Part shown: one piece after another, positions 1 through 64,000 of the stretch | Layout: each line of letters opens with the position of its first letter | How positions within the stretch are numbered: position 1 is the stretch's first letter | From: Candidatus Aenigmatarchaeota archaeon | GTDB taxonomy: Archaea > Aenigmatarchaeota > Aenigmatarchaeia > CG10238-14 > SCSR01 | DNA: 64,000 nucleotides | Assembly (NCBI GenBank): GCA_038998335.1 | Contig: JAVZHQ010000001.1 | Location: forward strand, 219,281-283,280 | Direction of reading: 5' to 3' | Program-made: the position numbers and the translations under genes | The notes under the pieces: generated by a model | What the model saw: the letters and a program-made list of their open reading frames with translations, nothing else | Databases searched by the model: none | Told to the model about the DNA's origin: nothing

Positions 1-76
1 CAACTGCTGAAATCTTTCTTGGAGTTTTAATGTTTCTTTTAACTGTACAAATTTTCATAAGATTTTATTGTTTTTG

Positions 77-1216
77 TTAAAACTTATTATTTGGTACAAG
101 ACTTTTCAGTCTTTTTAAAGCCTCTACTTTTTCTTTTTTCTCTATTTCAGCTTGCTTTAGAATTTCATCTAAAAATCTTATTGATTCGTCCATAGCTTTT
201 CTTTCTATTGGCTTAGGAACACCATCCTTGCCACCGTAAGCATAAGAATATTTTACTGGGTCTTTCCAGCTTGGCTCTGAGCCATAAATTATTTCAGAAA
301 CTAAAGCTAAACCTCTTACAGTAGAAGGGCCTATACCTTTTATCCCTAAGAGCTCTTCGTAATTTTTTGGTTGAAACTCATAAGCTTCTTTCAAAGCGTC
401 CCAGTTAACATTTCTCGGCATTTTTAAAACATGAACAAAAAACTCTTTTCTTTTAAAAGGTAGAAATTGAGTTAAACTTTTTTGATAAATTGGCTTTATT
501 GATAAGAAGTCATTTCTAATTTTTTGTGGTCCTTCTTTTACTAAATCGACTGAAATTTTTCTTGCTTCTTCGCTTTGCTTAGCTGTCATATCTAAAACAT
601 TTTCTTTTTTTATATCGCAGCAAATTGCAGAATGAGGCTCTTCAACGAAACTTTTAACGTTTTCAGAAATCCAATGGTACCTGCGAGCAGTTTTATCTTG
701 AATATTCATTCCCTGTTGAACAACAACCCAAGATTTTTCTGTAAAGAAAAATGTGTGATGGTATAAAGGATACTCGCATTGGATAGCAGTATTATCTACT
801 TTTGCGCTCATTCTGCTTGCATACTTTAATTCTTCCATCTTTTTTGAAGATAAAGAAAGAGTTTCGCTGATTTTTTCAATTTCTTTTGGAGTTTTTCTTG
901 AAAACTTCCCTTTTCCGCCTGCAATTCCTAAGCCAAATTTTTCTGGTCGAATAACAGATTTAAGAATAGCACATACTGTTGTGGTAACTCCTGAAGAATG
1001 CCAATCATGTCCTATAACACAACCAAAAGCTTGGAACCAAAAGGGATTTGAAACTCTTCTTAGTAATTCTTCTTTTCCATATTCTTCTATAACTAAAGTA
1101 GCAATTTGTTTTCCTAACTTTTTCATTCTTACTAAAAGCCAGAAAGGTACATGCCCGTAATGTAAAGGAAGTTCTGCAATCCCAGTTTTTTTCATGAGTC
1201 TCACTTGGCTTATCAA
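77..1216 (-). CDS. conserved hypothetical protein with helix-hairpin-helix-like motif (possibly DUF763-like)
   Basis: 379 aa ORF; 'LGIKGIGPSTVRGLALV' resembles an HhH DNA-binding motif; family assignment is from memory only. Confidence 0.35.
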   Translation of the reverse strand: MISQVRLMKKTGIAELPLHYGHVPFWLLVRMKKLGKQIATLVIEEYGKEELLRRVSNPFWFQAFGCVIGHDWHSSGVTTTVCAILKSVIRPEKFGLGIAGGKGKFSRKTPKEIEKISETLSLSSKKMEELKYASRMSAKVDNTAIQCEYPLYHHTFFFTEKSWVVVQQGMNIQDKTARRYHWISENVKSFVEEPHSAICCDIKKENVLDMTAKQSEEARKISVDLVKEGPQKIRNDFLSIKPIYQKSLTQFLPFKRKEFFVHVLKMPRNVNWDALKEAYEFQPKNYEELLGIKGIGPSTVRGLALVSEIIYGSEPSWKDPVKYSYAYGGKDGVPKPIERKAMDESIRFLDEILKQAEIEKKEKVEALKRLKSLVPNNKF

Positions 1217-1318
1217 AATTTATTTTAAAATAAAGTTAATTAGATTTTTGGGAGTAAATTTCCGCTGATTCCGATTCATTAAAAATAAAAGTTATTAGGT
1301 TAATTAAATTTTATAGCT

Positions 1319-1393
1319 GGACAGGTGGCGCAGCCTGGTTAGCGCAATCGGCTGATAACCGATAGGTCGAGGGTTCAAATCCCTCCCTGTCCA
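1319..1393 (+). tRNA. tRNA-Ile (anticodon GAU)
   Basis: Cloverleaf traced by hand: acceptor ggacagg/cctgtcc, anticodon stem atcgg/ccgat, loop ctGATaa, T-arm gaggg-ttcaaat-ccctc; CCA not encoded. Confidence 0.85.
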
Positions 1394-1687
1394 TTTTGCT
1401 ATGTTATTCCAGTAAATTAAAATAAAAGGAAACATTTTTTAAAATTATTTTTTTGTATTTTTACAACTTTTTAGGTAGAAATTAATAGATATAGAGAGAT
1501 TTCTACGCTACTTCAAAATAACATCCAGCACACAAACAAGCGACTGTTCCTCTACAGGAACAACCTACCGAAACTCCTCTTGTAGTCCAAGCTTTAATCC
1601 AAACACCCGCTCTCCGTGACTAGCATCTTATAGAGTGTGTTATTAATAGGTAAGTTTTTAAATCTTTTTTGTTTTCTATCTTAAATT

Positions 1688-1927
1688 ATGATTAATTATA
1701 GAGAAAAAATCATCGAAATTTTAAAAAAATCAAATGGTTTAACTTTTTCAAGTATAGAGGTTGAATTACTCAGAAGCTTGAGTGAAAGTGAGAAAAGAGA
1801 GTACAGATTTGATAAGTTTTTTGTTGCTATTTATGATTTAGAAAATGATGGTATAATATTTAGGGGAAAAGGAGGAGAATTTGAGAAAGGAAAGTTTTAC
1901 TTAAAGCTTAAAAATAGCAATTCCTAA
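1688..1927 (+). CDS. hypothetical small protein
   Basis: 79 aa ORF directly upstream of tmk, no recognisable motif. Confidence 0.3.
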   Translation: MINYREKIIEILKKSNGLTFSSIEVELLRSLSESEKREYRFDKFFVAIYDLENDGIIFRGKGGEFEKGKFYLKLKNSNS

Positions 1928-1934
1928 CTTTTTT

Positions 1935-2555
1935 TTGATGAAAGGATTATTTATAGTGTTCGAAGGAATTACCGGCTCTGGTAAAAAAACCCACATAAAA
2001 CTTTTAGTAGAAAAACTGAAAGAAAAGGGGAAAGAAGTTACTGTAATTTCTTTTCCTAATTATGAAAGTGAAATAGCAAGATTTACAAAAAGAGCTGATT
2101 TAGACGCTTACACTCAATCTTTACTTTTTGCTGCTGATAGAAGTCTTTACCAGGAAAGGATTAAAGCTTTACTTGAAAAAGGAAACGTAATTCTTTGCGA
2201 TAGATATTGTTACAGTAACTTTGCCTATCAAGCTGCTAAAGGCTTACCTTTAGGATGGCTTAAAGAAATAGAAAAACATACCATTAAGCCTGATATTGTT
2301 TTTTTGATTGATGTGCCAGTTGAAATTAGCATGAACAGAGTTAAACAGTTAAGCATTGAAGATTTCACTAAAAAGGAAATACTTGAAAGGTTGGAAAGGG
2401 AAAAAGACTTTCTGGAAAAAATAAGGGAAATTTACTTGAGTTTAGCTGTAACTGATAAAGAAACTAAATGGTTTGTTATTAATGGTTCAGAAGATATTTC
2501 TGTTAATCATGAAAAAATTTGGAAAAAGGTAAAAGAAGAACTTAAAATTGAGTAG
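1935..2555 (+). CDS. tmk: thymidylate kinase
   Basis: N-terminal P-loop 'FIVFEGITGSGKKT' and overall length (206 aa) typical of dTMP kinase. Confidence 0.8.
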   Translation: MMKGLFIVFEGITGSGKKTHIKLLVEKLKEKGKEVTVISFPNYESEIARFTKRADLDAYTQSLLFAADRSLYQERIKALLEKGNVILCDRYCYSNFAYQAAKGLPLGWLKEIEKHTIKPDIVFLIDVPVEISMNRVKQLSIEDFTKKEILERLEREKDFLEKIREIYLSLAVTDKETKWFVINGSEDISVNHEKIWKKVKEELKIE

Positions 2556-2569
2556 AGTTTTTTTCAACT

Positions 2570-2587
2570 TTGTTAGACGTCTAACAA
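2570..2587. repeat. perfect 18-bp palindrome ttgttagacgtctaacaa (copy 1 of 2)
   Basis: Self-complementary; core tgttagacgtctaaca repeated at 3293-3308; T-rich 5' flank and A-rich 3' flank. Confidence 0.6.
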
Positions 2588-2624
2588 AAAATAAAATTTA
2601 AAAATAGAAAATTAATTTACAATT

Positions 2625-3233
2625 ATGAAGCTTTTGACCTCGCCGGTCGAGGCTTTAAAGGAAGCAAAAACAAAAAAAAGTTTTGGTAAAACCATAGGAA
2701 TATTAGTAATTTCAGCAATACTTTTTGGTTTATCTGTAGCAATATTTCCTCTAGGATTTTCAACAACTCCTGTTAGGGCAGTACCAACCTTTTCTACAAT
2801 GACCTTTGCTGTAATTTTTGTAGGTACGTTAATACTTGGTTTATTCTACGGCTATCTAGCAAAGTTAGTAATGAACATTCTTGGAGGTAAAGGGAAGTAC
2901 TTCGAAGGTCTAACGACAATAACCTACTCCATATTCCCCTTTTCTGTAGGTTTATTTATAGTAGCACTACTAAATTACGCGTTACTTCAAGTGCAGCAAA
3001 TAGCCCAATATTATTTGGTAACAATCTTTATCCAAGGGTTTATTCTATCGGTATTTACAGCACTCGGGTTAGCAGTATTTTACAAAGGACTTAACGAACT
3101 TTTCCAAGTGGATATGATAGCTGCATTGGTTGGTGCAGGAATACTTTTCTCAACACTTTGGATTGCATTTTATGGACTAATCTTTAGTTTGATGGGAGCT
3201 TTTATCCCGCTAGTTCCATCGATTAGACCATAA
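2625..3233 (+). CDS. multi-pass membrane protein (Yip1-like, tentative)
   Basis: 202 aa, several hydrophobic segments; flanked on both sides by the palindrome. Confidence 0.35.
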   Translation: MKLLTSPVEALKEAKTKKSFGKTIGILVISAILFGLSVAIFPLGFSTTPVRAVPTFSTMTFAVIFVGTLILGLFYGYLAKLVMNILGGKGKYFEGLTTITYSIFPFSVGLFIVALLNYALLQVQQIAQYYLVTIFIQGFILSVFTALGLAVFYKGLNELFQVDMIAALVGAGILFSTLWIAFYGLIFSLMGAFIPLVPSIRP

Positions 3234-3291
3234 AATCGTAAGCTAATTTTTCCTTTTTCTTTTTTTCAAAAATTTTTAAAGAGTTTTTTTA

Positions 3292-3309
3292 ATGTTAGAC
3301 GTCTAACAT
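3292..3309. repeat. perfect 18-bp palindrome atgttagacgtctaacat (copy 2 of 2)
   Basis: Same 16-bp core as 2571-2586; again T-run before and A-run after. Confidence 0.6.
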
Positions 3310-3333
3310 GGAAAAAAATTTAAGAATTAAAAC

Positions 3334-3341
3334 TTTTAAAA
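3334..3341 (+). promoter_or_regulatory. TATA-box-like element upstream of tRNA-Glu
   Basis: 'ttttaaaa' about 20-25 nt upstream of the mature tRNA 5' end, consistent with archaeal TATA placement. Confidence 0.3.
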
Positions 3342-3359
3342 GAAATTTATTTTAAGGAT

Positions 3360-3434
3360 GCCCCCTTCGTCTAGTCCGGCTAAGGATACGAGCCTTTCGA
3401 GCTCGGGACACGGGTTCAAATCCCGTAGGGGGCA
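3360..3434 (+). tRNA. tRNA-Glu (anticodon UUC)
   Basis: Acceptor gccccct/agggggc, anticodon stem cgagc/gctcg, loop ctTTCga, T-loop ttcaaat. Confidence 0.85.
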
Positions 3435-3497
3435 TGTCCTTTTCAATTTTATCGAATTGTTAAAAAGATTAAAAAAGAAAAATAAAATTTATTATAG

Positions 3498-3830
3498 GTG
3501 AGAGAAATGGGTGCACCAACTTTGTATGTAGTAGATGTGATAAAAAACATTTTATCTTATATTAGCAAGTTAATTCCAAAATCTAAAGTAAGAGTTAACG
3601 AGCTTGGAAGAGGCGAAATATTTTACAAACCAATTATTGGAGAGGAGAGAAAACTTGTAGAAGTTTACGGGACTTCAGAAAGAAGAGGAGAAAGTGTCGG
3701 GAATCATCGAATAGTAGTTGATTTTAAAGATCCATCTTTGAAAGAAGATCCAAAACTTATGGAGTTTCTCTATAAGCAAAAAAAGGAGATTTCTGAGCAG
3801 AAAGAGCCTATAGAACTTGTAATAAAATAG
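3498..3830 (+). CDS. hypothetical protein
   Basis: 110 aa ORF, no recognisable motif. Confidence 0.3.
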   Translation: MREMGAPTLYVVDVIKNILSYISKLIPKSKVRVNELGRGEIFYKPIIGEERKLVEVYGTSERRGESVGNHRIVVDFKDPSLKEDPKLMEFLYKQKKEISEQKEPIELVIK

Positions 3831-3842
3831 TCAAGTTAAAAT

Positions 3843-4361
3843 TTACCATTTTTCATAATGAACTTTCTTTTTTTCAAATTCTTTTTCTGTATGTTCAGGT
3901 TTTTTCTCCGCAGGATAACCTATAGGCATTAAACCAAGAATTCTTACGCTTTTTGGTGCTTTTATAACTTCTCTAACATATTCTTCACTATCTCTCAAAA
4001 AAACAGTTTTCCCTCCCATAATTTGGCAGAAACAAGTACCCAAGCCTTGGTTTGTGGCTTCAAGATAAATGTTTTCAGCAGCTATAGCACAATCTTCAAC
4101 CCAAAATTTTGAAAGAATTCCAGACTTAGCAGCGATGACTAAAACAACTGGAGCATCCTTAACAAAATAGCAAAAAGGTGTAGCTTTTGATAATTTTTCT
4201 TTCGTTTCTTTATCCTTAACGACAATAAATTCCCAAGGTCTTCTGTGCATGGCAGACGGAGCATACATAGCAGCCTTTAAAATTTCTTCCAGCTTTTCTT
4301 TTTCAACTTCTTTTTTCTGGAACTTTCTTATGCTTCTTCTTTTTTTGATAACTTCTAGCAT
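3843..4361 (-). CDS. nitroreductase family protein
   Basis: N-terminal 'RRSIRKF' motif and ~170 aa length typical of the NADH/FMN nitroreductase fold. Confidence 0.7.
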   Translation of the reverse strand: MLEVIKKRRSIRKFQKKEVEKEKLEEILKAAMYAPSAMHRRPWEFIVVKDKETKEKLSKATPFCYFVKDAPVVLVIAAKSGILSKFWVEDCAIAAENIYLEATNQGLGTCFCQIMGGKTVFLRDSEEYVREVIKAPKSVRILGLMPIGYPAEKKPEHTEKEFEKKKVHYEKW

Positions 4362-4507
4362 AAAATTAAATTACCCCTCAAAATTTAATACTTACAATTT
4401 TTTAATTTCAGTCTTTTTCTGGTAATATTGCGTCCTAATTTTATAAGAAATATCAGGAGTTTAACATCAAATTTTTAAGCTTCAATTTTTTAAGAATTAT
4501 TGAGATT

Positions 4508-4888
4508 ATGCCTTTTGTTTACGTTCCTCTTAAAACTTTTCCACGAAGCTTAGAAGAAGCAAAAAAGGAATTAGAAAAGCTCTACGAATGTTTCAAGAAT
4601 TTCATGAGTAAAGACTTTGATTTTATTTCCTGGTTTGAAAACGATTTTGAAAAAGACATCAAAAGCTTAGAGAGTATAAGTGAAAAAATTTCTACCCTTA
4701 CTAAAGAGGGAAAAATTCTCGGAAGACTTGAATACGTAAGAAGAGAGGCCAGAAAACTTCAAGAAGAAAGAGCCAGACTAATCCTAGGCAACTATTATTC
4801 TATTTACTATTCGAGGGCTAAGGAAGTTTTTACTGCTTTTTACAATCTTTTAGATTACTTAAAAGATTTGTTTCAACTTAAAACTTGA
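4508..4888 (+). CDS. hypothetical protein
   Basis: 126 aa ORF, predicted helical, no motif. Confidence 0.3.
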   Translation: MPFVYVPLKTFPRSLEEAKKELEKLYECFKNFMSKDFDFISWFENDFEKDIKSLESISEKISTLTKEGKILGRLEYVRREARKLQEERARLILGNYYSIYYSRAKEVFTAFYNLLDYLKDLFQLKT

Positions 4889-4967
4889 ATTATATCTTTT
4901 GATTCAAAAAATTTTAAATACTTGTTCTTGAATTATTTTTAAATATCGAAGGAGGAAAATCGCTTAG

Positions 4968-5123
4968 ATGACTGAAGTTATAAAAAGTTATTTTAGGGAA
5001 ATGAGCGATTCTCTGATAGAAATCGACTATTCCTGGAATGAAATTTACAGAAAGACTAATCCCTACTCTTACGACGCGCTAGCTTTTTCCCTCGAAAATT
5101 TGGATAAGATGTTTCAGCAATAA
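4968..5123 (+). CDS. candidate small protein (51 aa)
   Basis: ATG preceded by Shine-Dalgarno-like 'ggagga' at 8-nt spacing; below the ORF-track size cut-off; 3' end overlaps the convergent ORF 5114-5581. Confidence 0.2.
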   Translation: MTEVIKSYFREMSDSLIEIDYSWNEIYRKTNPYSYDALAFSLENLDKMFQQ

Positions 5124-5581
5124 TGCTTGCTAACTTGCTCAGGAGCTATCTCACAAGCCACAGAAAGAACTTGAAAACTCTTATCTATAGTAAACTCTTT
5201 CAAACAGACAGTTAAATTTTCATAGTTGAAACAGAATATTTCAAAAGGCATTATAGCTCCTCTACAATTAAAAACGCTTTCAGTTTTCTTGCACACAAAA
5301 TTGGAAAAATAACATACGCTATAATTTTCGGAAATTTTTTCATAACCTATGGGAAAGCCAGAATCCAAACCAGCGTTAGGAAATGTTTCTGTATATTCTT
5401 TTGCTTTTCTAGACAAGAAAGCTTTAATTTCTTTCTCAATAACACAACCCTTCCTTTCTTCTCTTCGAAGATTTAATAAATGAGGATTAAGAGCTATCAA
5501 CCCAACTACCACAAAAATAGAAATAAGTAGAAGCATAGACTTCAAACTTCCTTTAAAAATTTTATTCACCCTTAAGAGCAA
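5114..5581 (-). CDS. membrane-anchored Cys-containing hypothetical protein
   Basis: N-terminal hydrophobic anchor followed by a domain with multiple Cys. Confidence 0.35.
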   Translation of the reverse strand: MLLRVNKIFKGSLKSMLLLISIFVVVGLIALNPHLLNLRREERKGCVIEKEIKAFLSRKAKEYTETFPNAGLDSGFPIGYEKISENYSVCYFSNFVCKKTESVFNCRGAIMPFEIFCFNYENLTVCLKEFTIDKSFQVLSVACEIAPEQVSKHYC

Positions 5582-5895
5582 TTAACTTGAAAAGATGTTT
5601 TTGCGTTAGTGCAAATAACGTCGCCAAACCCTAAGTAATAATACTTGTAATCGTAGCCAAAACCATAAAGAGTTTTTGTGCAGCACTTAAGCCTTGCATA
5701 ATTTTGTAGCAAAACATCATATTTTTCTTGTAAATCTTTAATCTTTGCTTCACAATCTTGAGTAGAAACTCTTGCAAACTGCCCTGAAAAGCTTATACCA
5801 GTTATAAAACTCAAGAGAAAAATCGAAACAAAGACCGAAGCAAGTAAAACATTATTTCTTTTTCTTTTTATAACTGGAGCAGGTATTTCCATCAC
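5572..5895 (-). CDS. membrane-anchored Cys-containing hypothetical protein
   Basis: N-terminal hydrophobic anchor, Cys pairs ('KCC', 'VIC'); overlaps downstream ORF by 10 nt (operon-like). Confidence 0.35.
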   Translation of the reverse strand: MMEIPAPVIKRKRNNVLLASVFVSIFLLSFITGISFSGQFARVSTQDCEAKIKDLQEKYDVLLQNYARLKCCTKTLYGFGYDYKYYYLGFGDVICTNAKTSFQVNCS

Positions 5896-5924
5896 TTTTT
5901 TGTTGGTTTGTCAATCTTAAATAT

Positions 5925-6407
5925 TTAAGCCAAAGGGCTAAAAGTTGAGATTAAGTCACCAACGTAATGAGTAATCATAACAACTATAATAGTAATCAAC
6001 AAGTGCTCCAAAATTACTGGTAATGGTTTTGTTCTTTGCTGTTTTGCCATATAAAAACTAAAAGATGCTATCAACGACAAACCCCAACAAACACTAACAA
6101 GTATAGCTTCTTGCAACTCAAAAATTAAAACAGGAAGTATAAAAGTAGAGGCAAAAAATAATTTTGACAGAAAAGTTGATAGTGTAGCTAGCCAAATCTC
6201 TTTTGGTTTACGCTTCTTTTCTGATTCTTCTGATATATGCATACCTATAGCATCAGAGAAAGCATCAGCTATAGCAATAGCAAGGATTCCACCGATAACA
6301 GCTATCCTAGAATGGGTGCTTGAGTGTAAGCCTACCATTAAGCCGAGAGTCGTTATTATGCCAGAAGTTAAACCAAAACTAAACCCTCTTCTTACCGATG
6401 TTTCCAT
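5925..6407 (-). CDS. VIT1/CCC1-family (DUF125-like) membrane protein
   Basis: 'GLTSGIITTLGLMVGL...AIADAFSDAIGMHISE' matches the VIT-family transmembrane signature. Confidence 0.5.
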   Translation of the reverse strand: METSVRRGFSFGLTSGIITTLGLMVGLHSSTHSRIAVIGGILAIAIADAFSDAIGMHISEESEKKRKPKEIWLATLSTFLSKLFFASTFILPVLIFELQEAILVSVCWGLSLIASFSFYMAKQQRTKPLPVILEHLLITIIVVMITHYVGDLISTFSPLA

Positions 6408-6461
6408 AGTTTTAATTTAGTAAGGATTAAATTTAAAGTAAACCAATAAATTATTGAGAAA

Positions 6462-6713
6462 ATGTTTATTTTTTCGATATTTGGAAAGATTTTCAAGAAG
6501 AAAGAGTCAGAGAAAGAAGAAGAGAGCAAAGAAAGTAAAGAGGCTGAAGAAGAATTTCAAAAAATTGAACCTAAGGATACTTCTTTAAGAAATGTTCCAA
6601 TAGAAAAAGAAGAAAAGGAAATGTTAAAATCCGAGCTTAAACCTGGACCTTTAACGGAAAAATTCTTTGACCTTGCTCCAGTGAGAGAAAAAAAGAAAGA
6701 AGAAAAAGAGTAA
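6462..6713 (+). CDS. hypothetical highly charged protein
   Basis: 83 aa, Glu/Lys-rich low-complexity. Confidence 0.25.
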   Translation: MFIFSIFGKIFKKKESEKEEESKESKEAEEEFQKIEPKDTSLRNVPIEKEEKEMLKSELKPGPLTEKFFDLAPVREKKKEEKE

Positions 6714-6744
6714 TCAAAAATTACATAAAAAACTAAATTATATT

Positions 6745-7725
6745 ATGGCCAAATGGTTAATTTTACTCGTTCTTATCCTAATTCTTTCTTATCTTTTTCT
6801 AGAACTTCTTAAAAGTTTTCAAGGTTTTGAATGGTTTTGTATAAACTGTGAAAACATTTCTGAAGCTGTTTTTGAGAATTTTACCTTTTCTAACCTAAGC
6901 AGTATAGAAACTTCTGCTTTTGCGCCTCTACTTTATGAGAATATAAGATGGAATCATATGCCTTTGAAAGTTTACTTGAACGTTAGTAGTGGTTTAAGCT
7001 TGCCCCAGTTTAGTGTTTCAAACATCGAAAACGTAAGAGAGGCTATGCAAAGATGGGAAAACGCAACTAACAAATTGATTACTTTTGTTGAAGTGACAAA
7101 GGCTGAAGAAAGTGATATTATAGTAAACTGGGTTAAAACTTTTGAAGCTGGAGGGAAAAAAATTTTAGGTGAAGGCGGGCCTGTTGTTAGGGATACAGGC
7201 TTGTTTAATTTAACAATAAGGGGTGAAATCTATCTTTTAGTTCAAAGAATTAAGTGCTTGGATATAACAACAGCCACTCATGAGCTTGGTCATGTTTTAG
7301 GTTTTGACCACTCAAAAAACTTTCAGGATATAATGTACCCTACTGCTGACTGCTCTCAAAGAATAAGTGAAGCAGAGGTTAAAACCCTTTTTGAGCTTTA
7401 TAAAGTTCCGCCCAAGCCAGAGTTATACTTTCTAAACGCTTCAGTTAAAAAACCAGGAAAGTATTTAAACTTAGAGTTTGCAGTTAAGAATTCTGGTTTA
7501 ATAACCTCTTTAAAAACTTCTGTAGACTTAGTTCTTGACAATAAAACAGTAAGGAGTTTTGATTTGCCAAAACTTGAGCCAGGAGAGACTATCGTAATAA
7601 GAATTAGTAACATAATGATTCCAAGCTTTAAGGTTTTACAGCTTTTTGTTGACTCAAAGAATAGTAATGACGAAATTTATGAGGATAATAATTTCGTAAC
7701 TTTGGTGAGACTTGAACAAGCTTAA
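6745..7725 (+). CDS. secreted zinc metalloprotease (matrixin/metzincin-like)
   Basis: N-terminal hydrophobic signal/anchor; 'HELGHVLGFDH' = HExxHxxGxxH zinc-binding motif. Confidence 0.6.
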   Translation: MAKWLILLVLILILSYLFLELLKSFQGFEWFCINCENISEAVFENFTFSNLSSIETSAFAPLLYENIRWNHMPLKVYLNVSSGLSLPQFSVSNIENVREAMQRWENATNKLITFVEVTKAEESDIIVNWVKTFEAGGKKILGEGGPVVRDTGLFNLTIRGEIYLLVQRIKCLDITTATHELGHVLGFDHSKNFQDIMYPTADCSQRISEAEVKTLFELYKVPPKPELYFLNASVKKPGKYLNLEFAVKNSGLITSLKTSVDLVLDNKTVRSFDLPKLEPGETIVIRISNIMIPSFKVLQLFVDSKNSNDEIYEDNNFVTLVRLEQA

Positions 7726-7972
7726 ATCTTTTTCTACTACTTCTTTAAGTATGGGAGAAGATTTAAAATACCAAATACTTTCTAAACTTGCTTCCTCAAA
7801 AAATGGTCTTTATCTTTCCCAGTTTTACGATAAAAATTATGATTTCCTAGACTTCTTCAAAGTGCTCATGAGTTTATACAACGAAAAACTTGTAGAAAGA
7901 AATAAAGTTACGAGAAAATATGAAATAACTTCAAAAGGCTTGGAAGAATTTAAAAAGATAAAGCAAGCTTAA
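7712..7972 (+). CDS. small winged-helix DNA-binding protein (tentative)
   Basis: 86 aa; true start probably at the internal 'MGEDLKYQIL'. Confidence 0.3.
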   Translation: MNKLKSFSTTSLSMGEDLKYQILSKLASSKNGLYLSQFYDKNYDFLDFFKVLMSLYNEKLVERNKVTRKYEITSKGLEEFKKIKQA

Positions 7973-7998
7973 ATTTTTTAACTACGATTCAATAATAA

Positions 7999-8865
7999 AT
8001 GAAGGAAAGGAGCTTCCTCACAGAATCTAGCAAATTTGAAGAAGCAGACATAGTGATATTTGGAGTTCCCTTAGGGAAAGATGCTAAAAAAATTTTAACC
8101 TTTTTAAGAGAAACTAGCTGGTTTGTTGAATTTTTTGACGTAGATAAAAAAAGAAATTTGATAGAAAAAGTTAAATTTTATGATGCTGGCGACGTTCAAC
8201 TAACAAGCGAGAATGATATTGTAGTTAAAACAAAAGAAATACTTGAAAGTAAAAAAATCCCTTTGATTCTTGGAAAATCCCATTTGTTAACTTTGTTTGC
8301 TCTAAGAGCTTTTGATAACGTGAAAGTTGTAAGTTTTGACGCTCATGCAGACATTAAAAATGAATACTATGACGAAAAAATTTCTCAGTCAACAGAACCT
8401 TTAAGAATAAAAGAGCAAGCGAGATACAATTGCACAACTTGGCTAAGAAGAGCTTTTGAGGAAGGTAAGAAAGATATAGCTATTGTAGGTTTAAGGTCTT
8501 GTGATGAAGATGATTTCTCTTTTATAGAAAAAAATAAAATTTTAGCTTTCTCGCCAAATAAAATAAAAAAAGACTTTTACGAGAAAAAAAGGATAAAAGA
8601 AAATCTTAAAAAATTTGTTAGGGATTCGAAAGTTTATTTAAGCATAGATATAGATGTTTTCGACCCAAGCATTGCCCCTGCTGTTGAGCATCCTGAACCA
8701 AATGGTTTACTACTCCCTGAGTTTTTGGAACTATTAGAAATTTTTAAAGGAAAAATTGTAGGTTTTGACTTGGTTGAAATAGCTTTTTGCGAGAAAAAAC
8801 TTATGGAAATAACAGAATTCTTAGCTACTAGAGTTATTCTTGAAGTTCTGTCCAGAATTAAGTAA
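7999..8865 (+). CDS. agmatinase/arginase-family ureohydrolase
   Basis: 'SFDAHADI' and 'SIDIDVFDP' match the Mn-binding DAHxD / SxDxDxxDP ureohydrolase motifs. Confidence 0.7.
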   Translation: MKERSFLTESSKFEEADIVIFGVPLGKDAKKILTFLRETSWFVEFFDVDKKRNLIEKVKFYDAGDVQLTSENDIVVKTKEILESKKIPLILGKSHLLTLFALRAFDNVKVVSFDAHADIKNEYYDEKISQSTEPLRIKEQARYNCTTWLRRAFEEGKKDIAIVGLRSCDEDDFSFIEKNKILAFSPNKIKKDFYEKKRIKENLKKFVRDSKVYLSIDIDVFDPSIAPAVEHPEPNGLLLPEFLELLEIFKGKIVGFDLVEIAFCEKKLMEITEFLATRVILEVLSRIK

Positions 8866-9687
8866 GTTTAAGTAGGCTTCCCTTATTCCTCTAAACCCAA
8901 GATTTTTTGCTTGCAACTTTGTGAAGTATTTTCTTCCAAGCTTTTCTATTCCTTTGTGAATTCCTGAGCTGTACTGAAAAGATTTCTTGACTTTGAAAGC
9001 AATTTCTTTTGGTACACCAAGCTCAAAAGCAATTTCTCTGGTTATATGCTTTCTTAAGTTATCTTCTGGGCTTTTAATTTTAAGCTGAAGAGGAACTTTT
9101 TTTGCAAAATTTATGAAATTTTGGTCAAGAAAAGGTTCTGAGTAGCTTATTCCAAAAAAACTTGCAATTTTCCTTACAGCTTCTTGGTTTTCAAAAGCTT
9201 TTTCTAAGGTTCTTTCCATAAACTCAAAAAAGGCATCTTCGCTTATTTTTAAAAACTTGCAAAATCTTTTATAACCGCAAAACAATTCATCTAAACCGTT
9301 AGCGCTTAGAACAACTTTTATATTATTTTCTTTCGCAAGCATAAAGGTGAAATAAAAACCGACTCTAATTTCTAAGTCAACCAAGGTTTTGGGTTTTGTG
9401 AGTGAAATTACTTTTTTAATCCCTTCTTCCAACTCTTCTAAACTTAAGGGTTTAGTATAATGAGGAAGATTTAAAGCCTGACTCGAGATTTTTGAATTTT
9501 TTAAATCGAAAGAATTTTCTAAACCAACGGTTAAAAGCTTAACCTTTTTCCCTAGCCTCTCACAAGCTTTCGCAAGCAAAGAGCTATCACAACCACCAGA
9601 AAATGCAATTCCAACTTCTTTTTTTCTACAATTTCTTTCTATGGTTGAAAAAATTTCTTCAATTAATTTTTGCTTTATTTCTTCCAT
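8821..9687 (-). CDS. PP-loop ATP pyrophosphatase (asparagine synthetase-like domain)
   Basis: 'IAFSGGCDSSLLA' = SGGxDS PP-loop. Confidence 0.5.
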   Translation of the reverse strand: MEEIKQKLIEEIFSTIERNCRKKEVGIAFSGGCDSSLLAKACERLGKKVKLLTVGLENSFDLKNSKISSQALNLPHYTKPLSLEELEEGIKKVISLTKPKTLVDLEIRVGFYFTFMLAKENNIKVVLSANGLDELFCGYKRFCKFLKISEDAFFEFMERTLEKAFENQEAVRKIASFFGISYSEPFLDQNFINFAKKVPLQLKIKSPEDNLRKHITREIAFELGVPKEIAFKVKKSFQYSSGIHKGIEKLGRKYFTKLQAKNLGFRGIREAYLNLLNSGQNFKNNSSS

Positions 9688-9738
9688 AATTTTAAATATT
9701 AAGGTAATTAAAAGTTTAAGTTGAATTATTTAATAGAA

Positions 9739-9824
9739 GCAGGGGTCGCCTAGCCTGGTCAAGGGCGCAGGCCTGAGGCGCCTGTGGCTTAGTGCCTTCC
9801 TGGGTTCAAATCCCAGCCCCTGCA
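9739..9824 (+). tRNA. tRNA-Leu (anticodon GAG)
   Basis: Type II tRNA with long variable arm; acceptor gcagggg/cccctgc, anticodon stem caggc/gcctg, loop ctGAGgc. Confidence 0.85.
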
Positions 9825-9886
9825 CTAGATTCTATTCCCATGCACTTGACAGGATTTATCATAAACTCTAAATTATACAAGGAAAG

Positions 9887-11077
9887 ATGGCATCTATTAG
9901 TAGACTTAAATCTTTTTCTAACTATATTTTTACCATGAGAATAAAATATTCTGATTTTGTTGATTATAGAAAACTAGACCCTGTTAAAAAAATGGCTTTA
10001 GAAATTTTTGAACCAACTCTAAAATATCCTGAAAGATTAGGATTAAGACTACTACCAGAAAGTTTAGGGCAGACAGCTCCTATTTTTGAGCCTGTTGGAA
10101 TAAAAGATTCAGATTTTTTGATAGTAGGTCCAAACGTAGAAGGACTTGGAACAAAAAACTTAGTTGCAGATTGCATGTACAATGAAATTGTTGAGAAAAA
10201 AAGGATTGCAGAAAATTTGGATGTTAAAAAATTGTATAGATGTATAGGACAAGATACAGCTGCTATGTCAGTTAACGATGTTTTGGCCGTTGGTGCAGAC
10301 CCATACGTTTACTGTGATATAATTGCATGTGGAAAAGCATCATGGTTTGATGACCTTGAAAGAACAAGAGAATTGCTGTTAGGATACAGACAGGCTGCTG
10401 ATATAGGACAGTTTGCAATTCCTCAAGGTGAAACTCCTGAACTACCTGGAATAGTAAACTCTGAAACTTTGGATTTGGCTGGAGCTTCTTGCGGGCTAGT
10501 AAGACCAAAGAGCAGATACATTACTGGAGAAAAAATAGAGGAAGGGGATATAATTTATGGACTTGCAAGTAGTGGGATTCATGCTAATGGTTTGAGCAAG
10601 GCAAGAAAGATTGCAGAAAAACTTCCTGAAGGTTTCTTTACAGAGCTATCTAACGGAAAAACCTTAGGTGAAGAACTTTTAACTCCTACTCACATTTACT
10701 CTAGGTTAGTAATGGAATTGTTTGAATTTATAGATATTCACTTTTTACAGCCAATAACTGGGCATGGATGGAAAAAAATTATGAGGGTAAGAAAACCTTT
10801 TACCTATGTGATAGAGAATGTTCCAGAGCCATCTTTAATCTTTCAGGAATTAATTGAGTTTGGGAAAAAATATGGTTTTGATGTTTCTGATTTTGAAAAT
10901 TATCAAGTATGGAATATGGGCGTTGGATATATTATCATAGGGCCTAAATTTGATGTAGATGCTGTAAGAAAAGTAGTTAGAAGAAATTCTAATATAGAAG
11001 TCTACGAGTTGGGCTATGTAAAAAAAGGAGAAAAGCAAGTAATAATAAAACCAAAAAATATTGTGTATAAGGATTAA
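9887..11077 (+). CDS. purM: phosphoribosylformylglycinamidine cyclo-ligase (AIR synthase, PurM-like)
   Basis: 'GETPELPGIV' and 'GIHANG' resemble PurM motifs; directly upstream of purB. Confidence 0.6.
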   Translation: MASISRLKSFSNYIFTMRIKYSDFVDYRKLDPVKKMALEIFEPTLKYPERLGLRLLPESLGQTAPIFEPVGIKDSDFLIVGPNVEGLGTKNLVADCMYNEIVEKKRIAENLDVKKLYRCIGQDTAAMSVNDVLAVGADPYVYCDIIACGKASWFDDLERTRELLLGYRQAADIGQFAIPQGETPELPGIVNSETLDLAGASCGLVRPKSRYITGEKIEEGDIIYGLASSGIHANGLSKARKIAEKLPEGFFTELSNGKTLGEELLTPTHIYSRLVMELFEFIDIHFLQPITGHGWKKIMRVRKPFTYVIENVPEPSLIFQELIEFGKKYGFDVSDFENYQVWNMGVGYIIIGPKFDVDAVRKVVRRNSNIEVYELGYVKKGEKQVIIKPKNIVYKD

Positions 11078-11093
11078 AAATTTAGGTGATAAA

Positions 11094-12497
11094 ATGAGCG
11101 AAGAAAAAGTATCGATATTTGATTTGTTTTCTCCAACAGACTATAGGTACTCTGTTGAAGAATTAAAGCAATATCTATCAGAAGAGGCTTTTGTTAAGTA
11201 CAAATCAAAAGTGGAAGCAGCGTTAGCTAAAGTTAAAGCAAGAAGAGGCATGATAACCCAAGAATCTGCTGAAGAAATTTTTAAAGCTTGTGAACAAGTT
11301 AAAGCAAAAGAAGTTTACGAGGAAGAAGAAAGAACAAGACATGACATAATAGCTCAAGTCAATATGATAAGGAAAAGAGTTAGTGATGAAGCAAAGCCAG
11401 CTGTACATGTACCAGCAACCTCTTATGATATAGTTGACACTGCTAATATGCTACGCTATAGAGATGCTTTTAAAAATGTTATTATTCCTGATATGGTTTC
11501 TTTGGAAAAAGTTTGGATAGAGCTAGCTAGAAAAGAAAAAGATACTTTACAAATAGGCAGAACTCATCTGCAGCATGCCGAACCTATAACATTTGGTTTT
11601 ACAATGGCCTGGTATGTTAGTAGGTTTGGAAGAAGAATTTTAAAAGTAAAAGAGGCGGTTGAAAGCTTGGAGGGGAAATTTTCAGGTGCAGTAGGCGCCT
11701 ATAACGCTTCTTCTTTATTTTTTGATAATCCTGAAGAATTTGAGAGAGAAGTTTTGGCAGAATTGGGAATAAAACCAACTGAAATTTCCACTCAAATAGT
11801 ACAACCAGAACCTTTAGCAGATTTGATGCATTATGTTTTTAGCAGCTTTAATATTCTAGCAAACTGGGCAAGAGATATGAGGAACTTGCAAAGACCAGAA
11901 ATAGGAGAAGTAGGTCAGCCAAGAGGTAAAGATATTTCAAGCTCTTCAACTATGCCACATAAAGCAAACCCTATAGGATTAGAAAATATAGAAAGTTTGT
12001 GGAAGGCAACGATTCCCTACATTTTCACAACTTATTTAGATCAAATTTCAGACCATCAACGTGACTTAACAAATTCTGCTTCCCAAAGGTTTATACCCCA
12101 AATACTTGTTCAGTTTGACTATGCTGTAAGAAGGGCTAAAAGAATTTCTGAAAACCTTAAACCCCATTATCACAATATGCTCAAAAACTTTGAAATGAAT
12201 AAGGACAAGATAATCGCAGAGCCTCTCCACGTCTTACTTTCTTTCTATGGGCATCCAAACTCTCATGAATACGTGAGCAAGCTCGTTGAACAGTCTTACT
12301 CTACTGGTAAACCATTAACAGAAATTATTACTCAAGATGAAAACCTTAAACCTTATCTTGAAAAGTTTACTGAAGAACAAAAGAATATGATTTTCAATCC
12401 TTCCAAATATGTTGGAATCGCTCCTCAAAAAGCAGAAAAAATTGCAAACTTTTGGGAAAAAAGACTTAAAGAGGCAATTTGTTATAACCAAAAATAA
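11094..12497 (+). CDS. purB: adenylosuccinate lyase
   Basis: Fumarate-lyase signature 'SSSSTMPHKANP'; start moved to ATG 11094 ('MSEEKVS') with 'aggtga' SD-like motif upstream; the track's 11061 start would overlap purM. Confidence 0.85.
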   Translation: MSEEKVSIFDLFSPTDYRYSVEELKQYLSEEAFVKYKSKVEAALAKVKARRGMITQESAEEIFKACEQVKAKEVYEEEERTRHDIIAQVNMIRKRVSDEAKPAVHVPATSYDIVDTANMLRYRDAFKNVIIPDMVSLEKVWIELARKEKDTLQIGRTHLQHAEPITFGFTMAWYVSRFGRRILKVKEAVESLEGKFSGAVGAYNASSLFFDNPEEFEREVLAELGIKPTEISTQIVQPEPLADLMHYVFSSFNILANWARDMRNLQRPEIGEVGQPRGKDISSSSTMPHKANPIGLENIESLWKATIPYIFTTYLDQISDHQRDLTNSASQRFIPQILVQFDYAVRRAKRISENLKPHYHNMLKNFEMNKDKIIAEPLHVLLSFYGHPNSHEYVSKLVEQSYSTGKPLTEIITQDENLKPYLEKFTEEQKNMIFNPSKYVGIAPQKAEKIANFWEKRLKEAICYNQK

Positions 12498-12528
12498 GTT
12501 TAAAAGTTTTAAATTAAAATAAAAAAGC

Positions 12529-13788
12529 ATGTACATTCCCAAGAAGACCCTTTTTATTCCTCTTGATGGTACAGTTGATATTTCAGATTATCTCCCTATA
12601 ATAGATTCATTTTACTTTCAAAGACTGGATGGAGTTAAACAATTAGATACAGCTGAAACAGTTTACAGAGGAGCAAAGCATTCAAGGTTTGAGCACTCCA
12701 TAGGGACGATGAATAAATTTAGAAGAATGTTTTTCCATAGAAATTTACCAAATTCTGATTTAAGCAAAGATGAGCTTAAAAAAGTAGAATTAGCTTCTTT
12801 GCTTCATGATTGTTCTCACAACGCTTATGCGCATTTAACTGAAGTTATAGAGAAGTCTCTCACAGGAAAATCTCATGATGACAGGTGGGTAGAAACTTTG
12901 GAGAAGTATTTTGATAAACCTTTGAAGGAATGTGGTTTTTCGCCAAAAGATTTGAAAGAAGTTGCTGAGACAAATTTAAGAGAAATAATATGGGATATTG
13001 TTGGTGTAGACAAGCTAGACTATATCCAGAGAGATTTTTATCATGTTGGTTTTCCAACTATAGAGATAGAACCTCAGCTTACTTATTCGATTTTTCTCAA
13101 GAGCAAAGGCCTTTGTATAGAAGAGAAGAGCTCAGCTTTGGTAACAAACTTCATTCATGCATGGTACGTTGCCCATTCTACGATTTACTGGAGAAAAGCT
13201 TGTTTGATACAAGCATCCATGATGAGAAGAGCTATATGGGATGCTATTTCACAAGGTTATTTAGAATTAGAGAAAATGAAGGAAATGAGGGATTATGAAG
13301 TAGATTATACGCTTTTAAGTTCAAAAGGCAAAAGCAAAGAGTTGTTTAAAAAAATTCTTTCAAGAAATCTTTACAAAACTGCAGTTACGTTTAAAGTTGA
13401 AGGTTACTCTTACTTTGAGAGAAAAGGTAACAAGCCACTATCAATAGTAGAAGTTCCAGAAGAAGATGTAAATAAAATTTTTGTTGAGGACAGAAATTTT
13501 AAAGAAATCTTAGAGTTAGAAAAAGAACTCTCAAAAGAATTAACTACTGATGTAATAATTTCTACAACTCCACAGCCAGAAAGACTAAAACCAAAAGACC
13601 CAAAAATATTTTCTGCAGATAGAGAAGAAGTTCAAAAACTTTCAGACATAAACAGTGATTTTTTAAGTTACCAAAAGAAAATACCTAATCATCTTTGGGT
13701 AGTAAGGGTTGTAGTTCCTGCTGAAGATAGAAAAGAAGTGTCAAGAATGTATAAAACAGTCGAAGAATACTTATACTCCAACTCTTAA
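12529..13788 (+). CDS. HD-domain phosphohydrolase (dGTPase/dNTP triphosphohydrolase-like)
   Basis: 'HSRFEHSIG', 'LLHDCSH' (HD) and 'DKLDYIQRD' motifs. Confidence 0.6.
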   Translation: MYIPKKTLFIPLDGTVDISDYLPIIDSFYFQRLDGVKQLDTAETVYRGAKHSRFEHSIGTMNKFRRMFFHRNLPNSDLSKDELKKVELASLLHDCSHNAYAHLTEVIEKSLTGKSHDDRWVETLEKYFDKPLKECGFSPKDLKEVAETNLREIIWDIVGVDKLDYIQRDFYHVGFPTIEIEPQLTYSIFLKSKGLCIEEKSSALVTNFIHAWYVAHSTIYWRKACLIQASMMRRAIWDAISQGYLELEKMKEMRDYEVDYTLLSSKGKSKELFKKILSRNLYKTAVTFKVEGYSYFERKGNKPLSIVEVPEEDVNKIFVEDRNFKEILELEKELSKELTTDVIISTTPQPERLKPKDPKIFSADREEVQKLSDINSDFLSYQKKIPNHLWVVRVVVPAEDRKEVSRMYKTVEEYLYSNS

Positions 13789-13819
13789 CATTTTAAATAT
13801 TAAATTACAAATTAAAAAT

Positions 13820-14296
13820 ATGGATGAAAAGGCAGAAGCAAAGGCTATTGAGGAAGAATTGAAAAAAGAGCTCGAATCTTACAAGGCAAGAATTTTGCCT
13901 CAGTATTCTAAGAAAGCTGGCAAAAAATTAAAAAGAATTCAAAAGTACTTAGCTAAACTTAAGCCTTTAAAAATAAAATTTTCTTCAGTTTCAAAAATTG
14001 AGGAAGAGGCTAGGAACACTCTAGCTCAACTCAAAACTCAGATTTCTCAAGCCAAAGAGAAAATAGGTTCTAACAAAGCAAGAATAAAAGCTTTGAAGCA
14101 AGAAATTAAAGATTTAAAAAGAGAAATTCCTTTACTCAAGAAGTATATAAAGGGATGGAAAAAGGAAAGGAAAAAAGCTGCAAAGAAACATAAAAAAGCT
14201 TCCAAACTTTTGAGGAAACTAAAAGCTAAGATTACAAAAATTGAGAAAAGAAAAGAGAAAGTAGTTAAAAGTATGAAAAAGTACTTTAGCAGCTAA
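13820..14296 (+). CDS. hypothetical Lys-rich coiled-coil protein
   Basis: 158 aa, very basic. Confidence 0.3.
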   Translation: MDEKAEAKAIEEELKKELESYKARILPQYSKKAGKKLKRIQKYLAKLKPLKIKFSSVSKIEEEARNTLAQLKTQISQAKEKIGSNKARIKALKQEIKDLKREIPLLKKYIKGWKKERKKAAKKHKKASKLLRKLKAKITKIEKRKEKVVKSMKKYFSS

Positions 14297-16269
14297 ACCT
14301 CAATTTTTCCAAGCTCTTCCAAGCTCTCTAAGCTATTCATCTTTATCATTTTGTTTGAAATAGTGTAGAGTATATCGTCAATATACAAAGTTCTCTTTAT
14401 TTCATAATCATAGTCGTAAGGTTTTTCAGTGTGACTAATTCTTCCCCTTTCACTTATTCCTTCTTGTGTAATGTTAAAAACATAAGCTCCTTGCCATTTT
14501 TGGATATAATTCTCTGCTACAGAAACAGGAATGACTAGTAAGTTCTTAGATTTGCTGAACAAGAATGCTTTATGATCAGAAGAAACAAGAGTATAGCTTC
14601 CTCTTGTTCCTATAACAATCTTCGAAATTTCTTTTGGATTAGAAAAATCACTAACATCAAATAAAGAAATTTTTACTCCTAGCTCTCTTCCTTGGTCGTC
14701 AGCGTCTTTACCTATTCCTATTAAATGGGTTCCATCGTAAGGGTGTAAATAATCAGAATATCCTGGAATTTTTAGTTCGCCAAGAATTTTTGGGTTTGTT
14801 TCATCTTCTAAATCAATAACAAATAAAGGATCTGTTCTTCTAAAAGTTACCATGTAAGCTTTATCACCAACAAACCTTACAGCAAAAATTCTCTCAGTTC
14901 TTGCTATATTCTCTATCTTGCCTAAAATGTTTAAGTTTTCATCTAATGTATAAATATTGTTAAAAACTTCTCTTCCGTAGCTTGAAGTTGTTGCTATCCT
15001 AAAATGATTGTTGTCTTCGTCCATGGAAAATTGATTTAAAACACTTCCAGGCACTTCTCCGCTGACCTTATACTCTATGTTTCCTTCAGAAATTGAAATT
15101 TTATGGATAATTGTTTTCTCCAATTCTTTAATTATTTCTTCCATTACTTTTTCATATCTATTCTGCAACTCTTTCATGAAAGAAGCTGCTTGCTCAGGGT
15201 TAAGAGTTTTGGTATAATTTTCTATTACTTCCTCTATTTTGTTCATCTTATCATAAATGTTAATGTTTGATTCTTTTACTTCCTCTATTTTTTCCTTAAC
15301 TTCCTGTGGAACTACAGGCAAGATTGCCTCATCTATTATTCTTTCATAAAAGTCATAAATGCTGTAGGTTTTAGTGTAAACTATGTAGATGTTGTTTGAA
15401 GAAACATAAAGATTTTGAGTTGCTCCTATGAGAAAAGTTTTAACGTTTATTTCTTCCTCATCGTTTTGTGTGTTTAAAGCTATAACATTAGTAAACGAAT
15501 AAGAATAATCAAAAATAGGTGAGTAGTAAATTTCCTCAGCCTTTACTTCTTTTACTTTGTTTCCTTCTACTACCGAAGGAAGAATTATTTCATCCTCATA
15601 AAATTCTAAAGGTTCATTAACTATAACATAAACATAATCTCCTATCATTCTTGAGTCATAATAGCTTCCGTTAAGGTAGACTTCTCTTGTAACTTTTGGG
15701 TTAGCTTTATCTGAAACATCATAAACATAAATGTAAGTTTTTGGGGTGTAGCGATAGTAAGGAATTAGTCCTCCTCTATATTCTCTTAAAGGAAGAGGAT
15801 AGAAATAAGATTCGCTAGCAAAAATCACAAGCTTATCTTTGTTTATAAAAATTCCTTCAATACTTTTGTTTAAAGAAATTTTTGAAACAACTTTCGCGTT
15901 TTCAAGAGGGTAAGCCTCAACTATCGTTAAGTTGTTTCCATAAACGGAATAAATGTATTGGCCATCAGTCTTTACCACGTCTGCTTCATCTACCCCTACA
16001 ACTTGAACGTTTGTTGCTGAATACTCTTGAGCAGCCGGAACAGCCAAAGGAGCGCCTGTTTTAATAGACTCAATTCCATACTCTCTAGCTATACCTATTC
16101 CTACTAAAGGAAGGTATTGTTCGCTAGAGGATTTAACAAAATTTTTAAGTTCCTCGTAAGATGAAAACTTTTTAAGCTCTACTTTATAAGTTTCAGGTCT
16201 TTTCTGGTAAAGTATCGAGAAAACTATTAAACAAATAATTAGCAAAAGGATTACTTTCCATAGCTTCAT
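14293..16269 (-). CDS. secreted beta-propeller domain protein (tentative)
   Basis: N-terminal signal/anchor; repetitive beta-rich C-terminal region; family assignment by pattern only. Confidence 0.35.
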   Translation of the reverse strand: MKLWKVILLLIICLIVFSILYQKRPETYKVELKKFSSYEELKNFVKSSSEQYLPLVGIGIAREYGIESIKTGAPLAVPAAQEYSATNVQVVGVDEADVVKTDGQYIYSVYGNNLTIVEAYPLENAKVVSKISLNKSIEGIFINKDKLVIFASESYFYPLPLREYRGGLIPYYRYTPKTYIYVYDVSDKANPKVTREVYLNGSYYDSRMIGDYVYVIVNEPLEFYEDEIILPSVVEGNKVKEVKAEEIYYSPIFDYSYSFTNVIALNTQNDEEEINVKTFLIGATQNLYVSSNNIYIVYTKTYSIYDFYERIIDEAILPVVPQEVKEKIEEVKESNINIYDKMNKIEEVIENYTKTLNPEQAASFMKELQNRYEKVMEEIIKELEKTIIHKISISEGNIEYKVSGEVPGSVLNQFSMDEDNNHFRIATTSSYGREVFNNIYTLDENLNILGKIENIARTERIFAVRFVGDKAYMVTFRRTDPLFVIDLEDETNPKILGELKIPGYSDYLHPYDGTHLIGIGKDADDQGRELGVKISLFDVSDFSNPKEISKIVIGTRGSYTLVSSDHKAFLFSKSKNLLVIPVSVAENYIQKWQGAYVFNITQEGISERGRISHTEKPYDYDYEIKRTLYIDDILYTISNKMIKMNSLESLEELGKIEV

Positions 16270-16325
16270 AAATTTTTCTTGTCTTTTTATTCTTAAATGT
16301 TTAGCTTTTTTATTTGGCTTTTGCC

Positions 16326-16880
16326 CTAAAGAAAACGTTTAAGCCTTGCTTCAAACTCACAGTATTCGTGGCCCATAGCTTTACATTTTGTCTCTTCAAC
16401 CACAACTTCTTCTCCCCAGATTGCAGAAGCCCCTCCTGCCAAACTTCCCATCAAAAAAGCACATACTGGTTTTTTAGATTTTCCATAAAATTGAGCCTCA
16501 AAAGAATTATAAATTCTTCCTGTAATAGTTTCTCCCTTTTCTAGCTTACCTTCTTCAACTATTTCTCCCCTCCCCCAGCCTTCACCTTGAACTATTTGTA
16601 AAACTTTCTTAGCTATTTCTATTCTTTTAACCCCAAGTTTTGCCAGGATATAAGCTGTTAAATTTCGTTTAAGAGCTTTTTCCACAACTTTATAAGCTTG
16701 GTCAAAAGCTCCTTGATAAATTATTCCTTTTGTTGCAACTCCAACTATTTTACTTAAATCTTTGTTTAAAACTGGCAATACTTCTGCTGGTAAGGTTATA
16801 TAAGGTAATCCTATAAACTCTAGCTTTCCTTTTTCGTACTTAATCTCTCTAACCAAAGGCCACCAAATCTTCTCTTTCAT
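16326..16880 (-). CDS. V4R-domain protein (paralog 1)
   Basis: C-terminus 'CKAMGHEYCEFEARL' resembles the V4R Cys motif; paralogous to the adjacent ORF. Confidence 0.45.
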   Translation of the reverse strand: MKEKIWWPLVREIKYEKGKLEFIGLPYITLPAEVLPVLNKDLSKIVGVATKGIIYQGAFDQAYKVVEKALKRNLTAYILAKLGVKRIEIAKKVLQIVQGEGWGRGEIVEEGKLEKGETITGRIYNSFEAQFYGKSKKPVCAFLMGSLAGGASAIWGEEVVVEETKCKAMGHEYCEFEARLKRFL

Positions 16881-17395
16881 ACTAGGCTTACCTCAAACTC
16901 ACAAAAATTATCACCAACAGCTTTACACTTTCTTTCTTTAACAGAAACTTTTTTGTTTAAAATTGCTGAAAACAATCCAGCAATAATTCCTGCAGTTATA
17001 TAACATACAGGCTTATTAGGTTTTTCATAATACTGAGAAAATGAGCAACCATAAATTCTTATCAAGCTTTTGATTTCTTTTTCAACCTCAAGGCTAATTA
17101 TATCAACACTACCGAAGCCCCAGTATTCAAGGTATTTTAGAAACTCTTTTATAACTTCCTCTTTTGTTAAGTCTTTTGGCAAGAATTTTTTCCAGTTCTT
17201 ATAGTAGTTGTTAGCACTTTTTTCACAACTTTTATATATTTCAACGTTGGCTATTTCTCCTATCGTTTTTAAAATAGCTAAATGAATCGAAGGAAGCATT
17301 CTTGCAGACATAAAAACTAGTCTTTGCTTGTTTAGTATTAGTTCTCCTTTTTCAGGCTTATAGAATATTTTTTTGAGGATTGGCCACTCTTCCAT
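16877..17395 (-). CDS. V4R-domain protein (paralog 2)
   Basis: C-terminus 'CKAVGDNFCEFEVSL'; overlaps paralog 1 by 4 nt. Confidence 0.45.
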   Translation of the reverse strand: MEEWPILKKIFYKPEKGELILNKQRLVFMSARMLPSIHLAILKTIGEIANVEIYKSCEKSANNYYKNWKKFLPKDLTKEEVIKEFLKYLEYWGFGSVDIISLEVEKEIKSLIRIYGCSFSQYYEKPNKPVCYITAGIIAGLFSAILNKKVSVKERKCKAVGDNFCEFEVSLV

Positions 17396-17437
17396 TAATT
17401 GATTTTATTTTTTTAAGTTTAAAATCGTTTTTTATTT

Positions 17438-18319
17438 TTGATGCCACTTTTTTCAGTAGTAACAACAGCAAAGAATGAAGAAAGAAAAACGATAGAAGAG
17501 GTTTTTCAAAACTGGGAGCTAACAAAAGAAATTTTTGAAAGAAAAACCGAGAAAAAAGTTGAGTTTATAGTTGTGGATGCGGGTAATAATTCAGAAATTC
17601 CAAAACTAAAAGATTCTTTTGTTGTTGGAGAAGAAATTTATCAAGATTATAGAAAATTTCTTTATTCTTCAGGTAAAATAAAATACAAATCTTGGGACTG
17701 CCCAAGCATAGGAAGAAATCTTGGTTTTAAATATTGCAAAGGAAATATAGTAGTTTTCCAAGATATAGACACTCTTTTCTCAACAGGCACTGAACTTGAT
17801 TTTAATTACATAAACCCAAATCTTGATAAGTATGAGAATTATTTTGAAGTTATGTATAAAGCTTTTAGAAAAAAATCGATAGTTGCAGCTTCGCCTTCTG
17901 CCAGAGCTTACGATGTTAAGAAAATTAGCAGAAGGTTTGGAATGATGGGGGAAAACTACATGGTTTGGTTGTCTTGTAAGCTACCAACCTTAAAAATAAG
18001 AAATAATTTTATTGGTGGACCAAGCATTCCTGGTTTTAGTATATCAGCTTTAAAAAATGTTTGTGATAAAATTTACGAAGAAAAAGGGTTTTTGTTCGAC
18101 CCTGAGTTAGCGATAGCAGAAGACCATAAGTTTTCTAGAATGTTAAGATTGTTTGGTAAAATTTCCTACGAGAGAAAAGCAGGGGTTTTCACAAGAACTG
18201 TTAAAAGAGTAACTCCAGGGTTTGATTTGTTAAAATCCCTTTTATACGCTGCAAAATGGTTTTTACCTTATTTTTGTCCAGATTTTTTTAAGTACCATAA
18301 ACATGTTTTATCTGTTTAG
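17438..18319 (+). CDS. glycosyltransferase family 2-like protein (tentative)
   Basis: N-terminal 'FSVVTTAKNEE...EFIVVDAGNNS' resembles the GT2 nucleotide-binding region. Confidence 0.4.
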   Translation: MMPLFSVVTTAKNEERKTIEEVFQNWELTKEIFERKTEKKVEFIVVDAGNNSEIPKLKDSFVVGEEIYQDYRKFLYSSGKIKYKSWDCPSIGRNLGFKYCKGNIVVFQDIDTLFSTGTELDFNYINPNLDKYENYFEVMYKAFRKKSIVAASPSARAYDVKKISRRFGMMGENYMVWLSCKLPTLKIRNNFIGGPSIPGFSISALKNVCDKIYEEKGFLFDPELAIAEDHKFSRMLRLFGKISYERKAGVFTRTVKRVTPGFDLLKSLLYAAKWFLPYFCPDFFKYHKHVLSV

Positions 18320-18356
18320 CAAAAAGCTTTTAAATTAAAAGTGCAGAAGGATAATT

Positions 18357-18638
18357 ATGGAAGAAGAAAAAATTGAAGAAGTGAATAAGAAACTTGTTGG
18401 AAAAGTAACTCACTACTATGGAAAAATCGGAGTTGCAGTTGTTGAGCTTCAAGATGAACTAAGCGTTAACGATGAAGTAATAATTGAAGGTAAAGTAACA
18501 AAGCTAAGACAAAAACCTCCTTTATCCATGCAAATAGAACATAAAAACGTTGAAGTAGCAAAAGCAGGCGATTCTATTGGCTTAAAGGTTGACGAGAAAG
18601 TAAGGGAAAACGACTTGGTTTACAAAGTGGTTCAGTAA
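18357..18638 (+). CDS. small beta-barrel protein (EF-Tu domain 2-like, tentative)
   Basis: 93 aa; 'GKVTHYYGKIGVAVVEL...AKAGDSIGLKV' resembles the translation-factor beta-barrel. Confidence 0.3.
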   Translation: MEEEKIEEVNKKLVGKVTHYYGKIGVAVVELQDELSVNDEVIIEGKVTKLRQKPPLSMQIEHKNVEVAKAGDSIGLKVDEKVRENDLVYKVVQ

Positions 18639-18659
18639 ATCTAAGTAAAATTTTTATCT

Positions 18660-20690
18660 TTAACCAATTTTTTCTATTTTCACGTTACAGTACTTAAAGG
18701 CTGGTATTTTTGAAACTGGGTCTAGAATCGGGCTAGTTAACTTGTTTACCTTTTTTTCTGAGTAATGGTTTGGAGCTGCCAATACTCCTTTGTTTACCCT
18801 ATCGCTAATTTTAGCTTTTATCTCAACTTGGCCAAAAGGTGAAGATATTTTTATTACTTCTCCATCTTTAATCTTAAGCTCTTCTGCATCCTCTTTGCTA
18901 ATTTCAACATAAGCTTCAGGCTTGAGCTTGTTTAGGCTATCAACCTTCCTTGTCATCACTCCAGTGTTAAAATGTTCAAGCCATCTGTGAGAAATTAGAA
19001 CATAAGGATAAGCATGATCAAGAGTTTGCGGCCCAACAAATGAAACAGGATAGAAAATTGCCCTTTTTCCTGGATAACCAAAATCTTTTGTGTATAGAAT
19101 TTGAGTTCCTTTTGGGTTTTTATTATCGCAAGGCCATTGTATGCCTTTTCTTCCTAGTTTTTTATATGTTATTCCAGAATATTGAGGAATTGCTTTTCTC
19201 ATTTCCTTAAAAATTTCTTCTGGTGAATTAAAGTTAAACTCATCTTTAAAGCCCATTCTCTCTGCCAAAAGTTTTACTATGACCCAATCTTCTTTTGCTT
19301 CTCCTGGTGGCTCAACAGCTTTATTGATTAGTTGAACTCTTCTTTCACTGTTTGTAAAAGTTCCGGTTTTTTCTAAAAAGTCTGCTGCAGGCAGAATTAT
19401 GTTAGCAAGCTTTGCAGTTTCTGTCATAAAAATATCTTGAACAACAAGAAACTCCAAATTTTTTAAGTTTTCCTCTACTCTGTTAGAGTTTGGTAACGAA
19501 ACTACAGGGTTATTTCCGATTATGTACATACCAAGAATTCTTTCAGGAATGGCTTCAATCATCTCATACTCAGTTAATCCCTTAGAAATAGGTAAACCTT
19601 TTACCTTCCAAATTTTTTCAAATTTTTTTATGGTTTCCTGTGTCAAAGAAGAATAACCAGGATAAACGTTCGGCAGGGCTCCAACATCACAAGCTCCTTG
19701 AACGTTATTGCAGCCTCTTAAAGGATTAATTCCTGAGCCAGGTTTTCCAAAATTTCCAGTAAGCAAAACTAAATCTGTTATAGTTAAAATGTTTTCAACA
19801 CCATTACTATGCTGGGTTATTCCCATTCCAATTAACACAGCAGCTCTCTTAGATTTAGCATAGAGCAAAGCCACTTCCCTTATAGTTTTTTCTTCTACAC
19901 CTGTCATTTTTGAAATGTAGCTGAGGTCAAACTTTTCTAAACTTTTCTTCAGTTGCTCAAAGCCTAAGGTTCTTTCTTTAATGAATTTTTTATTTTCTAA
20001 TTTTTCTTCAAGAATGACTTTCATCAAACCTGCAACAAAAAGTATGTCAGTATTTGGGTTAATTCTAACAAAAATATCAGCTTTTTCTGCAGTCTCTGTT
20101 TTTCTTACATCCACAACAACAAGCTTCCCATGCTTCTTCATTTCTAAGATTCTATCAAAGCCTATTGGTTGGGTAGCTACAGGGTTTACACCAAAAGCTA
20201 AAATGCAATCAGCTTCTTTCAAGTCTTCATAGCTGTTTGTCATAGCTGACTTTCCAAGAATTTCATATAAACCAGTAATAGTAGAAGCATGGCAAAGCCT
20301 AGTACAATTGTCTATGTTGTTAGTGCCTATAACAACCCTAGCAAACTTTTGAATTAAATAGTTTTCTTCGTTCGTGCATTTTGTTGAAGAAAAAATTCCA
20401 ATAGAATTTTTTCCATAAGTATCCCTTATTCTCACGAATTCTTCTGCTATTATGTCCAAAGCTTTATTCCAAGAAATTCTCTCAAACTTATCTCCTTTTC
20501 TGATTAAAGGATACTTTAACCTTCCTGGATGGTTCGCTACTTGCAATAAAGTAGCCCCTTTTATGCAAAGTCTCCCTTTGCTGATTGGATGGTCCTTTTG
20601 CGGGTTAATTCTTGCAATTTCTCCTTTTTCTACTTCAACTTCTAGCCCGCAACCAACACCACAATAGGGGCAAACAGAGAATACTCTCAT
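18660..20690 (-). CDS. fdhA: formate dehydrogenase alpha subunit, Cys-type molybdopterin oxidoreductase
   Basis: N-terminal Fe-S motif 'CPYCGVGCG'; 'QKFARVVIGTNNIDNCTRLCHAS' and 'GINPLRGCNNVQGACDVGALP' align with FdhF, with Cys at the position that is selenocysteine in the E. coli enzyme. Confidence 0.75.
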   Translation of the reverse strand: MRVFSVCPYCGVGCGLEVEVEKGEIARINPQKDHPISKGRLCIKGATLLQVANHPGRLKYPLIRKGDKFERISWNKALDIIAEEFVRIRDTYGKNSIGIFSSTKCTNEENYLIQKFARVVIGTNNIDNCTRLCHASTITGLYEILGKSAMTNSYEDLKEADCILAFGVNPVATQPIGFDRILEMKKHGKLVVVDVRKTETAEKADIFVRINPNTDILFVAGLMKVILEEKLENKKFIKERTLGFEQLKKSLEKFDLSYISKMTGVEEKTIREVALLYAKSKRAAVLIGMGITQHSNGVENILTITDLVLLTGNFGKPGSGINPLRGCNNVQGACDVGALPNVYPGYSSLTQETIKKFEKIWKVKGLPISKGLTEYEMIEAIPERILGMYIIGNNPVVSLPNSNRVEENLKNLEFLVVQDIFMTETAKLANIILPAADFLEKTGTFTNSERRVQLINKAVEPPGEAKEDWVIVKLLAERMGFKDEFNFNSPEEIFKEMRKAIPQYSGITYKKLGRKGIQWPCDNKNPKGTQILYTKDFGYPGKRAIFYPVSFVGPQTLDHAYPYVLISHRWLEHFNTGVMTRKVDSLNKLKPEAYVEISKEDAEELKIKDGEVIKISSPFGQVEIKAKISDRVNKGVLAAPNHYSEKKVNKLTSPILDPVSKIPAFKYCNVKIEKIG

Positions 20691-20728
20691 TAAATATAGT
20701 TTAATTTTTATAATAAATTATTTTAATC

Positions 20729-21301
20729 ATGGAGATAAGCTGCTTGATTCTTGCTGGTGGTAAGTCTTCTAGGCTTAAGAATAAACCTTTTGTGGTTCTA
20801 AAAGATAAACCTTTGGTAAAACACGTGTTTGATAATTTAAGGAAAATTTTCTCAGACATTGTTATTGTTGTTAAGAACGAGAAGGATAAAGTAAAGGTTG
20901 AAAGGATTATAAAAGATTGTAGAATAGTTGTTGATGAAAACAAAGTTTTTTCACCTATCGCAGGAATAGTTTCAGGAATTAAACATGTAAAAAATGATTT
21001 TGTTTTTGTTGTAGCTTGTGACATGCCTTTTGTGAAAGAAAAAACAGTAAAGGAATTGCTCTCAAGAATAGATAATGAAACGAAATGCGCATGCTATGCT
21101 TATTCTTTAAACAAGTTTGAACCCCTGTGTGCAATTTACAGAAAAGATTTTTTCAAAGGAATAAGTCTAGAAGAAAGCTTGAGTAAAGCTATAGAAAAAG
21201 AGAGGAATAGGGTTTTAGTTCCAATTGCTAAAGAAACCGACGAGTTTTTTAACATAAACACAAAAAGAGATTTTAAAAAAGCAGAAAAATTACTCTCCTG
21301 A
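20729..21301 (+). CDS. mobA: molybdenum cofactor guanylyltransferase
   Basis: 'LILAGGKSSRL' nucleotidyltransferase motif; next to a molybdoenzyme gene. Confidence 0.7.
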   Translation: MEISCLILAGGKSSRLKNKPFVVLKDKPLVKHVFDNLRKIFSDIVIVVKNEKDKVKVERIIKDCRIVVDENKVFSPIAGIVSGIKHVKNDFVFVVACDMPFVKEKTVKELLSRIDNETKCACYAYSLNKFEPLCAIYRKDFFKGISLEESLSKAIEKERNRVLVPIAKETDEFFNINTKRDFKKAEKLLS

Positions 21302-21443
21302 AAGGCTTGGTATTAAACCTATTTTTTCGAACAAAAACCATAAAGTCAATATTAATAAGAGCAAGGATGCTACAAGCATGCCTGGAGAGATTTGAAAACC
21401 TTGAAAATAGTTTCTTAATATTTCATAAACAAGGTAAAAAACT

Positions 21444-22193
21444 ATGATGTCCCTTATAAAAGAGCGAAAACCCATATTAATTAATTATTTCACTAATAAA
21501 AATATTGAGAGTATGAGAATAGTAATCGGTTTGGGAGGTTCGCTTTTAACAAAAGAGCTTACTTACGAGAATTTCAAGAAGTATGCAGAGGTTTTGATTA
21601 AACTTAAGGAAAAAGGTCATAGGCTAATAGTTATTTGTGGCGGAGGAAAAACTTGTAGAGAGTATCAAAAAATAGCAAAAGAGTTTAACGCTACATCAAC
21701 TTTTGTTGACAGGATTGGAATCATAGCAACAAGGCTTAACGCTTTAACTTTAATCTCAGCTTTGGGTGAACAAGCTTATAAAGATGTTGTTAAAAGTGTG
21801 GAAGAGTTAGAAAATTTACCAGAAGATAAAATAATAGTAGGAGCAGGAATATTCCCAGGCCATTCCACAGATTTTGATTCTGCAATATTTGCTGAAGCGG
21901 TAAGGGCTGATATTTTAATAAAAGCAACCAATGTAGATGGAGTTTACACTTCTGACCCAACTCAAGACCCTCAAGCTAGAAAACTGGAAAAAGTAAGTTA
22001 TGAGGAATTTGAAAAGATTTTGCTAAAAAACAGGCAAGGACCAGGAGAATACAAGCTTTTTGATTTATCTGCTGCAAAGATAATAGCAAGGTCAAGAATA
22101 AGAACAATAATAGTTGATGGAAGCGATCCAGAAGAAATTTTAAGAGCAGTAGAAGGAAAACATAAAGGAAGTGAAGTTTTAAGTTTAGGCTAA
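21444..22193 (+). CDS. pyrH: uridylate kinase (amino-acid-kinase fold)
   Basis: 'VIGLGGSLL' N-terminal motif, 'ICGGG' glycine loop, ~225-250 aa. Confidence 0.65.
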   Translation: MMSLIKERKPILINYFTNKNIESMRIVIGLGGSLLTKELTYENFKKYAEVLIKLKEKGHRLIVICGGGKTCREYQKIAKEFNATSTFVDRIGIIATRLNALTLISALGEQAYKDVVKSVEELENLPEDKIIVGAGIFPGHSTDFDSAIFAEAVRADILIKATNVDGVYTSDPTQDPQARKLEKVSYEEFEKILLKNRQGPGEYKLFDLSAAKIIARSRIRTIIVDGSDPEEILRAVEGKHKGSEVLSLG

Positions 22194-22211
22194 AAATAAA
22201 TTATTAGAAAG

Positions 22212-22297
22212 CCCTGGTAGCTCAGTTGGTTAGAGCGCATAGTTTAGCGTAAGCTTGGTAAGCATGAGGTCCCGGGTTCAAGTCCCGGCCAGGGCTT
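22212..22297 (+). tRNA. tRNA-Thr (anticodon GGU) with a 12-nt intron inside the anticodon stem (22242-22253)
   Basis: Acceptor gccctgg/ccagggc, D-arm gctc-agttggtta-gagc, T-arm ccggg-ttcaagt-cccgg; removing agtttagcgtaa gives a perfect 5-bp anticodon stem catgc/gcatg with loop ttGGTaa. Confidence 0.6.
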
Positions 22298-22408
22298 TAC
22301 GGCACAACCACAAATCCCTTACCAATAAAAAGGGATATAACTAGTCAACAAAAGGGAAAGGCAAATTGCAGAAAAATTCTACGAGTAGTTTTGACGGTAA
22401 TTATCATG

Positions 22409-23791
22409 CTAAATGCTTTTGCTTGTCCACAAAGCATGTGGTTTAAATTTTGTTTCTAAATTCGAAAATATTAAGTCAACTTCTTCTTTCCACTCATAAA
22501 ACCCTTCAGGATTTTTTGGATATTCTAAACAAATCTCCTGAAGTTTTCTCATGATTCTTGTAACATAGTTTAAATTTCTCATAAGGTCAAATCTCTTAAT
22601 TCCTTTCAAAGTTCTGACAGCTTTTTCTAGTATGCTTAACCTAAGCTCAGTTTCTGTTGTTAGAGCTATTAAATCCTCTTCCCTTATTATTTCCTGATTT
22701 CTTATATAATCTATATCTTTTGAAGTAAGACTTTGAAGAAGAATCCTTAAAGCATCTAAAGGTAAATACTTGTAACCATAACTTTTTGTGTAAAGCTCAA
22801 AGTTGTAAAGCCATAAATTTTCTTTACTTGGATTATTATTTTCCAAGGCATTACATGCAACTTCTGAAGCAAGTTTTCCGCTTACTACTGCTTGTCCATT
22901 TCCACCTCCAGTAATGGGGTCAACTATGGAGCCTGCCTCTCCTGCTATTAAAAAACCGTTTCCAACAAGAGAGGTTAAAGGCCTTCTAGTTGAAACGTCC
23001 ATACCTCCTGCCTGCTTTACTCCATTTATTTCTAAAATTTTTGAGTCTTCAAACAATTCCATCTTGAGCAAAGTTTCATACAACCTCTTTTTTGGATTGG
23101 GATGGTTTGGTAGCTTTTGTACCCCTAAGCCAACGTTTACAGTATTTTCATCATGAGGGAAAATCCAACCATAACCTCCAGGAAAATTCTCCGGGTTCAA
23201 GTATATTTCGCAATAATTTTTATTTTCCACTTTGTGTTTAATCTTTCTGATTTCTCTGTAAGCGCAATTAACATCCTTATCTTTAATCTCTTCTATTCCA
23301 AAATCGCTTGGAAGCTCGGATCTAAATTTAGACCTAAGTCCACTTGCATCTATAACAATATCTCCATAGATTTTTCCTGATGAAAATACTTCCACACCTT
23401 TTACAAAATTTTTTTCTATAATTGGTTTTTTAACAATAGTTTTATCGATCAATTTTGCTCCAGCATCTGTCGCAAAATCTAAAAGCAGTTGACCAAAAAC
23501 GTATCTATTAAGCATACAACCCTTATACTTTCCACCAGGAACTTTCCAGTAACCGAGAGATGGAGTATAAATAATTATTCCATCTATTTCATTAGTTTTC
23601 ATTTCATCAAGAATGTTAAATCCAGCTTCTTCAAAATGATGATAGCTTACCGCATTTCCACAAATTTTATCTCCAATTCTATTTTTTGGTTTTGCATCTA
23701 TCAAACAAACATCAAAATTCCTTTTTGCAGCAGTAAGGGCAGCCATGCAGCCAGCAGAACCTGCTCCAACAACGATAATATCATACTTCAT
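22409..23791 (-). CDS. FAD-dependent geranylgeranyl reductase-family oxidoreductase
   Basis: 'YDIIVVGAGSAGCMAAL' Rossmann motif; start moved to internal 'MKYDIIVVG' (ATG at 23791) because the track's 64-aa N-terminal extension is hydrophobic junk. Confidence 0.65.
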   Translation of the reverse strand: MKYDIIVVGAGSAGCMAALTAAKRNFDVCLIDAKPKNRIGDKICGNAVSYHHFEEAGFNILDEMKTNEIDGIIIYTPSLGYWKVPGGKYKGCMLNRYVFGQLLLDFATDAGAKLIDKTIVKKPIIEKNFVKGVEVFSSGKIYGDIVIDASGLRSKFRSELPSDFGIEEIKDKDVNCAYREIRKIKHKVENKNYCEIYLNPENFPGGYGWIFPHDENTVNVGLGVQKLPNHPNPKKRLYETLLKMELFEDSKILEINGVKQAGGMDVSTRRPLTSLVGNGFLIAGEAGSIVDPITGGGNGQAVVSGKLASEVACNALENNNPSKENLWLYNFELYTKSYGYKYLPLDALRILLQSLTSKDIDYIRNQEIIREEDLIALTTETELRLSILEKAVRTLKGIKRFDLMRNLNYVTRIMRKLQEICLEYPKNPEGFYEWKEEVDLIFSNLETKFKPHALWTSKSI

Positions 23792-23867
23792 GTAAAATAA
23801 TTGAATTGAAAAAATAAAAAGTTTAGTCAATTCTCCAAAACTCGTATCGGAAAATAATTTTAAAAAG

Positions 23868-24080
23868 TTGGGAGTACAATCTTTAAAAGTGGAAGATAAA
23901 AGATTTTCTTCACTCTTAGAAAAATATAAGGTAACTGACAAGAGGGAAACGAAGAGAATACTCGAAAGCATAGAAAAAGCCAAGAAAATAAGGCTTGAGA
24001 AGGGCTTATTTTACGAGGTTGATGATGGAATTCTTATAGGAGTAAACAAGGATGGAAAGCTTATTGTTTATACATTATAA
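23868..24080 (+). CDS. hypothetical small protein
   Basis: 70 aa ORF with TTG start. Confidence 0.25.
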   Translation: MGVQSLKVEDKRFSSLLEKYKVTDKRETKRILESIEKAKKIRLEKGLFYEVDDGILIGVNKDGKLIVYTL

Positions 24081-24121
24081 AAAGTTTAAATGGCTATTGC
24101 ATCTTTATCGTGAAATACCCT

Positions 24122-24613
24122 TTATTTAGAATGGAGAGCTTTGGCGATTCTTTCAGGAAGTGTGTCAAGCTTTTCGTCGATTGCTTTCAAGTACTGAGCA
24201 AAAATGTCCAATTTTTCTGCGGCTTTGTCAAGTTTTTCGTTCAAGCTTGCAGCTGATGAGGAAATTGGCTTTAGTGCTTTATCAAGGGTTTCCTCTATTC
24301 TATCAAGGGCTTCTTCCCACCCTACCAATTGCTCCAGTATTAAGAAATAAAAATATCTCTCTATGCTTAGAATTTTTTCATAGCAAGGTTCCTCTTTTAT
24401 GCTTTTGACTTTTGCTTCTGGTGGGGATTCGGAAGTAACTTTCTTATAAAAAAGCTTGAGGTTATCTTCTCCATCACCAACGAGCACTTCAATTTTATCG
24501 TTGTTTATGTTTCTAGCATAAATTTTCTCGATTCCGCTTTCCATTGCTTTTTCTAATAAAAAGAGCCGGTAATCAGCATTTTGAACTTTTTCACCTTCAA
24601 TTAAAATTTTCAC
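24122..24613 (-). CDS. hypothetical protein
   Basis: 163 aa, helical, no motif. Confidence 0.3.
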   Translation of the reverse strand: MKILIEGEKVQNADYRLFLLEKAMESGIEKIYARNINNDKIEVLVGDGEDNLKLFYKKVTSESPPEAKVKSIKEEPCYEKILSIERYFYFLILEQLVGWEEALDRIEETLDKALKPISSSAASLNEKLDKAAEKLDIFAQYLKAIDEKLDTLPERIAKALHSK

Positions 24614-24792
24614 CGAACCACTTCTTCCTTCTTCATTGGATGAAGGTTACTTATTCTCTAAACTAAAATATTATCGTTTCAACGTAAATATTTAAAACTT
24701 TAGTTGTGCCTTGTTTTTCAGTAGTTAATTGAAAGTAGTTTACAATTGTTCTATTAACCGTAAAATAAGAACTTTTAGTTAGTACATTATAT

Positions 24793-25077
24793 TCAAGAGT
24801 TTTTAGCTTGTGTTAAATCGTAGATCTGAAGAAAAGAGTTTGGGTTGTCAAGAGCAAGAGCAATAACTTTGCCTAGCTCCGTAAGTTCATAGTAGATTCT
24901 GTTCTTTTCCTTGTAGGATTTTACCAGATTATCTTTTACCATCTTTGGCAATACGTACAGGCTTAGGTGCCTAGCCGAAACACGAATTTCATAAGATAGT
25001 TCAGTAGTGTAGAGTTTACCTTTTTTATTTAGCGCTAAAAGGACTTTTGCTACTGCACTGCTTCTTAGAGATTCCAT
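24793..25077 (-). CDS. winged-helix transcriptional regulator (tentative)
   Basis: 94 aa; 'KLYTTELSYEIRVSARHLSLYVLPKMVKDNLV' has an HTH-like pattern. Confidence 0.4.
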   Translation of the reverse strand: MESLRSSAVAKVLLALNKKGKLYTTELSYEIRVSARHLSLYVLPKMVKDNLVKSYKEKNRIYYELTELGKVIALALDNPNSFLQIYDLTQAKNS

Positions 25078-25119
25078 TTTATCACTTTTGTAAAGAGAGC
25101 TTTAACTATTTAAAACTTT

Positions 25120-25407
25120 CTATTTTCTTTTGCTTCTCTTTAATTTTCTTCTTACTAATCTTGGTTTCAAAACTTTGGTTTCAACCATTTTTTCAAGCAA
25201 GTTACTTATTTTGTTGAACGTGTCTGTTAAGTTAGAAATGCTTAATGAAAGGTCATGAAAATCTTCTGTCATAGTTTCCATAACAGTAGCCATATTTTCT
25301 ATACTTGCTGTTAAATGAACTATAGCTCTCATCGCTGAGCCTTCTTCGTCAAAAACGTTTTTTCCTGTACTATCAACGATTCTAAATTCTTTTATCTCCT
25401 CGTTCAT
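25120..25407 (-). CDS. hypothetical protein
   Basis: 95 aa, basic C-terminus. Confidence 0.3.
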   Translation of the reverse strand: MNEEIKEFRIVDSTGKNVFDEEGSAMRAIVHLTASIENMATVMETMTEDFHDLSLSISNLTDTFNKISNLLEKMVETKVLKPRLVRRKLKRSKRK

Positions 25408-25734
25408 GTTTCACCTCCCATAATTAAATAAGTTTATTTAGTAAGAAAAAGTAATCTTAAACTTTTGTTGAGTCTTTAAAAAACTTTAAAGCAAACAAAT
25501 GCTAAACCAATTTTATTTAGTTGTTTGACTTAAATAGTATTATGAACTTTTGGCTAATAGTTGCGATAATTTTTATAATCTTTGCAATTATTCTTTGGTT
25601 TCTTCCTTTCGAGTGTGAAACTACAGTAATTAGTCTTGAAAATTGCTATTGTAACTCAACACTATGCAAAAATATTTTTGGAAACAAGCTTTACGGAGAA
25701 GAATGCTCGCAATGCGAATTTATTTTTAATTCAA

Positions 25735-26205
25735 CTAAAGCTTTTTGATTTCTTCTATAGCTTCTTCCTTGAGCCTATCTAAAATCTCGCTTAAGTCTTT
25801 TGTAAATTCTACATACTCAACATTTTTCTCAAGTTCAGACTTTATTTTTTCCTCATCTATATTTGATTCATCAAAACTTGGAGCAATACTTTTAAAGAGT
25901 TCAGTCTTAGTAAAAATTTTTATACTTTCTGGAATTATTTCTTCATGGATTAAATCTTCAATTTCATTCCTTTTTTCTACCAATACTTCATCACATTTCT
26001 TAATAAAAGTTGAAGCATAAGTTTCAAACTTCTTTCTTAGAATAGAAACATCTTTTTCTAAAATCTTCTTTCTTTCAAAAAAGTATAAAGCTAAAGCAAG
26101 TACAAACAAAGGAAAAATTCCAACAAAAAGCAAAACATACTCGTAAGGAAGAGACTTTAAAAGTGAATCAAAAGAAAATAAAATCCAATTTATCAAATTT
26201 TGCAA
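25735..26205 (-). CDS. hypothetical membrane-anchored protein
   Basis: 156 aa with N-terminal hydrophobic segment. Confidence 0.3.
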   Translation of the reverse strand: MQNLINWILFSFDSLLKSLPYEYVLLFVGIFPLFVLALALYFFERKKILEKDVSILRKKFETYASTFIKKCDEVLVEKRNEIEDLIHEEIIPESIKIFTKTELFKSIAPSFDESNIDEEKIKSELEKNVEYVEFTKDLSEILDRLKEEAIEEIKKL

Positions 26206-26222
26206 TTCTTGTATCGGATCCG

Positions 26223-29200
26223 TTATTCTCTCCTCCTCAAATCCTCCAAAATTCTTTTTTCAGTTCTTGCAACTATTTCTCTTACTTTCTTTATTGCATC
26301 GATATTAACTGAAATGCTTGAAATTCCACACTCAACTAAAAACTCAACCATCTCTGGAATATTGCTTGGGGCTTCGCCACAAATTGAACTTTCCACATTA
26401 TACCTATTACAAGTTTTTATTGTTTCTTTTATTAATCTTAATACTGCAGGGTGCATTTCCGAGTAAAGGTTTAATAACTTTGCGTTATTTCTATCTACGC
26501 CTAAGGTAAGCATGGTTAAATCATTAGAGCCAATAGAAGCAAATGCTATTCCTTCTTTACAAAATTCTTCTATGGTTAAAGCACAAGAAGGAACTTCGAC
26601 CATTATGCCAAGCTTACAGCTTTTTGGCAGTCTAACTTCCAAAGCAATTTCTTTTGCTTTCCTGAATTCCTCAACAGAAATTATAAAAGGAAGCATGATA
26701 TGAACATTATCCAAACCTTCTTCATGTAAAGTTTTGATAGCTTCAAACTCTGCTTTGAGTATCTCAGGCTCATCTAAACTTCTTCTTATACCATGCCATC
26801 CAAGCATTGGGTTGTCTTCTTTTGGTTCTGTTTCACCCCCTTCTAGATGTCTTAGCTCATCTGTTCTAGCGTCTAAGGTTCTTACCCATACAGGCTTGGG
26901 ATAAAATGCTTTTGCTATTGGTCTTATACCATCAAGAAGAATTTGAATGTACTCTTCTTTTCTCCCTTCCCTAACAAGTTTTGCAGGGTGTTTCCCTGAC
27001 TTAAGTATCATATGCTCGATTCTTAACAAGCCAACTCCATCAACTTTTTTTGCTATTTCTTCCACACCCTCTGGAAAAACAAGATTAACTTTTATTTGAG
27101 TAATGGTTGGCTTTATCTCTTCTTCCTCTTCTTCTGGAGCTACGATTTCTGGTGTCTCTACCTGAATTATTCCAGGATAAATCAAACCACGATAAGCATC
27201 GACAGTAACTTCTTGTCCATCTTTTAAAACTTTTGTTGCAGCTAAGGTTCCTACTACACAAGGAATTCTCATTTCTCTTGAAACTATTGCCGCATGACAG
27301 TTTGAAACTAATAGAGGAGTGTATTTTTTGGTAAACACAACATAATTTTTATTAACTTCTTCTTCCGTATCAACTTCAAAGTTAAACACTTCTGTTTTAA
27401 ATCTTTCACCAACTTCTTTAACTCTTAACATACTTAGGCTTGAGTTAAGTATTCTTTCGATTTCTTCTTTTTCTCTTCCTTCAAGCAGAGGTAAAATTCT
27501 TTCTCTAATTTTATTTCTATCGATTAAGAGGTTTTTATTCAAATAAGGCTTTATTTTTCCTTTCCAGTTTGCTTTATCTTCCAAACCTTCAAGAACTTGT
27601 TTAGCCGCAAAGAATTTGCTTCCCTTTTTCCTTTCGTCAAAATTTGCTTTAATTCTTTTACATTTTTCCAAAATTTCTTTCACTTTTTCTCCTATTTGAA
27701 CGTTACATATTTCTCTATTTTTTGTTATTTTGGGGATAATTCCTAGCTTTAAACAAGTTATTACTATCCCCCTTAGTAGGTTTTTGTCCGAAACATAAAT
27801 TTGAATTCTATTTTTAGAAATTGTACCATCCCCATCGATAACTCCTGCAAGAAAAGCTAAAGAAGTAGCTTCATCTAAGAGCAAGCACCAAGAAGCTAAG
27901 TGTTGATAGATCTTTTCTAGAATCAAAGCAGGATAAAGTCTGTAAGAAATATAATCACTTACAGTTCCGGTAACCTCTTTTCCTCTTATTTGTGTGTGAG
28001 TTATTTTCTCTTTTTGGCTAAATTCGTAACCAAAAATTTCTTTGAAATAATCTCTAACTGCAGTAATAAACTCAATTTTTGACTCTTCCTCTTTTTGAGT
28101 AAATATCACACAACCTCTTCTTAAGCCTGTCTTACCCTTAAAAATTTTCCAGTAACCGTCAGAAAAAATGCTTCCTACTAAATATCCAAGTTTTTCGTTA
28201 GAAATCTTACATTCAGAATCAGGCAGGCCAAAAGGTACACAAATAGCTAGTTTTTTACTTAAAATTTCTTGAAGTTCTTTTTTAATTAATTCTCTTTTTT
28301 CATAAGTGAAAATTTTATGGTCTGGAGTTATTCTTATGGAATTATCTTTAATCTTTCCGGTTTGTGAAACAGAAACTTCTACAGTTTGGGCAATTCTTCT
28401 AAAGGCTCTTTTAATTCTTCTCCAAATAGGTTGATTTCTTAAGCAGTCAAAAGAAAGAATGTAAACCTTTTCCTTATTCATAACTTTTTCATAGAGTTCT
28501 TCTGCAGTAACGAAACCTTTTGGCGTTAGAAGAAGAGTATCTCCTGCTATGCAGGTTTGTCCTCCGGAATCAGTTATTATAGCTGAACACTTGCTCATAG
28601 TAGGAACCAAATCAGGAGAAGTCATTGTCGTAACTAAAATATCTCCCTTTTCAACTTTATCTATATCCTTTAGGTCTAAAACAATTTTAACAACCCCTGA
28701 AGCTATCCCAGGCGAAACCCCCAAACCCTTAAGAATAGGTTCACCAACAACTTGTATTTCTTCTACTTTTCCTATGGTTGTTATCGCTCTTGTTTGAACT
28801 ATATATATTCTGTTTCTCTCTATGGCAAACTCAATGTCCTGAGGTTTACCGTAATGGTTTTCAAGTATTACTCCGTAATGAGCAAGTTTTGCTATTTCTT
28901 CTTCCGTTAAAATTTGTTTTCCTTTTTTATCTCTTGGAACAGGAATCTCTTCTGTTTTATCAGTAGCTAAATCTCTTACTCGCATAATTTCTTTTAAACC
29001 AATTTTTTTCTCGAGAAGTTTGCCATCTTTTGAAACTATATAAATATCAGGAGTAACTCTACCAGAAACAAGGGTTTCGCCTAAACCCCAACAAGCTTCT
29101 ATAACTATTTTATCTTCCCCAGTTGCAGGGTTAACCGTGAACATTACTCCAGCCTTTTCACTATTAACCATTTTTTGAATAACAACAGCAATGCTAGCAT

Positions 29201-29753
29201 GCCTAAACCCTTGTTTTGCTCTGTAAAAAATGGCTCTAGGCTCATACAAGCTTGCAAAACATTCCTTAACAGCTTGCAAAAGCTCTTTATGTCCTTTAAC
29301 GTTTAAGAAAGAAGCTTGTTGGCCAGCAAAACTTGCTGTTGGCAAATCTTCAGCAGTAGCAGAACTCCTAACTGCAACCAAAGCTAAGTCTCTCCCAGAT
29401 TTTATTATTTCTAGTTCTTTTCCAACTTCGCTATAAGAAAGAGTTTCGTAAGCTTCTATAATTTCATTTTTAATAGTTGCAGGATACTCTTGTGAAAGAA
29501 TAAGCTCTTTTATTTTTTGGGAAGTCTCAAGAAGTTGAGTAGTATTGTCAACATCACACTCTTTTATCAAATTATCTATTAAATCTTTAATTTTGTTAAT
29601 TTCTATAAATTTTTCAAAGGCATTCGTTGTTATTACAAACCCTGGAGGAACAGGAAGTCCAAGCCTTGTCATTTCTCCTAGGTTTGCACCTTTACCTCCT
29701 GCTATACTTAAGGAATCTCTTGAAAGCTCATCAAGCCATTTGATATATTCCAT
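26223..29753 (-). CDS. ppsA: phosphoenolpyruvate synthase, intein-containing
   Basis: N-terminal ATP-grasp region, phospho-His motif 'ITDSGGQT|...|CHAAIVSRE' interrupted by 418 aa, C-terminal PEP-utilising domain; 1176 aa versus ~760-800 aa for intein-free PpsA. Confidence 0.9.
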   Translation of the reverse strand: MEYIKWLDELSRDSLSIAGGKGANLGEMTRLGLPVPPGFVITTNAFEKFIEINKIKDLIDNLIKECDVDNTTQLLETSQKIKELILSQEYPATIKNEIIEAYETLSYSEVGKELEIIKSGRDLALVAVRSSATAEDLPTASFAGQQASFLNVKGHKELLQAVKECFASLYEPRAIFYRAKQGFRHASIAVVIQKMVNSEKAGVMFTVNPATGEDKIVIEACWGLGETLVSGRVTPDIYIVSKDGKLLEKKIGLKEIMRVRDLATDKTEEIPVPRDKKGKQILTEEEIAKLAHYGVILENHYGKPQDIEFAIERNRIYIVQTRAITTIGKVEEIQVVGEPILKGLGVSPGIASGVVKIVLDLKDIDKVEKGDILVTTMTSPDLVPTMSKCSAIITDSGGQTCIAGDTLLLTPKGFVTAEELYEKVMNKEKVYILSFDCLRNQPIWRRIKRAFRRIAQTVEVSVSQTGKIKDNSIRITPDHKIFTYEKRELIKKELQEILSKKLAICVPFGLPDSECKISNEKLGYLVGSIFSDGYWKIFKGKTGLRRGCVIFTQKEEESKIEFITAVRDYFKEIFGYEFSQKEKITHTQIRGKEVTGTVSDYISYRLYPALILEKIYQHLASWCLLLDEATSLAFLAGVIDGDGTISKNRIQIYVSDKNLLRGIVITCLKLGIIPKITKNREICNVQIGEKVKEILEKCKRIKANFDERKKGSKFFAAKQVLEGLEDKANWKGKIKPYLNKNLLIDRNKIRERILPLLEGREKEEIERILNSSLSMLRVKEVGERFKTEVFNFEVDTEEEVNKNYVVFTKKYTPLLVSNCHAAIVSREMRIPCVVGTLAATKVLKDGQEVTVDAYRGLIYPGIIQVETPEIVAPEEEEEEIKPTITQIKVNLVFPEGVEEIAKKVDGVGLLRIEHMILKSGKHPAKLVREGRKEEYIQILLDGIRPIAKAFYPKPVWVRTLDARTDELRHLEGGETEPKEDNPMLGWHGIRRSLDEPEILKAEFEAIKTLHEEGLDNVHIMLPFIISVEEFRKAKEIALEVRLPKSCKLGIMVEVPSCALTIEEFCKEGIAFASIGSNDLTMLTLGVDRNNAKLLNLYSEMHPAVLRLIKETIKTCNRYNVESSICGEAPSNIPEMVEFLVECGISSISVNIDAIKKVREIVARTEKRILEDLRRRE
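27300..28553 (-). mobile_element. intein with LAGLIDADG homing-endonuclease domain inside ppsA
   Basis: Starts 'CIAGDTLLL' (Cys1), ends '...TPLLVSN' followed by extein Cys; LAGLIDADG blocks 'LGYLVGSIFSDGYW' and 'LAFLAGVIDGDGTI'; sits between T and CH of the conserved GG-x-TCHAAI active-site motif. Confidence 0.8.
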
Positions 29754-29783
29754 AATAATTATTTCATTTTTATTAAAGATATC

Positions 29784-30296
29784 TTATTCCTCAATTTCAA
29801 TCCTTATGGGAGTAGAAATTTTAAGGCCAGCTTTCTTTAAAGCTTGTTTCCCCACTTCTAAATTTTGCTTGTTTATTTGGAGCATCATAATCTTTTGACC
29901 TTCTTTAACTTGTATTGCAGTGCCAACAGGTTTTCCAAAAGCTAGTTTCATTCCTCTTGAATATCTATCAGCTCCTGCCCCAGTTGCTATAGGTTTTTCC
30001 CTCAAGACATGATGAGGATATAATAAAATTTTGAAGAAATAGTTTGAACCAAGATTTTTTTCTAAGAACTTATGAGCAACTACTCTTGCTGCTTCCAAGG
30101 CATTATCTCTTATTTGTACACTATTTTTTGCAACTAAGTATAAAGTGAGATCATAATCTCCTTTCATTCCCATTTCAAACTGATGAGTTTTTGGGTAAGG
30201 TACTCCAACCACATAACTTTTTCTTGGAACCTTTTTACTTATTCTAGTGTAAGGTCTTTCTATCTTTCTCATAGTTCTTCCAGGTCTTAAAGCCAT
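29784..30296 (-). CDS. rpl10e: 50S ribosomal protein L10e (uL16)
   Basis: 'ATGAGADRYSRGMKLAFGKPVGTA' matches the L10e/L16 signature; 170 aa. Confidence 0.85.
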   Translation of the reverse strand: MALRPGRTMRKIERPYTRISKKVPRKSYVVGVPYPKTHQFEMGMKGDYDLTLYLVAKNSVQIRDNALEAARVVAHKFLEKNLGSNYFFKILLYPHHVLREKPIATGAGADRYSRGMKLAFGKPVGTAIQVKEGQKIMMLQINKQNLEVGKQALKKAGLKISTPIRIEIEE

Positions 30297-30399
30297 AAAA
30301 TCACTTTATTCAATTCTAATTAACAAATATTTAAAGTTTTTAAAGAAAAAAGTATTTAATTTAAATAGCTGTTATATTAATAGAAAAGGAGGTGTAAAG

Positions 30400-30564
30400 G
30401 TGGCATTAGTTGTTAAGTCTGCAGTTAAAGCTCAACTAAAAGGTTTCAGAGTAGGAGGAGACTTCTTCACAGCTCTAGACAAACAGATTGGAGAAATGCT
30501 CAAAACTGCTATGGCAAGAGCTAAAGCTAACGGAAGAAAAACGTTGAGAGCATGTGATTTGTAA
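30400..30564 (+). CDS. small histone-fold-like protein (DUF1931-like, tentative)
   Basis: 54-codon ORF with GTG start 5 nt after 'aaaggagg'; translation VALVVKSAVKAQLKGFRVGGDFFTALDKQIGEMLKTAMARAKANGRKTLRACDL; absent from ORF track. Confidence 0.45.
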   Translation: MALVVKSAVKAQLKGFRVGGDFFTALDKQIGEMLKTAMARAKANGRKTLRACDL

Positions 30565-30633
30565 GCTAGAAATTTTTTGAACTTTTTTGTTTTTTCTTTT
30601 AAATTTTTATAAATGAATAGGTAAAATAATTTA

Positions 30634-31209
30634 ATGGAAAAAGTAGTAGGGATAACAGGAACTATCGCTTCTGGAAAAGATACAGTTAAAAAAATTTTAC
30701 AAAGTAAATTTAATTGTTATACAGTTTCTCTTTCTTCTATCATTAAAGCAGAACTTGAAAAGAAGAAGAATAAAAATTTTAGCAGAAAAAACTTGCAAGA
30801 TTTGGGTAATGAATTAAGAAAAAAATATGGCACACATATTTTAGCTATGCTCGCAGTTGAATACTTACAAAGAGATAAGGAACTTATAATAATAGATGGA
30901 ATAAGAAACCCAGGAGAAGTGGATTTCCTTAGGAAAAAGTTCGGTAATAAATTTGTTTTGATTGGTGTAGATGCCAACCCAAAAATAAGGTTCGAGAGAA
31001 TAAAGAAAAGAGGTAATGATTCTGACCCAAAAACTTGGGAAGAATTTTTGGAAATAGATAAAAGAGACCAAGGAGAAAATGAACCTGAGTATGGACAAAA
31101 AACTAAGGAATGCTTGGAAAAAGCTGATTTTCTTATAATTAACGATAGTACCTTAGAAGATTTAGAAAAAAAAGTAAATGAAATAGCAGAAAAGATAAAA
31201 AACTGGTAG
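30634..31209 (+). CDS. P-loop nucleotide/nucleoside kinase (dephospho-CoA kinase-like)
   Basis: Walker A 'GITGTIASGKDT' at N-terminus; 191 aa. Confidence 0.45.
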   Translation: MEKVVGITGTIASGKDTVKKILQSKFNCYTVSLSSIIKAELEKKKNKNFSRKNLQDLGNELRKKYGTHILAMLAVEYLQRDKELIIIDGIRNPGEVDFLRKKFGNKFVLIGVDANPKIRFERIKKRGNDSDPKTWEEFLEIDKRDQGENEPEYGQKTKECLEKADFLIINDSTLEDLEKKVNEIAEKIKNW

Positions 31210-31243
31210 ATTTAAATAGAATAACAGCTAATTACTTGTAATT

Positions 31244-31960
31244 ATGAGGGTTAAGCTTTTGGCCTATACTCCTAACCCAGAATTGGTAGTTGCAGCTTCT
31301 GCTACAACTTCATTTAAAAAGAAGCCCCCTTCTTTCACTTTTGAGAAATATAAAAAGGAAATGTCAAGAGAGAAGATTAAAAAGATAATAAGAGATTTGC
31401 TTAGGCACAATCATTTATCTCCTTTAGAGCATGCTTCTTTCACTTTCGCTTTAGAAGAAGTTTCAAGAAGTTTAACTCATGAGCTTGTAAGACATAGAAT
31501 AGCCTCTTATACACAACAAAGTCAAAGATACGTGAAGGTTGACACTAACGAAGAATGGTATGTTATTCCACCAAAGCTTGATGAAGAAAAAAGAAAAAAA
31601 TTTGTAGAAATAATGAATCAGATAGCAAAATGGTACGAAGAATTTATAAATGAAGGAGTAGCTTATGAGGATGCCAGGTTTATTCTCCCCAACGCAACTA
31701 AAACCAACATTGTTGTTACTATGAACGCTAGAGAGCTTTACCATTTCTTTAACTTAAGATGTTGTGCAAGAGCACAATGGGAAATAAGGAGCGCAGCCAC
31801 AGAAATGCTAAGAATAGTTAAAAAAATTGCACCAACTTTATTTGAAAAAGCAGGACCTAGTTGTATGAAAGGATTTTGCCCAGAAGCAGAGCTTATGCCA
31901 GAAGAATGCAGGAAGTTAGGAATAACAAGAATACAGAAAAAGTTTAGGGAGTTGAAATAA
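31244..31960 (+). CDS. thyX: FAD-dependent thymidylate synthase
   Basis: ThyX motif 'RHRIASYTQQSQRY' (RHRxxxxxxSxRY). Confidence 0.85.
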   Translation: MRVKLLAYTPNPELVVAASATTSFKKKPPSFTFEKYKKEMSREKIKKIIRDLLRHNHLSPLEHASFTFALEEVSRSLTHELVRHRIASYTQQSQRYVKVDTNEEWYVIPPKLDEEKRKKFVEIMNQIAKWYEEFINEGVAYEDARFILPNATKTNIVVTMNARELYHFFNLRCCARAQWEIRSAATEMLRIVKKIAPTLFEKAGPSCMKGFCPEAELMPEECRKLGITRIQKKFRELK

Positions 31961-32110
31961 AATGGGAATAAAAGGGTTAATAAGAGATGCTGTTATGGTT
32001 TTTGTGGCGTTTCAACTTTTAACTAACGGAATTGATAAAACATATTTGGCTTATATTCTTATAGCTGTTGTGATCTTCTTCACCATTCTTGGTTTTTGGA
32101 GGTTACTTAG

Positions 32111-33346
32111 TTGAAAGAAAAAGTTTTTGAAATAGTAAAAAAACAAAACGAATGGAGAAGAAAAGAATGCATAAACTTGATAGCCTCAGAAAGTGTTTTA
32201 TCACCTTTAGCAGAGAAGTTTTTTGTTTCTGATTTTGAAGGAAGATATAATGAGCATTCAGGAAGAGAATGTCATTACCAAGGAACAAAATATTCTTACG
32301 AAATTGAAGAATTTTGCAACGAAATTTTTAGAAGAAAATTTAAAACAAAGTTCGCTGATGTTAGACCAATATCTGGAGGAATAGCCAATCTTGTAGCTTA
32401 TACTGCATTTTGTAAACCAGGAGACATAATAGCAAGTCTGGGAATTCAAAACGGAGCCCATGTAAGCTCAAGTCACTATGGCTTAGCAGGAGTGAGAGGT
32501 TTAAGAAGCGTTGAGATGTTTTTTGATGAAAAGAAAATGAATATAGATGTAGAAAAAAGTGTTGAACTAATAAAAAAAGTTAAGCCAAAGCTTATAATGT
32601 TAGGGGCTTCTATGATTCTCTTTCCCGAACCTGTAAAAGAGATAAGGGAAGAAATTAAAGATGTTAAGATAGTCTATGACGCTTCCCATGTTTTTGGTTT
32701 AATATATAATCAAGAGTTTCAAGACCCTTTAAAAGAAGGAGTAGACCTAATAACTTCTTCAACTCACAAAACTTTTCAAGGCCCTCAAGGTGGTTTGATA
32801 ATAGGAAGTAATAGCTTAAGTGAAGAAGAATGGGAAAAGGTTCAAACTGCAATTTTTCCAGGAATACTTTCTAACACTCATCTTCACAGATTTCCTGCTT
32901 TAGCTATTACTGCTTTAGAAATGAATGAGTTTGGGAAAGATTATGCAAAACAAGTAATAAAAAACGCAAAGGTTTTGGCAAGAGAGCTCTATAACCTTGG
33001 GTTTAAAGTTCTCTGTCCTGAGTTAGACTTTACAGAATCGCATCAAGTAATAGTTAACGTTAAAGAGCTTGGAGGAGGGAAAATAGTTGCTGAAAAACTG
33101 GAAAAAAGTAATATAATATGCAATAAGATTGCTCTACCTTCTGATTCTCCCCATGATGCAACAAAAAATCCTAGTGGAATAAGGCTTGGAGTTCAAGAGC
33201 TAACAAGGTTTGGGATGAAAGAAAGCGAGATGAAAATAGTCGCAGAATTTTTCAAAAAAGTTTTAATTGAAAATAAGAATGTGAGAGAGGAAGTTAAGGA
33301 ATTTAGGAAGAACTTCCATAAAATTTTTTACTGTTTTGAAGTTTAA
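32111..33346 (+). CDS. glyA: serine hydroxymethyltransferase
   Basis: 'NLIASES' near N-terminus and PLP-lysine motif 'SSTHKTFQGPQGG'; TTG start with 'ggagg' upstream. Confidence 0.85.
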   Translation: MKEKVFEIVKKQNEWRRKECINLIASESVLSPLAEKFFVSDFEGRYNEHSGRECHYQGTKYSYEIEEFCNEIFRRKFKTKFADVRPISGGIANLVAYTAFCKPGDIIASLGIQNGAHVSSSHYGLAGVRGLRSVEMFFDEKKMNIDVEKSVELIKKVKPKLIMLGASMILFPEPVKEIREEIKDVKIVYDASHVFGLIYNQEFQDPLKEGVDLITSSTHKTFQGPQGGLIIGSNSLSEEEWEKVQTAIFPGILSNTHLHRFPALAITALEMNEFGKDYAKQVIKNAKVLARELYNLGFKVLCPELDFTESHQVIVNVKELGGGKIVAEKLEKSNIICNKIALPSDSPHDATKNPSGIRLGVQELTRFGMKESEMKIVAEFFKKVLIENKNVREEVKEFRKNFHKIFYCFEV

Positions 33347-34548
33347 ATCTCAAAAAATCTCGGCTTCTTCTTTTCTCTTTCTTCTATTAGTTTAATAACT
33401 TCTTTTATTTTTTTCTCGCTTTCCTCAACTTCTTTCCTGTTATTTCCTATACCACAACTATTGCCAACGCCTACAACAATTATCTTTCCCTTTTCCTTTG
33501 TTCTTGCAATTTCTTCTTCTACAAGTTTTAAAACTTTTTCTTTTGCAGCGAGAATTTCTTTTTTCATAGGCTGGATTGCTTCTTCTTCGCTCATTTTAAT
33601 CACTATTGTTGTTATCGGAATTCTTTTCTTTACTGCAATATTTTCTATGTACGCTTTATCTACCCCTATTCCTCCAATAGCTACTCCTATCCCTTCTGCT
33701 ACACTTCCTGTTTCTTCGCCTTCAAGCTTAAGAGCAGCGTCTATGGTTATTATCTTTGCTATTTTTTCTCTTTTTGTAACCTTTTCTACTGCTTTTCCTA
33801 GTTTTCCTAACCTTCCACCAGGACCTTTTGCTCTGATTATATAAACATCTTTTCCCTTTATCCTTCTTTTTGCAAGCAAGGTATCCTTTTCTATCTTAAT
33901 TAACCTACCATTTTCTACAAGGCTTGCCCCTATTAAATTTCCTATAGCATCACCTATAGGCCAGCCATTAGTTAAAGCTTCTGTACCATAGAGCAAAGCT
34001 TTTGAGACTCTTTCTATCAAGGGCATGTTAAACTGGAAAATCAAACCAAGCTGAAAGTTTTTTGTTTTCTTTATCAAACCTAAGTAGTGCTTAACAACTT
34101 TTGAAAGGAAGTTTAAACTCATTGCTCCCGATAGTCCCATTACCAAATTGGCTTTTGTTTCTGCGTCGCTTTGCGAAGCAATTTGATTAACAAAATAGTT
34201 AAGTCTTTCTTCTGCTAGGTTTGAAATGTGTTCGAATTTGCTTATTATTCCATAAGGATCTAGCTTCACAGGCTCTATGGTAAAGAATTCGAGAAAATGT
34301 CTTATACTTTCTTTCAATTCTTTTGAAGGTTTTTTTGTAATTTTTCTCATTATTATTTCTTCAGCTTTTGCAAGGTAAGAGTCGATAGCTCTTGCTATCT
34401 CTTCCATTCTCCAAACGATTTGAAAATAGTTCAGCCTTAAGTAAACTATAGGTAAAACTACAAAAATTAATATCAAGTAAATAATGCTCCAAATGTTAAC
34501 GTCTGGGTTAAAAATATCCATTTTTATCAATTTTATAAGTGTGTACAA
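33343..34548 (-). CDS. hypothetical membrane-anchored protein
   Basis: 401 aa; N-terminal TM segment, Gly-rich 'GVAIGGIGVD' segment. Confidence 0.3.
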   Translation of the reverse strand: MYTLIKLIKMDIFNPDVNIWSIIYLILIFVVLPIVYLRLNYFQIVWRMEEIARAIDSYLAKAEEIIMRKITKKPSKELKESIRHFLEFFTIEPVKLDPYGIISKFEHISNLAEERLNYFVNQIASQSDAETKANLVMGLSGAMSLNFLSKVVKHYLGLIKKTKNFQLGLIFQFNMPLIERVSKALLYGTEALTNGWPIGDAIGNLIGASLVENGRLIKIEKDTLLAKRRIKGKDVYIIRAKGPGGRLGKLGKAVEKVTKREKIAKIITIDAALKLEGEETGSVAEGIGVAIGGIGVDKAYIENIAVKKRIPITTIVIKMSEEEAIQPMKKEILAAKEKVLKLVEEEIARTKEKGKIIVVGVGNSCGIGNNRKEVEESEKKIKEVIKLIEEREKKKPRFFEI

Positions 34549-34602
34549 CCTTTTAAATGTTTTGTATTATAAATATATCTTTTAAATCCTAATAAATTTT
34601 TA

Positions 34603-35307
34603 GTGGAAAGCATGAAATTAAAGGCTGTAATAGCTGTGATAATAATAATAGCAATCGTTGGTTTGCTTTTCTTTACAGATTCTGGTAAAAAAACTATCGA
34701 ATTCATAGGAGGAAAATTTAGCGAAACAGCTTCATTTATTTTTGGACCAAAAAACACAAAAACCTTTAGAATGGTTTTAGAAGTAAGCTTGGAGAATAAA
34801 AAAAGTTTCTATGAGAAGAGCTTTTCTCTTAAAAATTCTAATTTCACAGCCTATAGTATTTATAACTTTATTTCTGTTGACGGAGGAATAGAAAAAATTT
34901 CAGGTAACAAAAGAGTTGAATTAGAATTAAGAGATTTGAACGGTAAGCTTGAGGTATCAAGTGTCGGGACGCTAAGAATTTCTGGGGAAGCAAACTACAT
35001 AAGGGTTGGAGATTACGAGAGAAGTAGAGACAAACCCTATCAAATTGAGATAGAAGCTTTACCTTTTGATTGTTCTCCTGCTTGTAGTTTTAAGGCTGAA
35101 AACTTAAACGCAGACCTAAGCTTTTCTGTGATTAGCGGAGAAGTTAAGAAATTAAGAAGTGATGGAAGCGTTGATCAAATAAAATACTTAAAGGAAGAAA
35201 GTCTTATAATTCAAGGATTTAAAGGAAGCTTTGAGTTAGGGAAATCTTTGATTTTAAGTGGAGAAGCAGTTCAAGTAAGAGGAAGTGATTTCCTTTACAC
35301 AGGCTGA
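34603..35307 (+). CDS. hypothetical secreted/membrane-anchored protein
   Basis: 234 aa with N-terminal hydrophobic segment. Confidence 0.3.
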   Translation: MESMKLKAVIAVIIIIAIVGLLFFTDSGKKTIEFIGGKFSETASFIFGPKNTKTFRMVLEVSLENKKSFYEKSFSLKNSNFTAYSIYNFISVDGGIEKISGNKRVELELRDLNGKLEVSSVGTLRISGEANYIRVGDYERSRDKPYQIEIEALPFDCSPACSFKAENLNADLSFSVISGEVKKLRSDGSVDQIKYLKEESLIIQGFKGSFELGKSLILSGEAVQVRGSDFLYTG

Positions 35308-35311
35308 ACGT

Positions 35312-35755
35312 ATGACTGCTAAAAAAGAAAAACCCAAGATAGCTGTTTTTGTTGACGGTCCAAACATGCTTAGAAAAGAGTTTGCTATAGACTTGAGAGA
35401 GCTTAAGAAAAGAGTGAAAAAGTATGGTAGAATAGTTATAGCAAGAGTTTTTTTAAATCAATTTGCTCCTGAAAAGTTGATAGAAGCGGTGATAAACGAA
35501 GGTTTTGAAACTATAATGGTTTTGGCAAAGGAAGAGGAAGAAGCTCAGGATGTAGATGTTGCTTTGGCTGTTTCAGCCATGGAGGCTATTTTAACAAAAA
35601 ATATTGACGCGATAGCTTTAGCAACAAGAGATGCTGACTTTTTGCCAATAATTCAAAAAGCTAAGGAGTACGGAAAGAGGGTAATAGTTTTGGGCGCTCA
35701 GCCAGGTTTTTCAGCTTCACTAAGAAATGCTGCAGATTTTGTGGAAGAGCTTTAA
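35312..35755 (+). CDS. NYN-domain (LabA-like) protein
   Basis: 'IAVFVDGPNM' and 'ALATRDADFLP' acidic motifs; start moved to ATG 35312 to avoid overlap with upstream ORF. Confidence 0.55.
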   Translation: MTAKKEKPKIAVFVDGPNMLRKEFAIDLRELKKRVKKYGRIVIARVFLNQFAPEKLIEAVINEGFETIMVLAKEEEEAQDVDVALAVSAMEAILTKNIDAIALATRDADFLPIIQKAKEYGKRVIVLGAQPGFSASLRNAADFVEEL

Positions 35756-35796
35756 AAAAAAGAGTTTAAATCTATAAAATAACAATATAAAATAAG

Positions 35797-36135
35797 GTGG
35801 TGTGGATGGGTTTGATTACAGACTTGTTCAAAAGCCTGAAAAGAGAGGAAACACTAGTAGAATTGCCAGCAGAGGAAGAGGAAAAACCTCAAGTTAACGT
35901 AAGAGTTGAAACTTTACATGATTTTGTTGATGTTGATAGGATAACTAGGTTGGTAAAAGAAGGGAACATAGTTTTCTTAAGAACTGCTCAAATGCAGAAG
36001 CATGACTTGGGAGAATTCAGGAATAGTGTAGAAAAACTGAAAAGAGTAAGCAAACAGTTTGGTTGGGACATAGTTGGTTTGGAAGAAGGATATATAATAG
36101 TAACACCAAGCTTTGCAAGAGTAGAAAGAAGCTAA
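35797..36135 (+). CDS. SepF-like cell-division protein (DUF552-like, tentative)
   Basis: 112 aa; 'GNIVFLRTAQM...GYIIVTPSFARVE' resembles the SepF C-terminal domain. Confidence 0.4.
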   Translation: MVWMGLITDLFKSLKREETLVELPAEEEEKPQVNVRVETLHDFVDVDRITRLVKEGNIVFLRTAQMQKHDLGEFRNSVEKLKRVSKQFGWDIVGLEEGYIIVTPSFARVERS

Positions 36136-36491
36136 AGTTTAAAGAAAAGCCAGTAGTTTTTCTTAAACTTGATTAAGCAGTATTTTCCTTGAAGCTTCTT
36201 ACCTTTTACTCTAAAAACCATTTTTTTATCGTCTCTTTCCTCAAGAACATAAGTTCCTTTATCCCAAATCTCAACTTTTCCTGCCCCATACTGTCCTTCT
36301 GGAATTTCTCCTTCAAAATTAGCATACTCCAAATCATGATTTTCAACTTGAATTGCAAGTCTTTTAACGCCTTTTTCTTTTGGAGGTTCTTTTGGAACAG
36401 CCCAGCTTTTAAGCTTGCCTTCCATTTCAAGTCTTAAGTCATAATGCAAATGCCTAGCTTGATGTTTATGGATTACATAAATTTTTTCCAT
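36132..36491 (-). CDS. stand-alone LigD-type 3'-phosphoesterase domain protein
   Basis: 'YVIHKHQARHLHYDLRLE...LKSWAVPKEPP' matches the LigD phosphoesterase signature. Confidence 0.6.
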   Translation of the reverse strand: MEKIYVIHKHQARHLHYDLRLEMEGKLKSWAVPKEPPKEKGVKRLAIQVENHDLEYANFEGEIPEGQYGAGKVEIWDKGTYVLEERDDKKMVFRVKGKKLQGKYCLIKFKKNYWLFFKL

Positions 36492-36521
36492 ACTTATATT
36501 TTAGGAATAGAAAAATATGAT

Positions 36522-37145
36522 GTGGAGCAATTAGTTCAATTGATAGAAAAATTGAAAAAAAGCGAAGTAAGTAAATTAATTGAAACTAGGATTAAAGAAT
36601 TTGAAGAAAACAGAAAAAAGTCAAGCGAAGAAATTTTTAAAGAGCTTTGTTTTTGTATTTTAACTGCAAACTTTAACGCAGAAAAGAGCATAAGAATTCA
36701 GGAAGAAATTAGTAATGGATTTTTGTTTCTGGAAAAAGAAGATTTAGAAAAAAAGTTAAGGGAGCTTGGTCATAGGTTCCCAAAGGCAAGAGCTTATTAT
36801 ATAGTTGAAGCAAGGAAGTTTAAAGATAAGTTAAAAAAAATTATAGAAAGTTTGAAAGAGGAAGAGCTAAGAGAATGGTTAGTGGAAAACGTTAAAGGTT
36901 TAGGATATAAAGAGGCGAGCCATTTTTTAAGAAATATTGGTTATAAAAATTTTGCGATAATAGATTTCCACATTCTTGATGTTTTAAATAAATTTAAGCT
37001 TGTAAAAAAACCAAAAGTTATAACAAAGAAAAAATACTTAGAGATAGAGAGTTTGCTTAGAAAAATTGCTGAAGAGGCTAAGCTAACTTTAGCTGAACTT
37101 GACTTATACCTTTGGTACTTAGAAACAAGAAAAGTGTTAAAATAG
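36522..37145 (+). CDS. N-glycosylase/DNA lyase (archaeal Ogg-like, HhH-GPD)
   Basis: 'FKELCFCILTANFNAEKS' and HhH 'VKGLGYKEASHFLRNIGY'; track start 36444 overlaps the divergent LigD-PE start, so in-frame GTG 36522 proposed. Confidence 0.55.
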   Translation: MEQLVQLIEKLKKSEVSKLIETRIKEFEENRKKSSEEIFKELCFCILTANFNAEKSIRIQEEISNGFLFLEKEDLEKKLRELGHRFPKARAYYIVEARKFKDKLKKIIESLKEEELREWLVENVKGLGYKEASHFLRNIGYKNFAIIDFHILDVLNKFKLVKKPKVITKKKYLEIESLLRKIAEEAKLTLAELDLYLWYLETRKVLK

Positions 37146-37166
37146 TTTTAATAACTCAATCAAGGC

Positions 37167-38090
37167 TCAACTTTCTAACCTTAAACTTAAAATGTATCCG
37201 CTACCGTCGCAAACTCTTGTGTTAAATTCTGGGCAAGTTCTACAACTGCCAAAGCCAAGCTTATATTTATCAGCCAAGGTTCTTATTTTCTTCGTTATGT
37301 TATATCTGTATTCTGGCGAAGCATAATAGTATATGTATCTTCTATCTGGTTTGGTGAAGTATAGGCTTGCAATTTTATCTTTTATTTCTGGTAAAGCTTT
37401 TTCTATTCTTTCTTTATATCTCCAAACAATTCTCAATGTCCCAGAGGTAATCATTCTAACTCCAGCTTCTTTCACTTGCTTTATTAGTTCTTCCAATTCT
37501 TTTTCATCATCATTTAAATAAGGAACGATAGGGTCTATCCAGACAGTGGTGAGAAATTTTTTTGAAAGTTCTTTTAAAACTTCTAATCTTTTTTGTGGCG
37601 AAGGGGCGTAGGGCTCGATTTTTCTTGCTTTTTCTTTATCTAAAGTTGTTACGGTGACAGAAGCGATAAAATATTTTGATTTTTCTAAAACATCCAAATC
37701 TCTTAACATTAAACCAGGATTTTTTGTTTGGACATTTATGGGAAAATTGTTCTTAACAAGGATTTTTAAAATCTCTCTTGTTATTTGGTACTTTTCCTCT
37801 TCATAAGTATACGGGTCTACAATAGAAGAAAGGTAAACCAAACGTTTTGGTCTGTTTTTAACTTCCTTTTTAAGTGCTTCAACCAAACCTTCCCTAGGGA
37901 TCGCAACTTCTTTTTGTATACCTCGAGATAAGTCTTGGTATTTTTTTGATTTTTTATGAAAATCGGAGAAATATCTTCCATAACAATAAACACAACCTAT
38001 AGAACATCCGATGTAGGGGTTGATCGTATACTTAGGAGGACACGTACAAAGCAATTTTTGAGACGATTTGAAATCTCTTAATACTTGCAT
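37167..38090 (-). CDS. radical SAM protein (SplB-like)
   Basis: 'CSIGCVYC' = Cx3Cx2C radical SAM cluster motif near N-terminus; 307 aa. Confidence 0.55.
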   Translation of the reverse strand: MQVLRDFKSSQKLLCTCPPKYTINPYIGCSIGCVYCYGRYFSDFHKKSKKYQDLSRGIQKEVAIPREGLVEALKKEVKNRPKRLVYLSSIVDPYTYEEEKYQITREILKILVKNNFPINVQTKNPGLMLRDLDVLEKSKYFIASVTVTTLDKEKARKIEPYAPSPQKRLEVLKELSKKFLTTVWIDPIVPYLNDDEKELEELIKQVKEAGVRMITSGTLRIVWRYKERIEKALPEIKDKIASLYFTKPDRRYIYYYASPEYRYNITKKIRTLADKYKLGFGSCRTCPEFNTRVCDGSGYILSLRLES

Positions 38091-38101
38091 TATACCACAA
38101 G

Positions 38102-38686
38102 CTAATCTTTTAAGTAGTTCAAGTTAAGGAGGTATTCTCCTTTTTCCTTTATAAGATAGCCAAGCTTACTTAATGAAAACAAGCGTCTCAATATAGTAGA
38201 TTTCCTATAGGTTCCTTTTAACGGTGAAGGTATTTTTTGTATGAGTAATTCTGGTGTAATCTTTCCTTCTTCTGCAGCAACTTCCATTATCTTATACACT
38301 AGGTCGCAGTTAAAGTGTAAGGTGTGCGTTGGATACCTCTCAAGAAATTCTTTGAGTTTCTTTGAATGTTTAGCTACAAACTCATCCTTAGGTAGATCAA
38401 GCTTTTTTGAAATAATTTCGGCTGTATCATCAGGTATTGAGAGAAATTTATCGCAAGGAAGGTGTGGTTTGGTAATAAAAGGAAGGGAAGGAACAATGAA
38501 GCCTGCTTCAGTCAACTTCTTGCTCAAATATTTTAGCTCCTTTTCAGCTTCTCTTCTTTCCTTCTTTTTTTCTCTTAGCTGATTTTCTAGTGTATTTATT
38601 TCATTTTCAAGGATTTTATAAGCTTCTATTTTTTCTACAGCCTCGTCTATAAGCTTTTTGTATTCTTTCAATTTTTCAAGACTCAT
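38102..38686 (-). CDS. coiled-coil family A protein, paralog A1 (unknown function)
   Basis: N-terminal ~65 aa 'MSLEKLKEYKKLIDEAVEKIE...KKLTEAGF' shared with A2 and A3; C-terminus winged-helix-like. Confidence 0.4.
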   Translation of the reverse strand: MSLEKLKEYKKLIDEAVEKIEAYKILENEINTLENQLREKKKERREAEKELKYLSKKLTEAGFIVPSLPFITKPHLPCDKFLSIPDDTAEIISKKLDLPKDEFVAKHSKKLKEFLERYPTHTLHFNCDLVYKIMEVAAEEGKITPELLIQKIPSPLKGTYRKSTILRRLFSLSKLGYLIKEKGEYLLNLNYLKD

Positions 38687-38754
38687 AATATCTATGAAAT
38701 TAATCGAACAATTAAGGATTTAAATTTAATTTTTATAGAACTTTTAGGACTGTC

Positions 38755-41052
38755 ATGGCAGGGAAAAAAGAAAAATTCGAGAAATTAGTAGAGCTCTTGT
38801 TGGCAAACCCTAAAATCAAGTACCATGAAATACCTACAAACCTCCATTGGACTCTCCGAAAATCTTTTGGTGGAATTAACAACGCAAAAAGAGCTCTGAG
38901 GTTAGACGCTTACATCTCAAAAACTTATAGTTCAAAACTTCCAACCCCAGAGGAGGTAGATAAAAATTTTGCTGAACTAACAGAGAAGCTAGGAAGGCAT
39001 CCTACTTATGAGGAGTTTTACGAACATTTTCCTTCTTCCTATTACGTGATTAGAAAAGGCTTATATCCTAACGTTAAAAGTTGGAAAGAATACATTAGAA
39101 GTAAGGGTTACGAACCTTATGATAATAGAGGGGTGATTTCTGACGAGCAGATAATTGAGCTTATAGAAAGAGGATTGAGTGATGCTGAAATTGCAAGAAA
39201 ATTAGGAAGAATCACAAGAAAAGGTGTTGCCTACAGAAGAAAAAAATTAGGATACCCTCCTTTTTCAAGGAAAAAATTTACTGACGAACAATTGGAAGAG
39301 GCTATAAAGAAAAGTGGAAGTTATTCTGCAGCTGCAAGGCTTCTAGGAGTAAACTCTAGTAGTTTAGCTGAAAGAGCAAAGAAAAAAGGTATAGAATCGC
39401 CTTATATCAAAAGAGTTCATCCAATTAAAAAATTTTTAAAGGAACAAGGCCCTTCTTTAGGTTCTGAAATCATTGCTGCGGTTGGAAACTTTAACGTGGG
39501 AAGATGGGTCTTATACGAAGGTAAAGACGTATGCTCGTTTCGCATACCAGGATATAAAAGCAAATTATATTTTCTAAAAGGACAAGAAGAGGAAGCAAAA
39601 AAGAAGAAAATTTTTTATATAAACAAAAAAATTGAACCTCTTTTAGAGTTTATTAAAGCTAACCCAGACTGTACACGTACAAGAATAAGAAAAGAGGGGT
39701 TTGACAGTATTATTCGTTCATGCTTTGATGACTCTCTGGATAAGGCAAAGATAATTCAAAGGTGTATCCAGTTAGGCAGGAGGGATTTAGCCAATCAACT
39801 ATTACAACAAATTAAAAACTTAGACCTGAAAGATATGGAAACGTTAGTTTCTTTGTACCAAAATGAAGCGCAAAACCAAGAAGAGGATGTAAAAATTGAA
39901 TATATAGACGTTTTAAGAGAGCCTAGCACTGCAAGAATCTATACAGAATCTACAGAAACAGAAATTGGAGACATTTTACCAAAAAAGCATTTTAAAGGAA
40001 GAAGGGTTATAGTAAAAGGTTTGAAACAAGCTGAAATGCCTAAAGAAATACCAATTTTATTAAGACTGGAGAGAGCGAAGAATACAATAGATTCGTACTT
40101 TATTCATAAAAAAGAATTGGAAGGAAAGGAAGAATACCTAAGAGAAGGCTATAGAATAACAAGAGCTTATCAAAGTAGTTATAGATTATTACAAAACTTG
40201 TTGAATTTGGAAGAATTAGAAGGGAAAACAGTTTTAGACTTAGGATGCGGCTCAAATTCTCCTTTAATGCAAGTCTTAAAAGACAAAAAAATTAACGCCA
40301 ATGTTGTTGGGTTAGACAGCCACAAAAAATCTTTACAGATTTGTAAAGAAAAATTTTCTGAGAATGAATTTATTCAGGGTTTATATCCCTACACTCTTTT
40401 CAGCTTCAGAAGCAACAGTTTTGATTGGATTTTTGCGATAAATTGTTTGCATTACACAAATGAAAAATCTGAAATTTGTGCAACATTAATTGGTTTAGAT
40501 CAGTTACTGAAGAAAGGTGGAAGAATTGTAATAATCGAACCAAGGTCTCAATCTAAGATGAAATTCAATGCTGAATTGAAGAAAAACCTTAGTGAGATGG
40601 GTTATAATGTAGAAGAGTATAATAAATATATAAAGTGGCCAGGACCACAATACTCTCATCATCTAATTCTGGTAGGCGAAAAAATAAATGAGGTAGATAG
40701 GAGTCAGGAGTATAAAAAGGCTATTGCAGCAAGTTTGATTAAAACAAACAGGTTTGAGGAAGCTAAGAAGATTGTTGAAGATTTGGGATTAACGCTAAGT
40801 GACATAATTAAGGAGAAAGAGAAAGAAATGGTATGCATCAGAAAGCCAGAAATAAGAAAAGTTTACAAAGAACCTAAGAGAGTTTTCAGTTTTGAAGAAA
40901 ACCTTAAACTATATTCTCTGATAAAAATGGTTAAAACTACAAAGATATATTCGAGAGATTTAGCAGAAAAAATGTTTGATAAGATTTTCAATTATTATTT
41001 TCAAAAAACCGAAAAATTAAAAAAATTTCGTCCTTACGTTGGTTCAAGGTAA
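38755..41052 (+). CDS. HTH-repeat plus class I SAM-dependent methyltransferase protein, paralog B1 (unknown function)
   Basis: 765 aa; tandem HTH-like repeats ('LSDAEIARKLGRITRKGVAYRRKKLG', 'SGSYSAAARLLGVNSSSLAERAKKKG'); MTase motif I 'VLDLGCGSNSP', then 'VVGLDSH' and 'FDWIFAINCLHY'. Confidence 0.5.
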   Translation: MAGKKEKFEKLVELLLANPKIKYHEIPTNLHWTLRKSFGGINNAKRALRLDAYISKTYSSKLPTPEEVDKNFAELTEKLGRHPTYEEFYEHFPSSYYVIRKGLYPNVKSWKEYIRSKGYEPYDNRGVISDEQIIELIERGLSDAEIARKLGRITRKGVAYRRKKLGYPPFSRKKFTDEQLEEAIKKSGSYSAAARLLGVNSSSLAERAKKKGIESPYIKRVHPIKKFLKEQGPSLGSEIIAAVGNFNVGRWVLYEGKDVCSFRIPGYKSKLYFLKGQEEEAKKKKIFYINKKIEPLLEFIKANPDCTRTRIRKEGFDSIIRSCFDDSLDKAKIIQRCIQLGRRDLANQLLQQIKNLDLKDMETLVSLYQNEAQNQEEDVKIEYIDVLREPSTARIYTESTETEIGDILPKKHFKGRRVIVKGLKQAEMPKEIPILLRLERAKNTIDSYFIHKKELEGKEEYLREGYRITRAYQSSYRLLQNLLNLEELEGKTVLDLGCGSNSPLMQVLKDKKINANVVGLDSHKKSLQICKEKFSENEFIQGLYPYTLFSFRSNSFDWIFAINCLHYTNEKSEICATLIGLDQLLKKGGRIVIIEPRSQSKMKFNAELKKNLSEMGYNVEEYNKYIKWPGPQYSHHLILVGEKINEVDRSQEYKKAIAASLIKTNRFEEAKKIVEDLGLTLSDIIKEKEKEMVCIRKPEIRKVYKEPKRVFSFEENLKLYSLIKMVKTTKIYSRDLAEKMFDKIFNYYFQKTEKLKKFRPYVGSR

Positions 41053-41105
41053 AACTTTTTGGTAAAGCTTAAATTTTTTACTATTTTTAATAAGTTAAGA
41101 TAAAC

Positions 41106-41819
41106 ATGGCTCTCGAAAAATTAATAGAATACAAAAAAATGTTGGATCGAGCTATCGAACTTATCGAAACCTATCCTAAGCTTCAAGCAGAGGTGGAAAG
41201 TTTAAAAAAACAATTGAAAGAGAAAAAGAAAGCAAAGAAAGAAATAGAATTAGAACTTAAAGATTTGAACAAAAAGTTGGCAGAAGCAGGCTTTTCTGTT
41301 AAAATAGAAGAAATTATGAAGGAACCTGTTACACTTACACCTCCCAAAACAGTTGGAATACTTCAAACAATTACCAAAACAATTCTTGATTATAAAGCTG
41401 GAGAAATATTTCGTCGCAAAGACGTTTATGAAAAATTCCCACCAGAAATAAAAGAAAAATATCCTGACTACTTGAAAGTTGAAGGAAATATCGGAAAAAT
41501 ACTTAACAACTTAATCAAGAAAGGTGAGGTTATAAAAATTAGGTTTGGAACTTATAAAAGAGTTGGTAAGACAGAAGAAGTTGATAATCCAAGCCATTAT
41601 TCAGAACCTATAAATAAAGCATATAGTGTTATACTGACATATGAACCTGGTAAAAGGTTTACTTATAGAGATATCAGGGAAAAATTGTTACAGGATAGGG
41701 AGGTGCGTGAGTATAGAAAGGGTTTGTCTTTAAGAATAATTCAAGCACTTCAGTTAGCTGTTGATAGCGGAAAAGTTAGGAGAATTGGAAGAGACGTTTA
41801 CGAGAGGTTATCTAACTAA
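41106..41819 (+). CDS. coiled-coil family A protein, paralog A2 (unknown function)
   Basis: N-terminus 'MALEKLIEYKKMLDRAIELIE...KKLAEAGF' closely matches A1. Confidence 0.4.
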   Translation: MALEKLIEYKKMLDRAIELIETYPKLQAEVESLKKQLKEKKKAKKEIELELKDLNKKLAEAGFSVKIEEIMKEPVTLTPPKTVGILQTITKTILDYKAGEIFRRKDVYEKFPPEIKEKYPDYLKVEGNIGKILNNLIKKGEVIKIRFGTYKRVGKTEEVDNPSHYSEPINKAYSVILTYEPGKRFTYRDIREKLLQDREVREYRKGLSLRIIQALQLAVDSGKVRRIGRDVYERLSN

Positions 41820-41834
41820 TTGTTTAGAGTTAAA

Positions 41835-43715
41835 CTAATCTATTCGTAACCTAGGTAAGCTTTTTATATATTCTCTCAATTTTTGTTCATACTTTTCTTT
41901 TGCTTCTACATACTCCTTCTGTGCTTCCTCATAGATTTTTTGTGCTGAAAGACCTAAAAGTCTTGCCAGATTTCCTAAAGAGACAATTATTGTATCTGTA
42001 GGCCAACCTAAAAATCCATCTCTCCTTCTTATTTTCTCTTGTAAATCTAACATGATTTTGTGGGTTTTTTTCCATGAGATATAATGATTTGCAGCAAGAT
42101 TTTTTACTTCGTTCATAGAAATCATCCAAGGATATTTTCCTTCTTCTCTATATTCAAATAAGTCCATTATAAAATCTTTACATCTCTGATCTTCAGGATA
42201 TGTTTGAAGCCATTTTTTAAGTTTTGCTAGCAATTTCTTATGAGTTCTTACAAAAATTTTGGGTGGTTTGAACTTTGGTATTCTTATTTTCTTCTCAACA
42301 TCTATACCTTCTAATTCTTCTATTTTTTTGAAATAATCTTTTAAAGTATGGTTATAATTTTCCGCGATTTCATACGCACGAAGCAAATACATGGTTTTTT
42401 CCTCAGCATCACTTCTGTTTTTTGCAGCTTTAAGATAACTCATTCCAACCCCTTTTACATAAGAGTTAGTCTTATCAGTTTGAAGTGTTTTTTCAGCTAT
42501 TAACAGATAAAAATAGGAAGGTTTCAAACCAACCCAATCAACTTTTAGCCTTTTCTCATGAAGGTTGTAGCTTAGACTTTCTAAATATTGTTTGGTTTCT
42601 AAATGACTTACTTTTTGAGATCTTGGATGAACTATGAAAAATTTTCCCCCTTTTTTAAGGAGCTGGTGTAGACCAGCTAAAGTAGCATATTTCTCGATTC
42701 TGTTGTTAAAATGCATAGAACATACAGCAAAAATGTAATCAAATGCATTATCAACAAAAGGAAGGGTATAAGGAAAATTTGCTTGTAAGTAGTTTTGTTT
42801 AGGAAATGTTTCCTTACTAAGCTTGAGGAATTTTTGGCAATCGTCCAAACCAATTACTTCAGCTTTTATGCCCTTTTTCTCAATTACATCTATCAAGGGA
42901 GACTTACATCCACAACCCAAATCCAAGATTGTTTTTTCGTTCAATTCTTCCGGATTTATATAAGTCTCGAACAAATCAAGAAGAAGTTTATATTCTGACA
43001 TAATTGGCTTTGAATTTACTATAATTTCTGCTACTCTTATATCGATATTTTTTGCTTTATCATGAAATTCCAAACTATCTCTCACTTTTTTCATCCATCC
43101 AACTACTTTCATAATTTCTGCAGGACCTATAGAAACTTCACCAGCTTTTAGTGGTCTTAAAACATAAGATTTTGCCCTTCTTCTTCCAACTTCTCTCCAC
43201 GCTTCAACTTCTGCCTCCATGTCTTTTGTATAAGTGTAGTGTTTACGGAATATTCTATTAAAGCCTCTTTTTAACCTCTTTCTTTCATTTCTCTCAGGAA
43301 TTTTTTCGATAAGTTTATAGAAGTCAAAAATCATTTCGAGACCGTGAGCAGAAGGAAATCTAGGAATTTCTTGGTGTAAATAATTTGCTATTAAATCTCG
43401 AATTGGTTTAGCTATGTAGATAACAACCTCTTCTGGAACTTTTTCTGTTTTTGGAAATAGCACGTTTGTTATATCGTCAAGAGTAGAAAATTTTAAGTAT
43501 CGAAAAATAAGCTCAGAAATAAGAGTTTCTTGGTCTTCTTTCAGGTTTGACAAGTTAAGAACTTTCTTGCTATATCCCCTTACAATAGAAGGAAGATTAC
43601 TCCTTAAAACTGCATATATTTCTCTAACTTTTTCCTCGTCTCTGATTAAATGCTCTATCTCATCTTTATAGATTTTCATTATCGTTTTGGGAAGACTTTT
43701 CAATTCTTTTCGCAT
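41835..43715 (-). CDS. class I SAM-dependent methyltransferase protein, paralog B2 (unknown function)
   Basis: 626 aa; 'ILDLGCGCKSP', 'VIGLDD', 'FDYIFAVCSMHF', 'KKGGKFFIVHPRSQ' parallel B1 motif for motif. Confidence 0.5.
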   Translation of the reverse strand: MRKELKSLPKTIMKIYKDEIEHLIRDEEKVREIYAVLRSNLPSIVRGYSKKVLNLSNLKEDQETLISELIFRYLKFSTLDDITNVLFPKTEKVPEEVVIYIAKPIRDLIANYLHQEIPRFPSAHGLEMIFDFYKLIEKIPERNERKRLKRGFNRIFRKHYTYTKDMEAEVEAWREVGRRRAKSYVLRPLKAGEVSIGPAEIMKVVGWMKKVRDSLEFHDKAKNIDIRVAEIIVNSKPIMSEYKLLLDLFETYINPEELNEKTILDLGCGCKSPLIDVIEKKGIKAEVIGLDDCQKFLKLSKETFPKQNYLQANFPYTLPFVDNAFDYIFAVCSMHFNNRIEKYATLAGLHQLLKKGGKFFIVHPRSQKVSHLETKQYLESLSYNLHEKRLKVDWVGLKPSYFYLLIAEKTLQTDKTNSYVKGVGMSYLKAAKNRSDAEEKTMYLLRAYEIAENYNHTLKDYFKKIEELEGIDVEKKIRIPKFKPPKIFVRTHKKLLAKLKKWLQTYPEDQRCKDFIMDLFEYREEGKYPWMISMNEVKNLAANHYISWKKTHKIMLDLQEKIRRRDGFLGWPTDTIIVSLGNLARLLGLSAQKIYEEAQKEYVEAKEKYEQKLREYIKSLPRLRID

Positions 43716-43953
43716 GATCTCGAATAGTTATCGAATAATTAAAACTTTTAAGATTTACTGTAAAGAGAGCCTAAGATATCATTCAATTTTTTCAACGCAA
43801 AAACAAGGTTTCTATTTAAGGAAAACTTGGATAAAACTTCATCGTCACATTTTAACAAAAAATCAAGTAGTTGAGTTACGGGAATTTCGTACTTTCTTAA
43901 TATCTCAGTAATACTATATTTTTTAAGCTCTTCCTCTAAGTTTAGTTTAGGCT

Positions 43954-44769
43954 TTATGTTACTGGCAAAAAATAGCTCTCCCTAAATACATAAAATGTTT
44001 GAGAATCAGAAACTTCTGTTTGAATTTTACCCTCTTCTACTAAATCAACAAGTACTAAAAGACCACAACTTCTTAACATTTTTCTGCTCAACTTGTATGT
44101 TCGCGAAAAATCTAAAAGGCGTGATGCTAAATCCTTGTATTGGAATTTTTTGAGCTCTCTTGCATGAAATTCTATACTTTCTTTTAACTTTTTCATAAGT
44201 TCAATTTTTTTATCATCACTGAGCCATTCCGCTTTTTCCAAAAAGTCAGGAACATAAGGAAGCTTTTCACCTTTTGGAGAATAAATAGGATAATTATACA
44301 CATACTCTTTTCCTGGTTTTGGTGTTTTTAATTTTATGTAACGGATATGTCTCTTATCATACAATCCTTCACTAACAGCTTTTTCAAGAAAACTTGATAC
44401 TAGATTGCGTGTTTTGAGTGTATACGGTAAATTCAATTTTTTAATAATCGATTTTGGTGTGACACTTCTTCCTTCTCTTACTCTTTCTCCTGTTTTTGGG
44501 TCTAAACCCATTATTTCACTAGAAACTTCTATAACTCTTTCGTAAGTCAGTTCTTCTGGTTTAATGATTTTTGGTGCGATTTTTTCAAAAGTTATAGAAG
44601 GTAACGAAGAGACAGAAATAGAAAACCCAAACTTAAAAAGTTTCTTGTTTAACTCTTGGATTTCTTCCACGTTCTTTTCCAATTCTTTTTTGAGTTTTTC
44701 AAGTTTTTCAACTTTTTCTACAGCTTCAGAAATTAAGTCTCTTTGTTCCTTCAATTTTTCTATCGACAT
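43954..44769 (-). CDS. coiled-coil family A protein, paralog A3 (unknown function)
   Basis: Start moved to internal ATG 44769 ('MSIEKLKEQRDLISEAVEKVE...') which aligns with A1/A2; track N-terminal extension is hydrophobic and unsupported. Confidence 0.4.
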   Translation of the reverse strand: MSIEKLKEQRDLISEAVEKVEKLEKLKKELEKNVEEIQELNKKLFKFGFSISVSSLPSITFEKIAPKIIKPEELTYERVIEVSSEIMGLDPKTGERVREGRSVTPKSIIKKLNLPYTLKTRNLVSSFLEKAVSEGLYDKRHIRYIKLKTPKPGKEYVYNYPIYSPKGEKLPYVPDFLEKAEWLSDDKKIELMKKLKESIEFHARELKKFQYKDLASRLLDFSRTYKLSRKMLRSCGLLVLVDLVEEGKIQTEVSDSQTFYVFRESYFLPVT

Positions 44770-45015
44770 TTTTACCCATAATTTATTAAGCAGTAAAAAA
44801 TTTAAGATTATACCCACAAAAGTAACAAAGTTATAAGAAAAAAATTGTTTCCAAAAAAGAATACGAACAATGGTTAGGAAAACCTGGTGCAATGATAATC
44901 AAAGCACAAAAAGTTTTTGAAGCAAGCGGTGAGTAAAATTGCTTGGTAGAGGTAGTGTAACAATAAGAATCATGAAAAAGCATGTTACTAAATTGCTGGA
45001 ATAAGGGAATATAAA

Positions 45016-46092
45016 CTAAAATGGTCTTTGTTCCCTTCTCAAAGAAAACAAGCTAGCAAGATTCCCAACTTTTGTTAACAAATCATAATAAAATAGTTCT
45101 AAATCTTTTTCTGTAAGCTTCGCTCTTTGGTCTGCTTCTATAAGAACAGAAGGCATTCCATAGTTTGCATGTCCACTCAAAGCAAGCAAAACAGAAGAAA
45201 TAAAATTTGCAGTTTTTACACAATCTTTTTCTCCTAGAAAATCAACTCTAATTGGTCTATCAAACTCAGCAGTTTTTAGATAGAATGAAAATATTGAATT
45301 TGAAAATTCACCAAACTCTTTTAGAATAGGATGCTTTTCTGGTTCAGAAGAATAGTTGAAAACACAAGTTCTTTCGTTTAGTTTTAAAGCATAAGTTAAA
45401 AGATTGGAGTCTTTTGAGTTTTCAAGCAAAGGTTTAAACTCTATCAGTTCAGGATTAAGATTAGCTTTTTCCTTTATTATCTCACAAAATCTTGTTCCTC
45501 TTGAGTCCTCTATTACTCCAGCCAAAACGCAATTTTTTTCTCTAGCTTTTGAAAAGAGGTTTAAATAAGATTGAATCAAGTTTTCGTAAGTTGGAAAAAG
45601 TATCGAATCCTTTGCTGGTTTTTCTGTGTAATGAGGAATTATTGAACCATCTAGAAAAATTATGTCAGGTTTAAAATTTTCTATAACTTCAGAAGCTGTA
45701 GAAGTTTCAATTATTTGTCTTTCATAGTTTGAGTTCATCTCAAGCTCTATCTCATGTAAAGGTTCAAAAACTATTTTTGGGATAGGTGTTGGTAAAGCTT
45801 CAGGATAATATTCAACTTTTTCAAGCTTTCCTTTTGAGTAAAAGAATATAACTCCAATTGCTCTCAACAATATCAAATCCATGCCATGTAAAGAACGTTT
45901 TACTATTCCTCCATCTACACCAGCAATTTTTAAGCTTTCTAGGTTTGATTTTTCAACCTTAAAAATAGTTTTTTCCTCTATTCCAGAAGAAATAGAAATT
46001 TTTCTTAGAACTTCAGCAAGCCTTATTCTTTCTGATTCCATTTTTTCGATTTTCTTAGCAAGCTCTTCCGTTATCTTGAACAAATCTTCCAT
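45016..46092 (-). CDS. NurA-like nuclease domain protein (tentative)
   Basis: 358 aa; 'IAGVDGG' and 'IIFLDGSIIP' acidic motifs resemble the NurA RNase H-like fold; no HerA-like ATPase adjacent. Confidence 0.35.
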   Translation of the reverse strand: MEDLFKITEELAKKIEKMESERIRLAEVLRKISISSGIEEKTIFKVEKSNLESLKIAGVDGGIVKRSLHGMDLILLRAIGVIFFYSKGKLEKVEYYPEALPTPIPKIVFEPLHEIELEMNSNYERQIIETSTASEVIENFKPDIIFLDGSIIPHYTEKPAKDSILFPTYENLIQSYLNLFSKAREKNCVLAGVIEDSRGTRFCEIIKEKANLNPELIEFKPLLENSKDSNLLTYALKLNERTCVFNYSSEPEKHPILKEFGEFSNSIFSFYLKTAEFDRPIRVDFLGEKDCVKTANFISSVLLALSGHANYGMPSVLIEADQRAKLTEKDLELFYYDLLTKVGNLASLFSLRREQRPF

Positions 46093-46155
46093 CCATTTTT
46101 ATTTGGAATCAGAAGTAATAAAAAGTTTTTTAACTTACAAGAAGGAAAAAAGATT

Positions 46156-46908
46156 ATGGTAGATTTCAAAAAATTTAATACTTTCATTTTTGATTTAGAT
46201 GGAACTGTTTGGAACTGGGTAAGTTTGCTCCCAGGAGTAAAAGAAATTATTCAAAAATTAAAAAAAGAAGGAAAGCAAGTTCTTTTTGTCTCAAATAATA
46301 GTATGCTTTGTAGGAAGAAAATGGCAGAAAAACTGAGAAGCTTTGGGATAGAGCTTAAAGAAAATGATTTAATAACTTCAAGTTTTGTTGCTGCAAATTA
46401 CTTAAAAATTAAAGATGCTACTGCATTTCCTATAGGAGAAGGAGTAAAAGAAGAGTTGGAAGAAAATGGTGTAAAAATTGATGAAAATAAACCAGAATAT
46501 TTGGTTGTTGGCCAAGACTTAAGCTTTAACTATGAGAAACTGATGAAAGCTTACGAAATAGTAAAAAATGGAGCAAAGATATTAGCCACAGCAAGAGGAA
46601 AGGTTTATTTTGAAGGAGAAAAGTTGATGCCAGCTACAGGAGTTTGGGTTAGCGCTATAGAATACATAACAGATAAAAAAGCGAAGCTTATAGGCAAACC
46701 TTCTAACGAAATGTTAGAAACTATTCAGCTTTTTGTTTGTTCTCCAAGAAAAGAAACTGTTTTGATTGGTGATGAATGTGATTCAGATATAATGGCAGGA
46801 AAGATTCTTGGTTACTATACTGTTTTGGTTAAAACAGGAATAGATAAAGAGGCAAAGAAAGTTAAACCAGACTTGATAATAGATTCTTTAGAAGAAATAA
46901 AGATTTAA
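46156..46908 (+). CDS. HAD-superfamily hydrolase, subfamily IIA (NagD-like phosphatase)
   Basis: 'FIFDLDGTVW' motif I, 'VSNNS', 'LIGDECDSDIMAG' motif IV. Confidence 0.65.
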   Translation: MVDFKKFNTFIFDLDGTVWNWVSLLPGVKEIIQKLKKEGKQVLFVSNNSMLCRKKMAEKLRSFGIELKENDLITSSFVAANYLKIKDATAFPIGEGVKEELEENGVKIDENKPEYLVVGQDLSFNYEKLMKAYEIVKNGAKILATARGKVYFEGEKLMPATGVWVSAIEYITDKKAKLIGKPSNEMLETIQLFVCSPRKETVLIGDECDSDIMAGKILGYYTVLVKTGIDKEAKKVKPDLIIDSLEEIKI

Positions 46909-47375
46909 TCACTTACTTTTCTTAGATATTTTTTGTACCAGTTCTGAATCGAGGATTTAACGTTTATCTTTCTAACTAAAGCTTTAAGTTCGCTTAATCC
47001 TGCTCGGAAGTGCCACTTTCCTTTTTTTGTTATAGAATAAACTCTCCTTGGTTTTTCGGCTATAATCGTTTGAGATTCTACAAGACCTCTTTCTTCTAAG
47101 GACCAAAGAGTTGGATAAACTGTGCTTGCTCCTGGATTATAACCAAACTTTTCTCTTAAATTTTTCATAATCTTATAGCCATGAAGATTTCCGTAATGTT
47201 CCAAAAAATAAAGTATGAGCAAGTCTATACAGCTTCTAACCCATCTTTTTCTGTATTGCCTAGCAATATCTCCATAATTTTCAGTAGACAAAATTACTGG
47301 ATATTTTTGAGTTACTTGTGGAAAACTCATGAAAATTAAAGGAAAAGTAAACTTTTTATGTTTTTCTAAAACCAT
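46905..47375 (-). CDS. PadR-like winged-helix transcriptional regulator
   Basis: 'LHGYKIMKNLREKFGYNPGASTVYPTLWSLEERGLV' matches the PadR wHTH pattern. Confidence 0.5.
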   Translation of the reverse strand: MVLEKHKKFTFPLIFMSFPQVTQKYPVILSTENYGDIARQYRKRWVRSCIDLLILYFLEHYGNLHGYKIMKNLREKFGYNPGASTVYPTLWSLEERGLVESQTIIAEKPRRVYSITKKGKWHFRAGLSELKALVRKINVKSSIQNWYKKYLRKVSD

Positions 47376-47408
47376 TTAATTTTTAAGTTCAAAATAATAA
47401 ATCTATAG

Positions 47409-49088
47409 GTGATTAATTTCGAGAAAGAAAGATGGCTTGTAACAGCAGCCTTACCTTATGTGAACAATATCCCACATGTAGGTAACATAGTAGGTTCTCA
47501 TTTACCAGCAGATATTTTTGCAAGATTTCTAAGACTTTTTGGTTATGATGTTGTTTTTGTTGGTGGTACTGATGAGCATGGTTCACCAACAGAAGTTGCA
47601 GCTTTTAAAGCTGGGTTAAGCCCAAAGGATTTTTGCGACAAACTATACAAGGTTCATAAGCTTATATACGATTGGTTTGGTATAAGCTACGACAACTTTT
47701 CTAGAACTTCTAAAGAAATAAATCATAAGGTTACGACTGAGATTTTTTTAAGATTGTTTAAGAATGGGTTTATAATAAGAAAGAAACTTTTGCTTCCTTA
47801 TTGTGCGATAGATAAAAGATTTTTGCCTGACAGGTGGGTAGAAGGCACGTGCCCTTATTGTGGTTATAAGCCTGCAAGAGGCGATCAATGTGAATCTTGC
47901 ACTCGTTTGCTAGATCCTTCTGAACTTATAGAACCTTATTGTATAATTTGTAAAAACAAACCAGAAATAAAAGAGGTAGAGCATTTATTCTTAGACTTGC
48001 CGAAACTTGAAAAGCAGCTTGAAGAATGGATAAAAGAAAACAAACATTGGAAGCCTAACGTGAGAAATTTAGCTTTATCTTGGATAAAAGAAGGTTTGAA
48101 ACCAAGATGCATTTCAAGAGATTTAAAATGGGGGATTCAAATTCCTCTAGAAGGATTCAAGGATAAAGTTTTCTATTGCTGGTTTGATGCTCCTATTGGT
48201 TACATTTCTTCAACAGTTGAATGGGCTGAAAAGATTGGTAAACCAGAAGAATGGAGAAAGTATTGGCAGGAAAAAAGTTCAAAAATAGTTCATTTTATAG
48301 GAAAGGATAATATTGTTTTTCACACGATAATCTGGCCTGCTATTTTGATGGGGACTGGAGAGTTTAATCTTCCTTATCAAGTTGGTGGTTTAGAGTTCTT
48401 AAACTATGAAGGAGATAAGATTTCAAAAAGTAGAAACTGGGGAGTTTTTCTAGATGTTGAAAACGATAAGGTTATAGTAAAGGTTGGTGAAAAGAAAATA
48501 GATATTGAGCCTGATTATTTGAGGTTTTACTTAAGCTTGATAATGCCTGAGACAAAAGATTCAAACTTTGTTTGGAAGGAATTTGAAAAGAAGGTTAACG
48601 CTGAGCTTGTTGGTAATTTTGGGAATCTTGTTTTTAGAGTTTTGATTTTTGTTAGAAACAATTTTAATTCTACAGTTCCTGAGCCTGAAAAGCTGGGAAG
48701 AAAAGAGAATAACTTGATTAAAAAGATAACTGCTACAAAAAATTCTGTGAAAGAACTTGTTTTGCAACTTAAGTTTAGAGATGCCTTGAAAAAGATTTTA
48801 AGTTTGAGTAAGGCTGGTAACGCTTACTTCCAAAGCAAAAAGCCTTGGGAAAATCTTAAGGAAAACCCTGAAGATTGTAGAACAACCTTATTTGTTAGTG
48901 TGCATTTGGTTAAAGCTTTAGCTATACTTCTCGAGCCTTTTATTCCTTTCGCCTCTGAAAAAATTTGGTCTCAGCTTAACTTGGAAGGCTCAGTTCATAA
49001 GCAAGATTTTGATAGCTTAGATAAGCTTGATATCCAACCTGGACATAAAATTGGAAAAGTTGAGCCTTTGTTCAAGAAGTTTGAGTAA
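47409..49088 (+). CDS. metG: methionyl-tRNA synthetase (catalytic core)
   Basis: Class I motifs 'PYVNNIPHVGN' (HIGH-type) and 'KISKSRNWG' (KMSKS); Zn knuckles 'CPYCGY...CESC' and 'CIIC'. Confidence 0.9.
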   Translation: MINFEKERWLVTAALPYVNNIPHVGNIVGSHLPADIFARFLRLFGYDVVFVGGTDEHGSPTEVAAFKAGLSPKDFCDKLYKVHKLIYDWFGISYDNFSRTSKEINHKVTTEIFLRLFKNGFIIRKKLLLPYCAIDKRFLPDRWVEGTCPYCGYKPARGDQCESCTRLLDPSELIEPYCIICKNKPEIKEVEHLFLDLPKLEKQLEEWIKENKHWKPNVRNLALSWIKEGLKPRCISRDLKWGIQIPLEGFKDKVFYCWFDAPIGYISSTVEWAEKIGKPEEWRKYWQEKSSKIVHFIGKDNIVFHTIIWPAILMGTGEFNLPYQVGGLEFLNYEGDKISKSRNWGVFLDVENDKVIVKVGEKKIDIEPDYLRFYLSLIMPETKDSNFVWKEFEKKVNAELVGNFGNLVFRVLIFVRNNFNSTVPEPEKLGRKENNLIKKITATKNSVKELVLQLKFRDALKKILSLSKAGNAYFQSKKPWENLKENPEDCRTTLFVSVHLVKALAILLEPFIPFASEKIWSQLNLEGSVHKQDFDSLDKLDIQPGHKIGKVEPLFKKFE

Positions 49089-49121
49089 AGGATTTAAAAA
49101 TAGAACAAGAAATTAAATAGC

Positions 49122-49451
49122 ATGGCAGAAATATCTTTCGCTCAATTCAAAGAGCTTGACTTAAGAGTAGGGAAAGTTTTGGAAGCCGAGCAAATACCAA
49201 ACTCAAGGAATTTGATCAAGCTAATAGTCGATTTTGGAACAGAAAAAAGGCAAGCAGTTGCTGGGCTTGTGGGTTATTATAAGCCTGAAGAGCTTGTTGG
49301 AAACAAGTATGTTTTTATCCTTAACCTGGAGAGGAAAAAGTTTTTTGGAATAGAAAGTCAATGTATGATTCTTGCTGCAGAAGATGGTAAAGGAAATGTG
49401 GTTTTGATAAAGCCAGAAAAAGATATAGAAGAAGGAAGTAAGATAACTTAA
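49122..49451 (+). CDS. stand-alone tRNA-binding domain (Trbp111/MetRS C-terminal domain-like)
   Basis: 'LDLRVGKVLEAEQIPNS...LIKLIVDFG' OB-fold signature; separated from metG by three in-frame stops. Confidence 0.65.
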   Translation: MAEISFAQFKELDLRVGKVLEAEQIPNSRNLIKLIVDFGTEKRQAVAGLVGYYKPEELVGNKYVFILNLERKKFFGIESQCMILAAEDGKGNVVLIKPEKDIEEGSKIT

Positions 49452-49497
49452 ACTTTTTGGTTATGATTTTAAATTCTTTTCTTTTCTTTATTTAATT

Positions 49498-50655
49498 GTG
49501 AAGTATGAGATTTCTTTGATAAGGAAGTTTGACGAAAAAGTAAGAGAAATGGAAAATAACTTTGAAAAAATAATCAAGGCGCACATAGGTGACGTAAAAT
49601 ATCCTTATCCTCAATTTATAGAAGATGTTTTATGTGATTACATAAAAGGGAAGTATGATGGTGTTCTCTACAAAGGAAGCCCTATGCTTGGAAAATGGAG
49701 TAAGTATTCTCCGTTTAAAGGATTTCCTATAGTTAGAGAAGCGATAGCTGAAAATGAAGATGTTGAAGCAGATAACATTTTGCCGTGTGTAGGAGCGATG
49801 GGAGGTATTTTTGTAAGCTTAAAGGCTGTTTCTGAGCTAGGAGTGAAAAAAGTTTTTATTCCTGACGTTGGCTTTAACCCCTACTATATTAACTCTGCTT
49901 CACTTTCTGGTCTTAAAATTTTTTTGTATAACATAAAACCTACTAACGGAAGAGTTGAAGTTGAGATGCCTGAACCAGTAGAAAATTCTTGTATACTCAT
50001 AAACTTTCCCCATAATCCTACAGGCTACATTGCCGAAGAAAACAAGCTCGAGACTTTGATGAAAAAAGCTAGGGAAAAGGAGAATTGTTGGATTATTTCA
50101 GACAATCCCTATAAGCATATTTACTTGAGGAAAAAACCTACAAACTTAATTTCTCTTTCAAGAAAGTTGGATTTTAAAAATTTTGTAGAGATAGTGAGTT
50201 TTTCTAAGCTCGGGCCTGTTCCAGGAGTTAGAACTGGTTATATATACGGAGAAGAGCAATTCATAGAAAAGGCAAGTTCTATCCAGTTCAACACTCTTGT
50301 GCACCCTCCAAATTTGTCTCAAATTCTTCTTTATTTTTTCGCAAAAGAGAAGGATAAAATGGATAAACATTATGCAAGTTTAAGAGAAGAGATGAAAGAA
50401 AGGGAAAAAATTTTAGAGAAGTTGGATAAGAGAATAGAAAGAGTCCCACCAGACGGTGCAATCTATGAAATGGTAAGGGTGGGGAAAGATGACGTAAAGA
50501 TTTGTGAGGAAATTTTAGAGAAGAAAAAGGTTTCTCTCGCTCCTGGAAGTGGGTTTGGGAATAATGGAAAAGGTTGGACAAGAATAGCTTTTGGTGCTTT
50601 AGAGAGAGAAGAAATAGAAGAATTAGTGGAAAGGCTGAACGAGTTTTTACTTTAA
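49498..50655 (+). CDS. PLP-dependent aminotransferase (class I/II fold)
   Basis: 'NFPHNPTGY' and 'SFSKLGPVPGVRTGY' (PLP-lysine region). Confidence 0.65.
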   Translation: MKYEISLIRKFDEKVREMENNFEKIIKAHIGDVKYPYPQFIEDVLCDYIKGKYDGVLYKGSPMLGKWSKYSPFKGFPIVREAIAENEDVEADNILPCVGAMGGIFVSLKAVSELGVKKVFIPDVGFNPYYINSASLSGLKIFLYNIKPTNGRVEVEMPEPVENSCILINFPHNPTGYIAEENKLETLMKKAREKENCWIISDNPYKHIYLRKKPTNLISLSRKLDFKNFVEIVSFSKLGPVPGVRTGYIYGEEQFIEKASSIQFNTLVHPPNLSQILLYFFAKEKDKMDKHYASLREEMKEREKILEKLDKRIERVPPDGAIYEMVRVGKDDVKICEEILEKKKVSLAPGSGFGNNGKGWTRIAFGALEREEIEELVERLNEFLL

Positions 50656-50680
50656 ATTTTCTTAAATCAAAAAAATTTAT

Positions 50681-51151
50681 ATGAAGAAAGTTAGGGATTT
50701 CATGAATTGTAACGTTATTTTTGTAAGTCCTGAAGACTCAATTTTTAAGGCCGCAAAGATTTTTTGCGATAAAAACATCTCTGGAGCTCCGGTAGTAGAA
50801 GAAGGAAAAGTTGTAGGAGTTATAAGCATTTCCGATATAATAAGGTTTGTTAGCATGAAACTACAAAAAGCAGATTTGGCACAAATCCCTTCCTTAAGCT
50901 TGCTTTTATTCGATTTTATAAAAAGCAGTAAAGAATACTTACAAATGAAAAAAGAAATAAACAAGATTTTGAAAGTGAAGGTAAGAGATGTTATGAGTAA
51001 GGAAGTTGTTTCAGTAAACCCAGAAGCTAGCCTAATAGAGGCAGCTTCGCTGATGGAGAAAAATGATGTTAATAGGTTACCAGTAATAGAAAACGACAAG
51101 CTTGTTGGAATAATAGCTAGAGAAGACTTGATAAAGGCTCTTATAGAATAA
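50681..51151 (+). CDS. CBS-domain pair protein
   Basis: Two CBS-like repeats ('GAPVVEEGKVVGVISISDI', 'RLPVIENDKLVGIIAREDL'). Confidence 0.65.
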   Translation: MKKVRDFMNCNVIFVSPEDSIFKAAKIFCDKNISGAPVVEEGKVVGVISISDIIRFVSMKLQKADLAQIPSLSLLLFDFIKSSKEYLQMKKEINKILKVKVRDVMSKEVVSVNPEASLIEAASLMEKNDVNRLPVIENDKLVGIIAREDLIKALIE

Positions 51152-51620
51152 AAGGAATCCTTCTACTTTTTGGAATCATATTTTTTATACCTTGCTCAGT
51201 AAGCAAACTACTTCCAAGTATTTTATCCTTGAATTTAACTATGGCAAAGTTGTGATATTCACAGTTTATTTCTTTTTCCGGTTTAACGTCCAAGCCTTGC
51301 ATAAATTTTAAAACATTCTCTTCGCTTAGAATTGCTATGTTTTTTGTTGCACTTTTTCCAACAATTTGTGAACCTTCTATGGTTAAATGGATCTTTTCAT
51401 TTCTTTTTAATTTGCCGAAGTTAAAGCCTAAAGAATTGACTTTAAGCTTTGAAAAATCAAAACTTAAAACTTCTTTGCTTGTCAGCCAAATTTTTTCTTC
51501 CTTATCCTTTGCTACGCCAAAATCTTTTAAACTGATTTTTGCTCCGTAATTTTTTTCCAAAATTCTCTCTAATTCTTTTACTTCTTCCCTACTTAGAAAA
51601 GTTATTTTCTTAACTTGCAT
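51141..51620 (-). CDS. hypothetical protein, possibly the detached C-terminal domain of the upstream Nop2/Sun methyltransferase
   Basis: 159 aa; 5' end overlaps the upstream MTase gene by 19 nt in another frame. Confidence 0.3.
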   Translation of the reverse strand: MQVKKITFLSREEVKELERILEKNYGAKISLKDFGVAKDKEEKIWLTSKEVLSFDFSKLKVNSLGFNFGKLKRNEKIHLTIEGSQIVGKSATKNIAILSEENVLKFMQGLDVKPEKEINCEYHNFAIVKFKDKILGSSLLTEQGIKNMIPKSRRIPFIL

Positions 51621-52489
51621 ACAAAAAACCCCTCTGTTTTCTGAGAGGGAATAATTCTTAAAGCTTTAGCCAAAGATTTATCAAACTCTTTTCCTTCAAA
51701 CTCAGTTAAACCTTTAACACAAGGAAGTTTAAGGTTTATTTCCTCTAATTTTAAACCAAGCTTTTTAACCGCAAAATCTATAACCTCTTCGTTTTCCATC
51801 GGTTCTATAGAGCAGGTTGAATAAACTAAGGTTCCGTTCTCTTTCAAACATTTGGAAGCAGAAATTATCAGTTTTTTTTGCAAATTTTGTAAAGCTTTTA
51901 TACTTGTTAAACTTGTTTGTTGGAATATTCTTTCTTTAAGTTGACCTGTGCCTGAGCATGGTGCATCTAAAAGAATTTTGTCAAACTTTAAACCAAGTTT
52001 CCAAAACCTTTCTCCAAAATGCATAGTTATTATTGTGTTAGCAACTCCACATCTTTGCAAGTTTCCTCTCAAAGCTTTTATTCTCTTGTAGGTTATGTCG
52101 TTAGCGATTATTACTCCTTTATTTTCCATCATAGCAGCAATCTGAGTTGTTTTTGCTCCGGGAGCTGCACATAAGTCAAGGATTAATTCCTCAGAGTTAG
52201 GTTCTAAAACTAGAGGAGGAATCATGCTAGAAGCATTTTGAATAAAAAAATAACCTAGAACATGCTCTATAGTTTTTGCTAAATTTTCTTGAGTTCTTAC
52301 CCAAAAACCTTCTTTTATCCAAGGTATTCTTTCATATTCAAAACCTTTTTCTTCAAAAAGTTTGATTGCTTCGTCTACCGAAAACTTTAAAGTATTTATT
52401 CTAACATGCCACAAAGGTAGAAAAGGTTCAGCAAATTTTTCTTTAAAGCCTGGATAGATTTTTTCATATCTTTCTAGCTCTAAGGTCAT
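51602..52489 (-). CDS. NOL1/NOP2/Sun-family RNA cytosine-C5 methyltransferase
   Basis: 'ILDLCAAPGAKT' SAM motif, 'LLDAPCSGTG' and 'YSTCSIEPMENE' catalytic Cys motifs. Confidence 0.7.
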   Translation of the reverse strand: MTLELERYEKIYPGFKEKFAEPFLPLWHVRINTLKFSVDEAIKLFEEKGFEYERIPWIKEGFWVRTQENLAKTIEHVLGYFFIQNASSMIPPLVLEPNSEELILDLCAAPGAKTTQIAAMMENKGVIIANDITYKRIKALRGNLQRCGVANTIITMHFGERFWKLGLKFDKILLDAPCSGTGQLKERIFQQTSLTSIKALQNLQKKLIISASKCLKENGTLVYSTCSIEPMENEEVIDFAVKKLGLKLEEINLKLPCVKGLTEFEGKEFDKSLAKALRIIPSQKTEGFFVCKLRK

Positions 52490-52541
52490 AAAATTAAGTA
52501 AGATTTTTTATTATTTTAAACCAATTAATTATTAGAAGAAA

Positions 52542-53024
52542 ATGGTAGCCACAATCGAGAAATACCCTTTGGAGAAAAGGAAGATAATCAAAAAAACTGT
52601 AAAAGCAACTTTTTGGGCTTATGTTTTCTTCTTCATAGGGCCACTATGGCTTCACTTTTTTTTCTTTGAAATGTTTAAGTATCATCTTATTATTCTAGAC
52701 TTCCTTTTTGCTATCTTCCCAATCGTGGAATTTTTGTACCAGCGAGAATATTTCAAAAGATACTTTTACGACGCAAAAAAGGATTTCTTGGTTATAAGGA
52801 AAGGTGTTTTTATGCCAAGAGAAACTATTTTACCTTATGAGAAGCTACAAGATGTTTATGTCGATCAAGATGTTTTTGACAGGATTTTCAGACTTTATGA
52901 TGTTCATGTTTCTACTGCAACTTTTATGTCAGGGTTCGAAGCTCATATAGATGGTGTAAATAAAGAAAATGCAGAAGCAATAAGAGAAATAATACTTGAA
53001 AACATTCGCAAGAACAAGAAGTGA
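52542..53024 (+). CDS. bPH-domain membrane protein (YdbS-like)
   Basis: Two TM segments then 'YEKLQDVYVDQDVFDRIFRLYDVHVSTA'. Confidence 0.45.
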   Translation: MVATIEKYPLEKRKIIKKTVKATFWAYVFFFIGPLWLHFFFFEMFKYHLIILDFLFAIFPIVEFLYQREYFKRYFYDAKKDFLVIRKGVFMPRETILPYEKLQDVYVDQDVFDRIFRLYDVHVSTATFMSGFEAHIDGVNKENAEAIREIILENIRKNKK

Positions 53025-54465
53025 ATGTATGGCTGATTTAACCAAAAAGGTTTATAAGCCAGACTGTTTAAGAGGAGTTTTAAGTTATTCGTTCATTTTT
53101 CTGTTCGTTTTGTTAATATTTCTTCTTCCGTCCGGAAGGTTCCTCTTCGTATTTTTCTTGTTTATCCTTTTACTTTTTTTGATAGGAGTGTTTGTATTTT
53201 ACTTGCGCCTTAAAGTCCAATCTTATGAGTTGAGAGATGATGGAATTTTAATTAAAAGTGGTATAATAGCAAAAAAACAAGCTCTTGTACTTTATTCTGA
53301 AATTCAAGATGTGCAAGAGCAACAGTTTATCACAGAAAGAATATTTGGCATAGAGAATTTAACTATCCTTACTCTAGCAAAACTTAGGCCTGCTTCGCTG
53401 GTTTGCCTTAAAAAGGACGAAGCAGTCCGAATAAAACAATTTTTATTGTCCAAAGCTAAGATTAGTAAAGAAGGAGTTAAGCCTAAAGTAGCTACTAAAG
53501 CTATTTCCAAACAATACGAAATCCATCCCGTGAAGAAAACTTTAGCTGTGATACTTCCTTTCTTCTTACTTTTAATTTTTGGTTCTGGTATTTCTTTCCT
53601 TCTAGGGGTTGATCTTGTTCTCATAGCGATTTTGGTTTCTTTCTTTCTATTGTTTCCTATATTTTTCTTGGTAGGTGCCGCTATAGAGAAGATTTCTTTC
53701 AGGTTGTACTTTACAGAGGACGTAGTTTCTATAGGAAGAGAATTCTTGAGTAAGAATTTTGTGAATTTGCCTTATGAAAAAATCCAAGACGTTTCAATAT
53801 TTAGAGGCCCTTTTGACAGACTTTTAGGCTTTGCAGGAATTGTTATAGAAACTGGTGAAGGTCTAGCTTATGTAGGTAGTGGAAGAAGTAGATATGCTTT
53901 GAACATAATCTCAAACCTCTATTATAAAGATGCGTTAGAAATTAGAGAGTTTATTCTCAAAAAAAGTGGAATAAAAAATTTAAAAACCGAATTTTTGAGA
54001 AATGAATTTCCGCTGGAGAAAAGAAAAATTTTAAAAAAAAGTGTTAGTTCAACTTTCTGGCTGTCTTTATTCTTAGCTATCGCAACTTCTGTCATTTATC
54101 CACTCGGGCAATTCTGGGGCAGTTTACTTCTACGCTTTTTCCCAATTTTTCCTGTCGCCTTTTTCTTAATTAAACTTGTTTATGAAACTTTTTACTTCAA
54201 AAGTTATAGCTATTCTGATAACGAAGAGATATTAAGCTTGAAAAAAGGCGTGATTAAAATTACTGAAGTAACTATTCCTTACAAAAAAGTCGAGAATGTT
54301 TTTGTTGATCAAGATTTATTTGATAGGATTTTCAAGCTTTATGATGTTCATCTTTCAACTATAGGTACTGTTTCACAAATGGAATTGCATATCGATGGTG
54401 TTTCAAGAGAAACTGCTGAAAAATTAAAAAATTGGTTATTGAATAGAATTAGGGTAAGAAAATGA
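52996..54465 (+). CDS. bPH-domain membrane protein (YdbT-like, multiple repeats)
   Basis: Repeated TM pairs each followed by a 'Y-x-K-[IV]-x-[DN]-V...DRIF' element. Confidence 0.45.
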   Translation: MKTFARTRSECMADLTKKVYKPDCLRGVLSYSFIFLFVLLIFLLPSGRFLFVFFLFILLLFLIGVFVFYLRLKVQSYELRDDGILIKSGIIAKKQALVLYSEIQDVQEQQFITERIFGIENLTILTLAKLRPASLVCLKKDEAVRIKQFLLSKAKISKEGVKPKVATKAISKQYEIHPVKKTLAVILPFFLLLIFGSGISFLLGVDLVLIAILVSFFLLFPIFFLVGAAIEKISFRLYFTEDVVSIGREFLSKNFVNLPYEKIQDVSIFRGPFDRLLGFAGIVIETGEGLAYVGSGRSRYALNIISNLYYKDALEIREFILKKSGIKNLKTEFLRNEFPLEKRKILKKSVSSTFWLSLFLAIATSVIYPLGQFWGSLLLRFFPIFPVAFFLIKLVYETFYFKSYSYSDNEEILSLKKGVIKITEVTIPYKKVENVFVDQDLFDRIFKLYDVHLSTIGTVSQMELHIDGVSRETAEKLKNWLLNRIRVRK

Positions 54466-54689
54466 GGGGCGAATATACCGAGCTTACATGTCCTTTTTGT
54501 GATAAGGGAAGAATACAAGCGTGGTATATTCCAGGAGCAATAAGTGTTAAGAGAGGAAGCTGTAGAAGCTTGCCAAGGTTTACAAAACACAAAAGTTCAG
54601 ATGTTTGGATAATAAAATCTGGTTGCGAAGTTTGTGGTAAGTCGCAAGAGGAAGTTGAAAAAGAATTGAGGAGAAAGGGGATTATCTAG
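54462..54689 (+). CDS. small zinc-ribbon protein
   Basis: 75 aa with 'CPFCDKG...CEVCG' Cys pairs; start overlaps upstream gene by 4 nt. Confidence 0.3.
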   Translation: MRGEYTELTCPFCDKGRIQAWYIPGAISVKRGSCRSLPRFTKHKSSDVWIIKSGCEVCGKSQEEVEKELRRKGII

Positions 54690-54889
54690 AAAGTTTTTTC
54701 CAAGCATAGCTAAGAGTTTCGTAAAGAGCAGTGCAGCCCCCATAGACTACAAAAGAAGCAAGAATATCCTTTAGAGCTTCAGGATTTTTAGAGGCATAAT
54801 AGCTTAAATAACCTAAGGCACAAGCTCCAGCGAGGTAACCTAAGTTTTTGAGCTTCATGATTAAAAGTTAAAAAGAAAACTATAAAAAA

Positions 54890-55555
54890 TTATCGAACAA
54901 TTTTAAGTAATTCCTCTATGCTTTTAATTTCAAAATCTGCTTTTCCTCTTTCTTTTCTTTCTTGTCCATACTTTGCAAGTACAGTTTTGATTCCAAGCCT
55001 TTTCGCTGGTTTTATGTCTCTTTCTACAGAATCCCCAACTAAAAGAACTTCTTCTGGCTTAAGTTCAAGTTTTTTTAAAGCAAGTTTTAAAGGCTCTAAA
55101 CTTGCTTTTTCTTTTCCTGTATCTTCTTTTCCGATAAGAAAATCAAAATAATCATCAATTCCAAGAGCTAAAACTCTTTGATACGCTTTAAGCTTAGGAG
55201 CATCTGTAACTATTACAAGTCTTAACCCAAATTTTCTCAACTTTTTAAGAGTAGATTTAACCTTTGGGTAAGGTTTAAGGAATTTTTGTTTTTTCTCAAG
55301 GTAAGCGTTTATCCCAGCTGCTAAAATTTTCTCGCTTAGAAAGCCTTGATTTTCCAAGAATTTTTCAAAAGCTTTGTCTGATTCTATCCCAACTTTAAAA
55401 TAGGTTTTCATAAGTTTTTTGTAAGCTTTTTTAAAAGGAAGTCTCAAGCCTTTTTTTATCATTGCTTTAACAGCTGCCTTACAAGCTTCTTGCTTCATCT
55501 TTATAAAATCTATTAGAGTATTGTCCAAATCAAAAATTATTGCCTTGATTTTCAT
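54890..55555 (-). CDS. HAD-superfamily hydrolase
   Basis: 'IFDLDNTLIDF' motif I, 'LVGDSVERDI' motif IV. Confidence 0.55.
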   Translation of the reverse strand: MKIKAIIFDLDNTLIDFIKMKQEACKAAVKAMIKKGLRLPFKKAYKKLMKTYFKVGIESDKAFEKFLENQGFLSEKILAAGINAYLEKKQKFLKPYPKVKSTLKKLRKFGLRLVIVTDAPKLKAYQRVLALGIDDYFDFLIGKEDTGKEKASLEPLKLALKKLELKPEEVLLVGDSVERDIKPAKRLGIKTVLAKYGQERKERGKADFEIKSIEELLKIVR

Positions 55556-55588
55556 AAACTTTATTTTTGAATTAAACCTAATTAAGGA

Positions 55589-56044
55589 TTACGTAACGTC
55601 TTCCCTTGTAAAGATCCTTTCGCAAAAATAGCATCTTAACTTTAAAGGCTCTTTTTCCTCCACTATAAACTTTGTTTCCACTTCTTCATAATTTGTTATA
55701 CAGTTTTTGTTTGGGCATTTAATCACACCTTCCAACATTTCAGGCAAGGAAATTTTTCTTTTTTCAACAACTTTCCAGCTTCTTATAATGTTTAGAGTTG
55801 CAGAAGGAGCTATTAAAGCAATTCTGCTTACTTCTTTTTCTGTTAACTCTCGGTTTTCAACTTTAACTACATCTTTTTTTCCTAGTTTTTTGCTTTGAAC
55901 GTTCATTAGGATTACGCTGGTAGAATTATTTTCTTCTAGGTTTAAAAGGGATGCGACCTTTAACCCTAGGTTGGCTGGAATGTGATCTATCACTGTACCG
56001 TTTTCTATTTTTCTTACAAGCAATTCTTTCTCGCTCATGGACAC
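55589..56044 (-). CDS. pyrI: aspartate carbamoyltransferase regulatory subunit
   Basis: 'IENGTVIDHIP' plus C-terminal Zn site 'CPNKNCIT...CYFCE'. Confidence 0.85.
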   Translation of the reverse strand: MSMSEKELLVRKIENGTVIDHIPANLGLKVASLLNLEENNSTSVILMNVQSKKLGKKDVVKVENRELTEKEVSRIALIAPSATLNIIRSWKVVEKRKISLPEMLEGVIKCPNKNCITNYEEVETKFIVEEKEPLKLRCYFCERIFTREDVT

Positions 56045-56958
56045 ACCAGGTTCAAAACAGCCATTCTTACAGGAATTCCATAATAAACTTGATCGAAATA
56101 TTTTGCTTTTTTTGTTTTGTCTATGCTTCCCTCGATTTCAACAGTTTTTGGTAAAGCGTGCAATATTACAGCATCTTCCTTAGTTTTTTCAAGGATTTGT
56201 TGGGTTATCTTAAAACTTTTTTGAATCTTTTCTGCTTCATAAACATCTTCAAACCTTTCCTTCTGAATCCTGCAAACATAAATTACATCAGCGTTTTTTA
56301 TTCCTGAAATTATGTTGTCTGTTTGGATTATATCAGCGTCAAACTTTTTCAAAATTTCCATTATAAATTCTTCTGGAAATTCTAAACCGACAGGTGAAAC
56401 TAAGGTTAAACTAGCTTTAAACATAGCTAAAGCGTAAGCAAGGCTTTTCATAACTCTTCCGTGCTTTAAATCTCCAACCAAAGCAACGTTTAAACCTTCT
56501 ATTCTTCCCTTCAATTTTTTGATGGTATACAAATCTAAAAGAGTTTGGGTAGGATGCTGATTTGCACCATCACCTGCGTTTATCACAGGCTTTTCTGAAA
56601 TTTCTGCAGCAAGCCTTGCTGCACCTTCTTTTGGGTGGCGGATAACTATCAGATTGCAATATTTCTCTACTGTTCTAATCGTATCGATTAAGGTTTCACC
56701 TTTTGCTATGGAAGTCCCTTCAATACTTTCAAAACCTATCACGCTACCACCAAGCTTTTGCATCGCACTTGCAAAAGAAAGCCTTGTCCTTGTGCTTGGC
56801 TCAAAGAATAAGTTTGCAAGAATTTTTCCTTTCAGTAAATCTAGACAAGCTTTTTCAGCAAGCAATGATTCCATTCTTTCTGCTTCCTCAAGAATTTTTT
56901 CTATTTCTCTTTTTTCTAAATCTCTTATCGATATGATATCCTTTCCTTTGAAATTCAT
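56035..56958 (-). CDS. pyrB: aspartate carbamoyltransferase catalytic subunit
   Basis: 'FFEPSTRTRLSF' carbamoyl-phosphate binding motif and 'HALP'. Confidence 0.9.
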   Translation of the reverse strand: MNFKGKDIISIRDLEKREIEKILEEAERMESLLAEKACLDLLKGKILANLFFEPSTRTRLSFASAMQKLGGSVIGFESIEGTSIAKGETLIDTIRTVEKYCNLIVIRHPKEGAARLAAEISEKPVINAGDGANQHPTQTLLDLYTIKKLKGRIEGLNVALVGDLKHGRVMKSLAYALAMFKASLTLVSPVGLEFPEEFIMEILKKFDADIIQTDNIISGIKNADVIYVCRIQKERFEDVYEAEKIQKSFKITQQILEKTKEDAVILHALPKTVEIEGSIDKTKKAKYFDQVYYGIPVRMAVLNLVCP

Positions 56959-59900
56959 ACTAACGCCCTTAAAAACCTTTCAAGTAAGTTAAAGTTCGTG
57001 ATCAAAGGAATTCCAAATTCTACAGCCTTTCTTCTTAAATAATATTCTAAATCACTTTCTTCTGAAGGCACGTTTATCACTAGCTTTATTTCTTTGTTAG
57101 CTAGCAAATCTAATACCTCTTCTTTTATTTCTCTTGCGTGGAATAAATAGTTAAAGTTTTGGTAAATACTTGAAGGAACAAAAACTTGGAACCCTTTATT
57201 TTCGAGCAACCTTCCTATCTCTATTCCTAAGCTATTATTTGAGATTAATAAAACTTTGTCACCTGGCTTTGGTATACTAATACCGCTTGCCATTAAAGAT
57301 TTAATAAAAGCTTCCTCAAAACTTTGACCAAAGCAGGCTACTTCTCCTGTAGAAACCATTTCAACGCTTAGTATAGGATCTGCCTTTTCTAGACGCATAA
57401 AAGAGAACTGTGGTGACTTTACTCCATACTTCTTAGGAACTTTTTCTCCATCAGGAATCTCTTCTCCAAAAATTGCTTTAGCAGCTAGTTCCATCAAGTT
57501 TATTCCTATTGTTTTTGAGACAAAAGGCATGCTTCTACTTGCTCTTAAGTTGCATTCAATAACGTAAGCTTCGTTATCCTTAACAAGGAACTGAACGTTA
57601 AAAGGGCCAATAATCTTAAGTTTTCTTGCTATGTTTTTTGCATAAACCCTAATCTTTCTTTTTATTTCTTCGCTTAAACTTATAGGAGGAATTGTCATGG
57701 TAGCGTCGCCTGAATGAACTCCTGCCTGCTCGATATGCTCAATTATTGCTCCTATGAAAACGTTTTCTCCATCACTTACTCCGTCAACTTCAACCTCTTT
57801 TGCTCCTTCTATAAACTTTGAAACAACAACAGGATACTCTCTTGAAACTTTTGAAGCAAGTTTCAAGTATTCTTCCAGTTCTTCTTCATTTTTTGCAACT
57901 TTCATAGCAGAACCTGAAAGAACGTAAGAAGGTCTAATCAAAACAGGATAGCCAAAATCTTGAGCAAACTCTTTTACTTTATCTATACTTTCAGCCTTGC
58001 ACCATTCTGGTTGAGGAATTCTTAATTCGTTTAGCAAAGAGCTAAACTTTGCTCTATCTTCAGCTCTATCTATGCTTTCTGCGCTTGTTCCAAGAAGTTT
58101 TACACCAAACCTTGCAAGTTTCAAAGCTAGATTATTTGGGATTTGGCCACCAACGCTTACTACTACTCCTAAAGGATTTTCCTTTTCAACTATATCCAAA
58201 ACTCTTTCTAGGGTTAATTCCTCAAAGTAAAGTTTGTCCAAAACGTCAAAATCTGTAGAAACAGTTTCTGGGTTATAGTTTATCATTATAACTTCATCAA
58301 CCTTATTTTTTAAAGCCCAGGCCATATTCACGCAGCACCAATCAAACTCTACGCTTGAACCAATTCTATAACAACCTGAACCAAGAACAATTGCTTTTGT
58401 TTTGTTTGGAAATTCTATATCATCCTTTTCACCATTATAAGTTAGGTAAAGGTAATTTGTTTGAGCAGGCCATTCAGCCGCTAGCGTATCTATTTGTTTT
58501 ACTACAGGCAAAATTCCAAAAGATTTTCTTTTTTCTCTAACTTCTTTTTCACTTATTCTCAAAAGTTGGGCGATTTTCTTGTCAGAAAAGCCAAGCTTTT
58601 TCATTTCTTTTAAGCTTTCTTTGTCTAAACTCTTGAAATTTCTTTCAGCTTCAACTATTTCTTTTATTTTAAACAAGAACCATTTGTCTATTCCTGTGAG
58701 CTTGTAAATTTCTTCTATTTCCATCCCTTTTTGTATAGCTTTGACTATGTAGAAAAGTCTTTGGTCTGTCGGGTTTTCTAGTTCTTTCTTTATTCTTTCT
58801 AAATCCTCTTCTAAATCTTGAGTATCAGTAAGCTCTTTTCCTATATCAAGCATTCTAACTGCTTTTTGTAAGGCTTCTTCAAACCTTCTTCCTATTGCCA
58901 TCACTTCACCTACTGATTTCATTTGAGTTCCTATTCTTCTGCTAACTTTCCTAAACTTTTGAAAATCCCATCTAGGAATTTTAACAACTATGTAATCCAA
59001 AGCAGGTTCGAAGCATGCAGTAGTAACTCCAGTAACTTTGTTTTTAAGCTCTGGTAAAGTATAACCTAGAGCAAGCTTAGCAGCTATATAAGCTATAGGG
59101 TAGCCTGTAGCCTTTGAAGCTAAGGCAGAACTTCTTGAAAGTCTTGGATTTACTTCTATAACTCTAAACTCTTCGTTTTTCGGGTTAAGAGCAAATTGAA
59201 TGTTGCATTCCCCTATAATTTTTAAAGCTCTTACTACTTTGAAGCTTACGCTTCTTAGTAAATGATATTCTCTGTTTGTCAAAGTTTGGGAAGGAGCAAC
59301 AACTATACTATCGCCAGTATGAATTCCCATAGGATCAAAATTTTCCATGTTGCAAACTATTGCGCAATTATCTTCACAATCTCTCATCACTTCATACTCA
59401 ACTTCCTTCCACTTTCCGAGATATTCTTCTATTAAAACTTGTTTTATTCTGCTGTGAACTAAGCCACGAGAAACAATTTCTTTAAGCTGGTTTTCATCGT
59501 AAGCTACGCCTGTTCCCTGGCCACCAAGAGTATAAGCTACCCTTACCATTACAGGATAGCCTATTTTATTAGTAACTTCTACAGCTTCTTCTATACTATT
59601 TGCTTTCCCACTTCTTGGAACAGGAATTTTATTTTCATTTAAAATTCTTCTAAATTTTTCTCTGTTGCTCGCATTTTCTATTGCTTCTACACTAGTTCCC
59701 AAAACTCTTACGTTATACTTTTCATAAACCCCTCTTTCAAAAAGTTCAACTCCGCAATTCAAAGCAGTTTGACCACCAAAAGTTAAAAGAATTCCATCTG
59801 GCCTTTCTTCTTCTATCACTTTTTCGACAAAATCTGGAGTAATCGGCAAGAAATAAACTTTATCCACAAACTTCTCATCAGTTTGAATTGTTGCAACATT

Positions 59901-60047
59901 TGGATTAACAAGAATTACTTTTATCCCTTCTTCTTTTAAGGCTTTTATTGCTTGCGCTCCCGAATAATCAAACTCTCCAGCTTCACCTATTTTTATAGCT
60001 CCTGAACCAAGGATTAAAACTTTATTTATTCCTTTTAGCCTTGGCAT
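56955..60047 (-). CDS. carB: carbamoyl-phosphate synthase large subunit (unsplit, 1030 aa)
   Basis: Duplicated ATP-grasp halves; N-terminus 'VLILGSGAIKIGEAGEFDYSG'; overlaps carA by 13 nt. Confidence 0.95.
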   Translation of the reverse strand: MPRLKGINKVLILGSGAIKIGEAGEFDYSGAQAIKALKEEGIKVILVNPNVATIQTDEKFVDKVYFLPITPDFVEKVIEEERPDGILLTFGGQTALNCGVELFERGVYEKYNVRVLGTSVEAIENASNREKFRRILNENKIPVPRSGKANSIEEAVEVTNKIGYPVMVRVAYTLGGQGTGVAYDENQLKEIVSRGLVHSRIKQVLIEEYLGKWKEVEYEVMRDCEDNCAIVCNMENFDPMGIHTGDSIVVAPSQTLTNREYHLLRSVSFKVVRALKIIGECNIQFALNPKNEEFRVIEVNPRLSRSSALASKATGYPIAYIAAKLALGYTLPELKNKVTGVTTACFEPALDYIVVKIPRWDFQKFRKVSRRIGTQMKSVGEVMAIGRRFEEALQKAVRMLDIGKELTDTQDLEEDLERIKKELENPTDQRLFYIVKAIQKGMEIEEIYKLTGIDKWFLFKIKEIVEAERNFKSLDKESLKEMKKLGFSDKKIAQLLRISEKEVREKRKSFGILPVVKQIDTLAAEWPAQTNYLYLTYNGEKDDIEFPNKTKAIVLGSGCYRIGSSVEFDWCCVNMAWALKNKVDEVIMINYNPETVSTDFDVLDKLYFEELTLERVLDIVEKENPLGVVVSVGGQIPNNLALKLARFGVKLLGTSAESIDRAEDRAKFSSLLNELRIPQPEWCKAESIDKVKEFAQDFGYPVLIRPSYVLSGSAMKVAKNEEELEEYLKLASKVSREYPVVVSKFIEGAKEVEVDGVSDGENVFIGAIIEHIEQAGVHSGDATMTIPPISLSEEIKRKIRVYAKNIARKLKIIGPFNVQFLVKDNEAYVIECNLRASRSMPFVSKTIGINLMELAAKAIFGEEIPDGEKVPKKYGVKSPQFSFMRLEKADPILSVEMVSTGEVACFGQSFEEAFIKSLMASGISIPKPGDKVLLISNNSLGIEIGRLLENKGFQVFVPSSIYQNFNYLFHAREIKEEVLDLLANKEIKLVINVPSEESDLEYYLRRKAVEFGIPLITNFNLLERFLRALV

Positions 60048-61147
60048 TTTTCCACCTCTTTTAAGAACAAGTCAAAAAGGAATTCTGTGTCTAAAGGACC
60101 AGGAGAGGCTTCTGGATGGAATTGCACTCCAAAAATACTTTTTTTCTTGTGTTTTATTCCTTCTATTGTTTTGTCGTTAGCGTTTATGAACCAAGGCTCA
60201 AAATCGGTTTCTTTCAAAGAATTCAACTCTATAGCATAGCCATGGTTTTGACTTGTTATGTAGCATTTTTTTGTTTTCAAATCAATTACAGGGTGGTTTT
60301 GGCCTCTGTGACCAAACTTAAGTTTGTAAGTTTTTGCACCAGAAGCTAAGGCGAGAATTTGGTTTCCAAGGCAAATTCCCATTATCGGTAACTCAGTTTC
60401 TAAGAGTTTTTTCACTGTTTCTATGGTTTCTTTAACCATTTCTGGGTTTCCTGGGCCGTTTGAAATAACTATTCCATTTGGTTCAAAGTCAAGAATTTTA
60501 TCACAAGAAAAATTGTAAGGAACTCTTATCACACTAAAATTTCTTTCAAGCAGACTTCTTAAAATTCCGTATTTTGTCCCACAATCTATCAAAACAACTT
60601 TTCTTTTCCCAGAATTATATTCTATTGGCTTAGAAATACTAACCTCTTTAACCAAATTTCTTTTGTTTGGGTCTTCTATTTTATTCAGTTTTCCTTTTAT
60701 TTCTTCTAAATCATAATCTCCAACTTTTAGAATTCCAAGCATAACTCCCTTTATTCTTAATTTTTTTGTTAGTTCACGAGTATCTATTCCTTCTATTCCT
60801 GGAATTTTTTGCTCATAAAGCCATTCTTCTAAACTTTTCTTACAAGTCCAGTGGCTTGGGTTTCTCTGAAGCTCAGAAATAACATAACCTTTAACTTTTA
60901 TTCCTTCGGACTCGAAGTGCAAAGGAATCCCTTTTTCTTTTATAGAAAGGGAAGGTACTCCATAGCAACCTATAAGAACATAAGTTTGAACAAGAATTTG
61001 ACCGAAATAAGAAGGATCTGTTAAAGCTTCTGGGTAGCCTACCATTCCAGTATTAAAAACAACCTCACCAGAAACTTCACAAGGATAACCAAAGCCTTTC
61101 CCTTCAAGAATTGTTCCATCTTCAAGGGCTAAAATTGCTTTAAGCAA
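60035..61147 (-). CDS. carA: carbamoyl-phosphate synthase small subunit (glutamine amidotransferase)
   Basis: Class I GATase triad context 'GICLGNQILA' and 'FGVQFHPE'. Confidence 0.9.
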   Translation of the reverse strand: MLKAILALEDGTILEGKGFGYPCEVSGEVVFNTGMVGYPEALTDPSYFGQILVQTYVLIGCYGVPSLSIKEKGIPLHFESEGIKVKGYVISELQRNPSHWTCKKSLEEWLYEQKIPGIEGIDTRELTKKLRIKGVMLGILKVGDYDLEEIKGKLNKIEDPNKRNLVKEVSISKPIEYNSGKRKVVLIDCGTKYGILRSLLERNFSVIRVPYNFSCDKILDFEPNGIVISNGPGNPEMVKETIETVKKLLETELPIMGICLGNQILALASGAKTYKLKFGHRGQNHPVIDLKTKKCYITSQNHGYAIELNSLKETDFEPWFINANDKTIEGIKHKKKSIFGVQFHPEASPGPLDTEFLFDLFLKEVEKCQG

Positions 61148-61188
61148 TGCCCACTCTTATTTTTGTTTTTTGAAGTATTTAAAATTAA

Positions 61189-61887
61189 TCAAATTATATT
61201 GTAAAGTCTTAGAACGATTTGTTCCAAATCTGGTTCAAACAAGCCGTATTTTTCAAGGTTTGAGGAATAAGAAATGAAAGAATCTTCATAATCTTCAACT
61301 TTTTTTCTAAACTCTTCTATCTTGTTTTCTTTTATCCATTTTTCAACCTTAACTTTTTCTCCTTCAAAGCAGCCTGGACAAAGCTCTATTTCCACATACT
61401 TTTTATCAACATGTAAAAAAGGGTATTTCTTACAAACCCACGGCCTAACAGGATAAATTTCGCATAAGTTTGAATTGCTCAGGAAAATGCATTTACCGTC
61501 AGGCTTTTGTTTAAGAGTTAGAATATCATCAGAAACTTCAAAGTAGTGCTTGAAGGTTTGTTTTCTATCAAGGTCGATAAAAGAGCAGATTTTTTCAAAT
61601 TCTTCTGGAAGAACAGAAACTTTTCTTTTGATACAGCAATCGCCATCTTTTATACAATTGAAGTAAAAAAATTCTTCTTTGTTCAAAATGAGGATTGGGA
61701 GAAAAAATTCTCCTGTGTATTGCAATTTTATAAGTTTATCTCTTCCGTAAACTTTTGTTACAAGCTTACAAGCTTGTATAGCATACTTGCTTCTTGAAAA
61801 GATTGCTGGGTCATTTCGAAAAAGGCCTAATATAGAAAGAGTTCTTAGGATTTCTTCTGGTTTTATCACGACTTCAAATTTTTCCAT
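61189..61887 (-). CDS. cysteine-cluster protein (YkgJ/UPF0153-like, tentative)
   Basis: 'CIKDGDCCIKR' and 'CPGC' clusters; 232 aa. Confidence 0.3.
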   Translation of the reverse strand: MEKFEVVIKPEEILRTLSILGLFRNDPAIFSRSKYAIQACKLVTKVYGRDKLIKLQYTGEFFLPILILNKEEFFYFNCIKDGDCCIKRKVSVLPEEFEKICSFIDLDRKQTFKHYFEVSDDILTLKQKPDGKCIFLSNSNLCEIYPVRPWVCKKYPFLHVDKKYVEIELCPGCFEGEKVKVEKWIKENKIEEFRKKVEDYEDSFISYSSNLEKYGLFEPDLEQIVLRLYNII

Positions 61888-61945
61888 AATGAAATTTTAG
61901 AAAAAAAGCTTTTAAGATTGTAGCAACTCAGATAACTAAGTTCAG

Positions 61946-62090
61946 CGCCGAGGCTGGGATTTGAACCCAGAAGGGGCAAAGCCCCACCAGCTTTCTCAAC
62001 TCACCTCCGACTCATCATTAGTCAGAGTCAAGCCATTTTATCATTGAAAGACTCAAGGCTGGCGCGTTAGCCAGGTTCCGCCACCTCGGC
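61946..62090 (-). tRNA. tRNA-Ser (anticodon UGA) with ~59-nt intron in the anticodon loop
   Basis: Read on minus strand: acceptor gccgagg/cctcggc, discriminator G, anticodon stem ccagc/gctgg, loop ctTGA..., long variable arm tggggctttgcccc, T-arm tgggttcaaatccca; ~59 nt inserted 3' of the anticodon (about 61993-62052). Confidence 0.7.
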
Positions 62091-62185
62091 TTCCTCATCT
62101 TTATTCAGACCTTGAGTCTAATTAAAATATGAGTTTTAATTTTAAAATATTAGAACTTAAAAATTAAATTTATCAAATTAATTTT

Positions 62186-62545
62186 ATGAGTGCTGCTTTA
62201 CAAGCTTTAAGTATATTACTTTTGTTTCTTGGAGAAGCTTTAGCGATTTATTCTGAGATTGCTGGCGCAAACAAAGTTTTGAATGAGAATAAAATATCAA
62301 GCGAAACATTCCTTTGGTTTTTTCTTTTGATAACTATCGCAGGATTACCTTTAATAGCTGGTTATTTTTTGGGAATAATTGCTTTTAAAAACATTTGGAT
62401 AGTAAGCGTAGTTTCAATAGTTTCTATTTTGATAGTAGAACCAATTTTAGCCTATTTAATTTTTAAACAATTCCCAACTTATGGAGCGTTAATTGGTTTA
62501 ATTCTAGGTTCAGTTGGTTTGATTATAACCTTAGTTGTAAAGTAG
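62186..62545 (+). CDS. hypothetical membrane protein
   Basis: 119 aa, about four hydrophobic helices. Confidence 0.3.
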   Translation: MSAALQALSILLLFLGEALAIYSEIAGANKVLNENKISSETFLWFFLLITIAGLPLIAGYFLGIIAFKNIWIVSVVSIVSILIVEPILAYLIFKQFPTYGALIGLILGSVGLIITLVVK

Positions 62546-62575
62546 AAAATTTTTGTAAAGTTTAAATAGGAAAAA

Positions 62576-62824
62576 TTAATCTCTTTTCTTGAAACTTTTG
62601 AGAAATTTGACGTAATTCTTTAAAAAAAGAAAATCCCCTAAAATTGTAATTCCTAGCTCTGCCCCAAGAATGTATGGATTTTGTTCAGCAGCCCTAAAAT
62701 ATCCGTTTGTTGCTATCTCATAAAACAAAAGGTTTTGAAGAAAAAGAGCACCGCCTATTATGCTATAATAAGCTATGTCTAAAATCTTTTCCTTATAATT
62801 CTTCAATCTTTCTGTTTTTTTCAT
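62576..62824 (-). CDS. hypothetical small membrane protein
   Basis: 82 aa with two hydrophobic segments. Confidence 0.25.
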   Translation of the reverse strand: MKKTERLKNYKEKILDIAYYSIIGGALFLQNLLFYEIATNGYFRAAEQNPYILGAELGITILGDFLFLKNYVKFLKSFKKRD

Positions 62825-62904
62825 GGGAAAAAGTTAAAAACAAAAAAATTTAAGCTTTTTTGCTTCTTGGAAATAAAAAATATCATAAAAGTTAATTTTA
62901 ATTT

Positions 62905-63552
62905 ATGGATGAATTTTTGCTTAACAGGTTTTTAATTCCTTTGGTTTTAACTGCAATTTTCTTTTATTTTCAAGCTTATTGGAAAAATTTGGAAAATTTT
63001 CTCAAAAAAAGAATTAAAAATAAAAGGAAGCTTAAAACCTTTTTGTTTTTATTAGACTGCTTAAAAGTTAAGAGGGTAAGTTTAAAAAGAATTGTTTTTG
63101 TTCCTCTAGTTTATTCTATCCTGCTTGAAGTTTTTCTTTCTTTAATTTTTCATAACCCTTTGCACGGATTTTTTGAACCGGTTTGGTTTGCAGGTTTGAC
63201 CTCTGGCTTTCTTTCTCCAATTGCTGAAGAATTTTTAACAAGAGCTGTATTTCTTGGCTTTTGTGGTTCAGGCTTGCTAGCTGTTTTAAAGTTGAGGGGA
63301 GTGAAATTTAACAGAGAAAAAGAGTATGCTTACTATTTTGTATGGCTTCTTATTTCCTCGCTTGTTTTTGTTCTTGCTCATGAAAATTTTACTCTTTTCC
63401 AGTTTATTCTTAGGTTTTCTCTTTCCATGCTTTACGGAATTCTTTACTTAGTTAACAGAAGAAATGTTTTGCCTAGCATAGTAGCTCATGCTAGTGCTAA
63501 CTGGTTTATAATCTTGAAGGATTATATACTTGGGTTTGAAAGTATTATTTAA
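62905..63552 (+). CDS. CPBP-family intramembrane metalloprotease (CAAX protease/Abi-like)
   Basis: 'IAEEFLTRAV' (EExxxR), 'FVLAHEN' (FxxxH) and 'HASANW' motifs in a multi-TM protein. Confidence 0.55.
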   Translation: MDEFLLNRFLIPLVLTAIFFYFQAYWKNLENFLKKRIKNKRKLKTFLFLLDCLKVKRVSLKRIVFVPLVYSILLEVFLSLIFHNPLHGFFEPVWFAGLTSGFLSPIAEEFLTRAVFLGFCGSGLLAVLKLRGVKFNREKEYAYYFVWLLISSLVFVLAHENFTLFQFILRFSLSMLYGILYLVNRRNVLPSIVAHASANWFIILKDYILGFESII

Positions 63553-63562
63553 AGTAAGTTTT

Positions 63563-63847
63563 TCACTCCCTCACTATTCTTCCACTTCTTGGTACAGAAA
63601 CCTGAAGCTTATCCCTAAACTCAGTAACAAAAGCTCCTGTTATCGAAACAGTATCTCCTATGCTTACAGCTTTTATTTGCTCTCCCCACAAAGTTAAAGT
63701 TACTTGCCCAGTTTCATCTTCAATAGTAGCGTCGGCAACACTTCTTTTGCCATACCTTGTCATTACTTCACGTTTATCAGAAATGTCAATAACTTTTGCT
63801 CTTAAGCTTACGTTACTCATTCCATTTTTTAACTCGTTTATTTTCAT
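63563..63847 (-). CDS. OB-fold nucleic-acid-binding protein (RPA/SSB-like, tentative)
   Basis: 94 aa; 'VTLTLWGEQIKAVSIGDTVSITGAFV' resembles an RPA-type OB fold. Confidence 0.4.
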   Translation of the reverse strand: MKINELKNGMSNVSLRAKVIDISDKREVMTRYGKRSVADATIEDETGQVTLTLWGEQIKAVSIGDTVSITGAFVTEFRDKLQVSVPRSGRIVRE

Positions 63848-64000
63848 TCTTTCACAATTTTAAATCGTGTTTAAAGTTATTAAGCTTTGCTTTTTCTAAA
63901 GGCCAGGCATCTTCTATTAGTAAATCAGGAACGTTTTCTAAAACAGGAAAAGCAAGCTCGCATTTTTTGCAAACCAAAAACATTTCCTTTTCTTCTATCT

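Follow-up and report, generated by a model that had tools for sequence, protein, structure and literature searches.

The window analyzed here is a 64-kb stretch of DNA in which a thymidylate kinase gene (tmk), a gene for a Yip1-domain membrane protein and a tRNA-Glu gene follow one another on the forward strand (Table 1). A preliminary description of this DNA reported an identical 16-bp perfect palindrome on both sides of the membrane-protein gene, and this was confirmed: the exact 16-mer TGTTAGACGTCTAACA lies between tmk and the Yip1 gene (pal1) and again between the Yip1 gene and tRNA-Glu (pal2). The first copy lies 15 nt past the TAG stop codon of tmk (2553-2555) and 38 nt short of the Yip1 ATG (2625); the second is found 59 nt past the Yip1 stop codon (3231-3233) and 51 nt short of the tRNA-Glu 5′ end (~3360). 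A sequence scan of the 64-kb window that allowed up to 3 mismatches returned no other match to TGTTAGACGTCTAACA, and shuffled sequence gave a mean of 0.22 matches under the same conditions. By our own estimate, ~2e-5 exact occurrences would be expected of a 16-mer of this composition in 64 kb of DNA at 32% GC. The half-site TGTTAGAC alone occurs once in the window and is not enriched. Chance as the source of the pair, already doubted in the preliminary description, is ruled out by the shuffles together with the genome-wide counts given below.

Table 1. Features at the tmk-Yip1-tRNA-Glu locus (positions are those of the window).
Feature	Position	Strand	Evidence or remarks
tmk (thymidylate kinase), upstream of pal1	1935-2555	+	Pfam Thymidylate_kin, E = 1.5e-36
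T7 tract past the tmk stop codon, ahead of pal1; candidate oligo-T terminator (archaeal type) of tmk	2558-2564	+	Sequence
pal1	2571-2586	.	TGTTAGACGTCTAACA, exact match; -54 to -39 from Yip1 ATG (presumed leaderless transcription start)
Yip1 promoter module (putative)	2587-2604	+	A-rich BRE-like tract 2587-2596, then TATA-like TTTAAAAA 2597-2604
Yip1-domain membrane protein, 202 aa, between pal1 and pal2	2625-3233	+	Pfam Yip1, E = 1e-9
T7 tract directly upstream of pal2; candidate terminator	3284-3290	+	Sequence
pal2	3293-3308	.	TGTTAGACGTCTAACA, exact match; -67 to -52 from tRNA-Glu 5′ end
tRNA-Glu promoter region (putative)	3312-3341	+	A7 tract 3312-3318; two TATA-like boxes
tRNA-Glu (UUC), downstream of pal2	3359-3435	+	ARAGORN; Rfam tRNA, 58.6 bits

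The T-rich upstream and A-rich downstream flanks that had been noted at both copies are indeed present: each palindrome is preceded by a T7 tract, pal1 is directly followed by the A-rich tract AAAAATAAAA (2587-2596), and pal2 is followed by an A7 tract. From what is generally known of archaeal termination, both T7 tracts are candidate terminators, the one before pal2 being the last of several T-runs past the Yip1 stop codon. On the promoter side, the TATA-like TTTAAAAA begins at -28 from the Yip1 ATG, and the two TATA-like boxes downstream of pal2 are TTTAAGAA (3319-3326, at +11 from pal2) and TTTTAAAA (3334-3341, at -26 from the tRNA-Glu 5′ end). This tRNA-Glu promoter region is nearly identical in the relatives L036, L080, L027, L215 and L216. 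The flanks of pal1 and pal2 have AGAGTTTTTTT upstream and AAAATTTAA.AAT downstream in common. A long mobile element or a recent 55-bp duplication was considered as the source of this likeness and rejected, because the same layout of T-run, A-run and TATA surrounds unrelated copies of the palindrome; for the same reason, we attribute the resemblance to shared function.

An exact 16-mer scan of one genome per species yielded 84 stretches, ~60 of them within 13 MAGs assigned to Aenigmatarchaeota or 'uncultured archaeon' and the remainder being single matches in assorted bacteria. Counted genome by genome, as the preliminary description had suggested, TGTTAGACGTCTAACA is present in ~10-16 copies in each of at least 13 Aenigmatarchaeota MAGs with GC contents of 30-50% (16 copies in JZ-1_201709_bins_53, 13 in KM4338-55, and 11 each in STF170223_bin_388 and SRP141559_co2_35, the last with a GC content of ~0.47). 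All copies of the first archaeal set (82/82) are intergenic, and variants are scarce (82 exact, 6 one-mismatch and 1 two-mismatch copies). The paired 16-mers of the window are copies of a near-invariant site scattered between the genes of hot-spring Aenigmatarchaeota. Copies also cluster locally, with 4 in 8 kb on a 94-kb scaffold and 4 in 6.6 kb on an 83-kb scaffold; on the 840-kb contig Ga0315279_10000004, those among the matches listed lie at ~8-16, 47, 86, 92, 160 and 821 kb. The associated genes share no functional theme, and the promoters that carry a palindrome include those of core genes (TFB, tyrosyl- and seryl-tRNA synthetases, tRNAs). Rfam matches near the copies were limited to tRNAs and rRNAs, and viral contigs contained only 5 single matches to TGTTAGACGTCTAACA, which we judge to be at about chance level.

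The palindrome is typically found with an oligo-T tract on one side and, on the other, an A-rich tract that leads into a TATA box. In a first set, 30 of 66 facing start codons are 31-53 nt from its edge; in a second set, drawn from 43 metagenome loci, 25 of 53 are 36-53 nt away. Ahead of tRNA genes (the window, L003, L034 and L073), the spacing to the 5′ end is 42-50 nt. When 30 promoter-side flanks were compared, the frequency of T reached 0.73 at +11, the start of the TATA box, and that of A was 0.60-0.67 at +3 to +7; in most of these flanks, a TATA-like box begins 9-12 nt from the palindrome edge. In 98 genes, TATA-like hexamers are most frequent at -30 to -27 relative to the ATG and SD-like motifs are rare (14/98), which indicates that the mRNAs are leaderless. 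On both strands, T-runs directly precede the palindrome; outward A-runs (that is, inward T-runs) of at least 5 nt accompany 44% of palindrome sides versus 7.6% of control intergenic sides, and copies are often placed 0-25 nt past stop codons. The site has been kept at orthologous promoters with diverged flanks (TFB in 7 MAGs, TyrRS in 3, a 226-aa gene in 3 and tRNA-Glu at 7 loci), whereas one orthologous promoter, that of a wHTH gene, does without it in L048 as compared with L049. Dyad symmetry and a fixed position relative to BRE/TATA, as expected of an archaeal transcription-factor operator, are thus both present. Among the three functions that the preliminary description had proposed, a dimeric transcription-factor operator, a bidirectional terminator-like hairpin and the boundary of an inserted cassette, the first best fits a near-invariant dyad that stands beside BRE/TATA at many promoters, is kept at orthologous ones and, at one conserved gene, falls between TATA and ATG. 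The site is not restricted to promoter-containing spacers: convergent, divergent and tandem contexts number 9, 10 and 35 in the first set against a background of 98, 94 and 256, and 9, 10 and 27 in the second, which places the convergent share (9/54 and 9/46 of classified copies) near that of the background. At L085, where proper gene calls were available, one copy lies between two gene ends, and no gene begins within 60 nt of about half of all copies. The copies in convergent spacers argue against a pure promoter element, which should avoid such places.

One gene has the palindrome in a different and very constant place. It encodes a 69-aa stand-alone Cas2-fold protein, here named p69, and is laid out as TATA, 2-3 nt, palindrome, 3-6 nt and ATG at L026, L075, L083, L016, L055 and L063 as well as at L085-L088, L116, L201 and L141, often with a second copy upstream of the TATA and another just past the stop codon. 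An AlphaFold model of p69 (pLDDT 95.6) has a β-α-β-β-α-β topology, and the best PDB matches of this predicted structure in Foldseek are Cas2 structures (3exc, 2ivy and several Cas1-Cas2 complexes; best TM-scores 0.65-0.73). Asp8, at the end of strand 1, where Cas2 also has a conserved Asp, is invariant, and a Q-x-S-V-W motif resembles the Q-x-S-V-F of Cas2. We take Asp8 to correspond to the metal-binding residue of Cas2, which would fit a nuclease as well. Unlike the Cas2 of a CRISPR-Cas adaptation module, p69 gave only sub-threshold Cas2 matches in Pfam, NCBIfam and PADLOC (20.8 bits against a Pfam threshold of 23.8, and 21.1 against 24.5 for TIGR01573), is accompanied by no cas1 gene or CRISPR array within 20 kb (its neighbors are SUI1, TFB and TyrRS), and is tied to dispersed single palindromes rather than to a repeat-spacer array. 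The family comprises stand-alone proteins of ~67-76 aa, with 94 representatives at 50% identity in Aenigmatarchaeota. It has no match in phage and plasmid collections; together with the 5 single motif matches in viral contigs, this led us to reject a viral or plasmid origin. The exact Yip1 protein of the window is found in assembly GCA_044343365.1, which also encodes p69. In the literature that we searched, neither the 16-mer, nor such a motif, nor Cas2-like regulators are reported.

Homologues of p69 carry variant palindromes at the same place, and the site covaries with the gene. With half-sites separated by a slash, these are TGTTAAAC/GTTTAACA (P0027), TGTTATAC/GTATAACA (P0028 and P0033), TGATACAC/GTGTATCA (P0030), TGATATAC/GTATATCA (P0035), GTTACAT/ATGTAAC (the L027 paralogue) and TGTCTCAC/GTGAGACA (the L190 homologue); the general pattern can be written TGnnnnACGTnnnnCA, and the variants named besides TGTTAGACGTCTAACA include TGTTATACGTATAACA and TGATACACGTGTATCA. 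In the variant-bearing homologues, the palindrome directly follows a TATA-like box and ends 3-22 nt before the ATG; for comparison, a perfect palindrome of at least 14 bp lies within 45 nt of the ATG in only 2 of 484 other genes. At L223 and L224, the variant TGTTATACGTATAACA occurs three times in 3.2 kb, both sides of the Cas2-like gene included, and in the single lineage checked, the dispersed copies share the variant of the p69-homologue promoter. No palindrome was found at homologues P0029 and P0032, and a comparison of p69 helix 1 residues with palindrome positions 3 and 6 in 8 pairs gave no simple recognition rule. Since the homologues carry symmetric variants at the same place, and the dispersed copies match in one lineage, we infer that p69 recognizes the palindrome and represses its own gene. 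Against this, no Cas2-fold protein is known to bind DNA in a sequence-specific manner. One GC-rich lineage (SRP141559_co2_35 and Ga0190319 contigs) also counts against p69 in this role: at least 11 exact copies occur there, yet the only Cas2-like gene seen carries the non-matching variant TGTCTCAC.

These observations provide the basis for a model in which the 16-mer is the putative recognition site of a dimeric DNA-binding protein, probably p69, with an effect on transcription where genes meet, a reading which we hold with moderate confidence. Each copy would mark the boundary between two transcription units, the oligo-T tract on one side serving to end transcription of the incoming gene, as such tracts do in archaea, and the other side offering an A-rich BRE-like tract and a TATA box ~10 nt away. 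A protein bound at pal1 (-54 to -39) or pal2 (-67 to -52) would be in contact with TFB/TBP or right beside them, and its effect on the promoter that follows, that of Yip1 or tRNA-Glu, could be a stimulating or an insulating one. At the p69 gene, where the site falls between the TATA and the start codon, the bound protein would instead block RNA polymerase, and p69 would thereby repress itself. Archaeal dual-function factors of the SurR, TrmB/TrmBL1 and TFB-RF1 type activate from sites upstream of BRE/TATA and repress from sites downstream of the TATA. The sites described here resemble theirs in being palindromic, in being placed just ahead of BRE/TATA at many promoters and, at one, between TATA and start, and in the seemingly autoregulatory arrangement of the p69 gene. 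They differ in that they are near-invariant rather than degenerate, occur also between convergent genes and serve targets without a functional theme, and in that the candidate binder has no helix-turn-helix domain. The near-invariance of the site is unusual for a transcription-factor regulon and speaks against the model.

The binder could also be another global transcription factor or a nucleoid protein, the Cas2-like gene then being no more than the target it represses most tightly. One form of this reading is a 'general regulatory factor' acting as a roadblock or insulator, in which the bound protein would stop read-through at the adjacent T-run from either side. The positional evidence is the same as for p69 binding, and the T-runs right before the palindrome on both strands, together with the indifference to convergent, tandem and divergent spacers, would suit such an orientation-free boundary element, as would the GC-rich lineage with its many palindromes and no matching p69 seen. 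We nevertheless regard it as decidedly unlikely: an unseen factor would have to shift its specificity together with the Cas2-like promoter in at least seven lineages, which is less economical than autoregulation, and the two DNA-binding genes examined near palindromes do not fit. A 98-aa wHTH gene comes with GGAATATTCC boxes of its own, and its L048 orthologue is without the palindrome; for an AsnC/Lrp gene in L085, the sole copy lies past the stop codon. In our ranking, the main rival of p69 as an operator-binding protein is a REP/RAYT-like system, in which the palindrome is an extragenic repeat spread or maintained by single-copy p69, a nuclease or recombination factor, with effects on transcription secondary or co-opted; we consider this unlikely. 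The hallmarks of bacterial REPIN/RAYT systems are dispersed extragenic palindromes, a single-copy gene amid its own repeats, type-specific pairing, vertical inheritance and A/T flanks (PMC3337134), and we found extragenic repeats, a cognate gene flanked by its own type and type-specific pairing here as well. In at least three lineages, the Cas2-like gene has copies of its own repeat type on either side, also where the gene downstream is convergent, and paralogues of one genome have their own palindrome types (STF170223_bin_388, L063 versus L027; also the L190 homologue). The copies are near-identical, lie beside A/T runs, occur in every orientation class and in the local clusters given above, and have been gained and lost at orthologous sites, within what appears in both systems to be a vertical and long-persistent inheritance; the synteny breaks and a second palindrome-bounded indel of 1.8 kb, both treated below, and the invariance of Asp8, presumably the metal-binding residue, would also fit. 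What separates the two systems is the protein, which is a 69-aa Cas2 fold (pLDDT 95.6) and not an IS200/IS605-like HUH tyrosine transposase, so that strand transfer by p69 alone is hard to envisage. Moreover, the repeat is a single perfect 16-bp dyad rather than a doublet of imperfect hairpins, numbers just ~10-20 copies per genome rather than hundreds, and resides in a DPANN archaeon. No target-site duplication was found at the copies, nor any clean 16-bp insertion polymorphism, and the family has no match in phage or plasmid collections. Many copies hold orthologous positions beside BRE/TATA across species with diverged flanks, and the own-promoter copy occupies, in all lineages, precisely the interval between TATA and ATG in which a repressor would be expected, as is typical of autoregulation.

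Two further readings concern recombination and RNA. If the palindromes were att-like recombination sites or cassette boundaries, genes such as Yip1 would insert or excise at them, as the preliminary description had envisaged for the membrane-protein gene. In support, Yip1 plus one palindrome does form an indel: the gene is present in L012, L214, L215 and L216 and absent in L036 and L080, where the synteny comparison shows tmk, a single palindrome and tRNA-Glu. Elsewhere, a 1,808-bp three-gene segment lies between two palindromes in L011, with a single palindrome and matching flanks in L001, and in L048 what is left of a DUF4143 ATPase gene is found among 4 palindromes. Homology on one side only, seen in 30 of 36 palindrome site pairs as against 7 of 18 control pairs, suggests an enrichment of synteny breaks at palindromes, with the caveat that the pairs depend on one another and that paralogues raise the count. 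The direction of the proposed cassette event is nevertheless wrong. In the distant relative L216 (Yip1 53% identical), the order is tmk-Yip1-palindrome-tRNA-Glu with no palindrome upstream of Yip1, which indicates that the ancestral locus already had Yip1, that some lineages have since lost it, and that pal1 was acquired later; an inserted Yip1 cassette was rejected on this ground. The orthologous position of pal2 holds an exact or one-mismatch copy in all relatives examined (L036, L080, L027, L214, L215 and L216). The L036 deletion left a decayed second copy, TGTTAGATACTAACA, and 40 nt of filler, and was therefore not a clean recombination between palindromes. A 205-aa gene was inserted beside the palindrome in L026 without a second palindrome, and no recombinase was linked to the sites in the loci read, with no integrase in the window flanks read or in L085. 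An integron-like cassette bounded by attC, that is, a gene acquired together with its site beside an integrase, does not describe a locus at which Yip1 predates pal1. A length of 16 bp is also short relative to the known sites of tyrosine and serine recombinases. On balance, we view a recombination site as very unlikely. ORB-like 'TTCCACAAAGG' boxes near the L019 and L025 copies proved to belong to DUF4143 ATPase genes, as the 3′ ends of coding sequences and as remnants. At the RNA level, a transcribed hairpin could serve as a terminator or processing signal. A 6-bp stem with an ACGU loop can form, the copies frequently lie 0-25 nt past stop codons, and the folding energies, flanks included, are -12.2 kcal/mol (z = -4.35) for pal2 and -7.6 kcal/mol (z = -1.9) for pal1. 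Of the ~40-bp imperfect palindromes reported earlier, that around pal2 is borne out (17-nt arms, 88% complementary) and that around pal1 only weakly, and neither appears to be a selected stem: across 79 copies, the flanks show no complementarity copy by copy beyond what T/A composition predicts, from which we conclude that the extended 'palindrome' is an effect of composition. The core hairpin alone contributes only -4 kcal/mol, the copies are invariant without compensatory changes, and a terminator scan found no terminator-like match over pal1 or pal2. A bacterial-type intrinsic terminator, with a stable GC-rich hairpin and then a T-run, is not what is seen, since the stem is weak and the U-tract precedes it. 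Archaeal termination does not need hairpins. The site in the p69 promoter, upstream of a leaderless start, would not even be transcribed. Both a hairpin function in general and the bidirectional terminator-like hairpin of the preliminary description are thus poorly supported, and we judge an RNA-level element to be extremely improbable.

TGTTAGACGTCTAACA also invites comparison with the bacterial parS/ParB centromere, which has the consensus TGTTNCACGTGAAACA. Like parS, it is a 16-bp perfect palindrome, invariant across a clade and present in a handful of copies per genome with local clusters. With this consensus, TGTTAGACGTCTAACA shares 12 of 16 positions (TGTT..ACGT..AACA), differing at positions 5, 6, 11 and 12 and so falling short of a parS match, and the L190 variant TGTCTCACGTGAGACA agrees at 14 of 16. 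It differs from parS in being strictly intergenic, in occurring on many scaffolds and in having variants that track the Cas2-like gene, and no ParB gene came up among the genes looked at.

Extending the model of p69 as the binder to the family, we tentatively suggest, from sequence and predicted structure, that stand-alone Aenigmatarchaeota proteins of ~70 aa with a Cas2 fold bind sequence-specifically to, or nick, 16-bp palindromes that follow TGnnnnAC/GTnnnnCA, each repressing its own gene by way of the copy that separates TATA and start codon and having 10-20 identical sites at gene boundaries across the genome, with protein and site co-diversifying. For the window itself, the bracketing of Yip1 by identical sequences is explained without a cassette insertion. 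DPANN archaea have tiny genomes, and the control of their transcription is almost unknown; what is new here is a near-invariant cis-element shared across Aenigmatarchaeota lineages that range from 30% to 50% GC, together with a specific candidate partner protein. If p69 reads these palindromes, this would be a new DNA-recognition role for the Cas2 fold, a simple protein-site pair with natural specificity variants in an uncultivated phylum, and an archaeal parallel to the bacterial REPIN/RAYT association. Should the wider reading of the ~70-aa family be true, these proteins would represent either the archaeal equivalent of REPIN/RAYT, with Cas2 as its scaffold, or the first case of a transcription factor with a Cas2 fold, and they might bear on the origin of the association of Cas2 with palindromic CRISPR repeats.

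The 16-bp palindrome TGTTAGACGTCTAACA occurs twice in the window, as pal1 and pal2, and, as the preliminary description had it, the two copies are identical and lie on either side of a membrane-protein gene; they are the sole matches in the window, even when three mismatches are allowed. The order of features is tmk, pal1, the Yip1-domain gene, pal2 and tRNA-Glu, and the resemblance between the two copies reaches about 55 bp, comprising a T-run, the palindrome, an A-run and TTTAA. Reading from the window sequence, pal1 occupies positions -54 to -39 relative to the Yip1 start, with TTTAAAAA at -28, and pal2 occupies -67 to -52 relative to the 5′ end of tRNA-Glu, with TATA-like boxes at +11 from pal2 and -26 from the tRNA. 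Assignment of the window to the Aenigmatarchaeota rests on its DUF763 gene and its top DNA matches (96% to a Jinze hot-spring MAG). The palindrome contains stop codons in two of the three frames on both strands (TGT TAG, GTC TAA), and ORFs running into it end in MLDV and a stop, as does a 205-aa gene at the copy in locus L026 (5560-5575).

Positions of the palindromes and neighboring features in the window
Feature	Positions	Remarks
Small ORF	1688-1927	79 aa; no Pfam match; adjoins tRNA gene; missing from related locus L036
tmk	1935-2555	Precedes pal1
pal1	2571-2586	
Yip1-domain membrane gene	2625-3233	Between pal1 and pal2
pal2	3293-3308	
tRNA-Glu	3359-3435	After pal2
Small ORF	3498-3830	110 aa; no Pfam match; adjoins tRNA gene; missing from related locus L080
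tRNA	22210-22297	ARAGORN, four-base anticodon 'ttag'; Rfam tRNA, 52 bits; an intron or an atypical anticodon loop is possible

A count of the 16-mer across genomes, a check proposed at the outset, revealed a clade-wide motif. Scanning one genome for every prokaryotic species, we found the exact sequence in 84 stretches, about 60 of them in 13 MAGs labeled Aenigmatarchaeota or 'uncultured archaeon' that have genes in common; copy numbers per MAG reached 16, 13, 11 and 11, while by our own estimate about 3e-4 copies would be expected by chance in a 1-Mb genome of such composition. The remaining stretches were single matches in unrelated bacteria. A metagenome scan returned at least 120 stretches with the 16-mer, and viral contigs only five single matches. 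The GC content of Aenigmatarchaeota-type loci ranges from 0.30 to about 0.50, and copies can be clustered locally (4 in 8 kb of a 94-kb scaffold; 4 in 6.6 kb of an 83-kb scaffold). Elsewhere, three Clostridia-type MAGs have a single operator-like 16-mer directly after a TTGACA...TATAAT promoter (L017 5528, L033 1117, L042 1691), and of two contigs from unrelated organisms one has two abutting copies (L124 12-43) and the other four GGGG-palindrome-CCC copies (L120).

All 82 copies in archaeal loci are intergenic, and variants are rare (82 exact copies versus 6 with one mismatch and 1 with two). Outside the core the flanks are alike in composition only: moving out from each edge, T/A at +1 and +2 is followed by an A-rich stretch from +3 to +9 (0.55-0.67 A) and then by T at +11 and +12, and outward A-runs of at least 5 were found on 44% of palindrome sides versus 7.6% of control intergenic sides. 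Flank-to-flank complementarity within single copies did not go beyond composition.

The start of the facing gene lies 31-53 nt away in 30 of 66 cases in the first archaeal set and 36-53 nt away in 25 of 53 cases in 43 metagenome loci, and the gap to the end of a facing gene is mostly 0-25 nt. In palindrome-bearing genomes the peak of TATA-like hexamers falls at -30 to -27 from the ATG, and few genes (14/98) have an SD-like motif, so the mRNAs are mostly leaderless. Therefore, the usual layout is a stop codon, T-run, palindrome, 2 nt, A-rich BRE-like tract, TATA box, about 25 nt and the start. At other tRNAs the palindrome lies 42-48 nt upstream. Convergent spacers contain a proportional share of copies (9/54 and 9/46), one of which, in L085, is borne out by proper gene calls; thus the motif extends beyond promoters. 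No common functional theme was found among the downstream genes. One copy (L038 6229-6244) lies 88 nt downstream of the 3′ end of a 16S rRNA gene that is separated by about 2.3 kb from tRNA-Ala and 23S.

One recurrent locus has two or three copies, with a 69-aa gene between a palindrome that follows SUI1 (sometimes doubled) and another that precedes TFB. In every MAG the copy proximal to the 69-aa gene lies 2-3 nt past the TATA box and 3-6 nt ahead of the ATG. This puts it at -19 to -4 of a leaderless start, a position from which a bound protein would keep RNA polymerase out. The structural model of the 69-aa protein (pLDDT 95.6) has a b-a-b-b-a-b fold whose best structural matches are Cas2 proteins, and its sequence scores slightly under Cas2 model thresholds. 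Neither cas1 nor CRISPR was found among the gene's neighbors, and phage and plasmid collections gave no match to the protein. A profile search yielded 94 representatives, nearly all stand-alone and 66-76 aa long. The exact Yip1 protein of the window and the 69-aa protein (P0001) share one assembly; thus the window's genome encodes the Cas2-like protein.

Upstream regions were read for ten more family members, eight by look-up together with the L027 paralogue and the L190 homologue. Seven have a perfect palindrome of at least 14 bp straight after a TATA-like box and 3-22 nt ahead of the ATG, one has imperfect copies, and two have no palindrome in the region read; by comparison, a palindrome of this kind lies within 45 nt of the ATG in only 2 of 484 other genes. 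Each variant is symmetric, with half-sites TGTTAAAC/GTTTAACA, TGTTATAC/GTATAACA (two lineages), TGATACAC/GTGTATCA, TGATATAC/GTATATCA, GTTACAT/ATGTAAC and TGTCTCAC/GTGAGACA. GCA_000404305.1 has three TGTTATACGTATAACA copies within 3.2 kb, one on each side of the Cas2-like gene plus a third; L190 likewise has its own variant on both sides of its gene, and paralogues in one genome each have their own (L063 versus L027). Half-sites that change symmetrically, at several copies, alongside one small protein have the look of a co-evolving protein-site pair. A GC-rich lineage has at least 11 palindromes, and the only Cas2-like gene seen there has a different variant. In the GC-rich lineage, too, a PIN-domain gene, which from its sequence we take to be VapC-like, and a small upstream gene adjoin the Cas2-like homologue (L190 10432-11095). 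A 98-aa winged-helix gene that shares an operon with a V4R-like gene (L019 340-440; L051 3180-3265), where GGAATATTCC and GGAATATCC boxes flank a TATAAATA box, looks like a separate autoregulated factor.

Palindromes are kept at orthologous positions despite diverged flanks (TFB promoter in 7 MAGs, TyrRS in 3, a 226-aa PP-loop gene in 3, tRNA-Glu in 7 loci). Gain or loss is also seen: a wHTH promoter has the palindrome in L049 and lacks it in L048, and one tRNA has one or two copies according to genome. The idea that the two copies bound an inserted cassette carrying Yip1 did not survive comparison of synteny. Three loci share the window's arrangement (L012, L214, L215), and two without Yip1 read tmk, palindrome, tRNA-Glu (L036, L080), L036 retaining, 41 nt from its intact copy, a second one that has decayed (TGTTAGATACTAACA). 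In L216, where Yip1 is only 53% identical, the order is tmk-Yip1-palindrome-tRNA-Glu, with no palindrome upstream of Yip1. Yip1 therefore predates pal1 and is old at the locus; of the two palindromes pal2 is the conserved one and pal1 was acquired later, and some lineages lost Yip1 by deletion. Window positions 1-1395 are 96% identical to L036 and 83% to L012, and 1901-3285 are 94% identical to L012 and 88% to L036, mosaic identities that suggest recombination between lineages somewhere in 1396-1900.

Synteny breaks look commoner at palindrome sites (30/36 versus 7/18 pairs, which are not independent). A case comparable to Yip1 is seen in L011, in which two palindromes enclose 1,808 bp with three genes at a place where L001 has just one palindrome; another insertion adjoining a palindrome has no second copy. 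The spacer from the TFB stop codon to the palindrome upstream of TyrRS varies (L026 5562-6179; L085 11246-11312; L002 5170-7282), being empty in L085 and L021, holding a 205-aa membrane gene in L026, and in L002 and L075 holding a 284-aa TIM-barrel gene and more besides. In MAG KM4338-55 (L069 3370-3420 and L052 215-330), an intron-containing tRNA is represented by its 3′ part alone ahead of the palindrome and the 227-aa gene, and a different contig has the intact tRNA, which also has a palindrome upstream; this is the pattern left when an element integrates into a tRNA gene. Palindromes flank a DUF4143 AAA+ ATPase gene in two MAGs (L019 4084-6969; L049 1012-2492); in a third, the gene is down to short remnants among four palindromes (L048 2974-3912).

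The closest known parallel to a palindrome paired with a Cas2-like gene is the bacterial REPIN/RAYT system, in which a single-copy gene lies between repeats of its own type, with type-specific pairing and A/T runs around the repeats (PMC3337134). A REPIN/RAYT-like system is the main rival explanation; however, the protein fold is wrong for it and evidence of mobility was not found. No target-site duplication was found at the palindrome copies. Our inference is that a dimeric protein recognizes the palindrome, with the Cas2-like protein the best candidate binder. The main weak points of the recognition-site reading are the convergent-spacer copies and the GC-rich lineage with its mismatched Cas2-like variant. 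In the searchable literature, no paper contains the 16-mer, and we came across no account of a motif like this in DPANN archaea, nor of a Cas2-like protein with sequence specificity. Because binding at most copies would be beside the BRE/TATA, just beyond the T-run, the bound protein could influence the downstream promoter, stop read-through, or do both; the Cas2-like protein would act as a repressor at its own gene.

Follow-up and report, generated by a model that had tools for sequence, protein, structure and literature searches.

A tRNA-Thr(GGU) gene of an Aenigmatarchaeota-like archaeon with a probable 12-nt intron between positions 29 and 30, predicted to be spliced as a relaxed bulge-helix-loop substrate

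In the 64-kb stretch of DNA analysed here (the window), an otherwise regular tRNA gene downstream of pyrH carries an anticodon arm of 23 nt, where the tRNA model expects 11 nt. This raises the question of whether the surplus nucleotides form an intron, where exactly such an intron would lie, and how it could be recognised by the archaeal splicing machinery. The original prediction, that the locus encodes a tRNA-Thr(GGU) with canonical acceptor, D and T arms, holds both by comparison with Rfam (RF00005, 52.4 bits, E 2e-8, gathering threshold 29, model positions 1–71 of 71) and by direct reading of the parts. The gene comprises 86 nt of the forward strand and begins 17 nt past the pyrH stop codon, at 22211–22296; the coordinates first given, 22212–22297 with an insert at 22242–22253, were one too high, and the insert occupies 22241–22252. 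Its 5′ exon (22211–22240, tRNA positions 1–29) holds the acceptor 5′ strand GCCCUGG (22211–22217), UA at positions 8–9, a D arm with stem GCUC/GAGC and loop AGUUGGUUA, in which the G18G19 pair is canonical, G26, and C27 A28 U29 (22238–22240). The 12-nt intron AGUUUAGCGUAA (insert AGTTTAGCGTAA) follows. In the 3′ exon (22253–22296, positions 30–73) are G30 C31, the anticodon loop UUGGUAA with U33, the anticodon GGU (22257–22259) and A37, the anticodon stem 3′ strand GCAUG, the variable loop AGGUC, a T arm with stem CCGGG/CCCGG and loop UUCAAGU, the acceptor 3′ strand CCAGGGC, which pairs with its 5′ counterpart, and discriminator U73. The acceptor, D and T stems and the T loop are all canonical, and CCA is unencoded.

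To locate the insert, each run of 12 consecutive nucleotides lying between the D and T arms was removed in turn and the resulting anticodon arm scored. Removal after position 29 is the sole solution with 5/5 Watson-Crick pairs, giving the stem CAUGC/GCAUG and the loop UUGGUAA, and neighbouring deletions leave at most 4/5. This exhaustive scan thus recovers the insertion point, stem and loop originally proposed. The predicted spliced product has a 7-nt loop, U33, GGU and a purine at position 37, as expected of tRNA-Thr(GGU), and intron-less tRNA-Thr(GGU) genes with the same first 20 nt are present in three metagenome loci (L005, L019 and L022). Covariance models had been suggested as a further arbiter. 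The Rfam model does support a tRNA, but it leaves the 23-nt arm unaligned and gives no intron position; it cannot adjudicate between placements, and in one relative (L002) the insert is assigned to the variable region at the cost of mismatches.

The gene's surroundings identify its host. The upstream pyrH encodes an archaeal-type UMP kinase (TIGR02076, 242 bits), and the opposite-strand gene that follows the tRNA belongs to the geranylgeranyl reductase family (TIGR02032, 191 bits; its best match, the DGGGPL reductase NF041080, scores 410 bits, below the 580-bit cutoff). Nearby genes encode the alpha subunit of a formate dehydrogenase and a PEP synthase (26223–29753, reverse strand, 1176 aa), which is interrupted at roughly residues 415–798 by an intein that has a LAGLIDADG homing-endonuclease domain. 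By PyrH, the closest public genomes are Candidatus Aenigmatarchaeota MAGs (94% and 83% identity), followed by ‘uncultured archaeon’ MAGs (68% and 57%), and a 12-kb contig of run SRR27170999 encodes the identical PyrH protein. Because of the TIGR02076 pyrH, the geranylgeranyl reductase and the nearest genomes, the host is archaeal and, judged by these sequence matches, is a DPANN (Aenigmatarchaeota-like) archaeon.

Two of the five tRNA genes in the window are interrupted. Those for Ile(GAU) (1319–1393), Glu(UUC) (3360–3434) and Leu(GAG) (9739–9824), all on the forward strand, lack introns, and their G+C content of 55–66%, compared with 32.7% for the window, may fit a thermophile. The fifth, a class II tRNA-Ser(UGA) on the reverse strand (61946–62090), was missed by ARAGORN and by the Rfam gathering-mode filters and scores 42.3 bits in E-value mode. 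It has a 59-nt intron at 37/38 with a bulge-helix-bulge (BHB) helix CUUG/UGAG (4/4 pairs) and a 3′ bulge AA|A. This intron is laid out in full as an archaeal C/D box sRNA: AUGAUAA at nt 8, a 12-nt spacer, CUGA at nt 27, a 3-nt spacer, AUGAUGA at nt 34, a second 12-nt spacer and UUGA at nt 53. The layout resembles that of the guide RNA in the Haloferax tRNA-Trp intron; a scan for methylation targets of its C/D-like guides, which allowed G:U pairs and was too permissive, gave none that was specific.

The archaeal splicing endonuclease acts on a 4-bp helix flanked by two 3-nt bulges, with nucleotides 34 and 35 within the helix in canonical introns (PMC4090602). Since the enzyme needs this helix and these bulges, each cut falls 2 nt 3′ of a helix strand. 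In the tRNA-Thr precursor, such a helix (H) is found between exon nucleotides G24 C25 G26 C27 (22235–22238) and intron nucleotides 7–10, GCGU (22247–22250): all four pairs of GCGC/GCGU form, and both cuts lie 2 nt 3′ of the strands, at AU|A and AA|G. Among shuffled introns, 1.0% match the same geometry. The 5′ splice site (22240/22241) falls in an 8-nt hairpin loop, AU|AGUUUA (22239–22246), which replaces the 5′ bulge of a strict BHB, and the 3′ splice site (22252/22253) in a 3-nt bulge, AA|G (22251–22253). On the far side of this bulge, U20a A21 G22 A23 (22231–22234) oppose C31 U32 U33 G34 (22254–22257) as an outer helix h′, in the register 23:31, 22:32, 21:33, 20a:34. It has 3/4 pairs, with the A23-C31 mismatch adjoining the 3′ bulge and then G:U, A:U and U:G, and is weaker still in the orthologue of L028.

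The junction therefore departs from the strict hBHBh′ (3-4-3) motif, since its 5′ site lies in an 8-nt terminal loop without an outer helix h, and corresponds to the relaxed HBh′, or bulge-helix-loop, motif, with a 3′ bulge between H and an h′ that is weak in tRNA-Thr. The original prediction had held that a relaxed BHB substrate would be needed and had proposed folding the junctions as a check; the folding agrees, the relaxation being that the 5′ site sits in a hairpin loop and not in a bulge. The mirror-image arrangement, with intron nucleotides 2–5 paired to 3′ exon nucleotides 31–34, makes 0/4 pairs in the window and was discarded.

Formation of H has a price, as half of the D stem must melt. 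We compared energies for the window precursor with the acceptor and T arms fixed, at 37–80 °C. At 37 °C, the fold with helix H has −31.8 kcal/mol, the cloverleaf with the intron looped out −26.5 kcal/mol, and the unconstrained minimum free energy (MFE) fold −33.9 kcal/mol. Over the whole range, the H fold is 4.5–6 kcal/mol better than the looped-out cloverleaf and within 0.2–2.1 kcal/mol of the MFE, and the ranking and the gap of about 5 kcal/mol are unchanged at 55, 70 and 80 °C, so that the alternative fold is energetically plausible. In L002, the MFE structure itself includes helix H. The MFE structure of the window, in which intron GUUUA pairs with U36–C40, is absent in L001, L007 and L028 and lacks BHB geometry, and was rejected.

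We infer cleavage, ligation, the enzymes involved and the need for an EndA of broad specificity as follows. The precursor would form the 4-bp H from intron nucleotides 7–10, GCGU, and from G24–C27, drawn from the D-stem 3′ strand together with G26 and C27. This would put the 3′ splice site in the bulge AA|G30, with the weak h′ (20a–23 with 31–34) on its other side, and the 5′ splice site inside the 8-nt terminal loop of H, after its second nucleotide. EndA would cut 2 nt 3′ of each strand of H, a ligase of the RtcB type would join U29 to G30, and the spliced RNA would refold into a cloverleaf with the stem CAUGC/GCAUG. A search by tblastn with an M. jannaschii EndA sequence, together with a scan for the catalytic-core motif, was made, and neither EndA nor RtcB genes were found in the window and related loci, which total 250 kb and are too small a part of any genome for the absence to carry weight.

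We scanned metagenomes for the first 20 nt of the tRNA, with the T-loop motif allowed downstream; 27 loci were obtained. The pyrH-tRNA arrangement recurs in L001, L002, L010, L004, L013 and L007, and the 29/30 insert is conserved in at least six distinct relatives downstream of pyrH, from Aenigmatarchaeota MAGs and metagenomes, with RF00005 scores of 52–55 bits for the orthologues. The insert of the window, AGUUUAGCGUAA (12 nt), corresponds to AGUAGCGUAA (10 nt) in L001, AACUUAGCGGAA (12 nt) in L004, AACUUAGCGAAA (12 nt) in L013, AUAUUAGCGAAA (12 nt) in L007 and ACAAUUUUGCGUAA (14 nt) in L028 and L030. Across these lengths of 10–14 nt, the first A and the 3′ end GCG-N-AA are invariant. The exons of the window and of the L004 group differ at 2 nt, despite PyrH identities down to 64–68%. 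Near-invariant exons around an insert that varies and yet keeps its first A and GCG-N-AA point to a spliced intron and not to gene decay. An origin by tandem duplication of GUAAGC, which is repeated in the window, was rejected because L004, L007 and L013 have GGAAGC or GAAAGC.

The same design is not confined to tRNA-Thr. Nine 29/30 introns could be tabulated: those of tRNA-Thr in the window, L001, L028, L004, L007 and L013, that of tRNA-Val in L014, and those of tRNA-Gly(GCC), 12 nt each, in L009 and L024. In all nine, C25 pairs with G. The pair at position 26 is G:C in Thr and Val and A:U in Gly, a compensatory change on both sides, and position 27 has C:G or U:G. Eight of the nine 3′ bulges read AA|N, and that of tRNA-Gly in L024 reads AU|G. 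At position 24, adjoining the 3′ bulge, only the window, L001 and L028 have a G:U pair; the other six have a purine-purine mismatch, so that H is effectively 3 bp there. Helix h′ keeps its register and has 4/4 pairs in the Val gene of L014 and the Gly gene of L009 and 3/4 in the Gly gene of L024, and the loop at the 5′ site ranges from 6 to 10 nt among orthologues.

In tRNA-Val(GAC), the 11-nt 29/30 intron, AGGAUGCGGAA, is present in L014 (8085–8166), L017 (8165–8246) and L018 (7554–7635) and absent from L016 (2389–2459), where the gene equals that of L014 minus the predicted intron, exactly. These presence and absence alleles show that an insert of this kind is a precisely removable unit. The 3′ end of the Val intron, GCGGAA, is the same as that of the tRNA-Thr intron of L004. 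With the intron-less allele matching the predicted spliced product, and with a design that is conserved and covaries in relatives, the intron reading of the original prediction gains support beyond that first offered.

Mini-introns at other positions obey the same rule, in that a 4-bp helix followed by 2 nt singles out one boundary in every other class found. At 40/41, tRNA-Thr(GGU) genes carry introns of 12–13 nt in L002 (2056–2141), L010 (6835–6920), L016 (2270–2354), L017 (8046–8130) and L018 (7670–7754), in the 3′ strand of the anticodon stem, with H GUAA/UUAC (4/4; the alternative boundary 41/42 gives 2/4) and BHB geometry with sites GC|A and AA|A. The site faces 29/30 across the stem, at one and the same helical step, and 40/41 is missing from the list of known positions in PMC4090602, a list that ends in ‘etc.’. 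At 38/39, tRNA-Thr(CGU) of L012, L015, L024 and L025 has H UCGU/AUGA (4/4), and at 37/38, tRNA-Thr(GGU) of L014 and L029 has H with 3/4 pairs. A tRNA-Arg(UCG) gene on L018, read from the sequence, has a canonical intron of 12 nt with H 4/4. A tRNA-Thr(CGU)-like gene in another metagenome (L008, region 2083–2155, forward strand) has 11 nt inserted in its anticodon loop; whichever way the insert is removed, position 33 remains C instead of the U that tRNAs usually have.

An archaeal host, a cloverleaf restored by removal of the insert, and a 4-bp helix with cuts 2 nt 3′ of its strands, as found here, are the marks of a BHB-type intron, and we consider it very probable, on the sequence comparisons above, that the locus is a functional tRNA-Thr(GGU) gene whose 12-nt intron at 29/30 is spliced by proteins and cut as a relaxed HBh′, or bulge-helix-loop, substrate. 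ARAGORN describes the locus otherwise. Its default and intron modes both report an 88-nt ‘tRNA-?’ whose loop has 8 nt and whose anticodon, UUAG, has four bases, and the intron mode, proposed earlier as a check, does not recover the 29/30 intron, as the program can place introns in the anticodon loop only. That the model comes back in every mode, intron mode included, speaks for an intron-less 88-nt tRNA with a long variable region, comparable to a frameshift or stop suppressor. Such a tRNA would need A opposed to A in its anticodon stem and a variable region of 17 unpaired nucleotides, and would ignore CAUGC-UUGGUAA-GCAUG, which is perfect after one deletion. The reading is also not conserved, the orthologues being called ‘anticodon ag’ (L001), tRNA-Arg(gcg) (L004) and tRNA-Thr(ggt) (L002). 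It is already contradicted by these comparative data, and we give it hardly any credence; the four-base anticodon is an artefact, inconsistent between orthologues and forced by loop-only intron placement. Very unlikely, too, is that the 12 nt stay in the RNA, whether in a degenerate or pseudo tRNA or in one that works with an enlarged anticodon arm. The window is 64 kb of a genome in which a second tRNA-Thr(GGU) may be found elsewhere, which leaves room for this reading, but the exons are canonical and have 2 differences across lineages whose PyrH proteins are 64–68% identical, the insert varies while keeping GCG-N-AA, and the neighbouring Val gene of relatives shows an exact polymorphism for the presence of its intron.

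A closer rival accepts splicing at 29/30 and has the enzyme see another fold, either a cloverleaf with a 12-nt bulge or the hairpin AGC-GUAA-GCU. The D stem would then stay unmelted, several relatives have an H of no more than 3 canonical pairs, and a GNRA-like loop (GUAA, GGAA or GAAA) on an AGC/GCU stem spans the 3′ site in all Thr 29/30 introns, the outer A:U pair being replaced by U:G in L028. Against the bulged cloverleaf stands its disadvantage of 4.5–6 kcal/mol relative to the H fold at every temperature tried. The hairpin is impossible in tRNA-Val, where C would oppose C, and it sets the cut at the junction of loop and stem and not 2 nt from a helix. Nor would a structure specific to one position explain why cuts 2 nt after a 4-bp helix hold at four mini-intron positions. 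We therefore judge recognition through another fold to be improbable, and the GNRA hairpin, which fails in tRNA-Val and cannot be reconciled with the cleavage geometry, to be a minor rival and not the main motif, although it may form transiently.

With the relaxed bulge-helix-loop reading preferred, the distribution of mini-introns among relatives can be considered. Intron position tracks the tRNA ‘body’ and not host relatedness. L002 and L010 belong to the PyrH clade of the window (83–87% identity), yet the tRNA in their pyrH slot carries the 40/41 intron, and its exons differ from the window gene at 8 positions and by 1 nt from the tRNA-Thr gene of L016–L018, which adjoins tRNA-Val and not pyrH. 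These counts led us to reject the sliding of an intron across the stem of one orthologous gene; by exon sequence, replacement of the whole gene is the more likely explanation of the L002 and L010 tRNA than an intron crossing the stem. We also dismissed the idea that the introns at 29/30 (AGUUUAGCGUAA) and 40/41 (AGAUAGCUUACAA) are homologous, or related as reverse complements, because the resemblance is gone in L016–L018 (AGAAAAUUACAA).

Two further comparisons show how little divergence may separate different intron sites. The tRNA-Gly(GCC) genes of L024 (766–851) and L025 (5381–5466) lie in loci that are collinear and 89–90% identical over 3 kb, and their exons differ at one D-loop base, yet each has a 12-nt intron, at 29/30 in the former and 37/38 in the latter, and the two intron sequences are unrelated, which points to very recent intron turnover. 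Likewise, L014 has near-identical Val-Thr flanks to L017 and L018, but its Thr intron is at 37/38 and theirs at 40/41. From these alignments, mini-introns appear to turn over fast among close relatives, being found at 29/30, 37/38 or 40/41 or not at all. Rapid gain, loss and relocation of tRNA introns have been described in Thermoproteales and in a population of Caldiarchaeum, where tRNA-Thr(GGU) is affected as well (PMC4033280; PMC3293823). As in the intron transposition of Thermoproteales (Fujishima et al.), close genomes here differ in the presence and position of tRNA introns; the relocating elements here, in contrast, have 10–14 nt, too short for clear sequence homology.

It is conceivable, if rather unlikely, that the 10–14-nt introns of these hot-spring DPANN archaea are one actively relocating family, gained, lost and moved among 29/30, 37/38, 38/39 and 40/41 at about 10% nucleotide divergence. 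The proposed family would have a fixed design, in which A and a short loop precede four nucleotides complementary to exon bases −6 to −3, with AA at the end, and the Gly genes of L024 and L025 are the clearest case for it; no remnants of mobile elements were seen beside the mini-introns here. If true, relocation would imply a new insertion mechanism that makes endonuclease-competent mini-introns de novo, for which reverse splicing followed by reverse transcription, or templated repair, would be candidates.

Archaeal non-canonical tRNA introns with relaxed motifs have reportedly been catalogued by Marck and Grosjean in 2003 and by Sugahara et al. in 2008. Position 29/30 itself is a listed archaeal non-canonical site (PMC4090602), and the claim that the position is non-canonical thus stands while the site is less unusual than was implied. 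The tRNA-Thr intron is like known relaxed HBh′ and hBH introns (PMC4090602) in lying outside 37/38 at a listed position, with a 4-bp helix and one proper 3-nt bulge, and also in that its other splice site has no bulge of its own, exon sequence takes part in the motif, and the mature fold is partly opened. It differs from them in its host, which belongs to DPANN and not to Crenarchaeota, Thaumarchaeota or Nanoarchaeota, in its size, the 10–14 nt found here being at the very short end, and in a stereotyped plan of A, 3–7 loop nucleotides, a 4-nt H strand and AA. The tRNA-Ala genes of Caldivirga maquilingensis are split at 29/30 (PMC4090602); the breakpoint is the same and a BHB-like junction geometry is presumably shared, but those are trans-spliced split genes, whereas here a contiguous gene has a 12-nt cis intron.

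Relaxed hBH, HBh′ and bulge-helix-loop motifs are cut only by (αβ)2 or ε2 endonucleases or by enzymes with specific loops, and the 13-nt 59/60 intron of pre-tRNA-Cys(GCA) from ARMAN-2 (DPANN; Ca. Micrarchaeum), a relaxed hBH/bulge-helix-loop substrate, is cleaved in vitro by ε2 (PMC3239211). That intron shares with the present one a DPANN host, mini size, a bulge-helix-loop and a non-canonical position; it lies in the T loop and not in the anticodon stem, and its enzyme and missing element were established by experiment, whereas the motif here is predicted from sequence. Loop-bearing EndAs are described from many DPANN lineages, in which disrupted tRNAs are numerous and tRNA predictions incomplete (PMC5829648). 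In the literature, we found no description of tRNA introns specifically in Aenigmatarchaeota. With 29/30 and relaxed motifs already documented in Archaea, DPANN included, the tRNA-Thr intron is an ordinary addition to a known class.

The current understanding of archaeal tRNA splicing is thus unchanged by these findings, which extend relaxed, non-canonical introns to Aenigmatarchaeota-like archaea and predict that the endonuclease of this lineage has broad specificity, of the (αβ)2, ε2 or loop-bearing α4 kind. For annotation, genomes of the lineage will seem to lack tRNA-Thr(GGU) unless non-canonical mini-introns are modelled, because ARAGORN miscalls the type or isotype of the gene and Rfam aligns it in part; training of the BHB models in tRNAscan-SE 2.0 drew on Crenarchaeota/Euryarchaeota and on Thaumarchaeota (PMC8450103). 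The related contigs, with their different sites and their presence and absence alleles, provide a compact natural data set on the turnover of tRNA introns.

Follow-up and report, generated by a model that had tools for sequence, protein, structure and literature searches.

An intein in phosphoenolpyruvate (PEP) synthase has been recognized in the methanogen Methanotorris formicicus, whose protein WP_007044344.1 is named 'intein-containing phosphoenolpyruvate synthase [Methanotorris formicicus]' at NCBI and falls in the same 90% cluster as one of the sequences compared here (P0031). This intein of ~410 aa lies within the phosphohistidine motif of the enzyme (GGLT/C...IVVFN/CHAAI, with slashes marking the junctions) and consists of a HINT splicing domain with a two-motif LAGLIDADG endonuclease. 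A further PEP synthase intein of Methanococcales is the 'Mja PEP' intein of Methanocaldococcus jannaschii (InBase), which has a penultimate Phe; a literature search on the M. jannaschii PEP intein or on ppsA inteins found nothing. Inteins also interrupt archaeal RtcB at a site that resembles the site in PEP synthase (PpsA) (GST/CHGAGR versus GGxT/CHAAI), and Gallot-Lavallee et al. (2023) reported that the prokaryotic PEPS inteins cluster with the RtcB inteins and noted the similarity of the two sites (PMC10710043).

Here we analysed the ppsA gene in a 64,000-nt stretch of DNA from a hot-spring Candidatus Aenigmatarchaeota archaeon (contig JAVZHQ010000001.1; the whole stretch is called the window). 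The window intein interrupts the same host protein at the same site as the M. formicicus intein and shares its domain architecture. The two inteins align end to end (residues 1-418 of the window intein versus 399-807 of P0031, E 7e-45), and both lack the penultimate His and have Asn at the block-F Asp position. On the other hand, they are only 31% identical, the penultimate residue is Ser in the window intein and Phe in the M. formicicus intein, the block-F His is replaced by Lys in the former (NKNY) and kept in the latter (NHNY), and the hosts are a DPANN archaeon and a methanogen, respectively. Four archaeal RtcB inteins (P0012, P0017, P0019 and P0037) are 34-40% identical to the window intein and are likewise without a penultimate His, having Lys instead, but they reside in a different host protein and their relatedness is therefore non-allelic.

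The first-pass annotation, made from the letters of the window, had mentioned an intein at this ppsA site in Methanocaldococcus and rated the insertion an informative marker rather than a novelty. This assessment is borne out: the end-to-end alignment with the M. formicicus protein cluster establishes a known same-site intein in Methanococcales, and the window intein is an ordinary, new member of the already known PEP-synthase intein family. The general understanding of inteins is unchanged by these findings.

Host gene and insertion boundaries

The ppsA precursor gene (positions 26223..29753, reverse strand) encodes 1176 aa, and its reading frame is unbroken across 3.5 kb. The open reading frame and the NF005057, TIGR01418 and Pfam matches identify the product as a pyruvate, water dikinase (PEP synthase) that contains a single intein. 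NF005057 and TIGR01418 matched the precursor with 871 and 829 bits, respectively, each in two stretches. The Pfam domains in the precursor are PPDK_N, PEP-utilizers and PEP-utilizers_C, of which the PEP-utilizers mobile domain is split into two stretches, residues 818-856, directly past the intein, corresponding to profile positions 34-72 of 72. When the intein was removed in silico, a contiguous, conserved PEP synthase was obtained: NF005057 matched it in one stretch with 895.5 bits (profile positions 5-794 of 798), and its alignment with the solved PEP synthase 8a8e was gap-free over the junction ('tdeggrtshaaivsrelgipcvvgt'). The deposited protein, named 'PEP/pyruvate-binding domain-containing protein', is an intein-containing PEP synthase, and it follows from this identity that the gluconeogenic PEP-forming step is very probably present in this Aenigmatarchaeota genome.

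Both junctions were read from the DNA. The N-extein (28554..29753, reverse strand) comprises PpsA residues 1-400 and ends with ITDSGGQT. The intein (27300..28553, reverse strand; precursor residues 401-818) is an in-frame insertion of 418 aa (1254 nt) between GGQT (Thr400) and CHAAIV in the swivelling phosphohistidine domain, with the HINT splicing domain interrupted by the LAGLIDADG endonuclease domain. The C-extein (26223..27299, reverse strand) comprises residues 819-1176 plus the stop codon and begins with Cys+1 and His+2, the latter serving as phospho-carrier in the GGxT[CS]HAAI motif. At the upstream junction the precursor reads ...ITDSGGQT/CIAGDTLLLT..., with the Cys1 codon TGC at 28551-28553. 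At the downstream junction it reads ...KYTPLLVSN/CHAAIVSREM..., with the codons of Ser417 (TCA) at 27303-27305, Asn418 (AAC) at 27300-27302, Cys+1 (TGT) at 27297-27299 and His+2 (CAT) at 27294-27296. The first-pass annotation had placed a 418-aa insertion between the Thr and the Cys-His of the ppsA motif, starting with Cys (CIAGDTLL) and ending with LLVSN before the extein Cys, and this placement is exact to the base.

A syntenic intein-free allele is found in a relative (L034/P0111) with an extein identity of 92%, where the empty site reads ...GGAGGACAAACT directly followed by TGTCATGCAGCAATAGTT... Removal of the 1254 nt from the window reproduced this site at 84 of 90 nt, indicating a precise insertion. 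The idea that the insertion is a lineage-specific PpsA domain without intein blocks was rejected: the insertion contains blocks A, B, F and G together with the two LAGLIDADG motifs, and the syntenic allele is intein-free.

Splicing motifs, endonuclease domain and proposed mechanism

Block A lies at intein residues 1-13 (CIAGDTLLLTPKG; 28515..28553, reverse strand), with Cys1 as the first nucleophile, and block B at residues 72-83 (SIRITPDHKIFT; 28305..28340, reverse strand), with T76-P-D-H79. C1, T10 and G13 of block A and H79 of block B do not vary among 21 family members, in which the conservation of T76 is at least 90%. The block B region also aligns with the 'TPDH' of the NrdJ-1 intein, and TIGR01445 (intein_Nterm) matched residues 1-83 with 34.5 bits against a cut-off of 24.5 bits. 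Block G (residues 412-418, TPLLVSN; 27300..27320, reverse strand) contains the penultimate Ser417 and the terminal Asn418, and its P413, V416 and N418 are invariant in 21 sequences. Block F (residues 388-407, EVFNFEVDTEEEVNKNYVVF; 27333..27392, reverse strand) had its positions F:4 and F:13 assigned by a profile alignment, in which 'VyNieV..nhnY' pairs with 'VYDLSVEDNENF' in PI-PkoII and with 'VYDIEVEHNHNF' in the intein of Spl DnaX. Asn391 occupies the usual Asp position (F:4) and Lys402 the usual His position (F:13); this Asp and this His are widespread among inteins but not strictly required. Asn391 is invariant in all 21 aligned full-length family members. Asp is found at this position in PI-PkoII and in the mini-intein of Spl DnaX, and Spl DnaX also has the block-F His where the window copy has Lys. 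Pfam Intein_splicing matched with 8.4e-8 and 32.6 bits, slightly under the gathering cut-off of 35.8 bits, and the NCBIfam scan listed no model of the intein C-terminal splicing region for the precursor. The obligatory nucleophiles Cys1, Asn418 and Cys+1 are all retained in the window copy.

The LAGLIDADG homing-endonuclease domain extends over approximately intein residues 108-300 (27654..28232, reverse strand). Motif 1 (block C; LGYLVGSIFSDG, residues 122-133; 28155..28190, reverse strand) reads LGYLVGSIFSD132-G with the acidic D132, and motif 2 (block E; LAFLAGVIDGDG, residues 232-243; 27825..27860, reverse strand) reads LAFLAGVIDGD242-G with the acidic D242, so that both LAGLIDADG blocks reported in the first-pass annotation are indeed present. 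Among the 21 members, Y124, G127 and G133 of motif 1 are invariant and D132 is at least 90% conserved, and D240-G241-D242-G243 of motif 2 is invariant. Motif 1 aligns with motif 1 of an I-DmoI/I-CreI chimera, Pfam LAGLIDADG_3 matched residues 231-280 with 9.3e-10, and Pfam Hom_end matched with 1.2e-5.

The AlphaFold model of the intein (pLDDT 93, pTM 0.91) has the order alpha-beta-beta-alpha-beta-beta-alpha twice in the endonuclease domain, and residues 300-370, past this domain, are helical and of lower confidence. The model and the Foldseek matches to full-length inteins support the HINT fold of the splicing domain. The best PDB matches in Foldseek were PI-PfuI (1.3e-19), TliVMA (TM 0.70), PI-PkoII and PI-SceI, followed by I-DmoI (E ~1e-9 to 1e-10, TM ~0.69 normalised to the target). 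The solved intein endonucleases PI-PfuI (1dq3), TliVMA/PhoVMA (7qss, 7qst), PI-PkoII (2cw7) and PI-SceI (1vde) have the same overall fold and domain order as the model (E 1e-19 to 1e-12, TM up to 0.70), and PI-PkoII was also matched by a sequence profile (3.8e-9). However, they are 10-19% identical to the window intein in sequence and belong to other host proteins and other insertion sites. These motifs and matches, which far exceed chance expectation, make it highly likely that the insertion belongs to the class-1-type inteins and harbours a LAGLIDADG homing endonuclease; both splicing and DNA cutting are predicted.

Class 2 (KlbA-type) inteins share the penultimate Ser (G:6) with the window intein, and their C-terminal cleavage is independent of the block-F His (PMC4031507). 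Nevertheless, class 2 inteins have Ala1 and skip the first acyl shift, whereas the window intein has Cys1 and is not a KlbA orthologue, so that it resembles class 2 at the C-terminal junction only. Class 2 was rejected on account of the Cys, instead of Ala, at position 1, and class 3 (Trp-Cys-Thr, with Cys at F:4) on account of Asn391 at F:4.

We propose that the 1176-aa precursor would be inactive because of the 48-kDa domain immediately ahead of its catalytic His. Splicing would begin with an N-S acyl shift by Cys1, aided by T76 and H79 of block B, and the resulting thioester would be attacked by Cys+1 to form a branched intermediate. Cyclisation of Asn418 would then release the intein, and an S-N shift would produce the normal 758-aa PpsA reading ...GGQTCHAAIV..., with the predicted tryptic junction peptide ...GGQTCHAAIVSR. 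With Ser at the penultimate position, Lys and Asn in block F, and no His anywhere in the C-terminal splicing segment of the window copy, the cyclisation step would have to run without its usual helpers. The free endonuclease, in turn, would be expected to cut intein-less ppsA at the highly conserved sequence coding for the active site, by which the intein would be copied in through repair (homing).

The PEP-synthase intein family and its missing histidines

A word-indexed protein search with the intein gave only 1 match, whereas an exhaustive HMMER search gave 98, including 35 relatives below 1e-30 with a best value of 2e-126, and the top matches were inserted at the same PpsA site. The insertion point GGxT/C...N/[CS]HAAI is common to the window, P0031 and more than 50 other PpsA sequences, and the window intein is 31-49% identical to 20 aligned family members. 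Shortened inteins occur at the same site as well, namely P0061 (~281 aa), which lacks the acidic residues of the LAGLIDADG motifs, and L026 (331 aa).

The penultimate Ser in place of the usual His had been pointed out in the first-pass annotation as a feature that may affect the chemistry of C-terminal cleavage. Ser417 itself was confirmed, but it is not peculiar to the window copy: His is found at this position in none of 38 family representatives with an aligned C-terminal end, 13 of which have Ser, more than have any other residue, and in none of 28 further PpsA/PPDK loci. Position 417 holds nine residue types in 21 sequences, and eleven different residues occur there across the family, never His. 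At +1, 27 of the 38 representatives have Cys and the other 11 have Ser. The penultimate His (G:6) is typical of inteins without being obligatory, as ~5% of functional inteins are without it (PMC4031507), and that such inteins can be functional is documented in two papers that cite Chen, Benner & Perler 2000 (PMC4031507, PMC7664689).

The PpsA, PPDK and archaeal RtcB members inserted directly before the C/S-His dipeptide (more than 60 sequences) all lack the penultimate His, and the position is hypervariable. Three cyanobacterial RtcB relatives, inserted one residue upstream with the His at +3, have kept it. One could imagine, although we consider it distinctly unlikely, that C-terminal cleavage in the PpsA/PPDK/RtcB intein family needs no intein His and possibly uses the host phospho-carrier His+2. 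An intein at a second PpsA site (P0025), with Val at +2 and without both histidines, is a counter-example to a role of His+2. With its block-F Asn, its variable block-F His/Lys and its variable penultimate residues, the PEP-synthase intein family is a natural series of active-site variants, which could help to explain the catalysis of Asn cyclisation where the canonical histidines are missing.

Selection, homing and alternative explanations

Compared with the related sequence L006, the N-extein is 92% identical with a dN/dS of 0.04. The dN/dS values against L006 are 0.04 for the exteins, 0.15 for the intein, 0.09-0.14 for the HINT parts and 0.16 for the endonuclease domain, and these values are approximate because dS between the compared genomes is ~1, near saturation. 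Within the Aenigmatarchaeota, purifying selection acts on the intein, including its endonuclease domain (dN/dS ~0.15).

Within a clade whose exteins are 90-96% identical, the intein is present in four genomes and absent from three, and the four inteins have a mutual identity of only 65-75%. In another pair (L003 and L007), the intein is 99% identical with a dS of 0.03, while the exteins are 87-92% identical with a dS of 1.7-2.1, so that the hosts have reached saturation at synonymous sites. At the upstream intein boundary the nucleotide identity of this pair jumps from ~0.78 to 1.00; past the downstream boundary it drops gradually. Two patterns thus point to homing that is still going on, namely presence and absence in near-identical hosts and an intein 99% identical between divergent hosts. 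No near-identical copy of the window intein was found in other genomes, its closest relatives being 72-76% identical, and the evidence for recent transfer therefore comes from the relatives and not from the window copy. The Aenigmatarchaeota ppsA set provides clean natural data for studying how the homing cycle runs in uncultivated DPANN archaea of hot springs.

The GC content of the intein is lower (0.31 versus 0.35-0.36), but GC3 is equal in the intein and the exteins (0.21). The gap arises from amino-acid content and not from codon usage, so that composition is uninformative on recent arrival, and a recent foreign origin argued from composition was rejected.

These data bear on whether the endonuclease is still active. 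Splicing might have been kept while the endonuclease became inactive, the intein then being a fixed passenger that no longer homes and persists only because its precise deletion from an essential codon of the active site is rare. The distance of the window intein from its closest copies would fit such a passenger, as would the degenerate, shortened same-site inteins in the wider family and the GC3 shared with the exteins, which points to an intein either long resident or fully ameliorated. However, decay would be expected to bring dN/dS to ~1, and the value of 0.16 in the endonuclease domain is similar to that of the splicing domain. The acidic D132 and D242 and the invariant glycines are intact, the intein has its full length of 418 aa, and the polymorphism in sister lineages and the 99% identical intein in divergent hosts indicate that the intein lineage was recently mobile. 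We therefore regard an inactive endonuclease as unlikely and prefer the reading of an intein that would both splice and cut DNA.

Splicing itself can also be questioned, given the absence of His from the penultimate position and of the usual His and Asp from block F. DPANN genomes are reduced and their central metabolism is often incomplete, and with three assisting residues non-canonical, the intein might not splice and ppsA might be dead or repurposed. This is extremely unlikely, since the comparison with L006 shows strong purifying selection on the exteins, the frame is intact, and Cys1, Asn418 and Cys+1 are kept, Cys1 and Asn418 being invariant in 21 sequences and the +1 residue Cys or Ser in 38 of 38. 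In addition, the same non-canonical residues recur in many independent lineages with an otherwise conserved PpsA, and inteins without a penultimate His do splice (PMC4031507). A different proposal would be that splicing is conditional, controlled by redox through Cys1 and Cys+1 or by temperature, and the intein would then serve as a post-translational switch for gluconeogenesis. With the intein placed right at the catalytic His, the precursor would have to be inactive, and the window copy has Cys as the nucleophile at both junctions. Lacking both histidines, C-terminal cleavage might also proceed slowly and depend on temperature. We nonetheless consider such a switch very unlikely: no sequence feature points to regulation in particular, and since 11 of 38 representatives have Ser at +1, a disulfide between Cys1 and Cys+1 cannot be a trait of the family. 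Moreover, the absence of the intein from relatives with 90-96% identical exteins means that it is dispensable, and conservation of the endonuclease target already explains insertion at conserved active-site motifs.

A six-frame search found no other inteins of the PEP-synthase family in the window, and there were no Rfam matches within the intein. The strand opposite the intein carries short open reading frames only (42-82 aa).

The interrupted ppsA gene and its empty site

The ppsA precursor is encoded by an ORF of 1176 aa (26223-29753, minus strand), and precursor residues 401-818 map exactly to window positions 27300-28553. With the junction marked by a slash, the upstream DNA reads ...GGA GGA CAA ACC/TGC ATA GCA GGA GAT... 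and the downstream DNA reads ...TTA GTA TCA AAC/TGT CAT GCG GCA ATA GTT..., giving ITDSGGQT/CIAGDTLL...TPLLVSN/CHAAIVSREM in the precursor protein. The first-pass annotation had placed an intein at 27300-28553, with a Cys start (CIAGDTLL) and an LLVSN end, between Thr and Cys-His of the active-site motif; ORF mapping and junction DNA showed this placement to be exact. The strand opposite the intein holds only ORFs of 42-82 aa, the intein contains no Rfam match, and no further intein of this family was found in the 64-kb window.

By its profile matches, the host protein is PEP synthase. NF005057 (871 bits) and TIGR01418 (829 bits) each matched the precursor in two stretches, and Pfam recognized PPDK_N, PEP-utilizers_C and the PEP-utilizers mobile domain, the last in two stretches, of which the second (residues 818-856, directly after the intein) corresponds to profile positions 34-72 of 72. 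In-silico removal of the 418 residues yielded a 758-aa protein that matched NF005057 in one stretch (895.5 bits, profile positions 5-794 of 798) and aligned without gaps over the junction with the solved PEP synthase 8a8e. NCBI names the product (26223-29753, minus strand; MEM5793803.1) only 'PEP/pyruvate-binding domain-containing protein' and names intein-free PpsA relatives phosphoenolpyruvate synthase; the specific name appears to be blocked by the intein.

When the spliced exteins (the PpsA parts on either side of the intein) were used as query, very close PpsA homologues were found both with and without the insertion. One intein-free homologue, P0111 (758 aa, Ca. Aenigmatarchaeota), is 92% identical, and its gene lies in the same neighbourhood as the window ppsA (SHMT, ThyX, AAA_18 kinase, ribosomal L16/L10e, ppsA). 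The P0111 DNA at the empty site is ...GGAGGACAAACT/TGTCATGCAGCAATAGTT..., and the window minus exactly 1254 nt agrees with it at 84 of 90 nt. Therefore, the insertion is not a lineage-specific PpsA domain devoid of intein blocks, an alternative raised in the first-pass annotation.

Intein identity and family

Among Pfam models, the insertion matched LAGLIDADG_3 at 9.3e-10, Hom_end at 1.2e-5 and, slightly under its 35.8-bit cut-off, Intein_splicing at 8.4e-8 and 32.6 bits; TIGR01445 (intein N-terminal region) exceeded its cut-off of 24.5 bits with 34.5 bits. When 1.84 billion cluster representatives were searched exhaustively with HMMER, 98 relatives were recovered, and 35 of these had values below 1e-30. 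In an alignment of the window intein with 20 full-length relatives (21 sequences), the invariant positions were C1, T10 and G13 in block A, H79 in block B (TxxH), Y124, G127 and G133 in LAGLIDADG motif 1, D240-G-D242-G243 in motif 2, V389 and N391 in block F, and P413, V416 and N418 in block G; T76 (block B) and D132 (motif 1) were at least 90% conserved. These are the positions expected of an intein endonuclease, and the conserved motifs 1 and 2 together with the LAGLIDADG_3 match bear out the earlier statement that the insertion carries both LAGLIDADG blocks. An AlphaFold2 model built from the same alignment (pLDDT 93, pTM 0.91) was compared with the PDB by Foldseek, and classical intein homing endonucleases came first (PI-PfuI, 1.3e-19; TliVMA, TM 0.70; also PI-PkoII, PhoVMA and PI-SceI), followed by I-DmoI for the endonuclease core. 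The insertion is very probably a class-1-type intein. Class 2 was ruled out by Cys1, and class 3 by a block F without Cys.

Relatives in PpsA share the identical insertion point (GGxT/C...N/[CS]HAAI). Others are found in PPDK (N/SHAAVVARGMG; P0008, P0036, P0051, P0054), in archaeal RtcB (GST/C...N/CHGAGR; P0012, P0017, P0019, P0037) and, 12 residues further downstream in PpsA, at a second site of that protein (GIP/C...KN/CVV; P0025, P0045); the non-allelic sites in different enzymes have a T/C-H or similar junction in common. The PpsA intein P0031 aligned end to end with the window intein at 31% identity (E 7e-45), with junctions GGLT/C...IVVFN/CHAAI, and shares a 90% cluster with WP_007044344.1, annotated by NCBI as 'intein-containing phosphoenolpyruvate synthase [Methanotorris formicicus]'. 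That the ppsA site is already known for inteins, as previously noted, is thus supported for Methanococcales. The M. jannaschii PEP intein, with a penultimate Phe, was reportedly shown to splice by Chen, Benner and Perler in 2000. Clustering of RtcB and PEPS inteins and the likeness of both insertion sites have been described (Gallot-Lavallee et al. 2023, PMC10710043). The window intein belongs to the known PEP-synthase intein family and, more broadly, to the cluster that takes in RtcB inteins. Little sets it apart: it is 31-49% identical to the representatives clustered earlier, resides in a DPANN archaeon (an Aenigmatarchaeota MAG), and has Ser at the penultimate position (G:6) and Lys for the block-F His.

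Hosts of loci L008-L033 are mostly ultra-small, episymbiont-type organisms of both domains, namely DPANN archaea (Aenigmat-, Woese-, Nano-, Pace- and Micrarchaeota) and CPR bacteria (Paceibacter, Liptonbacteria, Saccharibacteria, Levyibacteriota), with Aerophobetes and Methanosarcinales as well. This spread, from a scan for one peptide pattern that is no census, suggests cross-domain transfer. Four relatives (P0007, P0011, P0015, P0045) have an extra, unrelated intein in the SSATAEDLP/S motif of the PpsA ATP-binding domain; the motif is unbroken in the window PpsA (SSATAEDLPTASFAGQQ).

The penultimate residue and the proposed splicing pathway

Ser417 in place of His had been considered unusual. 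The residue is indeed Ser; however, it is not unusual in this family, as His occurred in 0 of 38 representatives aligned at the C-terminal end (S 13, N 8, K 6, G 4, A 3, and R, E, Y and F once each) and in 0 of 28 additional PpsA/PPDK loci in GTDB species genomes, where D and L also appeared. Penultimate His was found only in three distant cyanobacterial RtcB relatives (L027, L028, L030; 25% identity) whose insertion point precedes the archaeal RtcB site by one residue (YCS/C...VLVHN/CSHGAGR), and all members inserted immediately before C/S-His are without it. Because the position is hypervariable between the invariant P413, V416 and N418, the alignment argues against catalysis by the penultimate side chain in this family. 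Ser is nevertheless nearly constant there in the sub-clade marked by an acidic insert of four residues in block F.

Block F positions were assigned through profile alignment to solved inteins, in which the family pattern VyNieV..nhnY stands against VYDLSVEDNENF in PI-PkoII and VYDIEVEHNHNF in Spl DnaX. The usual Asp is replaced with Asn (N391), invariant in the family, and the usual His is retained in 16 of 21 members and is Lys402 in the window intein, which has three His (79, 186, 218) and none in the C-terminal splicing segment. According to reviews, about 5% of functional inteins do without the penultimate His, and some inteins can dispense with the block-F His (PMC4031507 section 6; PMC7664689). 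It is doubtful that the family would cleave the C-terminal junction without any intein His, perhaps via the host His at +2. The correlation of penultimate His with insertion register is suggestive; since it amounts to one independent contrast and P0025 is a counter-example, we give the host-His reading low weight.

We propose that Cys1 would form a thioester, aided by T76/H79, that the N-extein would then be transferred to Cys+1, that Asn418 would cyclise without the canonical histidines, and that an S-N shift would restore GGQT-CHAAIV, each of these unobserved steps being less certain than the class-1-type identity itself. PpsA would be inactive before splicing because a foreign 48-kDa insert immediately precedes the phospho-carrier His of the swivelling domain.

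Selection and mobility

Once excised, the intein would be a monomeric LAGLIDADG endonuclease with two motifs, predicted to target the conserved sequence that encodes the active site in empty ppsA alleles. A GTDB scan, which saw only loci with the pattern [ND][HK]NY[VI][VI]FT[KSN], found inteins 74-76% identical to the window intein in five Aenigmatarchaeota hot-spring MAGs (L003-L007). Between the window and L006, the exteins are 92% and the intein 74% identical, with dS of about 1 in both; dN/dS, approximate with dS near 1, was 0.04 for the exteins and 0.15 for the intein (splicing domain, HINT, 0.14 and 0.09; endonuclease 0.16). By this measure, the endonuclease domain is under purifying selection and not decaying, and an intein that splices with a dead endonuclease is unlikely. 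A non-splicing insertion in a dead ppsA gene is contradicted by the extein dN/dS of 0.04 and is extremely improbable. A switch that splices conditionally is without specific support, and close relatives do without the intein; we consider it very unlikely.

Pairwise identities among the exteins do not match those among the inteins. Among seven genomes with 90-96% identical exteins, three are without the intein and four carry it, a presence/absence polymorphism seen in P0111 (L034 3001-5277, GCA_044343625.1), P0112 and P0114 versus P0113, P0115 and P0116; the exteins of P0116 and P0114 are 96% identical. The four copies of the intein share just 65-75% identity with one another, which is lower than the 71-79% they share with the L003/L007 intein; the exteins of L003/L007 have no more than 70-71% identity to those of the clade. 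Between L003 and L007 (MAGs JAWBPV01 and JAVZHJ01; intein at 3001-4257 in both), dS is 1.7-2.1 in the exteins and 0.03 in the intein (99% amino-acid identity), and at the upstream edge of the intein nucleotide identity rises abruptly from about 0.78 to 1.00; on the C-extein side it decays slowly across some 50 codons, the profile expected of a co-conversion tract. The comparison indicates very recent horizontal homing between lineages from different hot springs, and the overall identity pattern is the one classically left by a homing cycle in which invasion and fixation are followed by loss and re-invasion. What the alignments show is recent mobility of the intein lineage in relatives, not of the window copy specifically. 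The wider family includes shortened inteins, both at the PpsA site (P0061, residues ~406-686; L026, 331 aa) and in the short cyanobacterial RtcB relative L030 (341 aa). P0061 has lost the LAGLIDADG acidic residues and represents the degeneration stage of the cycle.

Elsewhere in the window, Pfam sees only a central SAM-methyltransferase domain in two proteins (38755-41052, plus strand, 765 aa; 41835-43715, minus strand, 626 aa), and their long flanks have no Pfam match. For the tRNA gene at 22210-22297 (plus strand; Rfam tRNA 52.4 bits), ARAGORN gives an impossible 4-base anticodon 'ttag', and the anticodon arm has 23 nt versus 11 in the model; this is probably an intron-containing archaeal tRNA.
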